Positions 1 through 64,000 of a stretch of DNA of 64,000 nucleotides are shown here, in pieces. Position 1 is the first letter of the stretch, and every line of letters starts with the position of its first letter. Below the pieces are notes generated by a model. The model searched no databases, was not told the origin of the DNA, and saw only the letters and a program-made list of their open reading frames with translations. This DNA is from Candidatus Cybelea sp. (GTDB lineage Bacteria; Vulcanimicrobiota; Vulcanimicrobiia; Vulcanimicrobiales; Vulcanimicrobiaceae), in assembly GCA_049695635.1 (NCBI GenBank), contig JBAVSO010000047.1:1388-65387 (forward strand), written 5' to 3'. A program made the translations under genes and the position numbers.

Positions 1-2
1 CC

Positions 3-1595
3 AACGACGGCGAGCTCTATCGGCTCAATCTGATCGACACGCCCGGCCACGTCGATTTTTCTTATGAGGTCTCGCGCTCGCTTGCCGCGTGCGAAGGCGC
101 GGTGCTCATCATTGACGCGGCGCAAGGAATTGAGGCGCAGACGCTCGCCAACTATCACCTCGCGTTAGAACACGACCTCACGATCATCCCGGTGATCAAC
201 AAGATCGACCTTCCCGCCGCCGACCCGGCACGCGTAATGGGTGAGATCGAAGAGCTGCTCGTCATGGAGAAGAGCGAGTGCATCCTGGCAAGCGCGAAGA
301 ACGGCGTCGGAATCGAGGAGATCCTCGAAGCGATCGTTCACCGCATCCCGCCCCCGAAGGGGCATCGCGACCGTCTGCGCGCGCTGGTCTTCAACGCACA
401 GTTCGACCAGTATCGCGGTGTGGTGAGCTACGTACGCGTCGTGGACGGCACGCTTTCGCCGGGGATACGGTTCATGTCAATGGCGCACGAGCGGGTGTTC
501 GAGTGTACCGAGGTCGGGATCTTCGCGCCGCAGATGCAACCGACGAAGTCGCTCCAGCTCGGCGACGTCGGGTACGTGATCGCCAACATCAAATCGCTCG
601 GCGAAATTGACGTCGGCGACACGATCACATCGGCAACGGATCCGGCCCACGTAGCTCTGGCGGGTTATCGCAAGGCTGTTCCGATGGTATATTGCGGACT
701 CTATCCGAATGAAGGTGAGTACGACGGACTACGCGATGCGCTCGAAAAGCTTAAGCTCAACGACGCGGCGCTAGTCTACGAGCCCGAAAGCTCGGTCGCG
801 CTCGGCTTCGGTTTTCGCTGCGGCTTCTTAGGCTTGCTGCACATGGAGATCGTGCAGGAGCGGCTCGAGCGCGACTACGGACTCGATCTGATCGCAACGT
901 CGCCGTCGGTCGTTTTTCGCGTCGTGCGTACGGATGGCACGACGCTGACCGTCGACAATCCGTCGAAGCTGCCGGCGCCGAACGTCATTCGTACGATCGA
1001 GGAGCCGTACGTCAAAGCGACGATCATCTCGCCGCCCGAGTACGTGGGAGCGATCATGGAGATCACGCAGAACCGCCGCGGCACGCTTTCAAACATGGAG
1101 TACCTTCACGACGGGCGCGTCATTATGACGTACGAGATGCCGCTGATCGAGGTGATCGTCGACTTCTTTGATGCACTGAAGTCGCGAACCAAAGGCTATG
1201 CTTCGCTCGATTACGAGGTGATCGCATACCACGAGGGTGACCTGGCCAAGCTGGAAATACTGCTCAACAACGAGCCGATCGACGCTCTGTCGTTTATCGT
1301 TGCGCGCGACAAGGCTGTTCAGCGGGGACGCGCGCTGGCCGAAAAGCTCAAAGAGCTCATCCCGCGTCAGCTCTTCGAGGTTCCTATTCAAGCCGCCATC
1401 GGCGGTAAGATCGTGGCCCGCGAGACGGTGACCGCGATGCGCAAAAACGTGCTCTCTAAGTGCTACGGCGGCGATATCACGCGCAAACGCAAGCTGCTCG
1501 AAAAGCAAAAGGTCGGAAAAGAGCGCATGAAGCGCGTCGGCAAGGTCGAACTGCCGCAGGAAGCCTTCATGGCGGTCTTGAGACTGGGAACGTGA
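3..1595 (+). CDS. lepA: Elongation factor 4 (LepA), 5' end cut by window edge
   Basis: The frame stays open back to nt 3. It reads [33 protein letters not shown], the translational GTPase G2/G3 region with DTPGH, and an NKID G4 motif follows. The body is collinear with LepA up to the stop at 1593-1595. Confidence 0.95.
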
Positions 1596-2194
1596 AGACG
1601 TACGTCGCCACGACCAACCTCGGCAAGCTTCGCGAGCTCAAGGCGATGTTCGCGCGCTCGCCCTTGCAGATCGTAACGCCCCGCAAGCGGATCGAGCTCG
1701 ACGTGCTTGAGAACGCCGCGAGCTACGCTGGTAACGCTTTGCTGAAGGCAACGGCGCTGGCGGAAGCGTTGCGAGAACGGCATACTGCGGCAGCGGTGCT
1801 GGCGGACGATAGCGGCTTGGAGGTTGATGCACTGGCGGGAAGGCCCGGCATACTTTCGGCGCGCTACGGCGGTCCGCAACTCGATTGGCCCGCCCGTCGA
1901 GCGGCTTTATTGGCTGAGCTTCGCGGCGTGCCGCCGTATCGACGAGGCGCGCGCTTCGTCTGCGCGCTCGTACTGATCGAGCCGGGGCGCGAGCCGGTTA
2001 CCGCGACAGGCGAGGTCCGCGGCTACGTTCTGGAGAGCGCGGCCGGCAGCGGCGGGTTTGGATACGATCCGCTCTTCCTCTATCCGCCTTTTGGGCGCAG
2101 CTTTGCGGTGCTCACCGAAAAGGAGAAGAATGCGGTCAGCCACCGGCACAACGCCGCCGATGCGCTGCTGACCGTGCTGCAAGAGCGTGGTTGA
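1592..2194 (+). CDS. rdgB: Non-canonical purine NTP pyrophosphatase (RdgB/Ham1 family)
   Basis: GTG 1592 overlaps the lepA stop (GTGA). Ham1-type signatures are present: [43 protein letters not shown]. The ORF-track extension 1460-1591 lies inside lepA and is R/K-rich junk. Confidence 0.85.
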
Positions 2195-3035
2195 GATTGC
2201 CGGCAGCGCGTCGATCGACGACGTGCGGGCGATCGCCCGACGACGCAAGCTCGACGAAACCGCACTGAGGCTCTCGCTGGAGGCGGCGGACCTCGGCCGT
2301 GCCTGGGTAGCACGCGACCAGAGCGAAATCGTCGGGATTGCGATTGCTCGTGATTCGGAAGATGAGCGCTACATCGGCGATTGTTACGTCGAAGCATCGT
2401 ACCGAGCGCAAGGAATCGGGGGCGGCCTGTTGGCAGCGGCGCTCGATAGTGCGCAAGACCGTGCCCGGACCATGCTCCTCAATTCGACCGATCCGGCCGC
2501 CGCTCGATTGGCATATCGCTTCGGAATGGCGCTGCGCGAGCCGATTCTGCGTTTTGCCGGTGCCATTCCGCGTGAAGAAGAGCTTGCGAAGATGGCCACC
2601 GGAGAGTACCGGTTTGGAGTCGAGCCGATCGACCCCGCCGCGCACGGCTTGGCGTTGAACGAACTCGACCGACAGACACGCGGAACGATCCGCCCTACCG
2701 ATCATGCGTCGTTTGCGCGCGAAGCGTCCGGCAATGCGTTCTCCTTGAACGGTGAATTGGTCGGCTACGCGTACGTCTGGCCGGATGGCTGCGTCGGGCC
2801 GTCGGCGTGCGCGTCGGAAGTTTACTTGGTGCAGATCTTTGCTTACGCGCTGGTAACATTGCAACGCGTCCACGGGGCCTCGTGGTGCACGGCGCTCGTT
2901 CCAGGTTCGAACCGCCGAATCGCAAGAGCGTCGCTACGAGCCGGCTTGAGAATTCAGGATCCGTTTACAATCGCAAGCGACGCTCCGCTCACAGGCCTAT
3001 CGACTTACATCGGGCGCCACCAGCTTCTGTTGTAG
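2187..3035 (+). CDS. GNAT-family acetyltransferase, apparently two GNAT-like halves
   Basis: GTG 2187 overlaps the rdgB stop by 8 nt. The N-terminal half carries an acetyl-CoA loop-like YRAQGIGGGLL (Q/RxxGxG/A). The substrate cannot be called by eye. Confidence 0.6.
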   Translation: MVEIAGSASIDDVRAIARRRKLDETALRLSLEAADLGRAWVARDQSEIVGIAIARDSEDERYIGDCYVEASYRAQGIGGGLLAAALDSAQDRARTMLLNSTDPAAARLAYRFGMALREPILRFAGAIPREEELAKMATGEYRFGVEPIDPAAHGLALNELDRQTRGTIRPTDHASFAREASGNAFSLNGELVGYAYVWPDGCVGPSACASEVYLVQIFAYALVTLQRVHGASWCTALVPGSNRRIARASLRAGLRIQDPFTIASDAPLTGLSTYIGRHQLLL

Positions 3036-3075
3036 CGCTTAGAGCCGTCTCAATGTTAAACTTCTCACACGCGTT

Positions 3076-3153
3076 CGGGGCGTAGCTCAGTTTGGTAGAG
3101 CGCCCGCTTTGGGAGCGGGAGGTCCGCAGGTTCAAATCCTGTCGCCCCGACCA
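3076..3153 (+). tRNA. tRNA-Pro (anticodon TGG), CCA encoded
   Basis: Cloverleaf read by hand. Acceptor cggggcg/cgccccg, D-arm gctc..gagc, anticodon stem cccgc/gcggg with loop tTTGGga, T-loop ggttcaaat. Confidence 0.9.
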
Positions 3154-3158
3154 ATCTT

Positions 3159-3232
<74 letters not shown>

Positions 3233-3251
3233 TGGTACAATACCCCCTCGT

Positions 3252-3329
3252 GGTGACTGTAGCTCAGCTGGTTAGAGCGTCGGTCTGTGGCACCGAAGGT
3301 CGCGGGTTCGACCCCCGTCAGTCACCCCA
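3252..3329 (+). tRNA. tRNA-His (anticodon GTG) with extra 5' G(-1), CCA encoded
   Basis: Sequence g+gtgactg...cagtcac+c+cca. Anticodon stem tcggt/accga with loop cTGTGgc. The G-1 residue is typical of tRNA-His. Confidence 0.9.
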
Positions 3330-3389
3330 CGGTTCGCCGGAGGACTCTATGTAGGTACGCGTACAACTTAAGCCGGCGCATCGACGCGA

Positions 3390-3462
3390 GCGCCTTTAGC
3401 TCAGTCGGTAGAGCAGCGGCCTTTTAAGCCGTTGGTCCCGGGTTCGAGTCCCGGAGGGCGCA
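3390..3462 (+). tRNA. tRNA-Lys (anticodon TTT)
   Basis: Acceptor gcgcctt/agggcgc (one G-U pair), anticodon loop cTTTTaa, T-arm ccggg-ttcgagt-cccgg. Confidence 0.9.
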
Positions 3463-3468
3463 CAGTTC

Positions 3469-3540
3469 GCACCGCTAGCTCAATGGTAGAGCAGGTGACT
3501 CTTAATCACTTGGTTCGGGGTTCGAGTCCCTGGCGGTGCA
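3469..3540 (+). tRNA. tRNA-Lys (anticodon CTT)
   Basis: Acceptor gcaccgc/gcggtgc, anticodon stem ggtga/tcact with loop cTCTTaa, T-loop ggttcgagtcc. Confidence 0.9.
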
Positions 3541-3550
3541 AGTCTCCAAG

Positions 3551-3579
3551 CCCCTGCAAAATAACAACTTTTGCGGGGG
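3551..3579 (+). terminator. Hairpin just after the tRNA cluster (possible terminator)
   Basis: cccctgcaaaa / ttttgcggggg forms an 11-bp stem (one G-U pair) with a 7-nt loop. No clean T-run follows, so the terminator function is uncertain. Confidence 0.3.
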
Positions 3580-3968
3580 CTGTCCATAAAAGCTCGGTGG
3601 TGATGCTGTTTTATGCGCCACCCGGCGACGAAACCTATTATTTATAGGCACTTTGTAGAGGAAATGACTTTGAAGAGGGCGTTCTCAGTCGTCGTCAATG
3701 CGATTCCACGAGAGCGAAAACAGGCCGAGTTCCTGGTGATCTTTCGTGCCTTCCATGCTGGCGAGAGTTACGAGCTTTCCGTTACGAATCGAGGCCGAAA
3801 CGCTTTGTTTGCCAAGCGCAGCGGGGTGATTCCCGAAACGGTGTGCCAAAACGTTTAAGACTGAGCGTGATTTGATCACAAGATGCGACGTCCCGTAAAC
3901 GGACGGTTTAGGGACTGAGCGAGGTCGCTGAAGCATCACAGTTGAATGCTAAGAGCCGGGAGGTGTCT

Positions 3969-4454
3969 ATGATGTTTTGTAGCCCTCAACGCCTCGCGAC
4001 CGCGGTGCTTGTTGGAGCGATCGCGCTTGCGTCATGCTCCGCGCAGACTGGTTCCATGTTGCCGTCTTCGCAATCCGCGACGACGCTGAGCCCCAACGGT
4101 GTTCATGTGGCAACGTATCCCTACATCGCCGGCACTTACGTTGGAACGTGGAAGCAGACCGCTGGAGGGTCGGAGTCGGGCCTGATAACGATCAAGGTGG
4201 GACAGTATATTAGCTACCTGTGGGGTCCGATCAGGCTAAAGTACCCAACGCACAAAGCCCACCTGGGATTTACGGGCTTCCTGACCGGGAGTGGGAAGCA
4301 CTTAAGCATCAAGATGCGGATTAGCGGGAGGCACACCCACGGCACGGGCCATGCTACCGTTCATGGTTCGAAGCTCTCGGGGACTATCGTCCTTCCGGCG
4401 CACGGCACCGTGCCCAAGATTATCATCGCCTTCACGACGGTGAAGAAGGGTTAG
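3969..4454 (+). CDS. Hypothetical lipoprotein
   Basis: ATG 3969 lies 5 nt after GGGAGG (3958-3963). The signal peptide ends in the lipobox LASC. No recognisable domain. Confidence 0.6.
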   Translation: MMFCSPQRLATAVLVGAIALASCSAQTGSMLPSSQSATTLSPNGVHVATYPYIAGTYVGTWKQTAGGSESGLITIKVGQYISYLWGPIRLKYPTHKAHLGFTGFLTGSGKHLSIKMRISGRHTHGTGHATVHGSKLSGTIVLPAHGTVPKIIIAFTTVKKG

Positions 4455-4619
4455 GCGGCATCGGCGCGACTTTACGGGAACGAAATGGCTTGATGACAAC
4501 GTAAGCGCCGATCCGTCCCTCAACCGACCGGTTTTGCGATGGGCGAAGGGGCACACCTCAAATGGGCGATGAGGGACGCGACCCAGGTCAAGCGAATGTT
4601 AGCGGAGGAGGTAGGGACG

Positions 4620-5282
4620 ATGTGCGCTCGCCGCTCGATCGCTGCCGTGACCGCTGCTATTGCTCTTGCGACCTTAACGTCGGTTTCGGCCGCTCCGAAC
4701 CTTGTCGAGTCCGGTTCTTTCGCAGGTTGTCCCGCGCACGGTTCCGGCGGTGACCCGCAAGTCAACGCACTCAAGAACCGCAGCACTGCGCCGGCGTCTA
4801 CCATTCCGATCACCGTTGCCGGCATGAAGCAGCTGCCGATTCTGCCGGCTGCCACGCCAACGATGCGCGCGAACTGGTCGGCGTCTTCGCGAGCCACGAT
4901 TGAGCCGCATGAGGGCCAAGGCGTTGTGTTCACCGGTTACATCCTGCAGGTGGCGCGCGAAACGGGCGAGCCGAGCAATTGCGGATCGACGCTGCCGCGC
5001 GATGAAGACGTCGAGCTCTTTTTGGCCCAGCGACCCGGCGTAACCGACGGCCAGCAAATTATTCTTGGCGAAATAACGCCTCGCTGGCGCGCCGCCTATA
5101 CATCCTGGCGACCGGTGAATCTGCGCGGCGTGGCGGGGGGCCGTCGCATCCGCATTACTGGCTGGTTACTCTATGATCAAGAGTCGTTCGGCGAAACCCA
5201 CGGCGGCACCGCGACGCCTTGGGAAATCGAACCGATTACGAACGTAGAGGTGTTGCGAAACGGTAGCTGGGTGAACCTCTAG
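4620..5282 (+). CDS. Hypothetical secreted protein
   Basis: ATG 4620 is preceded by GGAGGAGG (4604-4611). Signal peptide MCARRSIAAVTAAIALATLTSVSA. The rest has protein-like composition but the family is not recognised. Confidence 0.6.
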   Translation: MCARRSIAAVTAAIALATLTSVSAAPNLVESGSFAGCPAHGSGGDPQVNALKNRSTAPASTIPITVAGMKQLPILPAATPTMRANWSASSRATIEPHEGQGVVFTGYILQVARETGEPSNCGSTLPRDEDVELFLAQRPGVTDGQQIILGEITPRWRAAYTSWRPVNLRGVAGGRRIRITGWLLYDQESFGETHGGTATPWEIEPITNVEVLRNGSWVNL

Positions 5283-5481
5283 CGTCGATGGGGCATCAAC
5301 GACCATGATAGACGCGCGAAGCAGGTCGTCCAGGTGCTCGGGAAACTTACCGACGACGAGCCGCGGGTGCTCATTGCCGGCGGTACGAGCAACGCGAAAC
5401 CGGCGCTCGTCGACGTTACCGATAACAGGGTGTTATCGCCGCCACCAGCCTCGCCGGCATGAATCGCAGGCGGCCAAACCG

Positions 5482-5583
5482 CTACCGGTGGCGGGTTGCC
5501 CAGAAAAGAGAGACCAGAACTACAAGCAAAACGGTCGCGCAGACTATTCCAGTTGCGACGACTATCGCAGTCGGCAAGCTCAA
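5482..5583 (-). CDS. Candidate 33-aa single-TM peptide (below the ORF-track cutoff)
   Basis: TTG 5583 lies 7 nt after GGGAGGG (reverse complement of 5591-5597). Translation: (M)SLPTAIVVATGIVCATVLLVVLVSLFWATRHR. Support is only the Shine-Dalgarno site plus hydrophobic coding potential. Confidence 0.25.
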   Translation of the reverse strand: MSLPTAIVVATGIVCATVLLVVLVSLFWATRHR

Positions 5584-5760
5584 TTGAGGACCCTCCCTTT
5601 CCGCCTACCTTCCGTACGGATCGTCGGTCGTTTAGGTTTCGCTCACGCTCGACGCTAGATTTATCAAGCGCCACAGGCTAACTGTTTCAATATCGTTACG
5701 AATATTAACGCTCCCAGACCCTGCTGCTAAGGGCTGATTCAAACCGTCTGAATGATTGAA

Positions 5761-5806
5761 GAACTCGCGGATGCCGAACACGGAGAGTTCGCGGCCGCTT
5801 TTTTTT
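5761..5806 (+). terminator. Candidate intrinsic terminator (GC palindrome plus T8)
   Basis: A gaactc/gagttc stem and the GCGGCCGC palindrome are followed directly by eight T (5799-5806). It sits about 500 nt downstream of the nearest + strand gene. Confidence 0.35.
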
Positions 5807-5860
5807 ACTAGGTTCCCTCCGCCATCCGGGCCCGCCGCAGCGAGCCCGTTCGCAGCAGCT

Positions 5861-6310
5861 TCAGCAGCCGTTCTTCATGCCGAACGCCAATGCACCGAAG
5901 TCGAAGTTTGACCCACCTTCGATATTTTCGAAGATCCCCTGGCCGATGTTGCCCCGGTGAGCGTCAGCGGTGAACGTCAAGGCGCCGTTCTGACCATAGA
6001 GTGGTTCCGAGATAGTCGCCATAAGAATGCCCTTGATGACTACGAATGAGCCGAAAGGAAATCTCTGGCTGCCCATCACAAGCGACGCCGCGCCCTCGTT
6101 CCTGCCATTTTCGGCCAGCGTCAGGCAGTACGTACCGTTGCTGCGTTGCGAGTGGGTTACGGTCACCGGCCAGCTGCCGCTGTAACTTTGCGAGGCCGGG
6201 GCAATCATATTTGTGGCACCGCCGTTGATGTGCGCCATGGCGGCACCGGACGAGGTAACGATCGCCGCGGTTGCAGCGGCGGCGATCAGAATCTGTTGCG
6301 ACAAACGCAT
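5861..6310 (-). CDS. Hypothetical secreted protein
   Basis: ATG 6310 is preceded by AGGAGA. Signal peptide MRLSQQILIAAAATAAIVTSSGAAMA. Family not recognised. Confidence 0.6.
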   Translation of the reverse strand: MRLSQQILIAAAATAAIVTSSGAAMAHINGGATNMIAPASQSYSGSWPVTVTHSQRSNGTYCLTLAENGRNEGAASLVMGSQRFPFGSFVVIKGILMATISEPLYGQNGALTFTADAHRGNIGQGIFENIEGGSNFDFGALAFGMKNGC

Positions 6311-6429
6311 GAGTGGTTCTCCTGTCGGGTCCAAGAGGAACAATGCCGCAGAGTCTATACTAGGCGGATGAAAAAAGTCTGAAGCAAAACAGCGTGGCGT
6401 GAAGGAGGCCTGGCGGCGTTGTGGATGCG

Positions 6430-6750
6430 CTAGTTAAGGTGCGGAGCGTCGGACAAATGCTCGTGTCCGCACTCATGGCAGACTTCGATCGCGCTAACGG
6501 TCTTCGCCTCAAGCTTCGCTTGCTTTTCGAGTAGAACGTCACGGTTTTCCCAAGAGGGGTTATCGTCGACGGCCTTCTCGGCTAGTGCTTTTTCTTCGGC
6601 CGCTTGACGCAGGTCGTATATGGCATCGATCTTGCTCTTCGAATCGCCCACTCTCATCGCCCTTTCTATCGGCGGTCCTAGCAACTGCCGGAAAGCCGTG
6701 GCTTTTTCCTTCACAAAGGCGCGAAGGGAACGAGGCCGCGCGTCTTTCAT
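6430..6750 (-). CDS. Hypothetical protein, helical, with C-terminal CHECGHEH motif
   Basis: 106-aa ORF with charged helical composition and a Cys/His cluster at the C-terminus. No family recognised. Confidence 0.45.
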   Translation of the reverse strand: MKDARPRSLRAFVKEKATAFRQLLGPPIERAMRVGDSKSKIDAIYDLRQAAEEKALAEKAVDDNPSWENRDVLLEKQAKLEAKTVSAIEVCHECGHEHLSDAPHLN

Positions 6751-7190
6751 GGCGCGACGTCGTGGTACTCCGGGCCGTCGGCGGAAGGTTTATTAAGTTG
6801 ACCGAGCGCTACCGCGTCGTTTATCAGACGTTGCGGCAGCCGCCGGAGATGTCAGTCTCTAAAGCCACTTCGGCGTAGGCTCGGAGGCGCCTATCCAACA
6901 GACTATCCGCGTTCACGCCGTTCGGTAGATCAAATGCAAAACGCTGCGTAACGTCTATTTGACGGCTGCGAGCGAAGATTTCTGCCCCAGAGCGCGAGAG
7001 ACGGGATAGTCAGGGCACTTGTCGGAAGGCCCTGCTAGCGTGAAGACGCGTACCGAGACCCCAGCCGGCACCGCGATCCGAGCCCCTTCGCAGCGAGCAC
7101 GTCGACTCGGGCGTTTGTCTTCACATCAACGGCGGCCCACCACAACGCACACGTTACGAACATCACTTTTTCCTGCAGCGAGGAGTAAGG

Positions 7191-8645
7191 ATGAAGTTCG
7201 GTATTCACCTGGCGGCCTTTCTTATTTGCGCTACTGTCGTCGTCGGACGCGCCGTCGCAGACTCGGCGATCGACGTGCATCCTTCCCGGGTGCTAGCGCC
7301 GGTCAATGCCGGCGTCATGGGCGCCGGCTCAGACAACTGGTTCAACGATACGCTATCGGGATTGTATCAGTCGTTTTTGAGCTCCGGAATCACCCAGACG
7401 CGTTACCCGGGCGGCTCCCAGGCCGATATCTACCATTGGGAAACCGGAACGGACGGACCGGGCGCGTGCGCCGGCAACGCCAATCCGAAATCGAACTTCG
7501 ACAACTTTATGCAAGACGTCGCGCTACCGGCAGACCTCGCCGTCGCAATTACCGTGAACTATGGCTCAAACTTGGAATGCACCGGAGGCGGCGATCCTTC
7601 GGAGGCAGCCTCTTGGGTTGCCTACGCGAACGCAACGAGGTACTACGCCATCCAATGGTGGACCGTGGGCAACGAGCAGTATACGAAGGGGTCGGTCGAC
7701 CTTTACTCTGAGCACCGCGATCCCGCGCAGTACGCAGCGAACGAGCAGGCATTTTATAATGCGATGCACGCTGCCTCGCCAACGCCGATCAACGTCTGCG
7801 TCGACGGTGACCCGCAAAACACGCACAACCATTGGGACGAAGTGGTTTTTTCTCAAGCACGCTACGATTGCGTCGAACTCCACTATTACCCGCAGCACGG
7901 GCGAGTGGACGACGAGTTTCTCGTCGACCAAGCCGGTCCCGCGATTACGACGTTCGTCAATGCGGCGAAGACGCAGCTTGCAGCGGCCGGTCATCCAAAC
8001 GCGCCGATCTATCTCGGCGAGATCGGCTCGACGACCGGCCCTTGCGGCAAGCAGTGTCAGTCAATCACGCAGGCACTCTACGCCGGTCAGGTCATCGGCG
8101 AACTCCTCAACGATAACGTCGCTCGCGCGACCTGGCATCTTGCCTTCACGGGCTGCAATCCTCGGGGCGCGGGGGGCGACTTCCGCAAGTCGTTGTACGG
8201 CTGGCAGGACTACGGCGGCGCTGAGATTTTTTCGGATGACAACCCTGGCGGCTGCAAAGGCGATTCGGCCCCGCTCGGGACGCTGGTAGCGACGGCGAAT
8301 GCTTTTCAGGTTGCATCGTACTTCGTCCGGGCCGGCGAGAGCATGGTGGGCGTTTCAGTGGACGGCTCGTCGAACGTCCGCGCCTACGCCTCGACCTATC
8401 TCGGCGGCTATGCGCTCCTGATCTTCAACCTCGACGAGACGAACGCGGTGGACGCGACGATCTCGATCGATGGACAGGCGTACGGACCGGGGGGCACGGT
8501 CGCGACTTATGACAAGAAGCTTTACGACTATTCGCGGCAGGGCGTCTGGAGCGCGCCCCTGGTGACGTCGCTTCCAGGATGGAGTGGGAGTCTGGCGGTT
8601 AGGCTTCCGGCATGGAGCATGACGGCGGTTCAGGTGACGCCCTAG
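7191..8645 (+). CDS. Secreted glycoside hydrolase, clan GH-A (TIM-barrel) type; family not assignable by eye
   Basis: AGGAG precedes ATG 7191 and a signal peptide is present. It contains RYPGGSQADIYHW and WWTVGNEQY (an NE acid/base-type motif as in GH30/39/51/79) and LGEIGS. The C-terminal region is beta-rich. Confidence 0.6.
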   Translation: MKFGIHLAAFLICATVVVGRAVADSAIDVHPSRVLAPVNAGVMGAGSDNWFNDTLSGLYQSFLSSGITQTRYPGGSQADIYHWETGTDGPGACAGNANPKSNFDNFMQDVALPADLAVAITVNYGSNLECTGGGDPSEAASWVAYANATRYYAIQWWTVGNEQYTKGSVDLYSEHRDPAQYAANEQAFYNAMHAASPTPINVCVDGDPQNTHNHWDEVVFSQARYDCVELHYYPQHGRVDDEFLVDQAGPAITTFVNAAKTQLAAAGHPNAPIYLGEIGSTTGPCGKQCQSITQALYAGQVIGELLNDNVARATWHLAFTGCNPRGAGGDFRKSLYGWQDYGGAEIFSDDNPGGCKGDSAPLGTLVATANAFQVASYFVRAGESMVGVSVDGSSNVRAYASTYLGGYALLIFNLDETNAVDATISIDGQAYGPGGTVATYDKKLYDYSRQGVWSAPLVTSLPGWSGSLAVRLPAWSMTAVQVTP

Positions 8646-8660
8646 ACATCCGGCAAACTC

Positions 8661-10103
8661 CTAGTTCGTATCGGGCGGCCGCAGATCGACGGGTTGGTGC
8701 AAGAAGAAGCTCTCGCGGTACTTGCTCGAGATCGGCACGAACGCGCGCGGCGATTGTGAGAAGTCAAAGCAATCTCTGGCCGGCGAAGTGGCACGCGTAT
8801 CGCTGGCGGATAGCGGCGCTAAGCCGAAGCGGTCTTCGACGAACTTGAGGATGCTGCCGTGTTCGTAGTGAACGTGCGAAACGAAGCCCTGCTTCGCATA
8901 CGGTGAAATGATCAGCATCGGGATTCGGCCGTCGAGACCGTCGTAATCAACGTAGGCCGGCGGCTCTGAATCGTAAAACCCGCCGTAATCGTCCCAGAAG
9001 ACAAAGATCGCTGTGGAGCCCCAGAACTGCGACTCGCCGATTGCGTTGACGAGCGAGGCTACCCAAGAAGGACCGGTGTCCGAGTTGCAGCCGGGATGGT
9101 CGGAGTTGGCGCAGGTCGGCACGATCCAGGTGACCGCGCGAAGATTGCCATTCTGTATGTCGGTGAAAAATTTGGTCTGAGGCGAGATAACGTCCGCACT
9201 CCAATCGGCGCCGTAGCAAATGTGCTTCACCGCTTGATAGGCGCTCCAAATGCCGTTGTTCTCTTTATACGAATCACCCTCGATTTTGCTTGCACCGCAC
9301 GCTCCGCCCGGGCCGCTTTGAACGGGCGCGGCGTAAAACGCCCAGGGCTGGCCGGCCGCGTCGAGCTCATCGCCGAGCGTGGTATAGTCGAAGCAGTCCT
9401 GAACCTTCGCTCCGTAGCCTCGTTGAGCGTTGGTGGTATAGACCCAGTCGGGAGCCCCACCTGGGCAACCCCAGTTACTCACCGGATAGTTGATTGCCGC
9501 TCCAGCTTGCGCGGCAATGATGTATTGGTGCGAAACGTAGCTGCTGCTATCAAAGTTGGAGGCATACATCTCGTCGGCTAAGACGTACTGCTGCGCCATC
9601 GAAAAGTAAGGCGCGGTTTCGTACTGCGGAACGTAGCTGTACGGCGGATACTTGATCGGGCACTTGGGTTGGCTTGCCGTGCCGCAGGTCCACGTCTCGT
9701 TATCGAACCCGTTCATCCGGCAATCCGTACCCGGAATGCTACCGGTGCCGTTGCACGCCGCTTCAAAGCCTTCGGCATTGTGCTCGAGGTCCCACGACGT
9801 CGCCAAACCGATCGGTTTGAGCTTGACGCGCTCGTTTTTAGAATCGTAGCCGTACGTCTTGGTCTTGGCTCCGGGGAAGCCGTAAAAGAGGTCGTTGAAG
9901 CTCCGATTCTCTTGAACGATGATAACGACGTGATCGATCTTGTCGATCGAATGCGCGAGGCGCCCGATCGCAACGGGACCAGGCCGCCCGTTGGCGTTGG
10001 GCGGCTCGCTGGACGAGCCGAGGCCGCCGCTGCGGCAGCTCGCAATGAGGAGTTGCGCAGCGGCGATCGCCAGTAAGCGTCTTACCGGCGATATTCGACC
10101 CAT
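8661..10103 (-). CDS. Phosphoesterase-family lipoprotein (PLC / AcpA acid phosphatase family), paralog 1
   Basis: Lipobox LIASC. Family hallmarks: IDHVVIIVQENRSFNDLFYGFPG, NSDHPG, GPSWVASLVNAIGESQFW, FVFWDDYGGFYD, ISPYAK, YEHGSILKFVE. It starts 3 nt after the S53 peptidase stop. Confidence 0.8.
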   Translation of the reverse strand: MGRISPVRRLLAIAAAQLLIASCRSGGLGSSSEPPNANGRPGPVAIGRLAHSIDKIDHVVIIVQENRSFNDLFYGFPGAKTKTYGYDSKNERVKLKPIGLATSWDLEHNAEGFEAACNGTGSIPGTDCRMNGFDNETWTCGTASQPKCPIKYPPYSYVPQYETAPYFSMAQQYVLADEMYASNFDSSSYVSHQYIIAAQAGAAINYPVSNWGCPGGAPDWVYTTNAQRGYGAKVQDCFDYTTLGDELDAAGQPWAFYAAPVQSGPGGACGASKIEGDSYKENNGIWSAYQAVKHICYGADWSADVISPQTKFFTDIQNGNLRAVTWIVPTCANSDHPGCNSDTGPSWVASLVNAIGESQFWGSTAIFVFWDDYGGFYDSEPPAYVDYDGLDGRIPMLIISPYAKQGFVSHVHYEHGSILKFVEDRFGLAPLSASDTRATSPARDCFDFSQSPRAFVPISSKYRESFFLHQPVDLRPPDTN

Positions 10104-10106
10104 CGG

Positions 10107-11393
10107 TTAGAAGGCGCCCAATCCGTTGGGCGTTCCGAGTCCCGTCGGTCCGTCGTAGCCGACTTCGCCGGTGCAAAGGTAGTCGTATGGTGCGCACTGC
10201 CCGTTGCTGCCGCTGGTAACGTCGTAGAGGTCGTTCGGCTTGGCATATGCGAGCGATGCGGGAATACCGGCGGTGTTACCGGAGAGCGCGTAAATCGCGG
10301 CGATCGCCGGCGAGCCGACGCTCGTGCCGCCCCAGACTTGCCACCCGGGCGATTCGCCGTCACCTGGAATGGACTCGTAGACGGCTACGCCGGTGTTCGG
10401 GTCTGCGATGTACGCAACGTCCGAGGTAATGCGATTAGTACAACCGCCCAACTGCTGCTCGATTGGCGCTTGCCACGACGACTCAGGAATGTACTGGCTG
10501 CAGCCGCTGCCTGCGCCGCCCCAAACGGTCTCCGTATAGCCGCGCGAACCCTTGGCGGTGTAGAGCGAGGTGCCCCCAACCGCTGTCACGGTGTTCGCTG
10601 AGGACGGGAAGATGACGCCGTATCCGCCGTCGCCCGATGAGGCAGTGATCGCGACGCCGGGATCACTGAAGAGGCGGTGTTCGGAGGGGTTCTCGCCCTT
10701 AAATTCGCCGCCGCCCCAGCTATTGGAGATGGCAACGGGATGGGCTCTCTGCGCAACAAGCTCGGCTTTGCCCAGGCTCGTGCTCGCTTCAACGACGAGA
10801 ATCTTACAGTTCGGACAGTTTGCGGAAACCATGTCAACGTCGAGCGATTGCTCCGCGAGCCAACCCTTGATCACCGGCGGCTTCGGGCGACCTTTGCCTT
10901 GTTGGTTTACGATCGTAAGGCAGCCCGACTTTCGACCGCACGGCGGCAACCCGAACTGCTTGCGATAGACCGCGAGATCCGAGGCGAGGCTCGGATCGCC
11001 ACCGGCTTCGACGACAGCGACCAGGCCGCCGGGGTTTTTCTGCGCAGCCTTGGTAATGTTGTACGCCGCTTGAAGTTGCGAGGGTCCCCAGCCTTGCACC
11101 GAGCCGTTAACGCCGGCTTCCGAGCGAGGCGCGCGAGACTTATCTTTCAATCCCAGCGCAAGGCAACGCCCTTCCCCGAAAACGATGTCGGGACAGGCTT
11201 CTATGAAATTTCCAGCCGCAATCTGGCGTTGAACGTACGCCGCGCCCTCGTTCGATTGGAGAGGCGCCGTGTAACCTGCGGGCTGGGAGCCGGTTGAGGG
11301 TGTCATCCCTCCGCTGCAACCTGCTGCCAGCGCGGCGATAACGCCGGCAGCGCAGAAGCGCACGAAGTTGTGCGCCATAAATTTGATTCGCAT
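10107..11393 (-). CDS. S53 (sedolisin/kumamolisin-like) serine peptidase, lipoprotein
   Basis: Lipobox LAAGC. AEQSLDVDMVSA matches the sedolisin E-x-x-x-D catalytic pair, NSWGG the oxyanion region, and GGTSVGSP the catalytic Ser motif. Confidence 0.7.
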   Translation of the reverse strand: MRIKFMAHNFVRFCAAGVIAALAAGCSGGMTPSTGSQPAGYTAPLQSNEGAAYVQRQIAAGNFIEACPDIVFGEGRCLALGLKDKSRAPRSEAGVNGSVQGWGPSQLQAAYNITKAAQKNPGGLVAVVEAGGDPSLASDLAVYRKQFGLPPCGRKSGCLTIVNQQGKGRPKPPVIKGWLAEQSLDVDMVSANCPNCKILVVEASTSLGKAELVAQRAHPVAISNSWGGGEFKGENPSEHRLFSDPGVAITASSGDGGYGVIFPSSANTVTAVGGTSLYTAKGSRGYTETVWGGAGSGCSQYIPESSWQAPIEQQLGGCTNRITSDVAYIADPNTGVAVYESIPGDGESPGWQVWGGTSVGSPAIAAIYALSGNTAGIPASLAYAKPNDLYDVTSGSNGQCAPYDYLCTGEVGYDGPTGLGTPNGLGAF

Positions 11394-11526
11394 GCAGTAC
11401 CTTTCAAAAGAGCTGCGACGGTCGTAAGAGGGCGGGCCTTTGGCAATCGGCCTCGCCGGTCCCCCCTTAGCGAGGTAGCGACGGCGATTCGCCGCGCTCG
11501 TTTGATCTGCGCGCTTGTGTAGCTTG

Positions 11527-11564
11527 TATAAAAAGAGAGGACCGCCCCATTTCTGGGGCGATCC
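11527..11564 (-). terminator. Intrinsic terminator inside the 5' leader of the S53 peptidase gene
   Basis: The minus strand reads ggatcgcccc-agaaat-ggggcggtcc, a 10-bp stem with one mismatch, followed by tctctttttata. It lies about 135 nt upstream of ATG 11393. Confidence 0.5.
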
Positions 11565-11893
11565 TTGCCCCGTGGAGTTTCAGCAGCGTGGAACTTGCAC
11601 TGGAGCAATGGGACGCTTGGAGCGCCCGCTTCGCGCTCCCTTGGTACATTCGTACCAATTTTTCACGATTTCTTATGTTTTCCCGGAGCTCGTCCACGGC
11701 GTCACGCATCTAAAGTCGAGTCCTCGATGCCGCTGGTTCGTACGAGGTCCGGCGCGCCGGCGAGATTGGCAGACTGCTACGGTCAAGAATCATCAATAAA
11801 GATGACTTGAGGCATCGCTAGTCAGGGGGGAATTGCTCCCGGCTTCGTCATAGCAGTGACCCGGATAGCCCGCCACTTTAAGGAGAAAGCTAG

Positions 11894-13357
11894 ATGCGTC
11901 GCATTCCGGTCCGGAGCCGGCCGCTAATGGCCGCGACCGCGGCGCTTTGCTTTTCCGCTTGCGGGGGGAAGGCCGGCTTCGGTACGCCGGCGACGCTGCC
12001 GGCTACCGGCTATCAGAGTATCTCGGCGGTTCGGGAGCTCGGTCACGCCAAGAGCAAGATTCAACACGTCGTCATCATCATCCAAGAGAACCGCAGCTTC
12101 AACAACCTGTTCTACGGTTATCCTGGGGCAAAGACCGTAAAGTACGGCCTCGACTCAAAAAAGCAGAAAGTCACGCTTCAACCGATCGGCTTGGCGACGT
12201 CGTGGGATCTCGAGCACAATCCAAACGGATTCATAGCGGCCTGCAACGGTACCGGAAAAAAAATTCCCGGCACCGAATGCCGGATGAACGGCTTCGATCG
12301 TGAGAAATGGACCTGCGATACTCCGAAGCACCCGAAGTGCCCGATCGAGTACCCGCCGTACGCATACGTACCCCATAGTGAGACTAAACCGTACTTCGAT
12401 ATGGCCCACCAGTACGTGTTGGCCGACGAGATGTTCGCCTCAAACTTCGATTCGACGAGCTTCATGTCGCACCAATACATTATCGCCGGCGTGAATCCCG
12501 ACGCGTCGATCGGTATTCCCGATGGGGCGTGGGGCTGCCCCGGAGGCAAGAGCGATCGGATTTCGATCTTGGGCTCCAACCGGGTTTGGCCGGTCGGGTC
12601 GGAACGCCCGTGCTGGGATCAAGAGACGCTCGGTGACGAGCTCAACAAGGCCGGCAAGTCGTGGTCGTTTTACGCAACACCGCTCGGAGACGAGAACAGC
12701 AAGACGTGCGGGCACAAGGGCGATGACGCCGCCGGCGAAGGTTCGTCGAACGGACGCGGGATCTGGAGCGCCTATCAGACGATCGAGTATATTTGCTACG
12801 GTCCCGCCTGGAACGCGCACGTCATGACGCCGCCCTCGAAGTTTCTCAACGACATCGGAAGAGGAAAGCTCAGCGACGTCACGTGGATCACGCCGACGTT
12901 TGCGAACTCCGATCACGGAGGATCGGGGTCGGCAACGGGTCCGTCGTGGGTTGCCTCGCTCGTCAACGCAATCGGCGAGTCGCAATACTGGGACTCGACT
13001 GCAATCTTTGTATTTTGGGACGACTACGGCGGCTGGTACGATCCGGAGGCACCTGAGCACCTAGACAATGACGGACTCGGCATGCGCCTTCCGCTGTTGA
13101 TAATTTCGCCATACGCGAAGACTGGATACGTATCGCATACCCACTACGAACACGGCAGCATCCTGAAGTTCGTCGAGAACACTTTTGGACTTGCGAGGAT
13201 GAACTCGCCCGACGGCAGCGACGTGCGGGCGAATCCGCCTGACGATGCATTCGACTTCTCGCAGGCACCGCGAAAGTTCGTACCGATACATGCTCCGCTT
13301 AATGGGAATTATTTCAAACTCCAGCCGCTCGATTGGCGGCCTCCCGATTCGGATTGA
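11894..13357 (+). CDS. Phosphoesterase-family lipoprotein (PLC / AcpA family), paralog 2
   Basis: AAGGAG precedes ATG 11894 and the lipobox is FSAC. It shares the motif set of paralog 1: IQHVVIIIQENRSFNNLFYGYPG, NSDHGG, GPSWVASLVNAIGESQYW, FVFWDDYGGWYD, YEHGSILKFVE. Confidence 0.8.
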   Translation: MRRIPVRSRPLMAATAALCFSACGGKAGFGTPATLPATGYQSISAVRELGHAKSKIQHVVIIIQENRSFNNLFYGYPGAKTVKYGLDSKKQKVTLQPIGLATSWDLEHNPNGFIAACNGTGKKIPGTECRMNGFDREKWTCDTPKHPKCPIEYPPYAYVPHSETKPYFDMAHQYVLADEMFASNFDSTSFMSHQYIIAGVNPDASIGIPDGAWGCPGGKSDRISILGSNRVWPVGSERPCWDQETLGDELNKAGKSWSFYATPLGDENSKTCGHKGDDAAGEGSSNGRGIWSAYQTIEYICYGPAWNAHVMTPPSKFLNDIGRGKLSDVTWITPTFANSDHGGSGSATGPSWVASLVNAIGESQYWDSTAIFVFWDDYGGWYDPEAPEHLDNDGLGMRLPLLIISPYAKTGYVSHTHYEHGSILKFVENTFGLARMNSPDGSDVRANPPDDAFDFSQAPRKFVPIHAPLNGNYFKLQPLDWRPPDSD

Positions 13358-13486
13358 GCGCGAGTGAGCGCTATGGCCGCCGGGAGGAGGAAGCTCTATC
13401 GAAGCAAAAAAGGGCTTGCAGGCAGCAGCAATACCGTGGGACTTAAGTCACCCGTCGACCACTCATCAGTCGAAAAGGAGACGAGG

Positions 13487-14944
13487 ATGGAAACGCTTGG
13501 TCCGTCATTACCGCCTCCCGCATCCACGCTCGTGACGACAAATGGCTTGCACCGGCAGCCTGTGGCTGAATCAATGCCCGTACACCACTCCAACGGACGA
13601 CGGAAGATCGCCGTCATCGGAACCGGGTACGTCGGGCTGGTCACCGGAACGTGTTTAGCGGAACTGGGGCAATCGGTGATTTGCCTCGATACCGACTCGC
13701 ATAAGATCGCGATGCTCCGGCGCGGCGAAGTGCCGTTCTTCGAACCGCACCTGCTCGAGATGACCGTGAGCAATCATCACGCCGGCCGGCTTTCATTTTC
13801 CGAGGATGTGGAAGCGGGCGTGCGCGACTGCGGAATAGTCTTCATCGCTGTCGGAACGCCCATGCGTCACGACGACCACGCCGATCTTTCGGCGATCTGG
13901 GACGTCGCGGCGCTGATCGGCCGACAGCTCAATGGCCCTAAGATCGTCGTGTTGAAATCTACCGTGCCGGTTGATACCTGCGAGATGGTCGCGGCGATCG
14001 TCGCAGAGAATGCCGTCGAACCTCACCGCGTCGACGTCGTAAGCAACCCGGAGTTTCTCCGGGAGGGATCGGCCGTCGCGGACTTCATGCGCCCCGACCG
14101 CATCGTCGTCGGCACGAGCAATCCGCAAACGGAAGCGATCATCCGCGAGCTTTACGCTCCGCTCGACGCACCGTTCGTCGTAACGAACGTTCGAACGAGC
14201 GAAATGATTAAGTACGCGGCTAACGCATTCTTGGCCACGAAGGTTTCGTTTATAAACGAGATCGCAAACATATGCGAGCTCGTCGAGGTCGACGTTAAGG
14301 CGGTTGCAAGCGGGATCGGCTTCGACCATCGCATCGGCACGCAGTTCATGAGCGCCGGCATCGGGTACGGCGGCTCGTGCTTTCCCAAAGACGTCCGGGC
14401 GTTGGAGAGGACCGCGCACGGCCGAAGCTACGAAGCCACGCTCCTACGTTCGGTGGAGAGCGTCAACCGTTCGCAGATCCCGCGCACTTTCGCGAAGATT
14501 GAAAAGGCCCTCGACGGCTCGGTCGAAGGCAGGACCATCTGCGTGCTGGGGCTCGCGTTCAAGCCGAACACCTCCGATATCCGGGAAGCTCCGGCGATTC
14601 ATCTGATCGAGCTGTTCTTGCGCTCGGGGGCGCGGGTTAACGTTCACGACCCGATCGCGCTCGAGGAGGCGCGGGCCAGGGTCGGCGACGACGTCACCTA
14701 TTGTTTGGACATGTACGAAGCAATTAACGGATGTGACGTCCTCGTATTGGCGACCGAATGGAATGAGTACAAGAGCATCAACTTCCGGATCGTTAGAAAG
14801 CTGATGCGCGGAAACGTCGTCTTCGACGGCCGCAACATCTTCGACGCCGAGAAGGTCACGCTCGAGGGATTGCGCTACATCGGCGTCGGACGCGCGAAAG
14901 AGCCAAGCGTCGTTGATCTAGCGTACGTGGAAGCTGCCGAATGA
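13487..14944 (+). CDS. ugd: UDP-glucose 6-dehydrogenase
   Basis: Rossmann motif KIAVIGTGYVGLVTG, catalytic Cys context GYGGSCFPKD, and a typical C-terminal UDP-binding domain. I chose ATG 13487 because GGAG lies 8 nt upstream. ATG 13574 is an alternative. The track start at 13364 is unlikely. Confidence 0.85.
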   Translation: METLGPSLPPPASTLVTTNGLHRQPVAESMPVHHSNGRRKIAVIGTGYVGLVTGTCLAELGQSVICLDTDSHKIAMLRRGEVPFFEPHLLEMTVSNHHAGRLSFSEDVEAGVRDCGIVFIAVGTPMRHDDHADLSAIWDVAALIGRQLNGPKIVVLKSTVPVDTCEMVAAIVAENAVEPHRVDVVSNPEFLREGSAVADFMRPDRIVVGTSNPQTEAIIRELYAPLDAPFVVTNVRTSEMIKYAANAFLATKVSFINEIANICELVEVDVKAVASGIGFDHRIGTQFMSAGIGYGGSCFPKDVRALERTAHGRSYEATLLRSVESVNRSQIPRTFAKIEKALDGSVEGRTICVLGLAFKPNTSDIREAPAIHLIELFLRSGARVNVHDPIALEEARARVGDDVTYCLDMYEAINGCDVLVLATEWNEYKSINFRIVRKLMRGNVVFDGRNIFDAEKVTLEGLRYIGVGRAKEPSVVDLAYVEAAE

Positions 14945-14951
14945 AGCGCCC

Positions 14952-15920
14952 TTGAAGGTATTGGTCACGGGAGCCGCCGGCTTTCTAGGGTCGCACCTGG
15001 TCGATCGGCTCCTCGCAGACGGCGATCGCGTGGTCGGCGTCGACAACTTCGTAACCGGATCGGCTGCCAACCTCGAACACATCGGGAGCGATCTGCCTTT
15101 CGAATTCGTCAACGCCGACGTCTCGTTGCCATGGACCTGGGCGCAGAACGCCGAGAAGCCCGGTCTCATCATGCACTTTGCATCTCCTGCGAGTCCGGTC
15201 GACTACGGGCGCGAACCGCTCGCAACGATGTCCGTCAACGCGGTTGGCGCGATGCACGGCGTGGAGCTTGCGAACGCAAGCGGTGCGCGATTGCTCTTCG
15301 CTTCGACTTCCGAGGTCTACGGCGACCCGCTGGAGCACCCGCAGCGCGAGACGTATTGGGGTAACGTCAATCCGATCGGCGTTCGAGCATGCTATGACGA
15401 GGCGAAGCGCTATGCCGAAGCGTACGTGACGTCGGCGATTCGAATGCTCGGCATTGACGCGAGAATCGTGCGAATCTTCAACACTTACGGTCCCCGGATG
15501 CAGCCCGGCGACGGTCGCGTGATTCCTAACTTTTGCCTGGCGGCCCTGGCCGGCCGGCCGTTAACCGTCTACGGCAATGGGCGCCAAACGCGAAGCTTCT
15601 GCTACGTCAGCGATCTCGTCGAGGGAATCGTTCGTTTCGCCAAGCGCGACGTGGTCGCGGAGCGCGTCGTAAATCTGGGTAACCCGGATGAGTTCACGAT
15701 CAACGAACTCGCCGGTATCCTCTCGGACGTCGCCGGCGTACCGCTCGAAACGATTGCGTGCGAGTTGCCGCCTGACGATCCTACGCGCCGGCGGCCCGAC
15801 ATCGGACGGGCGCGCGCGCAGCTTGGTTGGGAACCCAAGGTAGCGCTTCGCGAGGGGCTTTCCGCAACCTTGAACTACTTTCGGACCGCGGCGCGCGGAG
15901 CCGAGACTCTCGCCCGCTGA
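14952..15920 (+). CDS. uxs: UDP-glucuronate decarboxylase (UDP-xylose synthase)
   Basis: TTG start. Collinear with the UXS family throughout: VTGAAGFLGSH, ASPASP, STSEVYGDP, NPIGVRACYDEAKRYAE (YxxxK), FNTYGPRM, GRQTRSF, DDPTRRRPDI. Confidence 0.88.
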   Translation: MKVLVTGAAGFLGSHLVDRLLADGDRVVGVDNFVTGSAANLEHIGSDLPFEFVNADVSLPWTWAQNAEKPGLIMHFASPASPVDYGREPLATMSVNAVGAMHGVELANASGARLLFASTSEVYGDPLEHPQRETYWGNVNPIGVRACYDEAKRYAEAYVTSAIRMLGIDARIVRIFNTYGPRMQPGDGRVIPNFCLAALAGRPLTVYGNGRQTRSFCYVSDLVEGIVRFAKRDVVAERVVNLGNPDEFTINELAGILSDVAGVPLETIACELPPDDPTRRRPDIGRARAQLGWEPKVALREGLSATLNYFRTAARGAETLAR

Positions 15921-15948
15921 GCCGGAGAAAACAGAAACTAGGCTTACC

Positions 15949-17412
15949 ATGACAACCGCCCTATTAGTACTTCTTGTAGCGTATAGCGTCGTGTATATTG
16001 CGACCCAGTCGTTCTACGCGCTGGGCCTGCTCACCACTGCGTATATTTTCAGCCTCCCCGTCGACTGGGTCGACATGAACGAGAAGGTTTCGGAGCCGGA
16101 GAGCGAGTGGCCGTACATCGTCTTGTTCTATCCCGTCTTGCGTGAATTAGAAACGACGATGCGCACGACGATGCTCTCGCTCACGAAGCTCGAGTACCCG
16201 GCGGACCGGTACCGCGTCGTCGCGATCCCGAACAGCGACGATACCGAAACGATCGCCAGCCTTCGCCGGCTCATGGCCGAGTTTCCGTTTCTCAAGATGC
16301 TCGAGGTACCGCCAACCAGCGATCCATCCTGGCAAATCGTCTGGGATGCTTGGGACGCTAATCCAAAAGCCTATTGGTGGCATCAAGGCCGCCGCGCCGG
16401 CGACCGATTTCTACCCCCGAAGAAGACGCGTCAGCTGATCTACGCGCTCTACCGCACCGCCGAAGAGCTCAAGCACGAGAAGAATCTCGCGATTAACTAC
16501 ATTGACGCCGACAGCTGCCCGCCGAAGGATCATTTCAAGGGGGCCGTTATCGGCTTTAAACATTACGACGTGCTGCAATCCCTCAACGTCGCCGGCAACC
16601 TAAACAAATCGCAGGCCGCCGCGTGGCATGCCTTCGATCACATGGCCTGGGACGGCTGGATGTACCCACACTTGTCGGCGCACGGACGCCAGCCATATTG
16701 GGTGCTCGGTAAGGGGCTCTTCTATCGCGTTTCGGACCTGATTCCGTTAGGGGGCTTCCATCCGTGGATAACGATCGAAGATCCAGAGATCGGGCTGCGG
16801 TACTGGATGAACGGTAAGCGCCTTGGCATCCTCCGAAGTCCTCTCATCGAGGAGGTTCCGGAAACCTGGCGGGAAGGCATCACGCAGCGCAAGCGCTGGG
16901 TATGCGGTTTCTTCCAATCGCTAGGCGCGCCCCTGGGCTACATGGGGATGAATTTCTGGCAGCGTCTCAAGTCCTGGCTGATCTTTGTCCCGTGCCTGTC
17001 TCTGAGTATTAACAGCGTCGGTCTTTTCCTTGGCGCGATCGCTGCCTACGCATATTTCGTGCATGATAAGTGGCTGCCGCTGTGGGCAATCGACCTGTCC
17101 GGCGCCGATATCATCATGGTATTGGCACTCATGGCCGTGCTCTACGTCATTGTGTGGCGCCGAACGGGGTTGGTTCTAACTCGATGGCAGGATCGGGTTT
17201 GGTATATGATCCGCGTCAATCCGCTGTCGGCCTTCATCTGGTGGTTCCTCTGGATCATTCCGCTGGTAATCGGTTTTCGCATGTATCTGCTCGATGAGGG
17301 TCTGGCGTGGCAGCGCACCGAGAAAATCGACGCCAATAAGCTGCTGATCCGTAAGAAGATTAGAGACCAAGCAACTGTTCTAAGCCAAAGCGGGGAGCCA
17401 AATCGTGAGTAA
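15949..17412 (+). CDS. Integral-membrane family-2 glycosyltransferase, processive synthase type (D,D,D,QxxRW)
   Basis: Two N-terminal and at least three C-terminal hydrophobic helices flank a GT-A domain. The domain carries DAD (YIDADS), IEDPE and QRKRW, as in BcsA/HasA/Cps3S/NodC/PgaC-type synthases. Confidence 0.8.
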   Translation: MTTALLVLLVAYSVVYIATQSFYALGLLTTAYIFSLPVDWVDMNEKVSEPESEWPYIVLFYPVLRELETTMRTTMLSLTKLEYPADRYRVVAIPNSDDTETIASLRRLMAEFPFLKMLEVPPTSDPSWQIVWDAWDANPKAYWWHQGRRAGDRFLPPKKTRQLIYALYRTAEELKHEKNLAINYIDADSCPPKDHFKGAVIGFKHYDVLQSLNVAGNLNKSQAAAWHAFDHMAWDGWMYPHLSAHGRQPYWVLGKGLFYRVSDLIPLGGFHPWITIEDPEIGLRYWMNGKRLGILRSPLIEEVPETWREGITQRKRWVCGFFQSLGAPLGYMGMNFWQRLKSWLIFVPCLSLSINSVGLFLGAIAAYAYFVHDKWLPLWAIDLSGADIIMVLALMAVLYVIVWRRTGLVLTRWQDRVWYMIRVNPLSAFIWWFLWIIPLVIGFRMYLLDEGLAWQRTEKIDANKLLIRKKIRDQATVLSQSGEPNRE

Positions 17413-18538
17413 ACATGTGCTCGTCACCGGCGGAGCCGGGTTCATCGGATCGCACGTCGTCGACGGGCTGTTGGCCCGCGGCCATGAGGTGACCGTGCTC
17501 GACAACCTGTTACCGCAGGTGCACGGTGACGCCGAGCGCGACGCCGACGGCTGGCCGATCTACTTAGACCCGAGAGCGAAGCGAATCGCCGGAGACCTGA
17601 TCGACGCCGATCTCTTCGAAGCGAGCCTCAAGGGCGTGACGCATCTCGTTCATTTGGCTGCTTCGGTCGGAGTCGGTCAGAGTATGACGAACATCGTCGA
17701 TTACACGCGCAACAACGTCATGACCGCCGCCGGCATGCTGCAAGTTCTCTCGCAGCGCCCGCACACGGTCGAGCGCGTGATCGTGGCCTCGTCGATGTCC
17801 ATCTACGGGGAAGGCGCGTACCGCCTGCCGTCGGGAGCGATCGTCGCGCCTGAGCTGCGAAGCCACGATCAGCTTGCGGCCCGTCGCTGGGAGCTTTCAC
17901 TCGACGGCGAGGAGCTGATCCCGATTGCGACCACGGAGGAAAAACTGCTCAAGCCGGCCTCGATCTACGCAATCAACAAGCGCGACCATGAGGAAATGTT
18001 CGTCGCCGTCGGCCGTGCGTTGCAGATACCGACGGTCGCCTTGCGCTTATTCAACGCGTATGGTTCGCGCCAAGCTCTGAGCAATCCATATACCGGCGTC
18101 GCCGCCATTTTCATCTCTCGCCTGCTCAACGACCAGTCTCCTTTGGTTTTTGAAGACGGAAATCAGCAGCGCGACTTCGTGCACGTCCATGACGTCGCCA
18201 ATGCCTTCGTAACCGTGCTCGACAGCGACCGCGCGGTCTGGGACGTTTTCAACGTCGGAAGCGGGTCTCCGATTACGGTTGCGGAGATCGCGACCACCCT
18301 GGCGCGCATGCTCGGAAAAGACATTGCGCCGGAATTCCTTGGTAAGTACCGCGTCGGCGACATCCGGCACTGCTTTCCGGACATTTCGAAAATCGACGAA
18401 ACCTTCGGTTTTAAACCCCAGCGCTCGTTTGACGAAGGGATGCAGGAGCTCATCAGCTGGGTTAGCGTAACGAAGGCGCCGGTCGATCGAACCAAGACGA
18501 CCGTTGCGGAACTTGAAAAGCAAAAGCTGCTGGTCTAG
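17405..18538 (+). CDS. NAD-dependent sugar-nucleotide epimerase/dehydratase (extended SDR)
   Basis: GTG 17405 overlaps the GT2 stop by 8 nt. Motifs GGAGFIGSH, SSMSIYG and YAINK (YxxxK). The reaction specificity cannot be called. Confidence 0.75.
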   Translation: MSKHVLVTGGAGFIGSHVVDGLLARGHEVTVLDNLLPQVHGDAERDADGWPIYLDPRAKRIAGDLIDADLFEASLKGVTHLVHLAASVGVGQSMTNIVDYTRNNVMTAAGMLQVLSQRPHTVERVIVASSMSIYGEGAYRLPSGAIVAPELRSHDQLAARRWELSLDGEELIPIATTEEKLLKPASIYAINKRDHEEMFVAVGRALQIPTVALRLFNAYGSRQALSNPYTGVAAIFISRLLNDQSPLVFEDGNQQRDFVHVHDVANAFVTVLDSDRAVWDVFNVGSGSPITVAEIATTLARMLGKDIAPEFLGKYRVGDIRHCFPDISKIDETFGFKPQRSFDEGMQELISWVSVTKAPVDRTKTTVAELEKQKLLV

Positions 18539-18597
18539 CAGCGAGACACTACACGCACGCTATCCTTCCGCGCACGCGGGTTGAGGGGTGAACGAAA

Positions 18598-19338
18598 TTG
18601 TCGCAAACGCGAGGAAAACGTCGAGTCGAGCGAGTCGTGGCTCTAGCCGCCGCAGGCTTCCTGATGCTGGCGTCGCTGCCGGCGCGGGTCTTGGCCGACG
18701 ACAACAACGTCGAGCTTTTTGCCGGAGCTCAGCTCGACTTCGCCAACTACGTCTTTATCGGCGCGACCATTTCGCTGCCGCGGCCGCCAAGCAGCAACGG
18801 CTCGAACAACGGATTTGCCGTTCGCGGCGAGTTGGATGCGGGCGGCTACAACTACCTCAGCAGCGACCTCGGTACCGTCAAGGCAAACTTTGGCGGAGGT
18901 GAGCTCGACGGCGTCTATCAGGTAGAGCACAAGAACCTTTTCGCCGATTTCTCTCTTGGCGTCAACGATACGTACACGAACCTAGTGCCGAACGATCCCA
19001 CCAACAAGCTGCGCGGAAACCAGACCGAGCTTCGCGTCGGCACCGACGGCAGCTCGCTCTCCGGACCCTATCGTTTGGATTGGTACGGCTACTACGGCCC
19101 GAAGCTCGAGGACTATGCGGCCTTCATCGGGGGTACGCATTCATTATCTCCGATCTGGCGGCTGGGGCTCGAAGGCTACAGTGAGGGCAATCCCAGTTAC
19201 AGTCTTTATCAGGTCGGCCCATACGCCGGCTTCGCCTTTGACAAGACCTCGGAGATTGACTTTTCGGTCGGCGAGGCCTGGCAATCCGGATTTTCGCCAC
19301 GCATCTACTCGCGAGCCATTTACTTGCGGCGTATCTGA
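18598..19338 (+). CDS. Secreted beta-rich protein, possible small outer-membrane barrel (BcsS-like guess)
   Basis: A signal peptide (..LMLASLPARVLA) is followed by G/Y/N/D-rich sequence with alternating hydrophobic residues. It sits last in the GT2 locus. The BcsS resemblance is from memory and is unverified. Confidence 0.45.
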   Translation: MSQTRGKRRVERVVALAAAGFLMLASLPARVLADDNNVELFAGAQLDFANYVFIGATISLPRPPSSNGSNNGFAVRGELDAGGYNYLSSDLGTVKANFGGGELDGVYQVEHKNLFADFSLGVNDTYTNLVPNDPTNKLRGNQTELRVGTDGSSLSGPYRLDWYGYYGPKLEDYAAFIGGTHSLSPIWRLGLEGYSEGNPSYSLYQVGPYAGFAFDKTSEIDFSVGEAWQSGFSPRIYSRAIYLRRI

Positions 19339-20525
19339 CGCAGGCGCTTTGCGTACCAGAGGGCGTCTCTGATCGCGTAGTACATCGGCTTCGGCTGCAT
19401 CGATGAATCGAACGGCAGCCCCCGGTTGAGGCCCGGGCCGCTGCCGTTGGCCCAGGCGCCCGGAAATCGTGCGTAATCCTGCGGCGTAACCGAGAGCCAC
19501 GAGTGCCGGTCGCTCAATCCCCACGTCGTCACTCCCAGAACATTAGACTGGTTTAGGACGATATCGAGATAGCGTCGGGTTTCGTCGGCGACCATCCGGT
19601 CGCGGTCTGCTTCCGACGCGACGTAGTCGGCTTCTTTGACGTCGAGCTCGGTGACGGTAATCGAGAGACCCATATCCGCAACTTCTCTGAGGAATGGCAC
19701 GAGCGCCGTCTGTGAAACGCGTCCTTTACTCAAATCGAGGTGCGACTGCAAGCCGAGTCCGTCGAGCGGCGTCTTCGTCTGTTTTAAGCGCTCGAGAAGC
19801 TTCAGCAAAAGGTAACGCCGGTCGCGCTCTTCGACGTTGTCGTACTCAAGGCCATACTCGTTGACGAGCAACTGTCCCTTGGGAGCGAAGATTCGAGCCT
19901 GCTGCAGGGCGCGGCTTATGTAGTCGGGGCCGAACGCCTGCAGGAAGACGTTCTCGCGCAGACCGTCCATGCGGTGTCCGACGTCGATCACTTCGTTGAC
20001 GACCTCCCAAGTGTTGATGACGTCGCCGTATCGGGGTATGACGGAGGCAAAGTACCGCGCGATGAGATTCCAATCGGGACGCTCGCGAAGCATTTCGTCG
20101 GCCCACTGCGGCACGCTGAGATGCCACAGCAACATGTGCCCGCGCAGGCTCTTCCCGTTGGCGATCGCAAAAGCCGCAAGCTCATCCATCTTGCCGAAGG
20201 AAAGCTCGCCGTAAGCGGGCTCGACCGAGCTCCAGTTCATTTCGTATTCGGGGACGAGCTGCCGGCATTCGCGCAGCACGGCGTCGCGCAGATCTTGCTG
20301 GGTGCTGAGCTGCTCGATTTTGACCGCCGATCCAAAGAAGCGCCCGCCATGCGCCGCAGCGGCTTCCAGGGTCGCAGCCGAAGCGCCCCCCGCGGTCGCG
20401 CCCAAGGCCACACCCGCGGCTAGCATCCTCGCAATTGCATCGCGACGGGTCAATGCCCCTCGCGCAGAGTCATCAATAGAAATGTCTGAGCCCTGACCTC
20501 CGTCACGTCCCATCGCTGCTATCAC
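19320..20525 (-). CDS. GH10 endo-1,4-beta-xylanase with twin-arginine (Tat) signal
   Basis: Tat leader LTRRDAIARMLAAGVALGATAGGASA. WEVVNEV holds the acid/base Glu and ITVTELDV the nucleophile Glu, both in classic GH10 contexts. Its 3' end overlaps the convergent gene by 19 nt. Confidence 0.85.
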   Translation of the reverse strand: MIAAMGRDGGQGSDISIDDSARGALTRRDAIARMLAAGVALGATAGGASAATLEAAAAHGGRFFGSAVKIEQLSTQQDLRDAVLRECRQLVPEYEMNWSSVEPAYGELSFGKMDELAAFAIANGKSLRGHMLLWHLSVPQWADEMLRERPDWNLIARYFASVIPRYGDVINTWEVVNEVIDVGHRMDGLRENVFLQAFGPDYISRALQQARIFAPKGQLLVNEYGLEYDNVEERDRRYLLLKLLERLKQTKTPLDGLGLQSHLDLSKGRVSQTALVPFLREVADMGLSITVTELDVKEADYVASEADRDRMVADETRRYLDIVLNQSNVLGVTTWGLSDRHSWLSVTPQDYARFPGAWANGSGPGLNRGLPFDSSMQPKPMYYAIRDALWYAKRLRQIRRK

Positions 20526-20607
20526 GGCATTTTCGACCGCTCCGTAGAGCTCCTAGGAGCGACCCTGGAGGAAAAGCACGGGGTGCGTTCTATCTATGGG
20601 GGTCGCC

Positions 20608-20689
20608 GGGCAAGTGGCGGAACTGGCAGACGCGCTGGATTTAGGATCCAGTGGGGCGACCCGTCAGAGTTCGAGTCTCTGCTTGCCCA
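20608..20689 (+). tRNA. tRNA-Leu (anticodon TAG), long variable arm
   Basis: Acceptor gggcaag/cttgccc, anticodon stem ctgga/tccag with loop tTTAGga, a long variable arm, T-arm cagag-ttcgagt-ctctg. Confidence 0.85.
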
Positions 20690-21013
20690 CACAAGCCGTC
20701 CTAGCCCGAAATGAGTTTAGCCCAGCGAATCGTTTCTTTTGAGATTTCAAGCGAAGCCAGGGAGGCCTAATTAAAACTAGCGAGCTGGTTTCGGGGGGAG
20801 GCTCTTGGTTCGCACGGCGTCTGAATGCGCCCGAAACTTAAGGATCGATTTTGACTAAGCGAGATATGAAGATTCGTGCAGTCGAGGAGGCTCTGACCGA
20901 CGAGCGAAGCCACGGATGGCGTAAGCGAGGAGGCAGTGCAGCAGGAGCGGAGCCTGGACGGCGCAGTGACGAGCGGCTCCGAGACGCACGAATCTTGATA
21001 TCGAGCGACACCT

Positions 21014-21085
21014 GCGGAAGTAGCTCAGTGGTAGAGCATCGCCTTGCCAAGGCGAGGGTCGCGAGTTCGAATCTCGTCTTCCGCT
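21014..21085 (+). tRNA. tRNA-Gly (anticodon GCC)
   Basis: Acceptor gcggaag/cttccgc, anticodon stem tcgcc/ggcga with loop tTGCCaa, T-loop agttcgaatct. Confidence 0.9.
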
Positions 21086-21093
21086 AATTTTTT

Positions 21094-22374
21094 ATGACGG
21101 CATCTACATTGACGCATCTTGGCCCGACGGTCGTGGCGCTGGAGTTCTCGGTCGGCGAATCGGAGCTCGCCGCCGCGGAGGAACGCGCCTTTCGCAGGCT
21201 CGTGAAGAACGTACGCCTGCCGGGCTTCCGGAGGGGCAAAGTTCCACGCAGAATCTTCGAGCAAACCTACGGGAGCGAAGCGGTTACAAACGAGGCCGTC
21301 GATGCGGTCGTGCCGGAGGTCTACGCAAAGGCGGTTCGTGAGCACGCCCTCGAGCCAGTCGAACGGCCGAAGTTTGAAGTCGTCGAGGAGACTGACGGAC
21401 GGCCAACCCGTCTCAAGGCCACCGTTGAGGTTCGGCCATCAATCGCCTTGGGCACCTACAAGGGCGTTACCGTGTCGCGGCCGCCGCACACGGTAACCGA
21501 TGCCGACGTGGACAAGAGCCTCGAGGCGCTCGCCAAGGAACGGGCGACCCTCGTGCCGGTCGAGCGGCCGGCGAAGCTCGGTGACGTCGTGACCCTGGAT
21601 TACGAGGGTTTCGTTGACGACAAACCGTTCGAAGGCGGGCGCGGAGAGGGCGAAATCGTGGAACTCGCTGAGGGGCGATTCGTCCCCGGCTTTGCGACCG
21701 GCATCGTGGGGATGCTTCCGAGCCAGACTAGGCAAATTGAAGCCCGGTTTCCCGATCAGTACCCTGCGGCTGAACTTGCCGGCAAGGAAGCGCGTTTCAC
21801 GGTCACGCTGCGGGAGCTCAAGGAGCTCGAGCTGCCACCTATCGACGACGACTTCGCGCGAGCCGTTTCGCAAGACCAGTCGGTTGCGGAACTACGCGAG
21901 GACGTCAAGCGGCGGCTCGAGGCCGTCGCAGCGGGTCGCGGGCGCCGTAACGTCGGTAACGCAATAGTGGGGAAGCTACTGGCGTCGCACGATTTTCCGT
22001 TGCCCGTTTCGATGGTCGAGAACGAACTGAATCATCTGATCGAAGACCTTGCCGGGGCGGCGCCCGACGGCGCAAGCAACGAGACCGAGCTGCGTGCCGC
22101 GCATCGTTCCGAGGCGGAGTCGCGCGTGAAAGCTGCGCTGCTGATCGAAGCGATCGCCAAGGCCGAAAATATCACGGCTACACCTGCCGACGTCTCTGCG
22201 GAAGTCGAAGCGCTTGCACGGCGATACGGCCAACCCGCCGCTCGAATACGCAAAGCGCTGGGCAATAACGTCCTCTCGCTCGTCGACGGGATCGTACGAA
22301 ACAAGACCCTCGACGTCCTCATTGACAATGCGATCGTCACCGTGGACGAAGAAACCCCCGGCACGGCGTCGTAG
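21094..22374 (+). CDS. tig: Trigger factor
   Basis: Ribosome-binding signature GFRRGKVP near the N-terminus, an FKBP-like middle region, a helical C-terminal domain, and the conserved tig-clpP-clpX order. Confidence 0.9.
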   Translation: MTASTLTHLGPTVVALEFSVGESELAAAEERAFRRLVKNVRLPGFRRGKVPRRIFEQTYGSEAVTNEAVDAVVPEVYAKAVREHALEPVERPKFEVVEETDGRPTRLKATVEVRPSIALGTYKGVTVSRPPHTVTDADVDKSLEALAKERATLVPVERPAKLGDVVTLDYEGFVDDKPFEGGRGEGEIVELAEGRFVPGFATGIVGMLPSQTRQIEARFPDQYPAAELAGKEARFTVTLRELKELELPPIDDDFARAVSQDQSVAELREDVKRRLEAVAAGRGRRNVGNAIVGKLLASHDFPLPVSMVENELNHLIEDLAGAAPDGASNETELRAAHRSEAESRVKAALLIEAIAKAENITATPADVSAEVEALARRYGQPAARIRKALGNNVLSLVDGIVRNKTLDVLIDNAIVTVDEETPGTAS

Positions 22375-22386
22375 TTAGGACGGAGC

Positions 22387-22995
22387 ATGGGACATTTAGT
22401 ACCGATGGTCGTCGAGCAGACCGCGCGTGGGGAACGCGCCTACGATATCTATTCGCGCCTGCTCAAGGATAGGATCGTCTTTGTCGGCGGTGCGATCGAC
22501 GATCACCTCGCAAACCTCGTGATCGCGCAGCTGCTCTTTCTCGAGAAGGAAGACCCCGAGAAGGACATTGACATGTACCTCAACAGTCCCGGCGGCAGCG
22601 TGACCGCGGGCTTGGCTATGTACGATGCCATGCGCTTTATCAAACCCGACGTCGCAACGATCTGCATGGGCTTCGCCGCCTCGATGGGATCCATTCTCTT
22701 AACGGGCGGGGCCCCGGGGAAGCGCATGGCCCTTCCCAACGCCAAAATCGTGATCCACCAACCCTGGGTCTCGCAGATCGGGGGGCAGGCCACCGACGTC
22801 GAAATCGCTGCCCGCGACCTGATCGCGACCCGGCAGACGGTCGCACGGATCTACCAAGAAACGACCAAAAGGCCGCTCGAACAGATCCTGAGGGATATCG
22901 AGCGGGACTATTATATGACCGCGGCGGAGGCAAAGGATTACGGGATAATCGACCAGATCATCGAAAACCGTGAAGGGTTGCCGTTACCGGCTTAA
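22387..22995 (+). CDS. clpP: ATP-dependent Clp protease proteolytic subunit
   Basis: [17 protein letters not shown], catalytic Ser context GFAASMGS, and His in VIHQP. Confidence 0.95.
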
Positions 22996-23019
22996 GAGTG
23001 GAGGGATACCCCGCGCGCG

Positions 23020-24273
<1,254 letters not shown>

Positions 24274-24279
<6 letters not shown>

Positions 24280-24380
24280 GGGCCATATTTGGCCCAACTC
24301 GTTGTCACCAAGAGCCTCGATTACCGTTGTAAACTTCGGCTCTTGGCTCCTAGATTTGGATCCAAATCTGGCCCCTAAGC
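24274..24380 (+). other. Structured intergenic element: 19-bp imperfect inverted repeat enclosing a 9-bp hairpin and an 18-bp perfect palindrome
   Basis: gcttaggggccatatttgg (24274-24292) pairs with ccaaatctggcccctaagc (24362-24380) with 1 mismatch. Inside, ccaagagcc (24308-24316) pairs with ggctcttgg (24338-24346). agatttggatccaaatct (24352-24369) is self-complementary and competes for the right arm. Confidence 0.6.
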
Positions 24381-24418
24381 TCCGCTTGCTCGGGCGCTAA
24401 AAGGCTGCACCCCCGGCC

Positions 24419-27049
24419 ATGATGAACGCTGGCCAACCGATGGATCTCCCGAAACGCTACGATCCGCACGCGGTCGAGCCGCGCCTGTATGCCCGTTGGG
24501 AAGCCAACGGGTACTTTCACGAGGAGCCTGATCCCGCGCGCCCGCCTTTCATCATTTGCATGCCGCCGCCGAACGTCACGGCGCGAGCCCATTTGGGACA
24601 TGCGTCCACCTACGCGCCGATGGACGTGCTGACGCGTTATCATCGGATGCTCGGTGAGAATGCGGATTGGCTCCCAGGCACCGACCATGCAGCTATTGCG
24701 ACCGAAGCCGTACTCACCAGGGAGCTCGGACGAGAAGGATTGCGCCGCGAGGACCTGGGGCGCGAGCGATTCGTTGCGCGGGCGTGGGAGTGGTCGCGGA
24801 CGTACGGCGGCGAGATCGAGGCGCAATTTCGGCGGCTCGGATTCGGCCCCGACTGGCAACGCTCGCGGTTTACGATGGACGAGGGTCTTTCGGCCGCGGT
24901 TCGGCGCATTTTCGTCGAGCTCTACCGGCAGGGGTTGATCTATCGCGGCACGCGTTTGATCAACTGGGATCCGACTGCGCAGTCGACGGTCTCCGACGCG
25001 GAGCTCGAGTACGTCGAACGTGAAGGGACGCTCTGGCGCATTCGCTATCCTTTTTCGAAGGACGATTGCACGACCGGTATCGAGGTCGCGACCACGAGAC
25101 CGGAAACGATGCTCGGCGACGTCGCGATCGCGGTTCACCCCAACGATTCGCGGTACGCTCATCTGGTCGGGCGTACCGTCTGGCTGCCGCCGCTTCTCGA
25201 ACGTGTGATTCCGATCGTTGCCGACGAGACCGTCGATCCCGAGTTTGGGACCGGAGCGGTAAAGGTGACGCCCGCGCACGATCCCGTCGACTACGAGATC
25301 GGCCTACGGCACTCGTTGGCGATGCTGTCGGTAATCGGACACGACGCGCGCATCCGCGACGCCGACGTCGAGGTCGGCGGCTATGCAGGACTGGACCGCT
25401 TCGAAGCGCGCGAGCGCATCGTCGACGATCTGCGGCGGGGCGGATCGCTCGTTGCGGCCTCACCGCATCGTCACTCGGTCGCGACCAGCGAACGCAGCGG
25501 TGACGTCGTCGAGCCGCTCCTATCGCTGCAGTGGTTCCTAAAGATGTCCTCGCTCGCCGCGCCGGCTTTGGAAGCCTATCGCAGCGGGCGGTTACGCTTC
25601 GTACCGGAACGCTACGGTCGCACGTACGAACACTGGTTGGAGAACATCCGAGATTGGAACATCTCGCGGCAGATTTGGTGGGGCCACCAGCTTCCCGTCT
25701 GGTACGCGCCTGACGGGCGGGAGATCGTTGCCGAGAGCGAGGCCGAGGCACTCGACATTGCGCAACGCACGCACGGCACGCGCGATCTGACGCGCGATCC
25801 GGACACGCTCGATACCTGGTTCTCGAGCGGAATCTGGCCCTTCTCGATTCTCGGATGGCCGACGCAGAATGCCGAACTGCGTTGCTGGTATCCGTCGCAG
25901 GTCCTGATCACCGCCGGCGAGATCATCTTCCTGTGGGTAGCTCGAATGGTGATGCTCGGCATCCACGTCATGGGCGAGATCCCGTTCCGCGACGTCTTTA
26001 TCACTCCGCTGGTGTTCGACGCGATCGGCCGTAAGATGTCGAAATCGCTCGGCAACGTCGTTGACCCGATGGATCTCGTCGAGAAGTACGGCGCCGATGC
26101 GTTTCGCATCTCGGTACTGCGGCAGATGCGCGTGGAGAGCCAAGAGATGCGCTACAACGAGTCCCGTTGCGAAGAGGCTCGGAACTTCAACAACAAGATC
26201 TGGAATGCGACCCGCTACATCCTCGGTCTCCCTGAAGGTCTGCCGCCAGCGATGACGCTCCCCTCGGAGGGTTCGCTGACGCTCGCGGATCGCTGGATTC
26301 TAACCCGGCTGCGCGAGACGATCGAGCGAATGGGCGACTTGCTGCGCGAGTATGACTTCGGCAATGCCGCTGAAACGATTTGGCGCTTCGTATGGTATGA
26401 GTTCTGCGATTGGTACCTCGAAGCAACGAAGGCCGCGAGCAACCGGCCGACCCGAGCGGCGGTGCTCTCTTATGTTTGGAATGCGGCGATGCGCCTGCTC
26501 CACCCGATCGCGCCGTTCATCAGCGAAGAGGTGTGGCTCGCCCTGCCCCACGACGGCCAGACCATCGTTACGGCGAACTGGCCCGATCTGCTCGAGGTCC
26601 CGGCCTTTCCAGAGGATGCGCGAGGCTTTCAAGGCTTGCAACGCGCCGTCGAACGCATTCGCAACGCGCGCGCCGAGATCGGTCTGCATCCACGGGATCG
26701 AGTCATCCTCGACGTTCCCGAGAACGTGCCCGAGGAGATGTCGGAGCTTCTCGCGTTGCTCGCCACGGTCGAGATCGAGCGTGGCGTGCGGGCTGGGAAC
26801 ACCACCGAAGAAGCGCTCGCCGCGACCGCGGTTCGTGCTCCGCGCGAGCTGCTTGCGCTGCGCTATCGCAAGGAGGCCGAGCACCTGCGCTCTGAAATCG
26901 ACCGTGGTGAGAGGAAACTCGAGAACGAGTCCTTCGTCGCTAGAGCCGCGCCGAGCGTCGTCGCAAAGGAGCGGGAGAAGCTCGAGGGCTATCGTGGCGA
27001 GCTTGCGCGGGTGGAGGCGGCCTTGGTTGAACTGAAGGAGCCGGCATGA
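24419..27049 (+). CDS. valS: Valine--tRNA ligase
   Basis: 876 aa. HIGH-type region PPPNVTARAHLGH, KMSKS present (GRKMSKSLGN), an editing-domain insertion, and a C-terminal coiled coil. Confidence 0.95.
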   Translation: MMNAGQPMDLPKRYDPHAVEPRLYARWEANGYFHEEPDPARPPFIICMPPPNVTARAHLGHASTYAPMDVLTRYHRMLGENADWLPGTDHAAIATEAVLTRELGREGLRREDLGRERFVARAWEWSRTYGGEIEAQFRRLGFGPDWQRSRFTMDEGLSAAVRRIFVELYRQGLIYRGTRLINWDPTAQSTVSDAELEYVEREGTLWRIRYPFSKDDCTTGIEVATTRPETMLGDVAIAVHPNDSRYAHLVGRTVWLPPLLERVIPIVADETVDPEFGTGAVKVTPAHDPVDYEIGLRHSLAMLSVIGHDARIRDADVEVGGYAGLDRFEARERIVDDLRRGGSLVAASPHRHSVATSERSGDVVEPLLSLQWFLKMSSLAAPALEAYRSGRLRFVPERYGRTYEHWLENIRDWNISRQIWWGHQLPVWYAPDGREIVAESEAEALDIAQRTHGTRDLTRDPDTLDTWFSSGIWPFSILGWPTQNAELRCWYPSQVLITAGEIIFLWVARMVMLGIHVMGEIPFRDVFITPLVFDAIGRKMSKSLGNVVDPMDLVEKYGADAFRISVLRQMRVESQEMRYNESRCEEARNFNNKIWNATRYILGLPEGLPPAMTLPSEGSLTLADRWILTRLRETIERMGDLLREYDFGNAAETIWRFVWYEFCDWYLEATKAASNRPTRAAVLSYVWNAAMRLLHPIAPFISEEVWLALPHDGQTIVTANWPDLLEVPAFPEDARGFQGLQRAVERIRNARAEIGLHPRDRVILDVPENVPEEMSELLALLATVEIERGVRAGNTTEEALAATAVRAPRELLALRYRKEAEHLRSEIDRGERKLENESFVARAAPSVVAKEREKLEGYRGELARVEAALVELKEPA

Positions 27050-27579
27050 CGACGGGCACCACGCGCGTTCTCGCGCGCAGCGCAGAAATCGAACGCATCA
27101 TCGCACGTCTCGCTCATCAGATTCTCGAACCAAACGAGGCCGAGCAAGGGCTCGTGCTTCTGGGAGTACGCCGCGGCGGTGAAGCGCTCGCGATGCGGCT
27201 CGCGGCCGCGATTGCAACGATCAGCGGACGGGCACCGGCGCTGGGCTTTCTGAACATCAACCTTTACCGCGACGACCGAGTATCTCACGAGCTTCCCGAG
27301 TCGCAGATTCCGCTCGACCTTTCGGGGCGCGTCGTCGTCATCGTTGACGACGTGCTCTATACCGGCCGGACGATTCGCTCGGCGCTCGACGCAGTCACTG
27401 ACCTGGGACGCCCAGCGGCCATCCGGCTCTGCGTCCTGGTCGATCGAGGCTTGCGCGAACTGCCGATCCATCCCGATTACGTCGGACGCTTCACGCCTTC
27501 CACGCCGGACGAACGAGTCAAGGTGACACTCGCGCCTAAGCTTGCGCCGTCGGACGAGATCACGATCGCTGAGAAGTGA
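27046..27579 (+). CDS. pyrR: Bifunctional pyrimidine operon regulator / uracil phosphoribosyltransferase PyrR
   Basis: ATG 27046 overlaps the valS stop (ATGA). PRPP-binding motif VVIVDDVLYTGRT. First gene of the pyr cluster. Confidence 0.9.
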   Translation: MTTGTTRVLARSAEIERIIARLAHQILEPNEAEQGLVLLGVRRGGEALAMRLAAAIATISGRAPALGFLNINLYRDDRVSHELPESQIPLDLSGRVVVIVDDVLYTGRTIRSALDAVTDLGRPAAIRLCVLVDRGLRELPIHPDYVGRFTPSTPDERVKVTLAPKLAPSDEITIAEK

Positions 27580-27590
27580 AGGTTCCCTAA

Positions 27591-28493
27591 GTGCGCATTC
27601 GCCGTAGCCTCATAGATCTTGACGATTTAACCGCCGAGGAGCTTGAGACGATCTTCGAACGCACCGCGCAGTTCGAGCTAACGCCTCCCGGCCCGTTGCT
27701 TGCGGGCAAAGCATGCGTGAACATGTTCTTCGAGGAGAGCACCCGCACGTTTACGTCGTTCAACCTCGCCGAGTTGCGACTCGGCGCCGATGTCGTCAAT
27801 CTCGCGCCGAAGAGTCTCAGCCTCGCCTCCAAAGGCGAGACGCTTGAAGATACGGCGCTCACCCTCGGGGCCCTCGGGATCAGCGTCGTGGTGGTGCGCC
27901 ATCACGAAGCCGGCTTTCCACAACGGGTGGCCTTGGCATTCGACGGGCACGTCATCAACGCGGGCGACGGCGTGCACGCGCATCCGACGCAGGCGCTGCT
28001 CGATATCTACACGATAATCGAGGAGTTCGGAGAGCTGAGCGAGCGCACGATCGCGATCGTCGGCGACGTCCTTCACAGCCGCGTTGCACACTCGACGATA
28101 CGCGGCCTATCGCGTCTCGGCGCCTCGGTCGTCTTGGTCGGGCCGGAATCGTTCCTGCCCAGCAGCTACGCCGGAAACCGGATTACGGTCGAACGAGATT
28201 TCGACGCGGCATTGCCGGACGTCGACGCAGTTGTTTTGCTGCGTATCCAGCGCGAACGCTTCGTCGAGACCCCGATCTCAGATCGCGAGTACGTCGAGCG
28301 CTACCGGCTCGACCATCGCCGCTTGGCGCGTCTTCGCAAAGATGCAATCGTCATGCACCCCGGCCCCTATAACCGCGGGGTGGAGCTCGACGATTCGGTG
28401 CTGGAGTTTGCCGGATGGCGATACGCACGTCAAGTTCTGCACGGTGTTGCCGTCCGGATGGCCGTTTTAGATCAGCTCGTCAACGCACGATGA
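27591..28493 (+). CDS. pyrB: Aspartate carbamoyltransferase catalytic subunit
   Basis: FFEESTRTFTSF (STRT carbamoyl-phosphate site) and HPTQALLD; about 300 aa. Confidence 0.92.
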   Translation: MRIRRSLIDLDDLTAEELETIFERTAQFELTPPGPLLAGKACVNMFFEESTRTFTSFNLAELRLGADVVNLAPKSLSLASKGETLEDTALTLGALGISVVVVRHHEAGFPQRVALAFDGHVINAGDGVHAHPTQALLDIYTIIEEFGELSERTIAIVGDVLHSRVAHSTIRGLSRLGASVVLVGPESFLPSSYAGNRITVERDFDAALPDVDAVVLLRIQRERFVETPISDREYVERYRLDHRRLARLRKDAIVMHPGPYNRGVELDDSVLEFAGWRYARQVLHGVAVRMAVLDQLVNAR

Positions 28494-29692
28494 GATCGAT
28501 CCTGATCAAGGGGGGGCGGATCGTCAACCCGGCGAGCGCGCTCGATTCGCTGCGCGATCTACGCTTACGTAACGGGCGGGTCGCCGAAATCGGCGAGCAT
28601 CTCGAACGTAGCGAGGAAGACGAGCTGCTCGATGCGAGCGGCGCCATCGTTGCGCCGGGATTCGTTGACATCCACGTACACTTACGTGAGCCCGGGTTTC
28701 CGGAGAAAGAAACGATTGAAACCGGGACGGAGGCCGCGGTCCGCGGCGGATTTACCGCAGTGGCCTGCATGCCGAATACGAGTCCCGCGCTCGACGATCC
28801 CGCGGTGGTCGTGGCGTTGATGGAGCAGATCGAGCGCCGCGCCCGCTGCCGCGTCTATCCGATCGGGGCAATTACGCTTGGTCGCATAGGCGCCGAGCCG
28901 GCCGACTTTGCGGCGCTTGCGAAGGCGGGCGCCGTCGCCTTCTCCGACGATGGTGATACGGTCGCCGACGAGCGGGTGATACGCTATGCGGCGCTGCAAG
29001 CGCGCGGTGTGCCGGCACCCTTTATCGAGCACTGCGAGCCGGAAGAGCCGATCGTCGCGCGAGACCTGCAAATCGCGCACGAGACAAAGAGAGCCTGGCA
29101 TCTCGCGCATCTCTCAACCGCCGGCGCGCTCGACGAGCTTCGCGCCGCTAGAGCCCGCGGCGCTCGCGTTACCTGCGAGGTCACGCCGCATCACTTGACC
29201 TTCACCAGCACGCTGGTTACGGAGCTTGGACCGGCCGCGTCCGTTCATCCACCGCTGCGCACCGACGCCGACATGCGAGCCCTTCGCCACGGCGTGCGCG
29301 ATGGCACGATCGATGCCTTTGCCAGCGATCACGCGCCCCATACCGAGGAGGAGAAGATCGGCAAATCGCAACGCGCCGCACCGGGGTTCTCGGGCTTGGA
29401 GATTGCGGTCGGCGCGTACGCCGCGGCACTTCCCGATTTGCCGCTGTTGCGCTTCGTCGAGCTGCTTTCAACGAACCCGGCGCGGATCGTCGGCGTCTGC
29501 GGCGGCAACTTGGCGATTGGAGAAGCGGCTGACGTGACGATCTTCGCGGACCAAGCGTGGACGGTCGATCCCGCCTCGTTCGCATCGAAGGGAAAATGCA
29601 CGCCCTTTGCGGGACGCCGGCTTCCGCGCCGAGTGCTGGCGACGATTGTCGGCGGTATCGTGCGCTATCGGGCGCCGGAGCGTGCGGCGTGA
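28490..29692 (+). CDS. pyrC: Dihydroorotase
   Basis: ATG 28490 overlaps the pyrB stop (ATGA). Metal-binding DIHVHLREPG and FASDHAPH. The track extension 28415-28489 lies inside pyrB. Confidence 0.9.
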   Translation: MRSILIKGGRIVNPASALDSLRDLRLRNGRVAEIGEHLERSEEDELLDASGAIVAPGFVDIHVHLREPGFPEKETIETGTEAAVRGGFTAVACMPNTSPALDDPAVVVALMEQIERRARCRVYPIGAITLGRIGAEPADFAALAKAGAVAFSDDGDTVADERVIRYAALQARGVPAPFIEHCEPEEPIVARDLQIAHETKRAWHLAHLSTAGALDELRAARARGARVTCEVTPHHLTFTSTLVTELGPAASVHPPLRTDADMRALRHGVRDGTIDAFASDHAPHTEEEKIGKSQRAAPGFSGLEIAVGAYAAALPDLPLLRFVELLSTNPARIVGVCGGNLAIGEAADVTIFADQAWTVDPASFASKGKCTPFAGRRLPRRVLATIVGGIVRYRAPERAA

Positions 29693-30780
29693 GGAGCGAT
29701 GCATCTCGCGCGGCCCTCTTTCTCGCTGACGGAAGCCGCTTCGACGGCCACGGGCTCGGCGTCGAGGGGATAGCACTCGGGGAAGCGGTCTTCTATACAG
29801 GCATGACCGGTTATGAAGAGGCGCTCACCGACCCGTCTTATGCTGGACAGATTCTGACGTTCACTTATCCGATGATCGGTAACTATGGCATCTCCGGAAG
29901 TGCCGCGCAGTACCGGCGAGCTTGCGTCGCCGGAACGGTCATCAAGCAGATCGCTTATCATCCGTCACATCACCTGGCCAAGAGCGATTTGCCTGCATGG
30001 CTCGACGGACAGGGCATTCCGGCACTGATCGGCGCCGATACCCGCGCAATCACTATTTCGCTGCGCGAGCACGGGACACTTTGGGCTGCGCTTGCGATCG
30101 GCGATCCCGCTCTGCGCGATGCGGAACGACGACTGAGCGAGTTCGTGCGCGGCGCGAACACCAAGGCGCTCGTTCCGAGCGTCGCCACGCGTGAATCGTT
30201 TACGATCGGGACCCACCGGGGGCGGCGCGTCGCGCTCATCGACTGCGGTGTGAAGCGCGCGATCATCGAGCAGCTCGAGGCGCTTGGCGCGCGAGTCGCA
30301 GTCGTGCCGTACGACGCGACCGAGGCCGAGCTGCTTGCATCCGATCCGCAGGCCATCGTAATTTCGCCGGGACCTGGAGACCCGACCGACTTAGCCGAGA
30401 CGATCGAGCTGCTTCGCAAGCTCGTCGGGCGTAAACCGCTCTACGGCATCTGTCTTGGCCACCAACTGCTCGCGCTAGCCTGCGGCGGACGTACGTATAA
30501 GCTCCCATACGGTCATCGCGGCGGCAACCAACCGGTGAAGGATCTGGTAGTGGGCGACGTCCTCATAACCGCGCACAATCACGGCTACGCTGTTGATGCC
30601 GCGTCGCTGCCCGCCCAGCTCGAAGCGACCATGACGAATCTCAACGACGGGACCAATGAAGGATTTCGTCATCGCACGCTCCCGATTGCGGGCGTGCAAT
30701 TTCACCCCGAAGCCTCCCCCGGCCCGTTCGATGCCCGCCGGATCTTCGCGCAATGGCTAGACGAGCTCCCGCCGGAGTAG
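29689..30780 (+). CDS. carA: Carbamoyl-phosphate synthase small (glutaminase) subunit
   Basis: GTG 29689 overlaps the pyrC stop (GTGA). GEAVFYTGMTGYEE and FTYPMIGNYG; class-I amidotransferase GICLGHQLL and HNHGYAV, VQFHPEA. Confidence 0.92.
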   Translation: MRSDASRAALFLADGSRFDGHGLGVEGIALGEAVFYTGMTGYEEALTDPSYAGQILTFTYPMIGNYGISGSAAQYRRACVAGTVIKQIAYHPSHHLAKSDLPAWLDGQGIPALIGADTRAITISLREHGTLWAALAIGDPALRDAERRLSEFVRGANTKALVPSVATRESFTIGTHRGRRVALIDCGVKRAIIEQLEALGARVAVVPYDATEAELLASDPQAIVISPGPGDPTDLAETIELLRKLVGRKPLYGICLGHQLLALACGGRTYKLPYGHRGGNQPVKDLVVGDVLITAHNHGYAVDAASLPAQLEATMTNLNDGTNEGFRHRTLPIAGVQFHPEASPGPFDARRIFAQWLDELPPE

Positions 30781-31649
30781 CGGCGGCGATCTGTCTCGTC
30801 GCAGCGACGTTCGCGGTGGCCGGCGCGCAATCGCTGCAGCGGCTAGCGGTGGAATCGTTCGTTCTCAGTTCGGATACGGCTTCACCGAGAGTCGGCACCC
30901 CTTTTCATTTGACGGTAACGCTGCGCGTACGCGAGCGCGTAGCTCGCATTGATAATCTCAATCTTCCGATTCTCGCGCAGCTCGAGCTGCTCGGCGACGA
31001 ACGCGAGACGGCGAGCGGTCCGCGCGGCACGCTCTATCGCGAGAGCATCACCGTCGTTGCACACGAAGGCGGCGCGCTCGCAATCGCGCCGGCGACGTTG
31101 CAAGCCATTGACGCGCGCGACGGCAAACCCAAGCAATGGTTTACAAACGAGCTTCGTCTGCGCGTCATCGGTGCTCCCGGGCAGCCGCTTGGCGGTGGCC
31201 CTGGCGCGCTGCTCGCCGCAACGCTGGCGGCACTGCGACTCTTTCTGTGGGTCAGCGTATTGGTGCTAGGTTTGGGCTGCGCGGCTGCCGTAGTAGTGCT
31301 GCTCTTCCGCCGCCGGCCGGTCGCAAGACCGGTGCCTGTACCGCCGCCGGCGCCGGTGCAGCGCACGCGGTCACGCCGCGAAGAGGCCGAGGCTGCACTC
31401 GTCGCCCTGCGCGCGCAGCAATCGCGCTCGACTGCCGTCGCGGTGCGCGCAGCCATTTGGCGCATGGCGGGTGCTTCGGACGGCGAAACGCTCAACGACG
31501 TGCTGCGACGAGCGGATCCCCACGATACGACGATGCGCGATCTCCTGACGGCGTTGGAGCGCAGCGCGTTCACGTATGACGGCGATCTGCACGCGGCGAT
31601 TGACGACACCTGCCGCGTGCTCGAACGCTACATCGGATCGGCGCCATGA
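30753..31649 (+). CDS. Membrane protein, BatD-like N-terminal ectodomain, one TM helix and a cytoplasmic tail
   Basis: The signal peptide (..ATFAVAGAQS) is followed by a beta-rich ectodomain, a TM helix (LFLWVSVLVLGLGCAAAVVVLLF) and a Pro/Arg-rich tail. It overlaps the carA end by 28 nt and is the first gene of a MoxR/DUF58/VWA set. The BatD call is tentative. Confidence 0.55.
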   Translation: MARRAPAGVAAAICLVAATFAVAGAQSLQRLAVESFVLSSDTASPRVGTPFHLTVTLRVRERVARIDNLNLPILAQLELLGDERETASGPRGTLYRESITVVAHEGGALAIAPATLQAIDARDGKPKQWFTNELRLRVIGAPGQPLGGGPGALLAATLAALRLFLWVSVLVLGLGCAAAVVVLLFRRRPVARPVPVPPPAPVQRTRSRREEAEAALVALRAQQSRSTAVAVRAAIWRMAGASDGETLNDVLRRADPHDTTMRDLLTALERSAFTYDGDLHAAIDDTCRVLERYIGSAP

Positions 31650-32620
31650 TCGTCCCGCGCGGCCTGACCGATCTACGCGACGCGCTTGGGCGAACGATCG
31701 TCGGACAGGAGAGCGTCGTCGAGGGGCTGTTGTTAGCCTTGCTCTGCAACGGACACGTCCTCCTCGAGGGACCGCCGGGCTTGGCAAAGACGCTGGCCTG
31801 CCGTTCTTTGGCAGCCGCGCTCGACGGTGAGTTCAAGCGGATTCAGTTCACGCCCGACCTGTTGCCCAGCGATATCGTGGGTACTCGGATCTTCGATCAG
31901 CGCGAGAGCGCCTTTGCCACGGTTTTGGGGCCAATCTTCGCTAACGTCGTGCTCGCAGACGAGATCAATCGCGCCCCGGCTAAGGTGCAGTCCGCCCTGC
32001 TGGAGGCAATGCAAGAGCGTCAAGTGACGATCGGTCCGCAATCGCACGGCCTGCCGGATCCGTTCGTCGTCATGGCGACGATGAATCCGCTCGATTCCGA
32101 AGGAACGTATGCACTCCCGATCGCCCAAATGGACCGCTTTCTCATGAAGGTCAACGTCGGTTATCCTTCGCGTGAGGAGGAGCTGCGAATCCTCGATCGT
32201 TTTGCGGTTGCCGACACGCAACCGGTGCGCGCCGTCGCGACGCTCCAAGACGTTCGCACCTGGCGCGCACAGGCGCACGACGTACATGTCGACGAGAAGC
32301 TGAAGCGCTACATCGTCGAGCTGGTTGCGACGAGCCGTCAAGCGGGGAACGTCATGGTGCGTTCGAACTCCGGCGCCGCGTTGCCCGCGGCCGAGCTGAT
32401 TGATTACGGCGCCAGCCCCCGCGCGACACTCGCGCTGACCTTCTTGGCGCGTGGCCGCGCGCTGTTGGCAGGGCGCGATTTCGCGCTCCCCGACGACGTC
32501 CGCGCGGTTGCGTCGCACGCGCTATGCCACCGTATCGGGTTCAACTATCGTCTCGCTACAGATGGCATCGCTGCGCAGCACGTGATCGACGCGCTGATTG
32601 CTGCGGTTCCGGCGCCATGA
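31646..32620 (+). CDS. MoxR-family AAA+ ATPase
   Basis: ATGA overlap with the upstream gene. Walker A GPPGLAKT, Walker B VLADEINRA, typical MoxR length and C-terminal lid. Confidence 0.9.
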   Translation: MIVPRGLTDLRDALGRTIVGQESVVEGLLLALLCNGHVLLEGPPGLAKTLACRSLAAALDGEFKRIQFTPDLLPSDIVGTRIFDQRESAFATVLGPIFANVVLADEINRAPAKVQSALLEAMQERQVTIGPQSHGLPDPFVVMATMNPLDSEGTYALPIAQMDRFLMKVNVGYPSREEELRILDRFAVADTQPVRAVATLQDVRTWRAQAHDVHVDEKLKRYIVELVATSRQAGNVMVRSNSGAALPAAELIDYGASPRATLALTFLARGRALLAGRDFALPDDVRAVASHALCHRIGFNYRLATDGIAAQHVIDALIAAVPAP

Positions 32621-33426
32621 CGCTTCGTGAGGCGTTGCTGCGTGCACGCCGGCGTCCCCGCCACTTCGGTGCCGGATCGCCAACCGTCTATCGAGGCGAC
32701 GGCTACGAGTTCGTCGAGCTGCGAGCGTACGTTCCCGGTGACGACGTCCGGCGGATAGACTGGGCCGCGACCGCGCGCTCCGGTGACCTTCAGACGCGCG
32801 TCGTGCTCGAGGACGTCGCGCTTACACTAGCTGCAATCGTAGATGAGTCGCGCTCTATGGCGGTCGGCCGCCGCCGGCCGCTGCTCGCAGCTGCCCGCGA
32901 GGCGCTCGAAAGTTGGTTCGGTGCGGCAGTCGGAGAAGACCGCTGCATTCGCGTTGACGCTGGGGGCGTGACGCCGCCGGCGCTCCAGCGCTACGCGCAT
33001 CGAGCCGCGGCGATCGGCGTTCGCAGTGCAGGGTTCGATCTACCGCGTGCACTGCGGACCGCGCGGGCTGCGCTTCCCCGCGGTACGGCGCTGCTGGCGA
33101 TCGGCGATTGGTACGATCTCGACGCGAAGCTCGACCGCGATCTTGCAGAGCTGGGCTCGCGATACGACTGCACGGCGCTGATCGCGCGCGATCCTTGGTA
33201 CGAAGGTTTACCGCTTGGCGGGATCGTTCGCATGCGCGGTACCGAGGGCGGAAACGTCCGGGCGTATGTCGGAGCGCGAGAGCGGGCGGCGTTTCACGAG
33301 GCCGTGCGCGAGCGTGAGACGGAGCTCGCCAGTCGCTTTGAGTCGGCGAATTGGCGTAGTGGGGTTCTCCGCGAAGAGGATGGTGCGCATTCGCTAGCTG
33401 CCGCGTTCGGATTGCGACACCCGTGA
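32617..33426 (+). CDS. DUF58 protein (MoxR partner)
   Basis: ATGA overlap with moxR. The family signature GDGYEFVELRAYVPGDDVRRIDW is present. Confidence 0.8.
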   Translation: MTLREALLRARRRPRHFGAGSPTVYRGDGYEFVELRAYVPGDDVRRIDWAATARSGDLQTRVVLEDVALTLAAIVDESRSMAVGRRRPLLAAAREALESWFGAAVGEDRCIRVDAGGVTPPALQRYAHRAAAIGVRSAGFDLPRALRTARAALPRGTALLAIGDWYDLDAKLDRDLAELGSRYDCTALIARDPWYEGLPLGGIVRMRGTEGGNVRAYVGARERAAFHEAVRERETELASRFESANWRSGVLREEDGAHSLAAAFGLRHP

Positions 33427-34343
33427 GCGTCGATCACCCGGCACGCCTAGCGCTCGGCATCGTTCTCGTGGCAGCCTTTGCCTTGCTTTACGCGCGGCTC
33501 GAGCGGCGCGCAACCGCTCGCGATCTTGCCTATTCAAACATCAAATTTTTCGTCGCGGCGGCCAAGCCGCGACGGTGGATACCGCGCGCGCTCCAAGCAC
33601 TCTGGATCCTCGCGCTTGCCGGCGTCGTGCTAGGCATCTCGGGCCCCCACTTGACCGTTCCGATCCCAGTGCGGGACGGTTCGGTCTTCATCTGCATCGA
33701 TACGTCGGGATCGATGGCATCAACCGACGTCTTTCCCACCCGCGCGCAGGCGGCAAAGGCTGCGGCGCAAGCCTTCATTACCGAAAGCCCGGCCGGGACG
33801 AAGATCGGCATCATTTCGTTTGCCGGCGCGGCCGGCGTCGTCGCGCCGCTTAGCGCGGACCATCAGTCGGTTATCGCGGCGCTCGATGACGTTCCGCAGC
33901 CAGACGGCGCTACTGCGATCGGCGACGCGCTCAAACTCGCCGTGCAAATGCTTCCGCCGACCGGTCACCGCGTCGTCGTGTTGATAACCGACGGCGTCAA
34001 CAACTCCGGTACGGACCCGATGGAGATCGCGCAGTACCTGGGCGCGCACCACGTTCCGGTTTACACTGTAGGCATCGGAACGCCCAACGGGGGAATCATT
34101 CCTGGGACAAACGAGGAGGCGACGATCGACGAAGAGGCGTTGCGTGGTTACGCGCAGGCGAGCGGGGGCGCGTACGCGCGAGCCGAGAACGCCACGCAGC
34201 TTCATGACGCGCTTGCGCGACTCGGGCGCGTTACCGCGCTCCAGCGCAAGCCGGTCGATGCATCGCTGGGCTTCGCGGCCGGCGGAGCGCTTGGAATGCT
34301 CGCTGCTTTTCTGGCCGGCTTTGGACTCGGCCGATACCCATGA
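33423..34343 (+). CDS. VWA-domain membrane protein (BatA-like)
   Basis: GTGA overlap with the upstream gene. N-terminal TM helices, MIDAS motif ICIDTSGSM and a C-terminal TM anchor. Confidence 0.85.
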   Translation: MSVDHPARLALGIVLVAAFALLYARLERRATARDLAYSNIKFFVAAAKPRRWIPRALQALWILALAGVVLGISGPHLTVPIPVRDGSVFICIDTSGSMASTDVFPTRAQAAKAAAQAFITESPAGTKIGIISFAGAAGVVAPLSADHQSVIAALDDVPQPDGATAIGDALKLAVQMLPPTGHRVVVLITDGVNNSGTDPMEIAQYLGAHHVPVYTVGIGTPNGGIIPGTNEEATIDEEALRGYAQASGGAYARAENATQLHDALARLGRVTALQRKPVDASLGFAAGGALGMLAAFLAGFGLGRYP

Positions 34344-34915
34344 GCGATCCGATCGAACTGCTCGCGCGTTGGATCGACGAGGCCGGCGGCCCGGATTCAC
34401 TCGACGCGATTGCCATGTGCTTGGCAACGGCCGACGCGATGGCGCGCCCTTCCGCGCGCATCGTGCTTCTGCGCGGACTCGATCAACGCGGCCTGCGGTT
34501 CTTCACGTCATACCAGAGCCGCAAAGGAGTGGAACTCGGCGCGAACCCGCACGCAGCTGCGGTACTCTACTGGCCACGACTTCAGCGACAGGTCCGCATC
34601 GAAGGCGGCGTTACTCAGCTTGCGGAGGATGAATCCGACGAGTACTTCAACGCGCGCCCGCGCGGCCACCAAATTGCGGCCTGGGCATCGGAGCAGAGCG
34701 CGCCGCTCGACGCCTATGTCACGCTCGAAGAGCGCTTCGCGCACTTCGATGCGCGCTTCGGAGGGGAAGAGGTCCCGCGCCCTCACTCCTGGGGCGGCTA
34801 CCTGCTCGAACCGTCGCGAATCGAGTTTTGGCAAGGGCGCCCGAACCGCATGCACGATCGCGTGGAGTACGCTCGAGTCGGCAGCATCTGGCAGTTTACG
34901 CGTCTCCAACCCTGA
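34340..34915 (+). CDS. pdxH: Pyridoxamine 5'-phosphate oxidase
   Basis: ATGA overlap with the upstream gene. LATADAMARPSARIVLLRG, SRKG, and C-terminal RIEFWQGRPNRMHDR. Confidence 0.88.
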   Translation: MSDPIELLARWIDEAGGPDSLDAIAMCLATADAMARPSARIVLLRGLDQRGLRFFTSYQSRKGVELGANPHAAAVLYWPRLQRQVRIEGGVTQLAEDESDEYFNARPRGHQIAAWASEQSAPLDAYVTLEERFAHFDARFGGEEVPRPHSWGGYLLEPSRIEFWQGRPNRMHDRVEYARVGSIWQFTRLQP

Positions 34916-34962
34916 GCCCCAAAGGGGAGCTCTAGCCAAAGAACTAATCAAGTCGCTCCAGC

Positions 34963-37900
34963 ATGCCCCGGCGCAGCGTGATGGTCATCGGATCTGGACC
35001 GATCGTAATCGGTCAGGCCGCGGAGTTCGATTACGCTGGAGTTCAAGCTTGCCGAGCGCTGCGCGAGGAAGGCCATCGCGTCGTCCTCGTGAATTCGAAC
35101 CCCGCCACGATCATGACCGACCCAGAGGTTGCCGATGCGGTCTACCTCGAGCCGCTCACGGTCGAGTCGGTCGAAGAAATCATCGCGCGCGAACGCCCCG
35201 ATGCACTTCTACCGACACTTGGGGGGCAGACCGGGCTCAATCTCGCGGTCGAACTCGAGGAGGCCGGCGTACTGCGCCGTTACGCCGTCGAGTCGCTCGG
35301 AACGCCGATCGAGACGATACGGCTTGCAGAAGACCGCGAACGCTTCAAGAACAAGATGCTCGAGATCGGCGAACCGGTGCCCGAGAGTGCGATCGTCACC
35401 GCCATCCACCAAGGCGTGGAATTCGCAAAGCAAATCGGCTATCCACTCGTCGTTCGCCCCGCGTACACCCTCGCCGGGACCGGCGGCGGAGTCGTCTACG
35501 ACGAAGCGCAACTACGCGCAACTCTCGATGCCGGACTAAACGCGAGCCTGATTCATCAGGCTCTTTTAGAAACGTCGCTCCTCGGTTGGAAAGAGATCGA
35601 ATACGAAGTGCTGCGCGACGGAGCAGGTAACTGCATCGTCGTCTGCAACATGGAAAACATCGATCCGGTCGGCGTGCACACCGGCGACTCGATCGTGGTC
35701 GCACCGTCGCAGACGCTTTCGGACCTGGAATACCAAATGCTGCGCAGCGCGAGCATCAACGTGATTCGCGCGCTCGACGTGCAGGGTGGCTGCAACATCC
35801 AGTTCGCACTCCATCCGGACCGCAGCGAATATGCCATCATCGAGGTCAATCCCCGCGTCTCGCGCAGTTCCGCGCTGGCTTCTAAAGCGACCGGTTACCC
35901 AATCGCGAAGATCGCGACGCGAATCGCGCTCGGGCAGCGGCTCGACGAAATCCCGAACCCCGTGACGGGCGTGACAAAGGCGGCCTACGAGCCGACGCTC
36001 GACTACGTGGTCGTGAAGATACCGCGCTGGCCATTCGACAAGTTTCCGATCGCCGACACGGCGCTCGGGACGCAAATGAAGTCGACCGGCGAGGCGATGG
36101 GCATCGGCCGAACCTTTCGCGCGGCATTGCTCAAGTCGGTGCGGGGACTCGATCTCAATCGCGAGACGCTAACCGGATGGCTCGTTGACTGGAGTGATGC
36201 GGAGCTGGAAGCGATAGTGGCGCGCCCAACGCACGAACGGCTCTTCGCGCTCTGCGAGCTTCTGCACCGGCACGGTATCGAAGATCGAACCAAGACCATC
36301 GAGCGCGTCCATTCACTCTCGGCCATCGATCGCTTCTGGCTCTACGAGCTTAGCGAGCTCGTTTCGCTCGAAGAGCGAATCCGCGCGGGGGCATCGGAAG
36401 CGGACCTTCACGACGCGCTCGAGTCGGGTTACTCGACGGCCGGTCTGGCGCGCCTCACGGATACGCCGGCGCGGCGTAACGGGCGGGCGCGCGTCGCGTC
36501 GTTCCGCATGGTTGACACGGCGGCAGCCGAGTTTCCGGCGAAATCGCCGTACTATTATTTGTCGAACGGCGAACTCGACGAGATGCGCAAGACGCCTCGA
36601 GATGCGGTCGTCGTCGTCGGCAGCGGTCCGATTCGAATCGGACAAGGAATTGAGTTCGACTACAGCTGCGTGCACGCCGCATGGGCACTGAAGGAGGCCG
36701 GCCGTTCTCCCGTTGTGATCAACAATAATCCCGAGACGGTTTCGACCGACTTCGACATCTCCGACGCGCTGATCTTCGAGCCGCCCGGCGCCGACGAGGT
36801 CGAGGCGACGTATCACGCAACGAAGGCGCTCGGCGTGATGCTGGCCTTTGGCGGACAGACCGCAATCAATCTTGCGGGGGAGCTGAGCCGGCGCGGCGTG
36901 CCGATCGTTGGCAGCGACCGCCGTTCGCTCGACATGGCCGAGAATCGCGAGCAGTTCGACGCGGCGCTTCACCGGCTAGGCGTCGCGCGGCCGGAAGGAA
37001 AGGCCGCCCGAAGCTTCCGCGAGGCTAGGGCGATCGCGCGCGAACTCGGTTTCCCGGTGCTGGTTCGGCCGTCGTTCGTTTTGGGCGGGCGCGCGATGGA
37101 AATCGTTTATAACGAAGCGCAGCTCGCCGCCTACGCCGAGTCGGCGCCCCCGATTCTTCCGGATGCGCCGCTGCTGGTAGACAAGTACCTGCGCGGCCTA
37201 GAGCTGGAAGTGGACGCCGCGTTCGACGGGGAGGATATCCTCATCCCGGGTATTTTCGAGCACGTCGAGCGTGCCGGCGTACACTCCGGCGATTCGATCG
37301 GCGTCTATCCCGTCCAATCCATCGAGCCGGCGATGGAGCTGCGAATCGCCGACGTCGCGCGCGCCGTCGCGGCGGAGCTGCGGATCCGCGGATTGATCAA
37401 CATTCAATTCGTCCTGCACGGCGGGAAACTGTACATAATCGAAGCGAATCCGCGAGCGAGCCGCACCGTTCCGATCATTCAAAAGGCGACGGGCGTCAAT
37501 CTCGTCGCCGCGGCGACACGCATCGGGCTCGGCGAGAAGTTGCGCGATATGGAATACGGCGTCGGGTCGATCGAGCACGTCCCGTACGTGGTCGTCAAGG
37601 TCCCGGTCTTTTCGTTCTCCAAAATGCGGGGTGTCGAGACGGTGCTCGGGCCTGAGATGAAGTCCACAGGCGAAGTGCTTGGAATCGACGAGACGTTCGG
37701 AGGCGCCCTTCGTAAGGGGTTCCTCGCGGCGGGCGTTCGGCTGCCCGGAACGGGCGGCCGCATTCTCGTCTCGATCGCCGATGAGGAGAAGATTGACTCG
37801 ATACCGGTGTTGCGGAGGTACGCCGAACTCGGGCACACGCTGGTCGCCACGCCCGGCACGCGCGCGGTACTCGAGGAAGCCGGTATTGCGAGCGAGCCGA

Positions 37901-38160
37901 TCAACAAGATCGCCGACGGATCGCCGCACGTTCTCGATCTGATCGGCTCGCGTGCAGTCGATTTGGTCATCAACGATGCGAAGGGCGCGCGCGAAATCTC
38001 CGACGACTACAAGATTCGACGAGCCGCGGTCGAAGCGAGCATTGCGTGTTTGACGAGTCTCGATACCGCGAGGGCGCTGGCGGAGGCGCTCACGAGCCGG
38101 GCCGGACCGCCGCGCAGCCTGCAAGAGTACCGCAGCGCTCGAGCGACGATCGCGTCGTAG
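34963..38160 (+). CDS. carB: Carbamoyl-phosphate synthase large subunit
   Basis: 1065 aa. Duplicated ATP-grasp halves (each with GSGP..IGQ..EFDY), an oligomerisation domain and an MGS-like C-terminal domain. Confidence 0.97.
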   Translation: MPRRSVMVIGSGPIVIGQAAEFDYAGVQACRALREEGHRVVLVNSNPATIMTDPEVADAVYLEPLTVESVEEIIARERPDALLPTLGGQTGLNLAVELEEAGVLRRYAVESLGTPIETIRLAEDRERFKNKMLEIGEPVPESAIVTAIHQGVEFAKQIGYPLVVRPAYTLAGTGGGVVYDEAQLRATLDAGLNASLIHQALLETSLLGWKEIEYEVLRDGAGNCIVVCNMENIDPVGVHTGDSIVVAPSQTLSDLEYQMLRSASINVIRALDVQGGCNIQFALHPDRSEYAIIEVNPRVSRSSALASKATGYPIAKIATRIALGQRLDEIPNPVTGVTKAAYEPTLDYVVVKIPRWPFDKFPIADTALGTQMKSTGEAMGIGRTFRAALLKSVRGLDLNRETLTGWLVDWSDAELEAIVARPTHERLFALCELLHRHGIEDRTKTIERVHSLSAIDRFWLYELSELVSLEERIRAGASEADLHDALESGYSTAGLARLTDTPARRNGRARVASFRMVDTAAAEFPAKSPYYYLSNGELDEMRKTPRDAVVVVGSGPIRIGQGIEFDYSCVHAAWALKEAGRSPVVINNNPETVSTDFDISDALIFEPPGADEVEATYHATKALGVMLAFGGQTAINLAGELSRRGVPIVGSDRRSLDMAENREQFDAALHRLGVARPEGKAARSFREARAIARELGFPVLVRPSFVLGGRAMEIVYNEAQLAAYAESAPPILPDAPLLVDKYLRGLELEVDAAFDGEDILIPGIFEHVERAGVHSGDSIGVYPVQSIEPAMELRIADVARAVAAELRIRGLINIQFVLHGGKLYIIEANPRASRTVPIIQKATGVNLVAAATRIGLGEKLRDMEYGVGSIEHVPYVVVKVPVFSFSKMRGVETVLGPEMKSTGEVLGIDETFGGALRKGFLAAGVRLPGTGGRILVSIADEEKIDSIPVLRRYAELGHTLVATPGTRAVLEEAGIASEPINKIADGSPHVLDLIGSRAVDLVINDAKGAREISDDYKIRRAAVEASIACLTSLDTARALAEALTSRAGPPRSLQEYRSARATIAS

Positions 38161-38897
38161 TACCGGGCGAGGCGCGGGTATTCGTCGTCGGCGCAAACGC
38201 GAGCACGCTCGCCGTCGTCTGTTCGCTTCGCCCCGAGGAAGGGCGGATCACCGCGCACCTGATACCCCTTGCAGCGACACCCTTAGGACTCGCCCTGGGC
38301 GCGGGCCGGCAGGAAGTCGCCGTTCCGCTCGACGGTCTCTTCGATTGGATCGATCGGACCTTTCCGGCAGATGACGAGTATGCGTTCGTTGCATCGGTCC
38401 GGGATCTTGAGCTTTTGATTCGGACCGGCTGGCACTCCCCGTACCCCCAGGCCCTCGACGAGCGCAGCGTTCTCAACATCGAAGATATTCCCGACGAAAT
38501 GGCCAATGCGCTCGCGCGACCTTCTGTTGCGCTCGAGCAGTGCGCCGTCTGCCGGCGGCTCTGCATACGCGACGATTTCGTTTGGAAAGAGAAGCAGCTC
38601 TGCGCCTGGGACTATCACGCACAGGTCTTCGGTAAGCGGGGTCCTTGGCGGGAGGGAGCTTACGAGCAGCGTCACTTTGAAACGCTGCCGAGCTGCGCCT
38701 ACGTCGCTCCGAGCTTACTGACGGAGTTGGGCGTTGACGTCGTGTTGACGGTCGGGGAGGTTAGCGAATCGACCGTTCATGCAATCGTTAACCAAGTACT
38801 CGAGCTCGACCCCGCGCGCTCGCACATGGCCGTGAAGACGCGGAGCGGCGGCGTCCTGCTGCGCGAAACGCCAAACCCGAGTGCGCCAAAAGAGTGA
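38046..38897 (+). CDS. Hypothetical protein (Cys-rich segment CAVCRRLC...LCAWDYH); start uncertain
   Basis: Protein-like sequence begins only around 38160, after the carB stop. The only canonical upstream in-frame start is GTG 38046, 115 nt inside carB. Its stop overlaps the pbpA start (GTGA). Confidence 0.55.
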   Translation: MFDESRYREGAGGGAHEPGRTAAQPARVPQRSSDDRVVVPGEARVFVVGANASTLAVVCSLRPEEGRITAHLIPLAATPLGLALGAGRQEVAVPLDGLFDWIDRTFPADDEYAFVASVRDLELLIRTGWHSPYPQALDERSVLNIEDIPDEMANALARPSVALEQCAVCRRLCIRDDFVWKEKQLCAWDYHAQVFGKRGPWREGAYEQRHFETLPSCAYVAPSLLTELGVDVVLTVGEVSESTVHAIVNQVLELDPARSHMAVKTRSGGVLLRETPNPSAPKE

Positions 38898-40303
38898 CAA
38901 ACCGGGCAATTCGCGATCTCTTGGCGTTCTTTGTCTTACTCTTCATCGCGCTGGCAGTGAGACAGACATACGTGCAGCTCGTCGCGGCACCCACGATCTC
39001 GGCGCGCGTTACAAACCCGCGCCATGCGATGCTCAACGTCGGTCGTGGACGCATTCTCGCGACCGACGGCACCGTGCTTGCGCAAACGGTCGGCACGCGG
39101 CGCGTCTATCCGCTCGGCGCCGCGCTCGCCGCGCCGATCGGTTATGCTTCGGTACGGTACGGAACGAGCGGGATTGAAGGAAGTTTCGACCGGGCCCTCA
39201 GTGCACCCGACCTTAGCGGCGACCCGCTGGCGCAGCTGGCGGCACTCGTTGCCACGCTGCGAGGCAGCGCGGTTGCCAATCAAGGGGCGGACATCGTCAC
39301 GACGATCGTGCCGAGCATCCAAACGAAACTCTTCGACCTGCTATCGCGCTACCCACGTGGCGCCGGCGTCGTGCTCGATCCGCGTACCGGCGCAGTACTG
39401 GCCCTCGCGAGCGTGCCGAGCTACGATCCCAACGACTTCGATGCGCAGTTCCCTTCGCTAAACGCCGATCCGGAGTCGCCTCTGCTCAACCGCGCGCTGG
39501 ACGGTCTCTATCCGCCAGGATCCACGTTTAAGATCTTTACGGCTGCGGCTGCGCTCGACAGCAACACGGTAACACTGGATTCGCACTTCGACGATCCGGG
39601 ATATTTGGTTATCGGCAACTATACGCTGCACGATAACGAGAGCGAGGCGACGGGATACGGCGACTTGACGACTGCGTTTGCGCTCTCGAGCAACGTTGAT
39701 TTCGCGCAGATCGCGCTCAAGATGGGCACCCGCACGTTCTACGACTACCTCCAACGCTGGGGCATCGGCGGTTCGCCGGATTTTCAGCTTCCGGTGCAGC
39801 CTGACCGGGTACCGCCGGAGTCGAGTGTCGTGCCCGGCGAGCTCGCCCAAATGGGTTTCGGACAAGGAGCGCTCTTGATGACGCCGCTGCGAATGGCACT
39901 GCTTGGGGCGACGATCGCCAACGGCGGCAACGAGCCGCGCCCGTATGTCGTACGCGAGGTTCTTCGTGAGGGCGTGCCCCAGAGCACCTCGGAGAGCGCA
40001 ACCCTCGCAAGCCCGGTATCGCCCGACACCGCCGCGAAGGTCACGTCGATGATGATGGCCGTCGTGCAGCACGGGACCGGTATCCCGGCACAGCTCGCGC
40101 ACGTCAGCGTCGCCGGGAAGACGGGCACTGCAACGAATCCCCTCGGTCGCTCGCACGCGTGGTTCGTTGCCTTCGCACCGGCGGAGCAGCCGCGCGTCGC
40201 CCTCTCGATCGTCGTGGAAAACGTCGGCTACGGCGCGACCTACGCTGCGCCGATCGCTCGCGAGGTGATTCGGACGGCATTGGAAAGCGGAGGTCCCGAG
40301 TAG
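38894..40303 (+). CDS. Penicillin-binding protein (class B transpeptidase, PbpA/FtsI-like)
   Basis: N-terminal TM helix and the transpeptidase triad motifs STFK, SSN and KTGT. It lies directly upstream of the PASTA kinase. Confidence 0.88.
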   Translation: MTNRAIRDLLAFFVLLFIALAVRQTYVQLVAAPTISARVTNPRHAMLNVGRGRILATDGTVLAQTVGTRRVYPLGAALAAPIGYASVRYGTSGIEGSFDRALSAPDLSGDPLAQLAALVATLRGSAVANQGADIVTTIVPSIQTKLFDLLSRYPRGAGVVLDPRTGAVLALASVPSYDPNDFDAQFPSLNADPESPLLNRALDGLYPPGSTFKIFTAAAALDSNTVTLDSHFDDPGYLVIGNYTLHDNESEATGYGDLTTAFALSSNVDFAQIALKMGTRTFYDYLQRWGIGGSPDFQLPVQPDRVPPESSVVPGELAQMGFGQGALLMTPLRMALLGATIANGGNEPRPYVVREVLREGVPQSTSESATLASPVSPDTAAKVTSMMMAVVQHGTGIPAQLAHVSVAGKTGTATNPLGRSHAWFVAFAPAEQPRVALSIVVENVGYGATYAAPIAREVIRTALESGGPE

Positions 40304-42379
40304 TTGGTCGAGGAGAGGGTCTTCAATAACCGCTATCGCCTCGACCGCAAGCTCGGCGAAGGCGGAATGGCTACGGTCTACTGCGGAACCGACACCTTGC
40401 TGCGCCGGCGCGTCGCCATCAAAGTCTTACGCGAACAGTACGCTGCGGACGACGAGTTCGTGCGACGTTTCTACCAAGAGGCGGAATCGGCAGCAAAGCT
40501 CTCCCATCCGAATATCGTCAATACGTATGACGTCGGCCGCCAAGACGACACCTATTTCATAGTGATGGAGCTGGTTGACGGCAATTCGCTCGGCGAGATT
40601 ATCGCCGCCGACGGGCGCCTTCCCGAACCGGTCGCGATCGATTATGCCGCCCAAATTGCCAGCGGGCTCGCGTACGCCCATCGTCAGGGGTTGCTCCACC
40701 GCGATATCAAGCCCGCGAACGTGTTGGTCACCAAGGACGACGTTGTCAAGCTTTCGGATTTCGGCATCGCGCGGGCGGTCTCGCAGCAGACGATGGCACT
40801 GACGAAGCCTGGACTGGTAATGGGAAGCGTCTATTACATCTCTCCGGAGCAGGCACAAGAGCACGAAGTACACGAGACCGCCGACCTATACGCTCTCGGC
40901 GTCGTGCTCTACCAGATGCTGACTGGCAGGCTGCCCTATACCGGCGAGTCGCCGGTGACCGTCGCGCTCAAACATATCGGCGATCCCGTGCCAAAAATCA
41001 ACATCCGCGAGACCGGCGTCAGCCCCGCGCTCGCGGCGATCGTCAACCGTCTGCTGCAGAAGAACCCCGAGCACCGGTTTGCCTCTGCAAGCGAGCTCGC
41101 GACGGCGTTGCGCGAAGCGCGCGAACGTCCGGCGATTCCCGGCTATCGCATCTCCGACGACGCGCCCACATCGGTTTCGTATGCCCTGCCTCCTCGCCGC
41201 TCGCCGATGCCCGACCGCCGCTCCCCGCCGCCAGACACAGCAGAACGCGAATCGCGACGCTCGCCCTGGACCGCTGCGGCGCTCGTTGCGGCGCTCGTTG
41301 CCGCGACCGCCGCCGGGTACATTCTCTTCGCCAGACCGTTCGCACCGCTCGCCGGGGGCGTCGTCGTCGGGGATTACACGGGCATGACCCTAGCCGACGC
41401 GCAGGAAGCGGTCGTGAATGCCGGGCTTCGAACGCGCTTTATAAAAAGCGCGAGTGAAACGGTTCCTCCCGACCACGTCATTCATCAGTCACCTACTGCG
41501 GGAACGAAGGTGGAGAAAAATCAGGTCGTCGAGCTGGTGGTGAGTAACGGAAAACCGTTGCGCGGCCTCAACGACGTTCGCGGCTTCAATGTGAACGACG
41601 CCCAGCGTTCGCTTCAGCAGGACGGTTTTGCCGTGACGATCGAGCGGCGCTTCGACAACACCGTTAAGGACAACGTCATCGATCAGCTGCCCAAACCTGG
41701 AGCGAAAGTCCCCGAAGGCAGCCGAGTCACGCTGGTCGTTTCAACCGGTCCGAAGCCGATTCTTATGCCGAACTTCGTCAGCATGACGGTAGCGGCAGCG
41801 CGTGCGCTCGCCGACGCGCGTGGCCTCACTCTCGACGCGTCGCAAAGCGTTCCCGGCGCTCCGCCTAACACGATCGCCTCGCAGAGCATTCCTTACGGTA
41901 CGGTCGTAGATCGTAACGCGATCGTCCGCGTCGTCGTCAACAGCGGCCTGCCGAATGTGCCGCCGACGGCACAACCCAATGGGCCTGTCGTCGCGCTGCC
42001 GAGCGTCGTTAATGAAGACTACGCTTCCGCGCAGGAGACGTTAACGCAGGCCGGCTTTCAAGCTACCGTGAAATACGCGGTGCAGAGCACGAACAACGGC
42101 ACGATCGTCGCGCAGGATCCGCCAGCCGGCCAAGCGCCACAGGGGTCGACCGTGACGGTTACACTCTCCGTTTCGGGAGCCGTTCCCGACACCGACGGCA
42201 TGACTCGCCAAAGTGCGCTCACGACGCTCGAGTCGTATGGCTATTCCGTTGGGAAGTGGCAATACACGACGAGCGTCGGCGCCGGCGGCAAAGTGATAGG
42301 GACCGACCCGAGTGCGGGAACCACGCTCGCTCCAAGCTCGTCGGTAACCGTTATCGTCAACGGGACGCCGCAGCCCTGA
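40304..42379 (+). CDS. pknB: Ser/Thr protein kinase with five extracellular PASTA repeats (PknB/PrkC type)
   Basis: TTG start. Kinase motifs LGEGGMATV, VAIK, HRDIKPAN and DFG, then a Pro-rich linker, a TM helix (AAALVAALVAATAAGYILF) and five PASTA units of about 65 aa. Confidence 0.92.
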   Translation: MVEERVFNNRYRLDRKLGEGGMATVYCGTDTLLRRRVAIKVLREQYAADDEFVRRFYQEAESAAKLSHPNIVNTYDVGRQDDTYFIVMELVDGNSLGEIIAADGRLPEPVAIDYAAQIASGLAYAHRQGLLHRDIKPANVLVTKDDVVKLSDFGIARAVSQQTMALTKPGLVMGSVYYISPEQAQEHEVHETADLYALGVVLYQMLTGRLPYTGESPVTVALKHIGDPVPKINIRETGVSPALAAIVNRLLQKNPEHRFASASELATALREARERPAIPGYRISDDAPTSVSYALPPRRSPMPDRRSPPPDTAERESRRSPWTAAALVAALVAATAAGYILFARPFAPLAGGVVVGDYTGMTLADAQEAVVNAGLRTRFIKSASETVPPDHVIHQSPTAGTKVEKNQVVELVVSNGKPLRGLNDVRGFNVNDAQRSLQQDGFAVTIERRFDNTVKDNVIDQLPKPGAKVPEGSRVTLVVSTGPKPILMPNFVSMTVAAARALADARGLTLDASQSVPGAPPNTIASQSIPYGTVVDRNAIVRVVVNSGLPNVPPTAQPNGPVVALPSVVNEDYASAQETLTQAGFQATVKYAVQSTNNGTIVAQDPPAGQAPQGSTVTVTLSVSGAVPDTDGMTRQSALTTLESYGYSVGKWQYTTSVGAGGKVIGTDPSAGTTLAPSSSVTVIVNGTPQP

Positions 42380-42885
42380 GCAACGCTCCACTTCGCATCC
42401 TTGGAATCGACCCTGCCTTGCGCACTACCGGATACGGCGCTATCGAGCGCTGCAACGGCCGCGTGCAGCTCATCGAGGCGGGGATAGTTTCGCCGGCAAC
42501 GGATGCCACGCTCGAGCAGCGTTTGCGCGAGCTGCATACGGGCATTTCGGAGGTGATCGCCCAGACCGCACCGAGCTTGGTCGTGATCGAAGAGCTCTAT
42601 TCGAGCTATACGAACCCGCGAGCTGCGCTGATGATGGGACACGCTCGCGGCGTACTTTGCCTGGCAAGTGCGCAGGCCGGCGTCGCCGTTCATACGCTCG
42701 GGCACTCGCGCGTCAAGCGCGCCCTGGTCGGCTCGGGAAGCGCTCGCAAGGAACAGATCAACGCGATGGTGATGCGGCTGCTCGGTCTTCGGCGCGCCCC
42801 GAAACCACACGACGTCTCGGATGCGCTCGCGCTAGCGCTCGCCTTTTTGAACGTCGTCGATCGGGTACCGCTGCGTGTTCGCTAG
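42376..42885 (+). CDS. ruvC: Holliday junction resolvase RuvC (probable non-canonical CTG start)
   Basis: Homology starts at RILGIDPALRTTGYG (42394). CTG 42376 forms CTGA with the pknB stop. The only canonical in-frame start is GTG 42256, which would add about 40 Arg-rich residues inside pknB. The C-terminal motif DVSDALALAL is present. Confidence 0.8.
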   Translation: MSNAPLRILGIDPALRTTGYGAIERCNGRVQLIEAGIVSPATDATLEQRLRELHTGISEVIAQTAPSLVVIEELYSSYTNPRAALMMGHARGVLCLASAQAGVAVHTLGHSRVKRALVGSGSARKEQINAMVMRLLGLRRAPKPHDVSDALALALAFLNVVDRVPLRVR

Positions 42886-43498
42886 AATTGCCGGCTCGCT
42901 CGTCGAGCGCCGGGGCGAGAGCGCCGTCATCGAAGCGGGCGGCTTAGGCTACGAGATCGTTTTACCGCCGTGTATTTCAGAGAAGGTTACCGCCACGGCC
43001 GGCGAGCCGGTAACGCTCGAAATCTACTCCGTGGTAAATATGGACGGCAACAGCGGACGCTTCACTTACTTTGGATTCACCAACGCGATCGAGCGAGAAT
43101 TTTTCGAAGCGCTGATTACCGTGGCATCGATCGGCCCGCGTTCCGCGGCCCGCGCCTTCAGTGCGCCGATGTCGACCATCGCCGGAGCGATCGATCGCGG
43201 CGACTACGGCTTTTTGAAGACCCTGCCGGGAATCGGCCAGCAGAAGGCCCGCGACATCGTCGCGAAGCTGCAAGGAAAAGTAACGAAGTTTTTGCTGATC
43301 CGCGACGCGCCGCCGGCGACGCCGCAACCGATTCCGGATTTTGCGGATGAAGCGCTTGCGGTGCTGCTGCAACTTGGCTATAAGCGCGCCGAAGGCGAGG
43401 CGATGATCCGCAAGACGCTCGACGCCGATTCGACGATTCGCGATGCCGAACGGCTCCTCGCGGAGATTTATCGCCGAAAGGCGAAAGAATCGGCATGA
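42875..43498 (+). CDS. ruvA: Holliday junction DNA helicase RuvA
   Basis: [15 protein letters not shown]-fold start, a helix-hairpin-helix region ([13 protein letters not shown]) and the C-terminal domain III. It sits between ruvC and ruvB. Confidence 0.9.
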
Positions 43499-44586
43499 GC
43501 GACTCGAGCGCACGTAGACGTCTGCTCGGCCCTGCGGACGTTTCGCTCGAACCAGCGGGGGCGCAAGAGCACGAACGCGTCGTGGATCCCGGCGACACGC
43601 TTGAAGACGAGGTCTACGGCGCAAGCCTGCGTCCGCGATCTTTCGACGAATACGTCGGCCAAGAGCGCGTCGTTGAAAACCTGCGAATCTCGATCGATGC
43701 GGCGAAGCTTCGCGGCGAGCCGCTCGAGCACGTCCTCTTTTACGGCCCGCCGGGGCTGGGCAAGACGACACTCGCCGGTCTCATCGCCCGCGAGCTCGGC
43801 GCAAACTTTCGTCCGACTAGTGGACCGACACTAGAAAAGCCGAAGGATCTCGTTGGGATCCTGACGTCGCTCGAGAAGGGCGACGTCTTCTTCGTTGACG
43901 AGATTCACCGCCTCAGCCGAGTCGTCGAAGAGTTTCTCTATCCGGCGATGGAGGATTTTCAGATCGACTTCGTCGTTGACCGCGGAGCATACGCGAAGAC
44001 GTTAAAGCTCCCGCTGCAGCGTTTTACGCTGGTCGGCGCGACCACCCGTGCTGGAATGCTGACGGCGCCGCTACGCGAGCGCTTCGGCATCGTGCATCAT
44101 CTCGATTACTACAACGTTGGCGAGCTCGAACGCATCGTTCGCCGCTCCGCAAACGTGTTGGCGGTTCCGATCGACGGTGATGCAGCGAAAACGATTGCGG
44201 CGCGAAGCCGGGGGACGCCGCGCGTGGCGAATCGGCTGTTGCGCCGGGTTCGGGACTTCGCCGAAGTTCGTAGCGACGGCCGCATTACCCAAGCGATCGC
44301 GGAGCAGGCATTGCAGCGCGAAGGCGTCGACGAACTCGGCCTCGATCGCCTCGACCGCGCGTTTCTGCGAACCATCGTCGAACAGTACCGCGGCGGACCG
44401 GCCGGAATCGCCGCGATTGCAGCGACGCTGACCGAAGATGCGGAGACTCTCGAGGACGTCGTCGAGCCTTATCTTCTGAAGGAAGGGTTCGTAACGCGCA
44501 CCGCGAGCGGACGCCGCGCTACCGCCGCGGCGTACGAACATCTGGGCATCATGCGCCAAGCGCCGGCGCAAGAGCGCCTGCTTTAG
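43495..44586 (+). CDS. ruvB: Holliday junction DNA helicase RuvB
   Basis: ATGA overlap with ruvA. Walker [10 protein letters not shown], Walker [24 protein letters not shown]. Confidence 0.95.
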
Positions 44587-44594
44587 GACTATCG

Positions 44595-45602
44595 TTGATG
44601 CGACGAACGAGCTTTTTAATGCTGGGACCGGCGGCCCTTCTAGTTGCACGGCGCGCACGAGCGCAGGACGACGTCGATCCGGCCAGCTCCGCCGCTCGGC
44701 AGGCTCTGCGTGTGCTGCTCGGTCAAGGCGACGCACGGCCGAGCGCGGGGCAGACGTTCACTTTCGACGGGAAGCTCTACCGCGGCACGTTCGAGCGCAC
44801 CGCCGACGGCCAGATCGTTGACCTCGTCGACCTCGAAGGATACCTCTACAGCGTCGTTCCTCGAGAAATGCCATCGTCGTGGCCGGTCGCCGCGCTCGAA
44901 GCGCAGTCCATATGCGCCCGCACTTACGTTTTGCAGCGCAGCGACCCGCGCCGTGCGTACGATCTCGTGCCGTCCGAAGTCGATCAGCGTTACGACGGGC
45001 TCAGCGCCGAAACGCCGGCGGCAGTAGCCGCCGTTGATGCGACCGCCGGAAGCGTGCTCTCCTTCACCGGGGCGTTCGCGCAAATCGCCTACTCATCGTG
45101 CTGCGGCGGACATACCGAGTCGGCCTTCGATGCCTGGGGTACTTCTGCGCCGCCGTACCTCTCGGGAGTAACCTGCACATCGTGCTCGGACTCTCCAAAC
45201 TATCGCTGGCAGCGGACCCTCGCTTTCGACGCGATCGGCTCGCGGCTTTCCGGTTCTCTCGCAACGCTTGGCAACCTCAACGATGTGCGCATCGCCGAGC
45301 GCGACGGCAGCGGCCGCGCGCGCACGATCGAGTTGCTGACCGATCGCGGCAGCACCGTCGTCTCCGGAAGTGCGTTTCGCCGTGCCGTCGGATCGCGCGC
45401 ACTGCCGAGCCTCTTGCTCACGGACGTGCAGCGAGCACCCGACGGCTCAGGGATTCTCTTCGCCGGCGGCGGCCTCGGGCACGGCGTCGGCTTTTGCCAG
45501 TGGGGGGCGCGCGGGATGGCGCTGACGGGACGGCAGCCGTCGGAGATCCTCGCCTTTTACTTTCCGGGTACGGACATCCAGAATCTCGCGCAATACCGCT
45601 GA
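44595..45602 (+). CDS. SpoIID/LytB-domain protein
   Basis: Signal peptide plus the SpoIID signature region EAQSICARTY and YSSCCGGHTE. TTG 44595 and ATG 44598 are adjacent candidate starts. Confidence 0.8.
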   Translation: MMRRTSFLMLGPAALLVARRARAQDDVDPASSAARQALRVLLGQGDARPSAGQTFTFDGKLYRGTFERTADGQIVDLVDLEGYLYSVVPREMPSSWPVAALEAQSICARTYVLQRSDPRRAYDLVPSEVDQRYDGLSAETPAAVAAVDATAGSVLSFTGAFAQIAYSSCCGGHTESAFDAWGTSAPPYLSGVTCTSCSDSPNYRWQRTLAFDAIGSRLSGSLATLGNLNDVRIAERDGSGRARTIELLTDRGSTVVSGSAFRRAVGSRALPSLLLTDVQRAPDGSGILFAGGGLGHGVGFCQWGARGMALTGRQPSEILAFYFPGTDIQNLAQYR

Positions 45603-46668
45603 TTTTGAGTACGAGCTTCCGCCCGAGCTGATCGCGCAAGAACCGGCGCCGATCCGCGACGAAAGCCGTTTGCTGGTGCTCGACGGCGACCGGCGACTGC
45701 ATGAAACGTTTCGCGATCTGCCGGATTTGCTGCGCAGCGGCGACCTGCTCGTCCTCAACGAAACGCGCGTCATCGCGGCTCGGCTTTTTGGCGAACGGGT
45801 CGGCGGGAAAGATCGAAAATCGAACGTCGAGCTGCTCTTGCTGCATCCCGCCGGGTCGATCGAGTACGATCCGCTTGCCTGCAGCTGGATCGCGCTCGCC
45901 CGCCCGGCTCGCCGTCTGCGGCGCGGCGATCGAATAGAATTTGGCTCTTTCGGCGAAGCGCTCGTTTGCGCCGAGCTCGAGCAAGGCATGCGCGAATTGG
46001 AGTTTCATCTCGAGCTTCCGTTCGAGGAGTTTCTCGAGCGCGCCGGACGAACGCCGCTGCCGCCCTACATTCACAACGATTCCGCGCACGCGCAACGACG
46101 GTATCAAACGGTCTTTGCGCGCCGGCCCGGCAGCGTGGCGGCGCCCACCGCCTCGCTTCACTTTACCGACGAGCTGCTCGTCGAAATCGCACGTCGCGGC
46201 GTGGAGATCGTGCGGCTCTCACTCAACGTTGGGCTCGGAACCTTTCGGCCGGTCAGCGTCGGGTCGCTCGACGAACACCATATGCACGAGGAAGCCTACG
46301 CGATCGAACCCGCGGCCGCCAAAGCGGTCGGTCGCGCTCGCGACGAGCGGCGAAGAATCGTCGCGGCGGGAACGACCGTCGTACGTGCGTTGGAGGGTAA
46401 CTACGAATCGTTCGGCGAGATTCGAGCCGGCGAGTTCCAGACGGACCTCTTCATTAGGCCGGGTTTCGAGTTCCGCGTCGTCGGCGCGATGATCACAAAC
46501 TTCCATCTCCCGCGTTCGACGTTGCTGATGCTCGTAAGCGCGTTCGCCGGGCGAGAGCGAATCCTCCGAGCTTATCTCGAAGCGATCGAGCTTCGCTACC
46601 GGTTCTATTCGTTCGGCGATGCCATGTTTATCGCGCAGAGAGGTTCGCATGAAATACGTAACGTTTGA
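45583..46668 (+). CDS. queA: S-adenosylmethionine:tRNA ribosyltransferase-isomerase QueA (start unresolved)
   Basis: QueA homology (DFEYELPPELIAQEPA) begins at 45601, but the first canonical in-frame start is TTG 45670. The frame opens after TGA 45523-45525 with no ATG/GTG/TTG. ATC 45583 is the only near-cognate candidate. The later motif TNFHLPRSTLLMLVSAF is present. Confidence 0.8.
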   Translation: MSRNTADFEYELPPELIAQEPAPIRDESRLLVLDGDRRLHETFRDLPDLLRSGDLLVLNETRVIAARLFGERVGGKDRKSNVELLLLHPAGSIEYDPLACSWIALARPARRLRRGDRIEFGSFGEALVCAELEQGMRELEFHLELPFEEFLERAGRTPLPPYIHNDSAHAQRRYQTVFARRPGSVAAPTASLHFTDELLVEIARRGVEIVRLSLNVGLGTFRPVSVGSLDEHHMHEEAYAIEPAAAKAVGRARDERRRIVAAGTTVVRALEGNYESFGEIRAGEFQTDLFIRPGFEFRVVGAMITNFHLPRSTLLMLVSAFAGRERILRAYLEAIELRYRFYSFGDAMFIAQRGSHEIRNV

Positions 46669-47629
46669 ATCGCCGGGACCTCCCGCGGTTTTACGGGTGG
46701 CCGATGCGCAGCCCCCGCGGCCTGGTCCACACGAGGTGCTGATCGCCGTCGAGGCAGCGGGTGTTTCGCATGCCGACGTCATGCAGCGCGCCGGCAACTA
46801 TCCGCCTCCGGCAGGCGCTTCGCAGATTCTAGGCCTCGAAGTTGCCGGCACGATCGCAGCGACCGGAGCGCGCGTTACGCGATGGAGCGAAGGAGCTCGC
46901 GTCTGCGCGCTGACCGACGGTGGCGGTTACGCTGAATACGTCGCCGTAGCTGCCGGACAAGTGCTGCCGATTCCGCCCGGGTGGAGCGCCGTCGAGGCGG
47001 CGACGCTGCCCGAAAATGCCTTTACCGTTTACGACAACCTCTTCACGCGCGCCCGCTTGCGATCCGGCGAGACCGTTTTAGTCCACGGCGGAACGAGCGG
47101 AATCGGCAGCACCGCAATCATGTTTGCGACGGCGCTCGGAGCGACCGCACTCGCGACCGCCGGGACGCCCGAGAAGTGCGCAGTGTGCGTACGGCTCGGA
47201 GCCGTTGCGGCGATCAACTACCGCACGACCGATTTCGCGGTGGAGGCGCGCCGCCTTACCGACGAACGCGGCGTCGACGTCGTGCTCGACATCGTCGGCG
47301 GCGATTACGTTGCGCGCGACCTCGATGCTATAGCGCTCGATGGAAGAATCGCGTGCCTGGCGATGCGCGGCGAACGAATCGTGCAACTCGACTTAGGAAA
47401 GCTTTTTGCGAAGCGCGGCGCGATCCTCGCTTCGCGCTTGCGTACGCGCACGACGGCCGAAAAGGCGGCCATCGCCCGCGAGCTCGAGCGGCACATCTGG
47501 CCGCTTTTACCGGAACGCACCAAGATCGTGCCGATCGTCGACGCCGTCTATCCGTTCGAGCGGGCCGCCGACGCGCACGTTCGATTGGAGTCGAGCGCGC
47601 ACATCGGCAAGATCGTGCTCGTGCCGTAA
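46649..47629 (+). CDS. NAD(P)H:quinone oxidoreductase (zinc-independent MDR family)
   Basis: The start MKYVTFESPGPPAVLRV is preceded by GAGAGG. GLEVAGTI and the nucleotide motif VLVHGGTSGIGS are present. Confidence 0.8.
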   Translation: MKYVTFESPGPPAVLRVADAQPPRPGPHEVLIAVEAAGVSHADVMQRAGNYPPPAGASQILGLEVAGTIAATGARVTRWSEGARVCALTDGGGYAEYVAVAAGQVLPIPPGWSAVEAATLPENAFTVYDNLFTRARLRSGETVLVHGGTSGIGSTAIMFATALGATALATAGTPEKCAVCVRLGAVAAINYRTTDFAVEARRLTDERGVDVVLDIVGGDYVARDLDAIALDGRIACLAMRGERIVQLDLGKLFAKRGAILASRLRTRTTAEKAAIARELERHIWPLLPERTKIVPIVDAVYPFERAADAHVRLESSAHIGKIVLVP

Positions 47630-47735
47630 GGGGCCCACTCGGCGATAGTCAGCGTGGGGGCGCAACCGAGTTTTCGAGGGCGCAGGTCTCGAAAGCGAGG
47701 CGAATCGCCGAGCGCTGGGCGAAGTCCAGCGCTTC

Positions 47736-48257
47736 TTAGTGATATATGAGCTGGCTCATGGACGTCGGTCCGGTCGCCATGAAGAAGAGCATCGGAATCG
47801 AGAGCAGCGTGTTGGTTCGCGACGCTAGAAATGCAACGCGCCTGGCTTTTGCTTTCTGTTCGTCGGTTGCCGGCACGAGGCCGAGGATCTTCTTTTGGTT
47901 TCGCCAGATGAGCGTCCAGACGTTGATCAGCATGATCGTGCCCAGCCAGGCTCCAAGACCGATCGGAGCCATTACCCCCTGAAGCGTGAAAGCGGCCACA
48001 AAGCCGTTCGCGCCGGTCGGCGCAACGTAACCGCCCAACAGCGCCGCGCCGAAGATCCACGTCACGACCGCACCCCAGCGAAAGAAGAAAAGGGCACGCG
48101 GCACAACGTACTTCGAGATCGGCCCGGCCTCCCCGGCCGCCGTGGCCTCCTTTACGGCCGCAGCGTTGACGAAATTGAAGAAGTAGAGCAGGCCGATCCA
48201 CATAATGCCGGCCATGATGTGGAACCAGCGGAGAATCCAATCAGTCGACGGATTCAT
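47736..48257 (-). CDS. Integral membrane protein, resembles the N-terminal membrane domain of urate hydroxylase PuuD (tentative)
   Basis: Four or five hydrophobic helices. ILRWFHIMAGIMWIGLLYFFNFV resembles the PuuD N-terminal family as I recall it. ATG 48257 forms ATGA with the upstream mini-ORF. Confidence 0.6.
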   Translation of the reverse strand: MNPSTDWILRWFHIMAGIMWIGLLYFFNFVNAAAVKEATAAGEAGPISKYVVPRALFFFRWGAVVTWIFGAALLGGYVAPTGANGFVAAFTLQGVMAPIGLGAWLGTIMLINVWTLIWRNQKKILGLVPATDEQKAKARRVAFLASRTNTLLSIPMLFFMATGPTSMSQLIYH

Positions 48258-48370
48258 GCGCCCGCCCCCATCGCGTGCGAGACGATCAGCTTTGCGATGT
48301 ACCACAGAATTGCGGTCAAGATGAAGCCGCTGATAACCGTTCCCCAGAGCGAGTCCAATGGATTCTTCAC
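48254..48370 (-). CDS. 38-aa single-TM mini-protein, translationally coupled to the downstream membrane protein (below the ORF-track cutoff)
   Basis: GTG 48370 lies 7 nt after GGAGG (reverse complement of 48378-48382). Translation: (M)KNPLDSLWGTVISGFILTAILWYIAKLIVSHAMGAGA. Its stop TGA overlaps the next ATG (ATGA). Confidence 0.5.
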   Translation of the reverse strand: MKNPLDSLWGTVISGFILTAILWYIAKLIVSHAMGAGA

Positions 48371-48491
48371 GTTCCAGCCTCCCCCGAAGTTCGCAGTGTT
48401 ATGAGCGCATGGTTGCGCGCCGCAGAGTAGGGTCCTCCTGGCAGGCCGGCGCCGTCGTTTGGCGCTCTTTGGTAACGGGTAATTTCGCCCT

Positions 48492-49097
48492 ATGAATGTT
48501 TATTCGCCGGTCAAAAGCTACACGCCGAAGAAGTGGACGCTCTCGGGTCTGCGCGGCATCTCGGACGGAACCCTCGAGATGCATTTCGGTCTCTATGAGG
48601 GTTACGTCAAGAACGTGAACCTGCTCAACGAGCGCCTCCAGGAGATTCGCTCAGCCGGGAAGGCTGCAGGAAGCGATCCGGGATACGCCGAGCTCGTCCG
48701 CCGCCTCGGGTTCGAATACAACGGCATGCGGCTGCACGAGTATTACTTCGACAACCTCACGAAGGCGCCGGAGCAGCTCGGCGGCGGTCGCCTCTACGAT
48801 GCGCTTGGCGCTGCGTACGACGGCTTCGAGGAGTGGAAGAAGGATTTCATCGCGGTCGGAGGCATGCGCGGCGTCGGCTGGGCGATCGCATACTGCGACC
48901 TAACCAACGGACGAATTACAAATCACTGGATCGGCGATCATGAAAACGGGAACCTGGCGGGTTTCGCCCCGATCGTCGTCATGGACGTTTGGGAGCACGC
49001 CTTCATCAAGGATTACAAACCGGCAGAGAAAGGCAAGTACATCGAGGCCTTCTTCGAAAACCTCGACTGGAAGGCGTGCGAGTCGCGCCTCCCTTAA
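48492..49097 (+). CDS. Fe/Mn superoxide dismutase family protein (divergent)
   Basis: The C-terminal metal motif MDVWEHAF (D-x-W-E-H) is present. The N-terminal LEMHFGLYEGYV aligns with HHxKHHxxYV with only the first His kept, and LHEYYF supplies the second ligand. Confidence 0.7.
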   Translation: MNVYSPVKSYTPKKWTLSGLRGISDGTLEMHFGLYEGYVKNVNLLNERLQEIRSAGKAAGSDPGYAELVRRLGFEYNGMRLHEYYFDNLTKAPEQLGGGRLYDALGAAYDGFEEWKKDFIAVGGMRGVGWAIAYCDLTNGRITNHWIGDHENGNLAGFAPIVVMDVWEHAFIKDYKPAEKGKYIEAFFENLDWKACESRLP

Positions 49098-50479
49098 CGA
49101 GGCTCGGCGACGAGCGCGGCTAGCGATTTCGGTTCGGCCAAGATCGTCTTTGCGTGCGTGTACCAGACCAGGCCGGGCGGCGCCGAGCGCTGCTTGCGCA
49201 CGTGCTTGCGCAGCGTGTAGTCGATCGGCGCCGCGGTCGACGCCTTTGCGCGCGAATAAAAAGCAGCCAGCGATGCGGCCAGGGTGAGATCCTCTTCAGG
49301 AGCCGGCGTGCGGTCGTCGCGGGCTAAAACGACGTGTGCGCCGGGGATTCCTTGCGCGTGAAACCAGAGATCGTTCGGCCGGGCGACGCGGAAGGTAAGC
49401 TCCGCGTTCTCGACCGGCGACCGTCCAACGAGTATTCGCGACCCGTTCGGCGTTCGGAACTCGAGCAGCGGCCGTTTGCGTTTGGGAGGGCGCCCGACGT
49501 CTCGCGCCCCGCGCTTCGGCCCGAGTTCGGCTACCGCCGCCTCGACCGCATCGAGATCGTCGTCGCCGGCGCGCTCGGTCTCCCAACAGAATGTCTCGAT
49601 TGCTTCGAGCGAAGCGCGCAGGGTGCGCTCGCGAGCTTCGAGATGCGGTAGGCTCTTGGCGAGCTTCTTATACTCGGCGAAGAGCTCGCCCGCACGCGTC
49701 TTGGCTGCCTCGCGCTCGCGATCGTCGAGCGAGTGCAGCGTTGCAAAGATCTCTTCACCCTCGGCCCGCAACGCCTTGCGGCGTTCGGCGTGCCTGCGTC
49801 GATCGTCCACGGACGCAAGCTCGTTGCGCAGCTTGCGTTCGCGCTCGCCGAGCCGCCTCAGGAGCACTTGGCGGCGCGAATCGTTGCGCTCGCTGCCGGC
49901 TCGGGCCGATTGCTGGGCGCGCATCTCGGTGAAGAAATCGAGGGCCGATCCCGGCGGCTGCGATGCCAACGTTCGAGGATTCTCCGGTAACGGCGGCAGC
50001 ACGTAGGCCGCGCCCGCCTGCACCGCGCGCCGCGGATTCTCGGCCAGCGCGAACTCTTTGTACGCGGCGACGATCGTCTCGTCTTTCACCAGCACTGCAT
50101 TACCGAAGCGCGGGACAAGCTCGAGATAGAGATCGAGCCGATCGCCTACTCCGAAGCGCGAACGCGCCGAGAAGGTTAAGCGCAGGAGCCGATCGTTCCG
50201 GCGGGAGGCTACGTCGGCGAGGATCATCGCGCGCAGCGAACGGGCGACTGCGCGCACGAAGCTCGGTTCGTTGCCGACCCCGAGCTCGCCATCCTCGAGC
50301 GTCACGATTGGCGGCGAGGCGAACAGGTCGATCGCCAAAAGCAGGCGCTCACCGCGCCGCCGGAAGAGGAGTCCGAGGCGACCGTCCGCGAGCAGGCCGG
50401 CATCCTCGACCCTTGCACCGCCGAGCCGCTGCCGGAGCTCTTCGGAAAGCCTCCCGATAAGGACCCAGTCGGTCAGCAT
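49094..50479 (-). CDS. rqcH: RqcH / NFACT-family (FbpA-like) ribosome quality control protein
   Basis: ATG 50479 is preceded by AGAGGG. An NFACT-N-like start, a coiled-coil middle and the NFACT-R motif DLWFHAQGIPGAHVVL are present. The track extension to 50737 is R/G-rich junk. Confidence 0.8.
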   Translation of the reverse strand: MLTDWVLIGRLSEELRQRLGGARVEDAGLLADGRLGLLFRRRGERLLLAIDLFASPPIVTLEDGELGVGNEPSFVRAVARSLRAMILADVASRRNDRLLRLTFSARSRFGVGDRLDLYLELVPRFGNAVLVKDETIVAAYKEFALAENPRRAVQAGAAYVLPPLPENPRTLASQPPGSALDFFTEMRAQQSARAGSERNDSRRQVLLRRLGERERKLRNELASVDDRRRHAERRKALRAEGEEIFATLHSLDDREREAAKTRAGELFAEYKKLAKSLPHLEARERTLRASLEAIETFCWETERAGDDDLDAVEAAVAELGPKRGARDVGRPPKRKRPLLEFRTPNGSRILVGRSPVENAELTFRVARPNDLWFHAQGIPGAHVVLARDDRTPAPEEDLTLAASLAAFYSRAKASTAAPIDYTLRKHVRKQRSAPPGLVWYTHAKTILAEPKSLAALVAEPR

Positions 50480-50494
50480 CAAAACCCTCTTATC

Positions 50495-50941
50495 GTGAGA
50501 GCCGCGGTAGCCTTGGTCCTCGCGTCGCTCGTCCTGCCTGCGGGCTGTGCCGGCGGGTCGGATGGGCCGAAGGGCTGGAAACCCGTGCCGGGCGCCGGCG
50601 CCGCCTGGACGACCGGCAGCGGCGAAACCGCGCAGCAGTACTCGTACACCAAGGCGCCCTTCGGCGGCGGCCTGCAAGACCTCGCGTCCCAGGTCACGAT
50701 CGACAACTTGATGCGCCATCGCGGCGCCAGGTTTCATGGGAGCCTACCGTTCCCAGCCTGCCCCGGGGCTGCGGGCATCGCGAGCTTCTCTCTCCCGGAT
50801 CAAACCATGGTCCAAGAAGGTTTTGCCGTTCACGACGGGCAGGCGATTCGCGTACGGTACGTCCGCCCATCCGGTTCGAAGGCCGACCCAAGCGCCACGC
50901 AAGCGATGGCGAGCGTGCTCTGCGCGCTTCAGTCAGCCTGA
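50495..50941 (+). CDS. Hypothetical lipoprotein
   Basis: The start is GTG 50495. Signal peptide MRAAVALVLASLVLPAGC with a lipobox. The start codon is only 15 bp from the divergent rqcH start. Confidence 0.55.
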   Translation: MRAAVALVLASLVLPAGCAGGSDGPKGWKPVPGAGAAWTTGSGETAQQYSYTKAPFGGGLQDLASQVTIDNLMRHRGARFHGSLPFPACPGAAGIASFSLPDQTMVQEGFAVHDGQAIRVRYVRPSGSKADPSATQAMASVLCALQSA

Positions 50942-51003
50942 CCCGGCTGTACTGAGAGTGGCCGGGAGTTCGCTTGCTTACCTAGGTCAACCGGGCTCCC
51001 GGC

Positions 51004-51639
51004 GTGAAACGGAGGGGGTTGAGCACCGGGCCGGGTCTTCTGTTCGTCGTATCGGGGCCGTCGGGAGCGGGCAAGGATACCCTCGTCGAGGCGCTCAGGG
51101 AGCAACGCCCAACGCTGCGGTACTCAATTTCGGCTACCACGCGGCCGCCGCGACCGGAGGAACGCAACGAAGAGCACTATTTTTTCGTTTCCGAAGCTGA
51201 GTTCGATCGGCTGCTTCGCACCGGTGGTCTACTGGAGTCGCGCGAATACAACGGCAACCTTTACGGGACGCCCCGGGATTTCATCGAGCGAAGCCTGACC
51301 GAGGGATACGACGTTGTCTTGAAGCCTGAGGTCAACGGTGCGCTCGCCGTCAAGGCGGCGTATCCCGACGCGGTGCTGATCTTCCTCGTTCCGGATCGCT
51401 TTTCGAACCTGCGCGAGCGGCTGCTCGCTCGTCGAACGGAGACAAATGAGGAGATCGCGCGGCGGCTCGAGATCGCGCAGCGGGAAATGAAATTCATTCG
51501 GCGCTTCGACTATATCGTTGTCAACGCACAAGATCACCCGCAGGAGGCGGTGCGCGATTTAGAGGCAATCTTTCAAGCGGAGCGCTTTCGCATCCACCGA
51601 TATCCGGACGACTCGATCCGGCGGGTCGAGTCGTCGTAA
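51004..51639 (+). CDS. gmk: Guanylate kinase
   Basis: P-loop GPSGAGKDT and TTRPPRPEE..G..YFFVS. Confidence 0.92.
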   Translation: MKRRGLSTGPGLLFVVSGPSGAGKDTLVEALREQRPTLRYSISATTRPPRPEERNEEHYFFVSEAEFDRLLRTGGLLESREYNGNLYGTPRDFIERSLTEGYDVVLKPEVNGALAVKAAYPDAVLIFLVPDRFSNLRERLLARRTETNEEIARRLEIAQREMKFIRRFDYIVVNAQDHPQEAVRDLEAIFQAERFRIHRYPDDSIRRVESS

Positions 51640-51687
51640 AGAACAAGAACCCAATACAGCTATACAAAAGGAATTATTCGATACTTC

Positions 51688-51960
51688 ATGAGCAAATCGG
51701 TTTTCGGCGATCTAGACGTCCTTCTCGAGCACGCCGACTCGAAATTTAGTCTCGTCAACATCGTCACGAAACGCGCTCGCCAGTTAAACAACTGGATTCG
51801 GGTGCAGCAGCTTCCGGCGACGGATCGCCGTGAGTACTTTGCGAGCGAGCCGCTCGTCGATAAAGAGACCATCAACCCCAACAAACCCGTCTCGATAGCG
51901 CTCGACGAGATCGCCGACGGCAAAATCAGCTACCGCCGCACGAGGGAAGGGATTAAGTAA
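51688..51960 (+). CDS. rpoZ: DNA-directed RNA polymerase subunit omega
   Basis: SKFSLVNIVTKRARQLN core; 90 aa; conserved gmk-rpoZ order. Confidence 0.9.
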   Translation: MSKSVFGDLDVLLEHADSKFSLVNIVTKRARQLNNWIRVQQLPATDRREYFASEPLVDKETINPNKPVSIALDEIADGKISYRRTREGIK

Positions 51961-51966
51961 CACAGC

Positions 51967-53808
51967 ATGTGTGGAATCGTCGGATATATCGGCCAACGCG
52001 ATAGCGTACCGATCATTCTCGACGCGCTGGCGCGTTTGGAGTACCGCGGCTACGACAGCGCCGGTATCGCCGTAATTGACTCGAGCGGGACTCTGACGGG
52101 CTCGAAATCCGAAGGAAAGCTCTCCCGGCTGGCCGAGCACCTGGAAAACGGCGAAGCGCTCTCCGGCGCCGTCGGCGTGGGTCACACGCGCTGGGCGACC
52201 CATGGACGCCCAACCGACGCAAACGCGCACCCGCACTTGGATTGTCGCGAACGCATCGCCGTCGTGCACAACGGCATCATCGAGAACTATACGGTCCTGC
52301 GCGCACGGCTGCTCGAGCTGGGCCACGTCTTCACCAGCGAGACCGACACGGAGGTGTTGGCTCACCTCATCGAGCTTCACTATGACGGGAATTTGGAAGA
52401 GGCCGTCCGCCGGACCGTTGCGGAAGTCCGCGGGGCGTACGCGCTCGGCGTGATCTCGAGCGACGATCCCGATCACCTCATCTTCGCGCGCAACGGCGCG
52501 AGCCCGCTCGTGCTCGGTATCGGCGACGGGGAAATGTACGTCGCTTCCGATACGCCGGCGATCCTACCGTACACGCGACGGGAAGTAATTCTGCAAGAAG
52601 GTGAGATCGCGGTCGTCGGTCGCGACGGCTTCCGTCTAACCGATTACTCAGGCACTCGCATCGACCGCGATCCGGTCTCGATCACCTGGGACGCCGGCTC
52701 GGCTGAAAAAACGGGCTTCAAGCACTTCATGCTCAAGGAGATCTTCGAGCAACCGATTGCGATCAAGGAGACGCTGAGCGGACGCATTGACGAGCACGGC
52801 GCCGTGCACCTCGGCAACGACCTCGGCGAGATTACGCCCGAGCGTCTGAGGAACTTGAGCAAGATCGCGATAACCGGCTGCGGGACGGCTTACTACGCCG
52901 GCATGGTCGGCATGTATCTGCTGCGCTCGCTCGTGCACTTGCCGGTCGAGATGGAGCTCGCGAGCGAGTTTCGCTACGGCGACCCGGTTATTGACCCCAC
53001 GACGCTGGTGATCGCGATGTCACAGTCGGGCGAAACCGCCGATACGATCGAGGCGGTGCGGATCGCCAAGGCCGCAGGTTCGAGCCTGCTCGGGGTATGC
53101 AACGTGCTCGGCTCGCATCTCACGCGGCTTGCCGATGGGATGCTCTTCACGCGTGGGGGACCCGAAATCGGCGTGGCCGCATCGAAAACCTACGTATCGC
53201 AGGTCGCCGCGATGACGCTCTTGGCGCTCTATTTGGCTAGGGTGCGGGGTACGACCGACGAGCGACGACTCACCGAGATTGCAGACGGCACGAAACTACT
53301 GCCCGCCGCCGTGGACGTCGTGCTCAACACATCCGACGAGATCCGCAGGGTCGCCCGCGAGCTGCGCAAAGCGCGGAGCATACTCTTCATCGGCCGGTAC
53401 GTCAACTTCCCGACCGCGCTCGAAGGCGCACTGAAGCTGAAAGAGATCTCGTACATTCACGCCGAGGGCTTCCCGGCCGGCGAGATGAAGCACGGCCCGA
53501 TCGCGTTGCTCGATTCGAGCGTTCCGGTGATCGGCATCGCGACCGAGGACCGCGTTCGCGAGAAGATGCTCTCGAACCTAATGGAATCGAAAGCCCGTGA
53601 GGCGCCCGTCCTCGTCGTCGCGAATCGCGGCGACGAGGAGATCAAGGCACTTGCGGACCACGTCTTTTGGGTGCCGAAGGTTGACGAGCTGCTCTCGCCA
53701 ATCGTGAACGTCATTCCCCTTCAGCTTCTTGCATACCACATCGCGGACATAGAGGGCAAAGACGTCGACCAGCCACGCAATCTGGCGAAGACCGTTACGG
53801 TCGAATAG
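51967..53808 (+). CDS. glmS: Glutamine--fructose-6-phosphate aminotransferase
   Basis: N-terminal nucleophile MCGIVGY, two SIS domains, and a C-terminal ..KTVTVE. Confidence 0.96.
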
Positions 53809-53812
53809 GCTC

Positions 53813-54553
53813 GTGATTCGCAGCGACGGCCGCGCGCCCGGCGAGATGCGTCCGGTAACGATCGAACCGGGATTCCTGAAATATCCCGAGGGGAGCGTTT
53901 TGATCGGGGTCGGCAACACGCGGCTCATCTGCGCGGCTTCGCTCGAGGAGCGCGTTCCAGCTTGGATGAAGGGGCGCGGCCTCGGCTGGGTTACCGCCGA
54001 GTACGCCATGCTGCCGCGCGCGACTCAAGACCGCACGCAGCGCGAGGCTTCAAAAGGAAGATTGGGCGGACGCACGCAGGAGATCCAACGCATCATCGGG
54101 CGCGCGCTGCGCGCCGTGACCGATATGGCGAAACTTGGCGAGCGCACGATTTGGCTCGATTGCGACGTAATACAAGCCGACGGCGGCACGCGGACTGCGG
54201 CCGTGACCGGCGCGTACGTTGCGCTCGCTCTTGCGCTGCGCACTCGGTTCGACCCGGCCGATCGCGCACGCTGGCCGCTGACCGCAATGGTTGCCGCGAT
54301 CAGCGTAGGGATCGTCGCCGGTCAGCCGCTGCTCGATCTCGCCTACGACGAGGATAGCCGAGCGCTCGTTGATATGAACGTCTTTATGACCGACGCCGCT
54401 CGCTTTGTTGAAGTGCAAGGCACCGCCGAAGCCGCTCCCTTCGACCGGCGCGACTTGGACACGTTGCTCGGGCTCGCGGAGGAGGGCATCCGGCGCCTCT
54501 TCGAGCTGCAGGGCGCCGCCCTCGGCGAGACGCTCCCGGTTCATGCCCGTTGA
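53813..54553 (+). CDS. rph: Ribonuclease PH
   Basis: GTG start. [28 protein letters not shown] and [14 protein letters not shown]. Confidence 0.93.
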
Positions 54554-54884
54554 TCCCGGCTTTGCCGACCTCGTAAACCGCGTCGCTTCTTTTCACATCA
54601 CGCAACGTGCGATGAAGCGAGCGCAAGCGGCGATCGAAGCGGCAATCGGGAACGGCGCCGTAGACGACACGGCGCGCTCGGCGTACTTGGACGAGGTTCG
54701 ACGCTATTTCGAAGGCTTCGATCGAGAAGCGCGCGAGCATCTGCGCGACGTCGACCGCCGCCTCGAGCGGGCGAACCAAGTTCACTTCAACCTTACCGCC
54801 GAACGCGGCGTCGCCGTTAAGCGAATCGAGGCAACGTCAGCGGTCCTCGAGGTGATGGCGACCGTCGCAGGCCGCGTGCCGTGA
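54543..54884 (+). CDS. Hypothetical helical protein preceding the mla genes
   Basis: ATG 54543 overlaps the rph end by 11 nt and its stop overlaps the mlaE start (GTGA). 113 aa, charged and helical. No family recognised. Confidence 0.5.
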
Positions 54885-55651
54885 AGCTGCTCGATCGCGT
54901 CGGTCGCGCAACGACCAATTTCTTCGAATATGCCGGCGGCTTAACGCTGCTTTCGGCCGAGTCGCTCGGTTTCATGGCGCGCCTTCGCATTCGGGCTGGG
55001 GAGACGGTTTCGCAGTGCGCGCTGCTCGGAGTACAATCCGCAGTTATCGTTATGTTGACGTCGCTCTTCACCGGTATGGTGATCTCGCTCGAGTCGGCGC
55101 AGCAAGCCGTGGCGTACGGTTTCGGCAACTTCGTCGGTGGGGCGGTCGCTTATGCCTCGGTCCGTGAACTCGGCCCGATGCTTACCGGCGTCGTGGTCGC
55201 AGGACGGGTTGGTTCGGCGATCGCGGCCGAGCTCGGCTCGATGGTCGTCACCGAACAGATCGAGGCGCTGCGCTCGATGGGACTGGAACCCGCGCGCTTC
55301 TTAGTCGTGCCGCGTTTCGCCGCCATGCTGATAATGTTGCCGTTGCTCGTCATTTTCGCCGACGTCGTTTCGATCGTAGGCGGCATGTGGATCGCGCAAA
55401 CCTATGCGCACATACCGTACCAGTCGTTCATATCCTCGGTTAGGGAGTCGGTCGAGTTCAGCGACGTGATCAAAGGATTGCTTAAGACTTTCGTCTTCGC
55501 CACGATTATCGCGATGGTCGGCGCCTACCAGGGGCTCTCGACCCGCGGCGGCGCCGCCGGTGTCGGCAAATCTACGACAGGCGCGGTCGTGGTTTCGATC
55601 ATTCTGATCTTCGTTGCGAACTTCGTCCTCTCGTTCTTTTTGTTTGGTTAG
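54881..55651 (+). CDS. mlaE: ABC transporter permease, MlaE/YrbE family
   Basis: 256 aa with about 5 TM helices. Typical MlaE stretches ELGPMLTGVVVAGRVGSAIAAELGSM and EQIEALRSMG. Confidence 0.88.
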   Translation: MKLLDRVGRATTNFFEYAGGLTLLSAESLGFMARLRIRAGETVSQCALLGVQSAVIVMLTSLFTGMVISLESAQQAVAYGFGNFVGGAVAYASVRELGPMLTGVVVAGRVGSAIAAELGSMVVTEQIEALRSMGLEPARFLVVPRFAAMLIMLPLLVIFADVVSIVGGMWIAQTYAHIPYQSFISSVRESVEFSDVIKGLLKTFVFATIIAMVGAYQGLSTRGGAAGVGKSTTGAVVVSIILIFVANFVLSFFLFG

Positions 55652-55653
55652 AC

Positions 55654-56418
55654 ATGGCCCCAAACTCTAAGCTGATTGCCCGGCTGGAGGACGTGAGCCT
55701 CGCCTTCGGCGAGCGCGTCGTTCTGCAGAACTGCAGCCTCGACATCATCGAGGGAGCGATTACGTGCATCATCGGACTGACCGGCGCGGGGAAATCGACG
55801 ATCCTGCGGCTGCTCGACGGCTTGTTGCTTCCGGACGACGGGCACGTCTTCGTCCGCGGCCAGGACATCTGCCACTTATCGGAAGAGCAGCTCAATGTAG
55901 TGCGGCAGAAGATCAGCCTTTCATTTCAATTTTCGGCGCTGCTCGATAGCCTTACCGTCGGTGAAAACGTCGCGCTGCCGCTCAAGGAACGCACCAAGCT
56001 TTCTGCCGCCGAAATTCGGCGACTGGTGATGGACGCGCTGGAAAGCGTCGGCCTCACCGACGCATACGACAACCTCCCGGCCGAACTCTCGGGCGGAATG
56101 CTCAAGCGTGCCGGTTTCGCTCGAGCGATCGTGACAAACCCGGAGCTGGTATTGTACGACGAGCCGACGACTGGGCTCGATCCGATCGTCACGAATCTGA
56201 TAACCGCCACGATTCTGGGGCTGCGCGCGAAGCTCAAAGGAACGGCGGTTGTAATCTCCCACGATCTCGCGTCAATCTTTGCAATGGCAGACTACGTTGC
56301 GATGCTTTTCGAAGGGGCGATCATCGCTTACGACACCGCCGAACGCATCCGGAACTCGCGCAACCCGATCGTCGCGCAGTTTTTGGAAGGCTCCGACGTC
56401 GGACCGATACCGATTTAA
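55654..56418 (+). CDS. mlaF: ABC transporter ATP-binding protein, MlaF family
   Basis: Walker A GLTGAGKST, signature LSGGMLKR, Walker B LVLYDEPTTGLD. Confidence 0.9.
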   Translation: MAPNSKLIARLEDVSLAFGERVVLQNCSLDIIEGAITCIIGLTGAGKSTILRLLDGLLLPDDGHVFVRGQDICHLSEEQLNVVRQKISLSFQFSALLDSLTVGENVALPLKERTKLSAAEIRRLVMDALESVGLTDAYDNLPAELSGGMLKRAGFARAIVTNPELVLYDEPTTGLDPIVTNLITATILGLRAKLKGTAVVISHDLASIFAMADYVAMLFEGAIIAYDTAERIRNSRNPIVAQFLEGSDVGPIPI

Positions 56419-56462
56419 GTCCCGGCGAGGCGATTCTTGCTTGAACGAATAATATCTCCGCC

Positions 56463-58022
56463 ATGACCAGGCAAGCACAGGTCGGCGCGTTCGCAATCGT
56501 CGCATTGCTCCTGCTCTTTGGGATATTCTACGTCATCACCGATTTTGGAACGCGGCATACCGGTTACCGCATCGGCGTTCACTTTCAGTCGGCGGCGGGC
56601 CTCACGCCTGGTGCACTGGTCTTCTTCAGCGGCGTCGGCATCGGCTCGGTCGATTCGATCGAGTTGCTCGCGGATAACACGGTTGACGTCATTCTGGCCA
56701 TCAATCGCGACATCGACGTACCGCTCGCCTCGCGCTTCCTCATCCAGGCGCCGCTTACCGGTTCGCCTTCCGTCATCATCATCCCGCCACGGGGGAAGCC
56801 CCCGCTGCCGCTCCTGCCGCGTCAGGTCTTACCGATTGCCGAACAGCCGCGTGGGACGAACGGGGCCTCGATAGCCGACCTGCTTTTGGAGGGACAAGGC
56901 TCTCTCAAGCGCTTCGATAGCTTGATGGCAATGATCGAGCAGCGCACACCCAAGCTCATAAACACGCTTCAGACGACGCTGAACAATGCAAACGATTTAA
57001 CGGTGTCGACGAAGGCTACGCTGCAGCGTCTTTCCGGCGAGCTGCTTGCGCTCGGCGAGAATCTCCAAGGAAGTCTGGGCCAAGCGAGCGCCAACGTCGT
57101 GCAGCTCTCGGCGACGCTCAATAACTCTGCAACGGTTGATTCGAAGAAGGTGGGTGCGTTGCTCGACGAGTTTCAATCGACCGCGGCGTCGCTCAACCGA
57201 TCGATGACGGCGCTGCAGGATCTTGCGACCGACCCGCGTCTCAAAGCGAACATCATGGCGACGACGCAGAACATCGCGGAGACGACGGCGACGCTCGCCG
57301 CGTTGACCAGAGACCTGCGCACGGTCACCGGCGACCCCCAGACGCAGGCGCAGATGCGCAACACGATCGCAAATCTCGATGCGGTGATGCAGAAGGCCAA
57401 CTCGCTTTTGGGCGAACTCGGCGCCAAGAGCAGCGTCTACGGGGTCGACGCGGGCGCCACGCCCGCGCCCCCGATGGTGCCTTACAGTTCGCCCTATCCG
57501 GGAGCGACGCCGGGCGCATTCGCTACTCCCGGCGGCATCCCGCCGGCGACGCGCGCGCAGCTGCAGGGAAAGCTCGCGCAGCTGGCCCGCAATCTCGTCG
57601 CCATTCAAGTTCGGTTGAGCGGGCTCACGGCGCAAGTCAATCCCGGCCTCAACCCCGTGCTTACCAACAGCCAGGGGCCGCTCGGGGATCTCAACCTCGT
57701 TCTATTGCCGCACGGCAGCACGAGCGTGGTGGTCGGCGCCAACGCGATAGGCACGAATACAACCTGGAACGCAGTGCTGCAGAAGAACCTGGGCGACTTT
57801 CACTTAGGTGCCGGCGTCTTATACTCTCAGATCGGGGTCTTAGGCCAGTACGCGCCGTTGCGGGGGCTCGGGTTTGAGGCACGCGTCTACGATCTAACCT
57901 ATCCGCTGGTGGACGTCTACGGAAACCTGCACGTCAGCCCGAGCAGCGAGCTCTTTTTTGGAGAGCGCGACATCTTGCACGCTTCGAGACGCACGACCTT
58001 CGGGTTCCAGTACCAGTTCTAG
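56463..58022 (+). CDS. mlaD: Elongated MlaD/MCE-domain protein with helical extension and outer-membrane-type C-terminal beta-signal
   Basis: N-terminal TM anchor and an MCE domain (YRIGVHFQSAAGLTPGALVFFSGVGIGSVDSIEL). These are followed by a long Leu/Ala/Gln-rich helical region, a Pro/Ala linker and a beta-alternating tail ending TTFGFQYQF. Confidence 0.8.
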   Translation: MTRQAQVGAFAIVALLLLFGIFYVITDFGTRHTGYRIGVHFQSAAGLTPGALVFFSGVGIGSVDSIELLADNTVDVILAINRDIDVPLASRFLIQAPLTGSPSVIIIPPRGKPPLPLLPRQVLPIAEQPRGTNGASIADLLLEGQGSLKRFDSLMAMIEQRTPKLINTLQTTLNNANDLTVSTKATLQRLSGELLALGENLQGSLGQASANVVQLSATLNNSATVDSKKVGALLDEFQSTAASLNRSMTALQDLATDPRLKANIMATTQNIAETTATLAALTRDLRTVTGDPQTQAQMRNTIANLDAVMQKANSLLGELGAKSSVYGVDAGATPAPPMVPYSSPYPGATPGAFATPGGIPPATRAQLQGKLAQLARNLVAIQVRLSGLTAQVNPGLNPVLTNSQGPLGDLNLVLLPHGSTSVVVGANAIGTNTTWNAVLQKNLGDFHLGAGVLYSQIGVLGQYAPLRGLGFEARVYDLTYPLVDVYGNLHVSPSSELFFGERDILHASRRTTFGFQYQF

Positions 58023-58028
58023 GTTCTA

Positions 58029-58973
58029 GTGGCTGAGAGTACGCAACGACCGCGTATCGGCATCATCGGCGCAGGAGCGATGGGCACGCTCTTCGGCTTT
58101 CATTTGGCTGCCGGCTGCCGCGTGACGATGCTCGACGACAACGCGGAACTCGCGGCGACCGTCACGCGCGAGGGATTGCGTGTCAACGACGAAGCGGCGC
58201 GCCGTGTCGGCGTAGCGCAGAGCGCGCGCGAACTCTACGGTTCGCAGATGCTTTTCCTCTTCGTGAAAGCCGTCGATACGCTCCGCGCGCTGCGGGCCTT
58301 CGCCGGAGAGCTCGACCCGGCAGCGCCGGTCATCTCGCTGCAGAACGGCGTCGGGAACGAAGACGCGATCAAGACCGCGCTCGGAGGAGCCGTGCCGGTT
58401 ATCCTCGGCATTACGACCGAATCCTCGCAAACGATCGGGCCAGGTCACGTGCGAAGCTCGGAGCAGGGCAACACAATCATCGGAGCGACGAGCGCGTCGC
58501 CCAAGACGGCACGAACGGTGACGGAACTGTTGACCCATAGCGGCCTGCGCGCCTCGGTGGTCCACGACATTCGGCCCCATCTCTGGGGCAAGCTCGTCGC
58601 CAACGCGGCGGTCAACGCACTTTCGGCATTGCTCGACTGCGACGCCGGCGAGATACCGCGCGACCCGAACGCGGCGCGCCTCGCCGAGGCGCTCGCCGAC
58701 GAGACCGCGAGCGTCGCGGCCTCCTTGAAGATTAACCTCCCGTTCGTCAATCCGTGGCAGTATGTCACGGAGGTCGTCGCTCTCGGTGCCGATGCGAAGA
58801 GTTCGATGGCCTACGATCTCGAGTCGGGCCACCCTAGCGAAATCGATCACATTAACGGCGCCGTCGTGGCCTTTGGACGGCGCACCGGCACTCCGACGCC
58901 GTACAACGAAGCGATCCTCCGTCTCGTCAAAGCGCGCGAAGCGCTGCTCTCGCGTTCACGGTTGCGGCTGTAG
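58029..58973 (+). CDS. panE: 2-dehydropantoate 2-reductase (ketopantoate reductase family)
   Basis: The start is GTG 58029. IGIIGAGAMGTLFG Rossmann motif, the family-typical LWGKLVANAAVNALSAL, and a C-terminal ApbA domain. Confidence 0.8.
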   Translation: MAESTQRPRIGIIGAGAMGTLFGFHLAAGCRVTMLDDNAELAATVTREGLRVNDEAARRVGVAQSARELYGSQMLFLFVKAVDTLRALRAFAGELDPAAPVISLQNGVGNEDAIKTALGGAVPVILGITTESSQTIGPGHVRSSEQGNTIIGATSASPKTARTVTELLTHSGLRASVVHDIRPHLWGKLVANAAVNALSALLDCDAGEIPRDPNAARLAEALADETASVAASLKINLPFVNPWQYVTEVVALGADAKSSMAYDLESGHPSEIDHINGAVVAFGRRTGTPTPYNEAILRLVKAREALLSRSRLRL

Positions 58974-59672
58974 CCGCAGAAGGCGAATCGAACCCGACGC
59001 CGTTTCTACGTCAACACGCTGTGCCGAACCGTTGCCAACGCTGCCGTCAATAGTCTCGGCGGATCCGTTCGACGTTCCGCGCAGGCCGAAGTCGGTAAAG
59101 AGCACGCCGTTGCCGGTGTGGAGATGGACGCCGAATGCGGCTTTTCCGCTGATCCAGACCTCGAGGTCGCCGCGACGCGTGGAGAAGTGCAGCGTTCCCG
59201 GCCAGGTTGTCGCGCCCATCATGACGGTAACGTTGCCCGTCCCGATCGCGGCTTGCGCGTACCCGGGGAGGCGCAGATCAACGTTTCCGTCTGCGGCCGC
59301 GACCCGTGCGTTCCCGCTAATGTCGGTCACGGTCACATTTCCGTGCCGCGACTCAACGACTAAGTCCACGCCGTCGGGAACGCGCACCAAAAGAGAGTCG
59401 TACGCGGAGGGCGCGCGGACGGCCACGCCGGGCGGTTGCGCTTGCAGACGCGGCGCGGGCGGCGGCGTTCCTTTGGGCAGCGCGGTCGTCGCGATTGTGA
59501 ATAAATCGCGGCGCTGACCGGCTAGCGGCTGGTAGACGCGCACGCTTGCTGAGCCGACGCGCACGGTGAGCGTCGCCCCCGGCTTGAGAACGCCGACGGT
59601 CGTAGCGTACGGCGAGGGCGTGCTGCACGCGATCAACGCCAAAATCGGAAGAAGAAGGGGGGCTGACTTCAC
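58956..59672 (-). CDS. Lipoprotein with DUF4097-like beta-helical repeats
   Basis: Lipobox LIACS. Repeated G-N-V-x-V/L strands: GNVTVTDISGNARVAAADGNVDLRL and GTGNVTVMM. The convergent overlap with panE is 18 nt. Confidence 0.65.
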   Translation of the reverse strand: MKSAPLLLPILALIACSTPSPYATTVGVLKPGATLTVRVGSASVRVYQPLAGQRRDLFTIATTALPKGTPPPAPRLQAQPPGVAVRAPSAYDSLLVRVPDGVDLVVESRHGNVTVTDISGNARVAAADGNVDLRLPGYAQAAIGTGNVTVMMGATTWPGTLHFSTRRGDLEVWISGKAAFGVHLHTGNGVLFTDFGLRGTSNGSAETIDGSVGNGSAQRVDVETASGSIRLLRLQPQP

Positions 59673-59687
59673 GAAGGCAGCATTTCT

Positions 59688-60545
59688 ATGAACGTTTCAC
59701 GCCTCTTTTACCGCCGGTTCGGCGGGTTTGCTCTCGCGATGGTTCTGGCGGCGTGCGGGCCTGTCGTGGTGCCCTCTCTCGGGCGTCTTGCATCGTCTGA
59801 AAATACGCAACCCACGCATGCGGCGCGCTGGATTCCTAATGCGGGCGAGTCGTATCAGATCCAGTATGACGGCAAGCTCGACTTGAAATACGATGCGAGC
59901 ATCTTCGATCTCGACATGTTCGACACGCGCGCGGCCGTCGTCGCACAACTGCACCGGATGGGTCGCCGCGTCATGTGCTATATCTCGGTTGGCACGTGGG
60001 AGCGGTGGCGTCCGGACGCCGGCAAGTTTCCCAAGAGCGTGCTTGGCAATAAGGACGGGCATTGGCCGGGCGAGCGTTGGCTCGACATTCGCCAAACGTC
60101 GATTCTCGAGCCGATCATGGCAGACCGCCTCAATCTATGTAAGAAGAAGGGCTTCGACGGCGTCGACCCCGACAATCTCGACGGCTATCAGAACAAGACC
60201 GGCTTTCCGCTCACATACCCCGAGCAACTCACCTACGATACTTGGGTCGCGAAGGCGGCGCACGATCGCGGCTTGACTGCCGACGAAAAAGGCGATAATG
60301 GCCAAGTCAAGGATCTAGTCAAGGTCTACGATTTTGCGGTCGTCGAGCAATGCTACGCGCAGCATTGGTGCGGCCAGTTCGACGTCTACACGAACGCCAA
60401 CCGGCTCGTCGTTGACGTCGAGTACTACCATGACCCACAGCGATTTCTCAAAGACAACTGCCGCGAAGCAGCCAAGAATCACGACACCGCAATGCTGAAG
60501 AAGCTCGAACTGACCGCATGGATCTTAACCTGTCCCAAGAAATGA
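59688..60545 (+). CDS. GH114 endo-alpha-1,4-polygalactosaminidase family lipoprotein
   Basis: Lipobox LAAC. The full GH114 motif chain is present: FDLDMFD, MCYISVGTWERWRPD, WPGERWLDIR, KGFDGVDPDNLDGY. Confidence 0.85.
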   Translation: MNVSRLFYRRFGGFALAMVLAACGPVVVPSLGRLASSENTQPTHAARWIPNAGESYQIQYDGKLDLKYDASIFDLDMFDTRAAVVAQLHRMGRRVMCYISVGTWERWRPDAGKFPKSVLGNKDGHWPGERWLDIRQTSILEPIMADRLNLCKKKGFDGVDPDNLDGYQNKTGFPLTYPEQLTYDTWVAKAAHDRGLTADEKGDNGQVKDLVKVYDFAVVEQCYAQHWCGQFDVYTNANRLVVDVEYYHDPQRFLKDNCREAAKNHDTAMLKKLELTAWILTCPKK

Positions 60546-60549
60546 GCGC

Positions 60550-61935
60550 ATGAACAAACAAGTGCTCTATCCCGCGATGGCCGTCGTCTTGGCGGCATGC
60601 GCGAGCGCGTCGTCGAGCGCAATCCCGAAGGCCGCCGTACCCTTCATCGAGTCGGCGTCCGGGAGCACGCCCATCGCGCACATCGTGTTGATCGTGCAAG
60701 AGAACCGGACGTTCAACAACCTCTTCGCGACGTTCCCGGGCGCGACGGGAGCGATCGTCGGGCAAGAGCGCATCGGAAAGCAGACGCAATCCGTTCAACT
60801 CAAGGAGACCCGGCTTGGGGGCAAGCGAAACCTCAATCACGACTACAACGGATACTTAACGGCCTACGACAAGGGAAAAATGGACGGCTTCGATGACGTC
60901 AAGTTCATCAGAAACGGCCAGCCCGAAGGCACCGCGCCGTACGTCTACGTCAACCCGAACGATATCGTTCCGTACTGGACCATGGCGGCGCAGTACGGGC
61001 TTGCGAACGCCATGTTCACGACGCAGGGAAGTGCGAGTTTTCCGGCCCATCAGGACCTAATCCGCGGCGGAACCGAAATTGACGCGACCGACAGCATGAT
61101 CGACAATCTGCCGTACACCGGACAGGCGTGGGGCTGCGACTCGCCCCCGGGCTCTGCAACGTCGCTGATCACGACGAAGCTCAAGTACGAACGGAATGCC
61201 GGGCCCTTCCCGTGCTCGAGCGATTTTCCGTCCTCCGGAACCGGATACGAAACGCTGCGCGATCTCCTCGACGCGCAGTCCCTCTCGTGGAAGTATTACA
61301 CGCCCGAAATCGGCGACTCGGGCGGCATTTGGGACGCCTTTGACGTGATCGCGCCAGTCCGCAACGGACCCGAATGGGGCACCAACGTCTCGTGGCCGTC
61401 GACGAACATTCTCAGCGATATCTCCGACGGCGACCTGGCAGCGATGTCGTGGGTGATACCCGACGGGACGAACTCGGATCACCCCGGCAGCGGCGGCGAC
61501 AAAGGTCCGTCCTGGGTCGCCGGCGTCGTCAACGCGATCGGCGAGAGCCAGTACTGGAACTCCACGGCGATCGTCATCGTCTGGGATGACTGGGGCGGCT
61601 TTTACGATCCGGTCAAGCCGCCCCCGCACGACAACCAGGGCGGGCCCGGCTTCCGCGTTCCGATGATCGTGGTTTCACCCTACGCACGTGAGGCCGTATC
61701 CGGTCAACCCGGCTATATTTCCAATACCGTGTACGAGTTCGGCAGCATCATCCGGTTCATCGAAGACACCTTCAACCTCGGCCGGCTCGGCACGACCGAT
61801 GAAACGACCAACAGCATCGCCGACATGTTCGACTTTACGCAATCGCCGCGGCCCTTCCAGCAAATCGGGGCCAAATATCCGCGCGCGTACTTCCTCCGTC
61901 AGAGACCGTCTCGGCTACCCGTCGACACGCAGTAG
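60550..61935 (+). CDS. Phosphoesterase-family lipoprotein (PLC / AcpA family), paralog 3 (more divergent)
   Basis: Lipobox LAAC. IAHIVLIVQENRTFNNLFATFPG, NSDHPG, GPSWVAGVVNAIGESQYW, IVWDDWGGFYD, VSPYAR, YEFGSIIRFIE. Confidence 0.8.
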   Translation: MNKQVLYPAMAVVLAACASASSSAIPKAAVPFIESASGSTPIAHIVLIVQENRTFNNLFATFPGATGAIVGQERIGKQTQSVQLKETRLGGKRNLNHDYNGYLTAYDKGKMDGFDDVKFIRNGQPEGTAPYVYVNPNDIVPYWTMAAQYGLANAMFTTQGSASFPAHQDLIRGGTEIDATDSMIDNLPYTGQAWGCDSPPGSATSLITTKLKYERNAGPFPCSSDFPSSGTGYETLRDLLDAQSLSWKYYTPEIGDSGGIWDAFDVIAPVRNGPEWGTNVSWPSTNILSDISDGDLAAMSWVIPDGTNSDHPGSGGDKGPSWVAGVVNAIGESQYWNSTAIVIVWDDWGGFYDPVKPPPHDNQGGPGFRVPMIVVSPYAREAVSGQPGYISNTVYEFGSIIRFIEDTFNLGRLGTTDETTNSIADMFDFTQSPRPFQQIGAKYPRAYFLRQRPSRLPVDTQ

Positions 61936-61949
61936 AAGAGGGTTAACGC

Positions 61950-62876
61950 ATGAAAACTCAAGTATTGCCCGCGATGTGTCTCGCTTTCACTCTGGCCGCA
62001 TGCAGCGGACATGGAGGAGCCGGCACCACCAGCTTGCCGCCGGCGGCGTCGGCGTTTCGGACGGCCGTTTCGAATGGCGCCCTGCTCTATGTCTCCGATA
62101 CGAACGGCGACGCCGTGCGGATGTATTCGTTTCCCCGGCTAACGCTCGAGGGAAGCGCGCAAGTTGGCGACCCAGAGGATCTTTGCGTTGACGACCGGAC
62201 AAAAAACGTCTGGGTCGTCAGTACCGTCTATTCGAAGGTTGTCGAGTTTGCACACGGGGGCACGACGCCGATTGCTACGCTGTTGGACGGCTATCAGTAT
62301 CCAGACGCCTGCGCCGTAGACCCGGTTACCGGAGACCTTGCCGTCGCAAATTTCAACAACGGGGGCAGCGACCCGGGGAGCGTCTCGATCTACAAGAAGT
62401 CTCGCGGCAAGGCTCGCCTCTTTACAGACCGCAACATCTACTTCGTGTCGTTCCTGGCTTACGACGGCAAGGGAGACCTTTTCGTTGATGGCTCCAACCA
62501 AACGCTCTCGAGGTTTCGCCTCGCAGAGCTCCCCCGCGGCGCCACGAAGCTCGAAGACCTATCGCTGACCGGGACGCGAATTAAAGCGCCGGCCGGTGTC
62601 GTCTACCGGCACGGCGTCCTTGCGATCGGCGATCAGAAGCGATCCGCGATCTTCCAGACGTCGAACGGCCGAGTTGTCGGGCGGACGTCGCTTCAAAAGG
62701 CGTGCCGCATGGCCCAGTTCCTGGTCGTCGACAAGCAGGCGATAGTCGCCAATACGTGCGGGTCGATTCAGAACCCAACCGGGGACTTGCTGATCTACAA
62801 TTACCCACGCGGGGGATCGCCGGTCAGCGAGATAACCGGCCTCGGGGTTGCCTTCGGCGTAGCCATCAGCCGCTAG
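61950..62876 (+). CDS. Hypothetical lipoprotein, repeat-containing (beta-propeller-like guess)
   Basis: Lipobox LAAC. It has recurring units of about 45 aa with D..G.L.V and V..F patterns. The fold guess is unverified. Confidence 0.55.
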   Translation: MKTQVLPAMCLAFTLAACSGHGGAGTTSLPPAASAFRTAVSNGALLYVSDTNGDAVRMYSFPRLTLEGSAQVGDPEDLCVDDRTKNVWVVSTVYSKVVEFAHGGTTPIATLLDGYQYPDACAVDPVTGDLAVANFNNGGSDPGSVSIYKKSRGKARLFTDRNIYFVSFLAYDGKGDLFVDGSNQTLSRFRLAELPRGATKLEDLSLTGTRIKAPAGVVYRHGVLAIGDQKRSAIFQTSNGRVVGRTSLQKACRMAQFLVVDKQAIVANTCGSIQNPTGDLLIYNYPRGGSPVSEITGLGVAFGVAISR

Positions 62877-62904
62877 AGGCCCCCCAGGCGGAAGACAGGC
62901 CGGC

Positions 62905-63037
62905 ATTTTTTGTCGCATTCGAGGGCTTCCTAGCCGAGGATCCATATTCGCGCCCTCTCGAGTTCTCGCTATTTTTTGTCGCATTCGAGGGCCTCCTAGC
63001 CGAGGATCCATGCTCGCCTTCTCGAATGCGACAAAAG
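62905..63037 (+). repeat. Tandem 66-bp repeat (2 copies); the second copy forms a 16-bp-stem hairpin
   Basis: attttttgtcgcattcgagggcYtcctagccgaggatccat occurs at 62905 and again at 62971. ttttgtcgcattcgag (62974-62989) pairs perfectly with ctcgaatgcgacaaaa (63021-63036). The right arm of copy 1 is degenerate. A third partial copy gtcgcattc overlaps the recombinase start. Confidence 0.85.
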
Positions 63038-63044
63038 ATTTATT

Positions 63045-64000
63045 ATGTCGCATTCAGCACCCACGAAGAAGGCCGCTCCGAGCCCAGATCCGCTGGTACG
63101 CGACCTGCGGGGGTACCTGCTCACCGAGCGCAAGCGCAGCCCGCTAACCGTCGAGGCCTACGAGCGCGACCTGGTGGAGTTCACGGGTTTTCTGCGCAAG
63201 ATGCAGGGGCGCGCGTCGCTCGAAGCGGTGACGACGTCGCAGATCCGGCAATATATCGCGCATCTGTTTGACGCGCGCGGCTGCGACAGCCGCACGGTCT
63301 GCCGCAAGCTCTCGTCGATCCGCGCCCTGTATCGGTTTATGAAGATCACGGGCGTCCGGGAGAACGATCCCGCTGCGGCGATTCCCGGCCCCTCGGTGGC
63401 CAAGAAACGGCCGGTACCGCTCAAGGTAGGCGAGGTTATGACGCTGCTGCGCACCACGCTAGCCGGGCGAAGCGATGCCGCGCGCCTTCGGGACACCGCG
63501 ATCATGGAGCTCTTTTACGCCAGCGGCATGCGGCGCGCCGAGCTCGCCGGCGTGCAGCTTGGCGGCGTCGATCTCGCCGAGCGCACGATTCGCGTGACCG
63601 GCAAGGGTAACAAGGAACGCCTCGTCGTGATCAATCACGCCGCCGCCGAGGCGATCGAAGCCTATTTACGGGCACGCCCCCGCAGCGCCGATCCGCATCT
63701 ATTTCTCGGCCGCGGAGGCAAGGGGCTTACGCCGAAGCACGTTTGGCGGATCTTCCGAGCGATCTACAGCGTCAGCGGCGTTCAGAAACGCGCTACGCCC
63801 CACACTCTGCGCCATTCGTTCGCTACGCATCTCGTCGAGAACGGCGTCGACCTGGAAACCGTGCGCGAGCTACTCGGTCACGAAAGCCTAGCGACGACCG
63901 GTGTGTACCTGCAGTTGGCGATGGGGCACAAGCGCCGCGCGTACGACGAAGCCCATCCGCGCGATCGGGTAGAGGATCACTCTTCCAACCAATCTCGCGT
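63045..64000 (+). CDS. Tyrosine recombinase, XerC/XerD family, 3' end cut by window edge (absent from the ORF track)
   Basis: My own translation from ATG 63045 is open to the window end. It reads MSHSAPTKK..LVRDLRGYLLTERKRSPLTVEAYERDLVEF (SAM-like N-terminal domain). Catalytic motifs are RDTAIMELFYASGMRRAEL (Arg), HTLRHSFATHL (H-x-x-R) and LGHESLATTGVY (His, Tyr). Confidence 0.88.
   Translation, partial: MSHSAPTKKAAPSPDPLVRDLRGYLLTERKRSPLTVEAYERDLVEFTGFLRKMQGRASLEAVTTSQIRQYIAHLFDARGCDSRTVCRKLSSIRALYRFMKITGVRENDPAAAIPGPSVAKKRPVPLKVGEVMTLLRTTLAGRSDAARLRDTAIMELFYASGMRRAELAGVQLGGVDLAERTIRVTGKGNKERLVVINHAAAEAIEAYLRARPRSADPHLFLGRGGKGLTPKHVWRIFRAIYSVSGVQKRATPHTLRHSFATHLVENGVDLETVRELLGHESLATTGVYLQLAMGHKRRAYDEAHPRDRVEDHSSNQSR

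Follow-up and report, generated by a model that had tools for sequence, protein, structure and literature searches.

We describe a six-gene cluster (positions 13487-20525 of the window, the 64,000-nucleotide stretch of DNA analyzed here) whose most likely role is the synthesis and export of a polymer of xylose-derived sugars. We put at about 0.7 the probability that these genes form a self-contained module for synthase-dependent exopolysaccharide production in a diderm bacterium. The gene cluster is kept in at least two bacterial phyla, and this type of locus appears to be uncharacterized so far. The host is a Candidatus Cybelea-like soil bacterium of the Eremiobacterota, a group inferred to be diderm (PMC6664022).

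Gene content and sugar-nucleotide supply

Proteins of the locus were assigned to families by Pfam and NCBIfam profile searches. The six predicted ORFs encode a UDP-glucose 6-dehydrogenase (Ugd), a UDP-glucuronate decarboxylase (UXS), a membrane GT2, a second SDR (SDR2), a BcsS-family protein, and a convergent GH10, with successive intergenic gaps of +7, +28, -8, +59, and -19 nt. An earlier note on this DNA had listed the same closely packed genes; all of its ORFs were recovered, as were the motifs that it quoted from UXS, GT2, and GH10.

The first gene, ugd (13487..14944, + strand), encodes three UDPG_MGDP_dh Pfam domains and scored 450 bits against TIGR03026 (cut-off 190). Its ORF is open from 13364 and contains an alternative ATG at 13574. 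The ATG at 13487 is supported as the start by an AAGGAG Shine-Dalgarno sequence immediately 5' of it. The next gene, uxs (14952..15920, + strand), was similar over its full length to the human UXS1 structures 2b69 and 4gll (323 bits, E = 1e-95). Its product contains STSEVYGDP, CYDEAKRYAE, FNTYGPRM, and GRQTRSF, including the catalytic STSE and YDEAK. It is also 47% identical over 311 residues (E = 8e-99) to S. fredii Uxs1 from the APS operon discussed below. Judged by these profiles, alignments, and motifs, the predicted identities of Ugd and UXS are genuine, in agreement with the earlier note.

Membrane synthase and predicted outer-membrane barrel

The third gene (15949..17412, + strand) encodes a 487-aa GT2 that matched PF13632 with 73 bits. 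Residues D98, DAD186-188, ED277-278 (within IEDPE, 276-280), and QRKRW313-317 were invariant in 46 homologues. QxxRW and ED are hallmarks of the processive GT2 class. Hydrophobic segments span residues 1-25, 342-371, 375-411, and 423-448, and the predicted layout comprises one N-terminal TM helix, a GT-A domain, an interface helix bearing QRKRW, and 3-4 C-terminal TM helices. Foldseek analysis of an AlphaFold2 model (pLDDT 85.7) returned BcsA as the top match (E 1e-12, TM 0.54-0.57), followed by hyaluronan synthases (HAS; E 1e-11) and then CesA and Chs1. Both its motifs and its predicted fold place GT2 among the BcsA/HAS-type membrane synthases, as expected from the cellulose-synthase-style enzyme proposed earlier.

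Placement of GT2 within a clade of known specificity, which the earlier note had named as a point against its reading, was not found. The protein matched no NCBIfam equivalog (28.4 bits on TIGR03030 CelA, the BcsA equivalog, vs a cut-off of 699), and a PDB sequence search returned BcsA as its only solved relative (E = 0.08). A literature search returned no paper on this GT2 family and no experimental product for any member.

GT2 may elongate its product processively and couple elongation to polymer translocation. A complete membrane channel is not assured, as only about 4-5 TM helices are predicted; BcsA and HAS presumably have more. This bears on a quite improbable alternative, in which GT2 exports no polymer and is either a NodC-like short-oligosaccharide synthase or a polyprenyl-phosphate glycosyltransferase feeding periplasmic glycosylation. 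The few TM helices (1 plus 3-4), which we take to resemble those of NodC, would suit such an enzyme. So would the presence of the archaeal membrane GT2 mannosyltransferase 6yv7 among the Foldseek matches, and many proteobacterial loci have no outer-membrane component. However, the invariance of QRKRW and ED and the leading fold matches to BcsA and HAS argue against it, and an exported polymer would account for the conservation of a periplasmic endo-type hydrolase and an outer-membrane barrel.

GT2 shares a size of about 420-570 aa and the order of its parts (N-terminal TM helix, GT-A domain, interface helices, and C-terminal TM helices) with class I HAS of Chlorella virus and vertebrates, Cps3S, and NodC. 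HAS structures ranked just below BcsA in the fold comparison. At the sequence level no relation to HAS-type synthases was detected in the PDB search, in which BcsA was the sole match. HAS and Cps3S use UDP-GlcA from operon-encoded Ugd. Their operons differ from the window locus in having no UXS, GH10, or outer-membrane barrel.

The fifth gene (18598..19338, + strand) encodes a 246-aa protein that matched PF17036 (CBP_BcsS) with 66.6 bits vs a gathering score of 24. The same domain was present in all 46 homologues, and the Brevundimonas counterpart scored 85 bits. NCBI places the start 13 codons later, giving 233 aa. The AlphaFold2 model (pLDDT 87) comprises a signal-peptide helix and 12 strands. 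Its Foldseek matches were outer-membrane barrels (the KdgM oligogalacturonate porin, autotransporter beta-domains, FadL, and PgaA), among them polysaccharide and oligosaccharide channels. The BcsS-like barrel suspected from the letters is accordingly borne out as a BcsS-family member with a predicted outer-membrane barrel fold. In the literature, BcsS is listed as an accessory component only.

NCBI records name this protein cellulose biosynthesis protein BcsS, which would suit an ordinary cellulose (Bcs) system. Indeed, Bcs systems share with the window locus a membrane GT2 bearing D, DxD, ED, and QxxRW, for which BcsA is the top structural match, and a periplasmic endo-hydrolase encoded with the synthase; some of their operons include BcsS as an accessory. 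They differ in having PilZ, BcsB, the TPR-barrel BcsC, and the GH8 BcsZ, whereas the window locus has a GT2 of only 487 aa and a GH10 as hydrolase. In Pfam searches of the six genes and the scanned neighbors, GT2 showed no PilZ domain and no BcsB, BcsC, or GH8 BcsZ was found. Together with the low score of GT2 on the BcsA model, this led us to reject an ordinary Bcs system, which is highly improbable. UDP-GlcA, UDP-Xyl, and epimerase steps are encoded at the window locus, while cellulose needs none of them. BcsS-family barrels also pair with hydrolases of other families (e.g. GH16 in Sphingobium).

Conserved linkage of the synthase with SDR2 and GH10

GT2 relatives were encoded at 192 genome loci. 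Linkage was counted over 67 related loci with full flanks, comprising 23 Eremiobacterota-type and 44 proteobacterial loci. SDR2 was present in 66 of these, GH10 in 63, UXS in 56 (in each case adjoining GT2), Ugd in 42, and a BcsS-like gene in 39. As the arrangement recurs in dozens of genomes, it lies far beyond chance, and the neighborhood conservation that the earlier note had proposed to look for in related genomes is present.

Partners differed in their distribution. All 23 Eremiobacterota-type loci contained both Ugd and the BcsS-like gene, while Ugd was present in 19 of the 44 proteobacterial loci and a BcsS-like gene was detectable in 16. The outer-membrane step is therefore either not universal or performed by another protein. 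Four Eremiobacterota loci (Ugd-GT2-SDR2-BcsS-GH10) have no local UXS, and several Reyranella loci have neither UXS nor Ugd, such that UDP-Xyl supply is not strictly part of the core. A Rhizobium plasmid carries the same core beside a PAS-GGDEF-EAL gene.

No partner of GT2 is better conserved or more tightly linked than SDR2 (17405..18538, + strand; 377 aa). In the window the two genes overlap by 8 nt, the SDR2 start lying within the end of GT2. Across the 66 loci SDR2 lies directly downstream of GT2, separated from it by a median of 59 nt, and it retains 66-84% identity across phyla. The protein matched PF01370 in two stretches, with an insertion of roughly 35 aa. It contains the motifs GGAGFIGS, SSMSIYG, and YAINK; in SSMSIYG no acidic residue follows the Ser, unlike in the decarboxylase/dehydratase motif. 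Its best solved relatives were the 4-epimerases 6dnt, 6wj9, MoeE5 (6kv9), and 4zrm. SDR2 scored under the cut-off on every NCBIfam equivalog (e.g. GalE, 143 bits vs 262), and the JGI label for its family is dTDP-L-rhamnose 4-epimerase. Its motifs make it a putative nucleotide-sugar 4-epimerase of the extended SDR family. A second, unrelated cluster type also pairs SDR2 paralogues with UXS.

The GH10 gene (19320..20525, - strand; 401 aa) runs toward the operon and shares a 19-nt overlap with the barrel gene. Its product matched PF00331 with 230 bits and begins with a twin-arginine motif (TRRDAI) followed by a hydrophobic stretch, consistent with the Tat leader noted before. The catalytic Glu motifs WEVVNE and TVTELD (WEVVNEV and TVTELDV in the window) were kept in all cluster copies (81 sequences), as were H..W, QxH, and W..SW. 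In the 63 positive loci GH10 lies at most 5 kb from GT2, in three arrangements that vary in position and orientation, and nine loci contain two copies. Because linkage persists through these rearrangements, GH10 belongs to the system and is no chance neighbor. The earlier note had allowed that GH10 might simply scavenge plant xylan beside an unrelated operon. GH10 enzymes are mostly plant-xylan endoxylanases, but linkage across two phyla refutes this, and the ORF list and Pfam revealed no xylose-uptake or xylose-catabolic genes in the locus. Such a coincidence is as improbable as an ordinary Bcs system.

Endo-beta-1,4-xylanases such as Cellulomonas fimi Cex and Streptomyces lividans XlnA belong to the same Pfam family and share both catalytic motifs. 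In contrast, the window GH10 lies among biosynthetic genes, not in a xylan-utilization locus, and its ENxMKW motif is altered. Solved GH10 xylanases show EN.MK, whereas the window protein has EYEMNW. All 80 cluster-linked GH10s read E-[I/F/W/Y/L/V]-x-[L/M]-[K/N]-W at this position; none has the Asn, 48 have the Lys, and the Eremiobacterota copies have neither. We take this Asn and Lys to line the xylose-binding -2 subsite, as do N44 and K47 in Cex. The cluster GH10s form a distinct variant subgroup, as would suit a substrate of their own better than plant xylan.

These two partners weigh on the product that the earlier note had favored. Were the product a plain beta-1,4-xylan or a polymer resembling glucuronoxylan, built directly from UDP-Xyl alone or together with UDP-GlcA and cut by GH10 as a true endoxylanase, this would explain why UXS and GH10 so often accompany GT2. 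From UDP-alpha-D-Xyl, an inverting BcsA-like GT2 would form beta-linkages. Devosia-type loci open with a small protein that matched CBM60, a xylan-binding module, although its 24 bits fall below the Pfam threshold of 28. Plain xylan is nevertheless disfavored, because it would not need the epimerase-type SDR2 that is a near-universal partner and because every cluster GH10 departs from the canonical ENxMKW Asn. Local UXS is also absent from some loci. We therefore regard this product as unlikely. The proposal of a xylan-type exopolysaccharide system holds for its architecture, while its xylan or glucuronoxylan product is weakened by SDR2 linkage, the variant GH10, and the APS precedent. The tight linkage of SDR2, the ENxMKW variation, and the Sinorhizobium APS analogue had been overlooked in the earlier note.

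Proposed pathway and comparison with the APS operon

From the gene identities, folds, motifs, and conserved linkage observed here, we infer substrates beyond those of Ugd and UXS, processivity, export, and polymer composition for the exopolysaccharide module as follows. In the cytoplasm, Ugd would oxidize UDP-glucose to UDP-glucuronate, which UXS would decarboxylate to UDP-xylose. SDR2, translationally coupled to the synthase, would 4-epimerize a nucleotide sugar, most likely UDP-Xyl (giving UDP-L-arabinopyranose), with UDP-GlcA (giving UDP-GalA) as the alternative. At the inner membrane, GT2, with its BcsA/hyaluronan-synthase fold and acceptor-binding QxxRW, would polymerize these donors and thread the chain through its own channel. 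In the periplasm, the Tat-exported GH10 with altered ENxMKW residues may trim or release the chain, as BcsZ does for cellulose, and the 12-strand BcsS-family barrel would handle the polymer at the outer membrane. Our working guess is a beta-linked polymer with xylose and/or arabinose and possibly a uronate.

The closest characterized analogue of the window locus is the Sinorhizobium operon uxs1-uxe-apsS-apsH-apsE, which makes a Congo-red-binding, arabinose-containing polysaccharide (APS). Both systems include UXS, an epimerase-type SDR, a polytopic PF13632 GT2, one or two glycoside hydrolases, and a small secreted accessory protein. This common logic raises the possibility that the window locus is equivalent to the APS operon, with UDP-Xyl only an intermediate that SDR2 converts to UDP-L-arabinopyranose and GT2 producing an arabinose-rich polymer. 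The standing of the epimerase among the partners of GT2 and the non-canonical GH10 motif point the same way.

Most of the parts are not orthologous, however. ApsS, at 618 aa, aligned with the GT2 of the window at no better than E = 0.11, and the 328-aa SDR Uxe shares 28% identity with SDR2. The APS hydrolase has weak similarity to GH26 and is no GH10, and ApsE is a DUF995 protein, not a BcsS barrel. As only UXS is orthologous, the window locus represents a parallel system. The APS operon lacks ugd and lies beside the AraC-type gene cuxR, whereas the window cluster contains ugd, and the ORF list and Pfam revealed no AraC/CuxR-type regulator beside it. GH10 is moreover a xylanase family, for which cutting of an arabinopyranan is not obvious. 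We consider equivalence with APS a tentative reading that is somewhat improbable as a whole, yet a stronger candidate than plain xylan. It would refine the exopolysaccharide-module explanation at the level of the product and does not contradict it. With the APS operon known, a pentose-fed bacterial GT2 synthase system has a precedent.

Gene content and conservation of the locus

Six genes make up the exopolysaccharide cluster (13487-20525), and ORF listing reproduced all six as the earlier note had described them. Five lie on the + strand: ugd (13487-14944; frame open from 13364), uxs (14952-15920), a 487-aa membrane glycosyltransferase, GT2 (15949-17412), a second, epimerase-type SDR of 377 aa, SDR2 (17405-18538), and a 246-aa protein (18598-19338). 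A GH10 gene follows on the - strand (19320-20525), and the spacings across the locus are, in order, +7, +28, -8, +59, and -19 nt. Pfam and NCBIfam upheld the family assignments of all locus genes, every motif quoted in that first reading was found, and UXS aligned over its full length to human UXS1 structures (323 bits). The 246-aa protein, guessed to be BcsS-like from its sequence alone, scored 66.6 bits on PF17036 (BcsS), whose gathering score is 24. The base composition of the locus is ordinary relative to the window. A Candidatus Cybelea-like member of the Eremiobacterota is the source: one protein shows 100% identity to a protein of an NCBI Cybelea MAG, and three MAG loci are 97% identical.

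The regulatory-element search returned no Rfam element (e.g. a c-di-GMP riboswitch) and no sigma-70-like promoter, and terminator-like matches were no more frequent than in shuffled sequence. No regulator, riboswitch, or PilZ domain was evident within the window. Between the start of GH10 and a tig-clpP-clpX-valS block lie tRNA-Leu(TAG) (20608-20690) and tRNA-Gly(GCC) (21014-21085), separated by a spacer of ~320 nt without an Rfam match. On the other side, PF04185 "phosphoesterase" paralogues (8661-10103, - strand; 11894-13357, + strand) bracket a 428-aa secreted protein (10107-11393, - strand) that has no Pfam match and carries a subtilase- or sedolisin-like GTSxGSP motif; positions 7191-8645 were listed alongside this phosphoesterase region (8661-13357). 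One to three PF04185 genes per locus flank the cluster in 23 of 23 Eremiobacterota-type loci and in none of the proteobacterial ones.

To survey related loci, one genome per species was scanned, yielding 192 loci, 80 of which were fetched. Linkage was counted in the 67 loci flanked by 4.5 kb or more in both directions, scoring partners within 5 kb of GT2 by tblastn with the window proteins and by independent all-against-all ORF clustering. The earlier note had named conservation of the neighborhood as a test, and the neighborhood is indeed kept: SDR2 lies immediately 3' of GT2 in 66 of 67 loci (median gap 59 nt), GH10 is present in 63, and UXS in 56. Ugd was found in 42 loci and a BcsS-like gene in 39 (23 of 23 Eremiobacterota-type, 16 of 44 proteobacterial). 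SDR2 also showed the highest identity of the set between phyla (66-84%, versus 56-73% for GT2), which makes the GT2-SDR2 pair the core of the system.

GH10 occurs in three arrangements: 47 copies lie downstream and are convergent, 18 lie upstream and are divergent, and 16 lie downstream in the same direction. Two copies are present in 9 loci. Because its linkage survives rearrangement across phyla, GH10 belongs to the system. The same observation rules out the alternative that it is a scavenging enzyme placed here by coincidence.

The hosts comprise Eremiobacterota and many Alphaproteobacteria (Devosia, Reyranella, Brevundimonas, Caulobacteraceae, Aureimonas, Mesorhizobium, and sphingomonads), together with one Bordetella-labelled MAG and the megaplasmid of Rhizobium sp. 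BG4. Four Eremiobacterota loci carry Ugd-GT2-SDR2-BcsS-GH10 with no local UXS, and in several Reyranella loci both UXS and Ugd are missing from the vicinity; we count these against a strict requirement for UDP-Xyl.

Some clusters carry further genes. On plasmid pRPC1 of Rhizobium sp. BG4, a PAS-GGDEF-EAL gene (L001 3360-5096) adjoins a GH10-UXS-Ugd-GT2-SDR2-GH10 cluster, and its adjacency suggests c-di-GMP control of the cluster in this strain. Pfam gave no match for two ORFs 3' of that cluster (450 and 329 aa). In Devosia-type clusters (L039 2661-5424 of Devosia sp. Naph2 and 13 similar loci), the first gene encodes a 213-aa protein, and its stop overlaps the start of UXS. The match of this protein to the xylan-binding module CBM60 is sub-threshold (24 bits against a cut-off of 28) and serves as a hint only. 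These clusters also have a BTAD-domain protein upstream of the divergent GH10.

The putative synthase and its epimerase-like partner

In GT2, a GT-A domain is flanked by hydrophobic helices, one on the N-terminal side and three to four on the C-terminal side. D98, DAD186-188, ED277-278, and QRKRW313-317 are invariant in 46 homologues. By sequence, its only solved relative is BcsA (E=0.08 with the single sequence, 1.9e-6 with a family profile), in a match limited to the region from ED through QxxRW to the first TM helix. The AlphaFold2 model (pLDDT 85.7) also best matches BcsA (E 1e-12, TM 0.54-0.57), with hyaluronan synthases, plant CesA, and chitin synthase ranking next. The few TM helices of GT2 would suit a NodC-like enzyme that does not export its product; given the BcsA-led structural matches, we regard this as improbable and favor a BcsA/HAS-type synthase.

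GT2 approached no equivalog in the NCBIfam scan, where CelA was the sole listed match and fell below threshold. The database label "Glycosyltransferase XagB" is an automatic name that found no support in that scan. The family is large and tight: among the best 120 database clusters, all are at least 58% identical and ~480 aa long. In a 50%-identity library it comprises a handful of full-length representatives above 470 bits, and the next full-length tier scores ~160 bits. One metagenomic representative, P0167 (1078 aa), has an N-terminal Ser/Thr protein kinase domain fused to GT2 (residues 597-1068), which could be regulatory or a gene-calling artefact. A Neorhizobium match (24% identity) was set aside, as it lies in an unrelated context adjoining repABC.

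SDR2 carries the motifs GGAGFIGS, SSMSIYG, and YAINK, as well as an insertion of ~35 residues. Because the second of these reads SSMSIYG, the enzyme lacks the acidic residue that UXS (STSE) and dehydratases have after the catalytic Ser/Thr. Its closest solved relatives are 4-epimerases, and it reached none of the NCBIfam equivalog cut-offs. The automatic JGI label, dTDP-L-rhamnose 4-epimerase, was rejected, as the locus contains no dTDP-rhamnose genes. A 46%-identical S. meliloti homologue of SDR2 is not Uxe; its gene sits in another cluster, alongside inositol-3-phosphate synthase, GT4 genes, and a methyltransferase.

SDR2 paralogues (46-51% identical; L086 9001-10107, L088 12530-13645, and L089 8992-10104) mark a second conserved, apparently uncharacterized cluster type. 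It contains inositol-3-phosphate synthase, a histidine phosphatase, several GT4 genes, a TIGR04290 methyltransferase, and UXS, with a TIGR04295 radical SAM protein in some cases. Its hosts include S. meliloti (pSymB), Roseomonas mucosa, and Bradyrhizobium plasmids. The recurrence of UXS beside SDR2-type proteins mildly favors a pentose substrate (UDP-Xyl to UDP-L-Ara) over conversion of UDP-GlcA to UDP-GalA.

A variant GH10 and a predicted outer-membrane barrel

The GH10 of the locus carries a twin-arginine motif, TRRDAI, and retains the motifs of both catalytic glutamates. In solved xylanases, the motif before the first conserved Trp is EN.MK(W), whose Asn and Lys (N44 and K47, Cex numbering) we take to bind xylose at the -2 subsite, as in Cex and CjXyn10A. 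At this position the window GH10 reads EYEMNW. Across an alignment of 80 cluster-linked GH10s, the Asn position holds I, F, W, Y, L, V, or T but in no case N (0 of 80). The Lys is kept in 48 of 80 and is N or Q in the other 32, including all Eremiobacterota copies. The H..W, NE, QxH, TELD, and W..SW motifs are retained.

This pattern suits an enzyme adapted to the polymer that the cell itself makes, and it is a caution against presuming a plain beta-1,4-xylan product. Soil metagenome studies routinely read GH10 genes as a capacity to degrade plant xylan; the cluster-linked subgroup probably serves the cell's own polymer. A biosynthetic context for GH10 is not peculiar to the GT2-SDR2 system, since GH10 genes also occur inside Wzy-type EPS clusters on Rhizobium plasmids. 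One of these, annotated as endo-1,4-beta-xylanase (L003 8842-9990, Rhizobium sp. CCGE532), shares its cluster with an O-antigen ligase-like gene, three GT2 genes, and Ugd.

The AlphaFold2 model of the 246-aa protein (pLDDT 87) consists of a signal-peptide helix followed by 12 antiparallel strands. A sequence search against the PDB gave no match for this protein, such that the fold search alone was informative. Its matches are outer-membrane barrels: the oligogalacturonate porin KdgM, autotransporter beta-domains, FadL, and the PgaA secretin. As Eremiobacterota are inferred to be diderm (PMC6664022), an outer-membrane location of the predicted barrel is plausible. Reviews list BcsS only as an accessory. 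On plasmid pBSY17_1 of Sphingobium sp. RAC03 (L090 4410-10416), a GH16 hydrolase directly follows an annotated bcsS, which has a 602-aa glycosyltransferase and a SPOR-domain protein nearby and is not part of a bcsAB operon. These contexts hint that the synthase and hydrolase sets paired with BcsS-type barrels vary, and the barrels may be a general outer-membrane accessory of several such systems. The uncharacterized BcsS family thereby gains a context, as a small outer-membrane barrel paired with different synthase/hydrolase sets.

Proposed pathway and relation to known systems

The best-supported reading of the locus is a synthase-dependent exopolysaccharide module. The analysis shows the identities of the genes, the folds, the motifs, and the linkage, and from these we infer what SDR2 and GT2 act on, whether the synthase is processive, how the polymer is exported, and what it is made of. 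In this scheme, Ugd and UXS would supply UDP-GlcA and UDP-Xyl, and SDR2 would epimerize a nucleotide sugar at C4. GT2 would polymerize and translocate the chain, the Tat-exported GH10 would trim or release it in the periplasm, and the BcsS-type barrel would serve the outer-membrane step. The architecture proposed in the earlier note, a BcsA-style synthase with GH10 in the BcsZ role, is supported; its xylan product is not established, and a plain homopolymer is somewhat disfavored.

Likeness to Bcs systems extends to the synthase class, a dedicated periplasmic hydrolase, and the BcsS-family protein. The locus differs in that its GT2 has no PilZ domain, and BcsB, BcsC, and a GH8 hydrolase are absent among the locus genes scanned.

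A second comparison is APS, the arabinose-containing polysaccharide operon of Sinorhizobium (uxs1-uxe-apsS-apsH-apsE). According to secondary descriptions, its product is an arabinose-containing polymer that binds Congo red and is controlled by CuxR and c-di-GMP. On its plasmid record, the S. fredii cluster encodes an AraC regulator, Uxs1 (347 aa), Uxe (328 aa), and ApsS (618 aa, PF13632), along with a protein weakly resembling GH26, a DUF995 protein, and a further ORF. Membership in this operon was rejected, as only UXS proved orthologous in pairwise comparison (47% identical to Uxs1); SDR2 is 28% identical to Uxe, and GT2 matches ApsS at E=0.11. Judged by these alignments, the locus is an analogue of APS that shares its design and, UXS excepted, not its parts. 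The system is an uncharacterized, widely distributed form of synthase-dependent EPS machinery. In an incomplete coverage of the literature, we found no paper on the GT2 family, the UXS/GT2/GH10 cluster, or a bacterial xylan synthase.

A more specific reading, to which we give a probability of roughly 0.3, is that the GT2 family is a bacterial processive pentosan synthase. One BcsA/HAS-type enzyme would polymerize and export a chain based on xylose, arabinopyranose, or both (xylan-like, arabinan-like, or arabinoxylan-like), accompanied by a variant GH10 of its own and an outer-membrane pore of the BcsS type. Its origin would be separate from the plant route, which uses Golgi GT43/GT47 enzymes, and horizontal transfer between Eremiobacterota and Alphaproteobacteria would have spread the system. 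Plants make xylan- and arabinan-like polymers with multi-enzyme Golgi complexes. To our knowledge, only a handful of bacterial exopolysaccharides are synthase-dependent: cellulose, PNAG, alginate, curdlan, mixed-linkage glucan, hyaluronan, and the poorly defined APS. If true, the pentosan reading would add a pentose-based member, with UDP-xylose supply coupled to a BcsA-like synthase, and would let a single enzyme build xylan-like or arabinan-like polymers. In the poorly cultured soil phylum Eremiobacterota, the cluster points to a matrix polymer. Cultured, tractable carriers include Brevundimonas diminuta ATCC 11568, Devosia species, Reyranella massiliensis, Reyranella soli, Aureimonas ureilytica, and Rhizobium sp. 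BG4.
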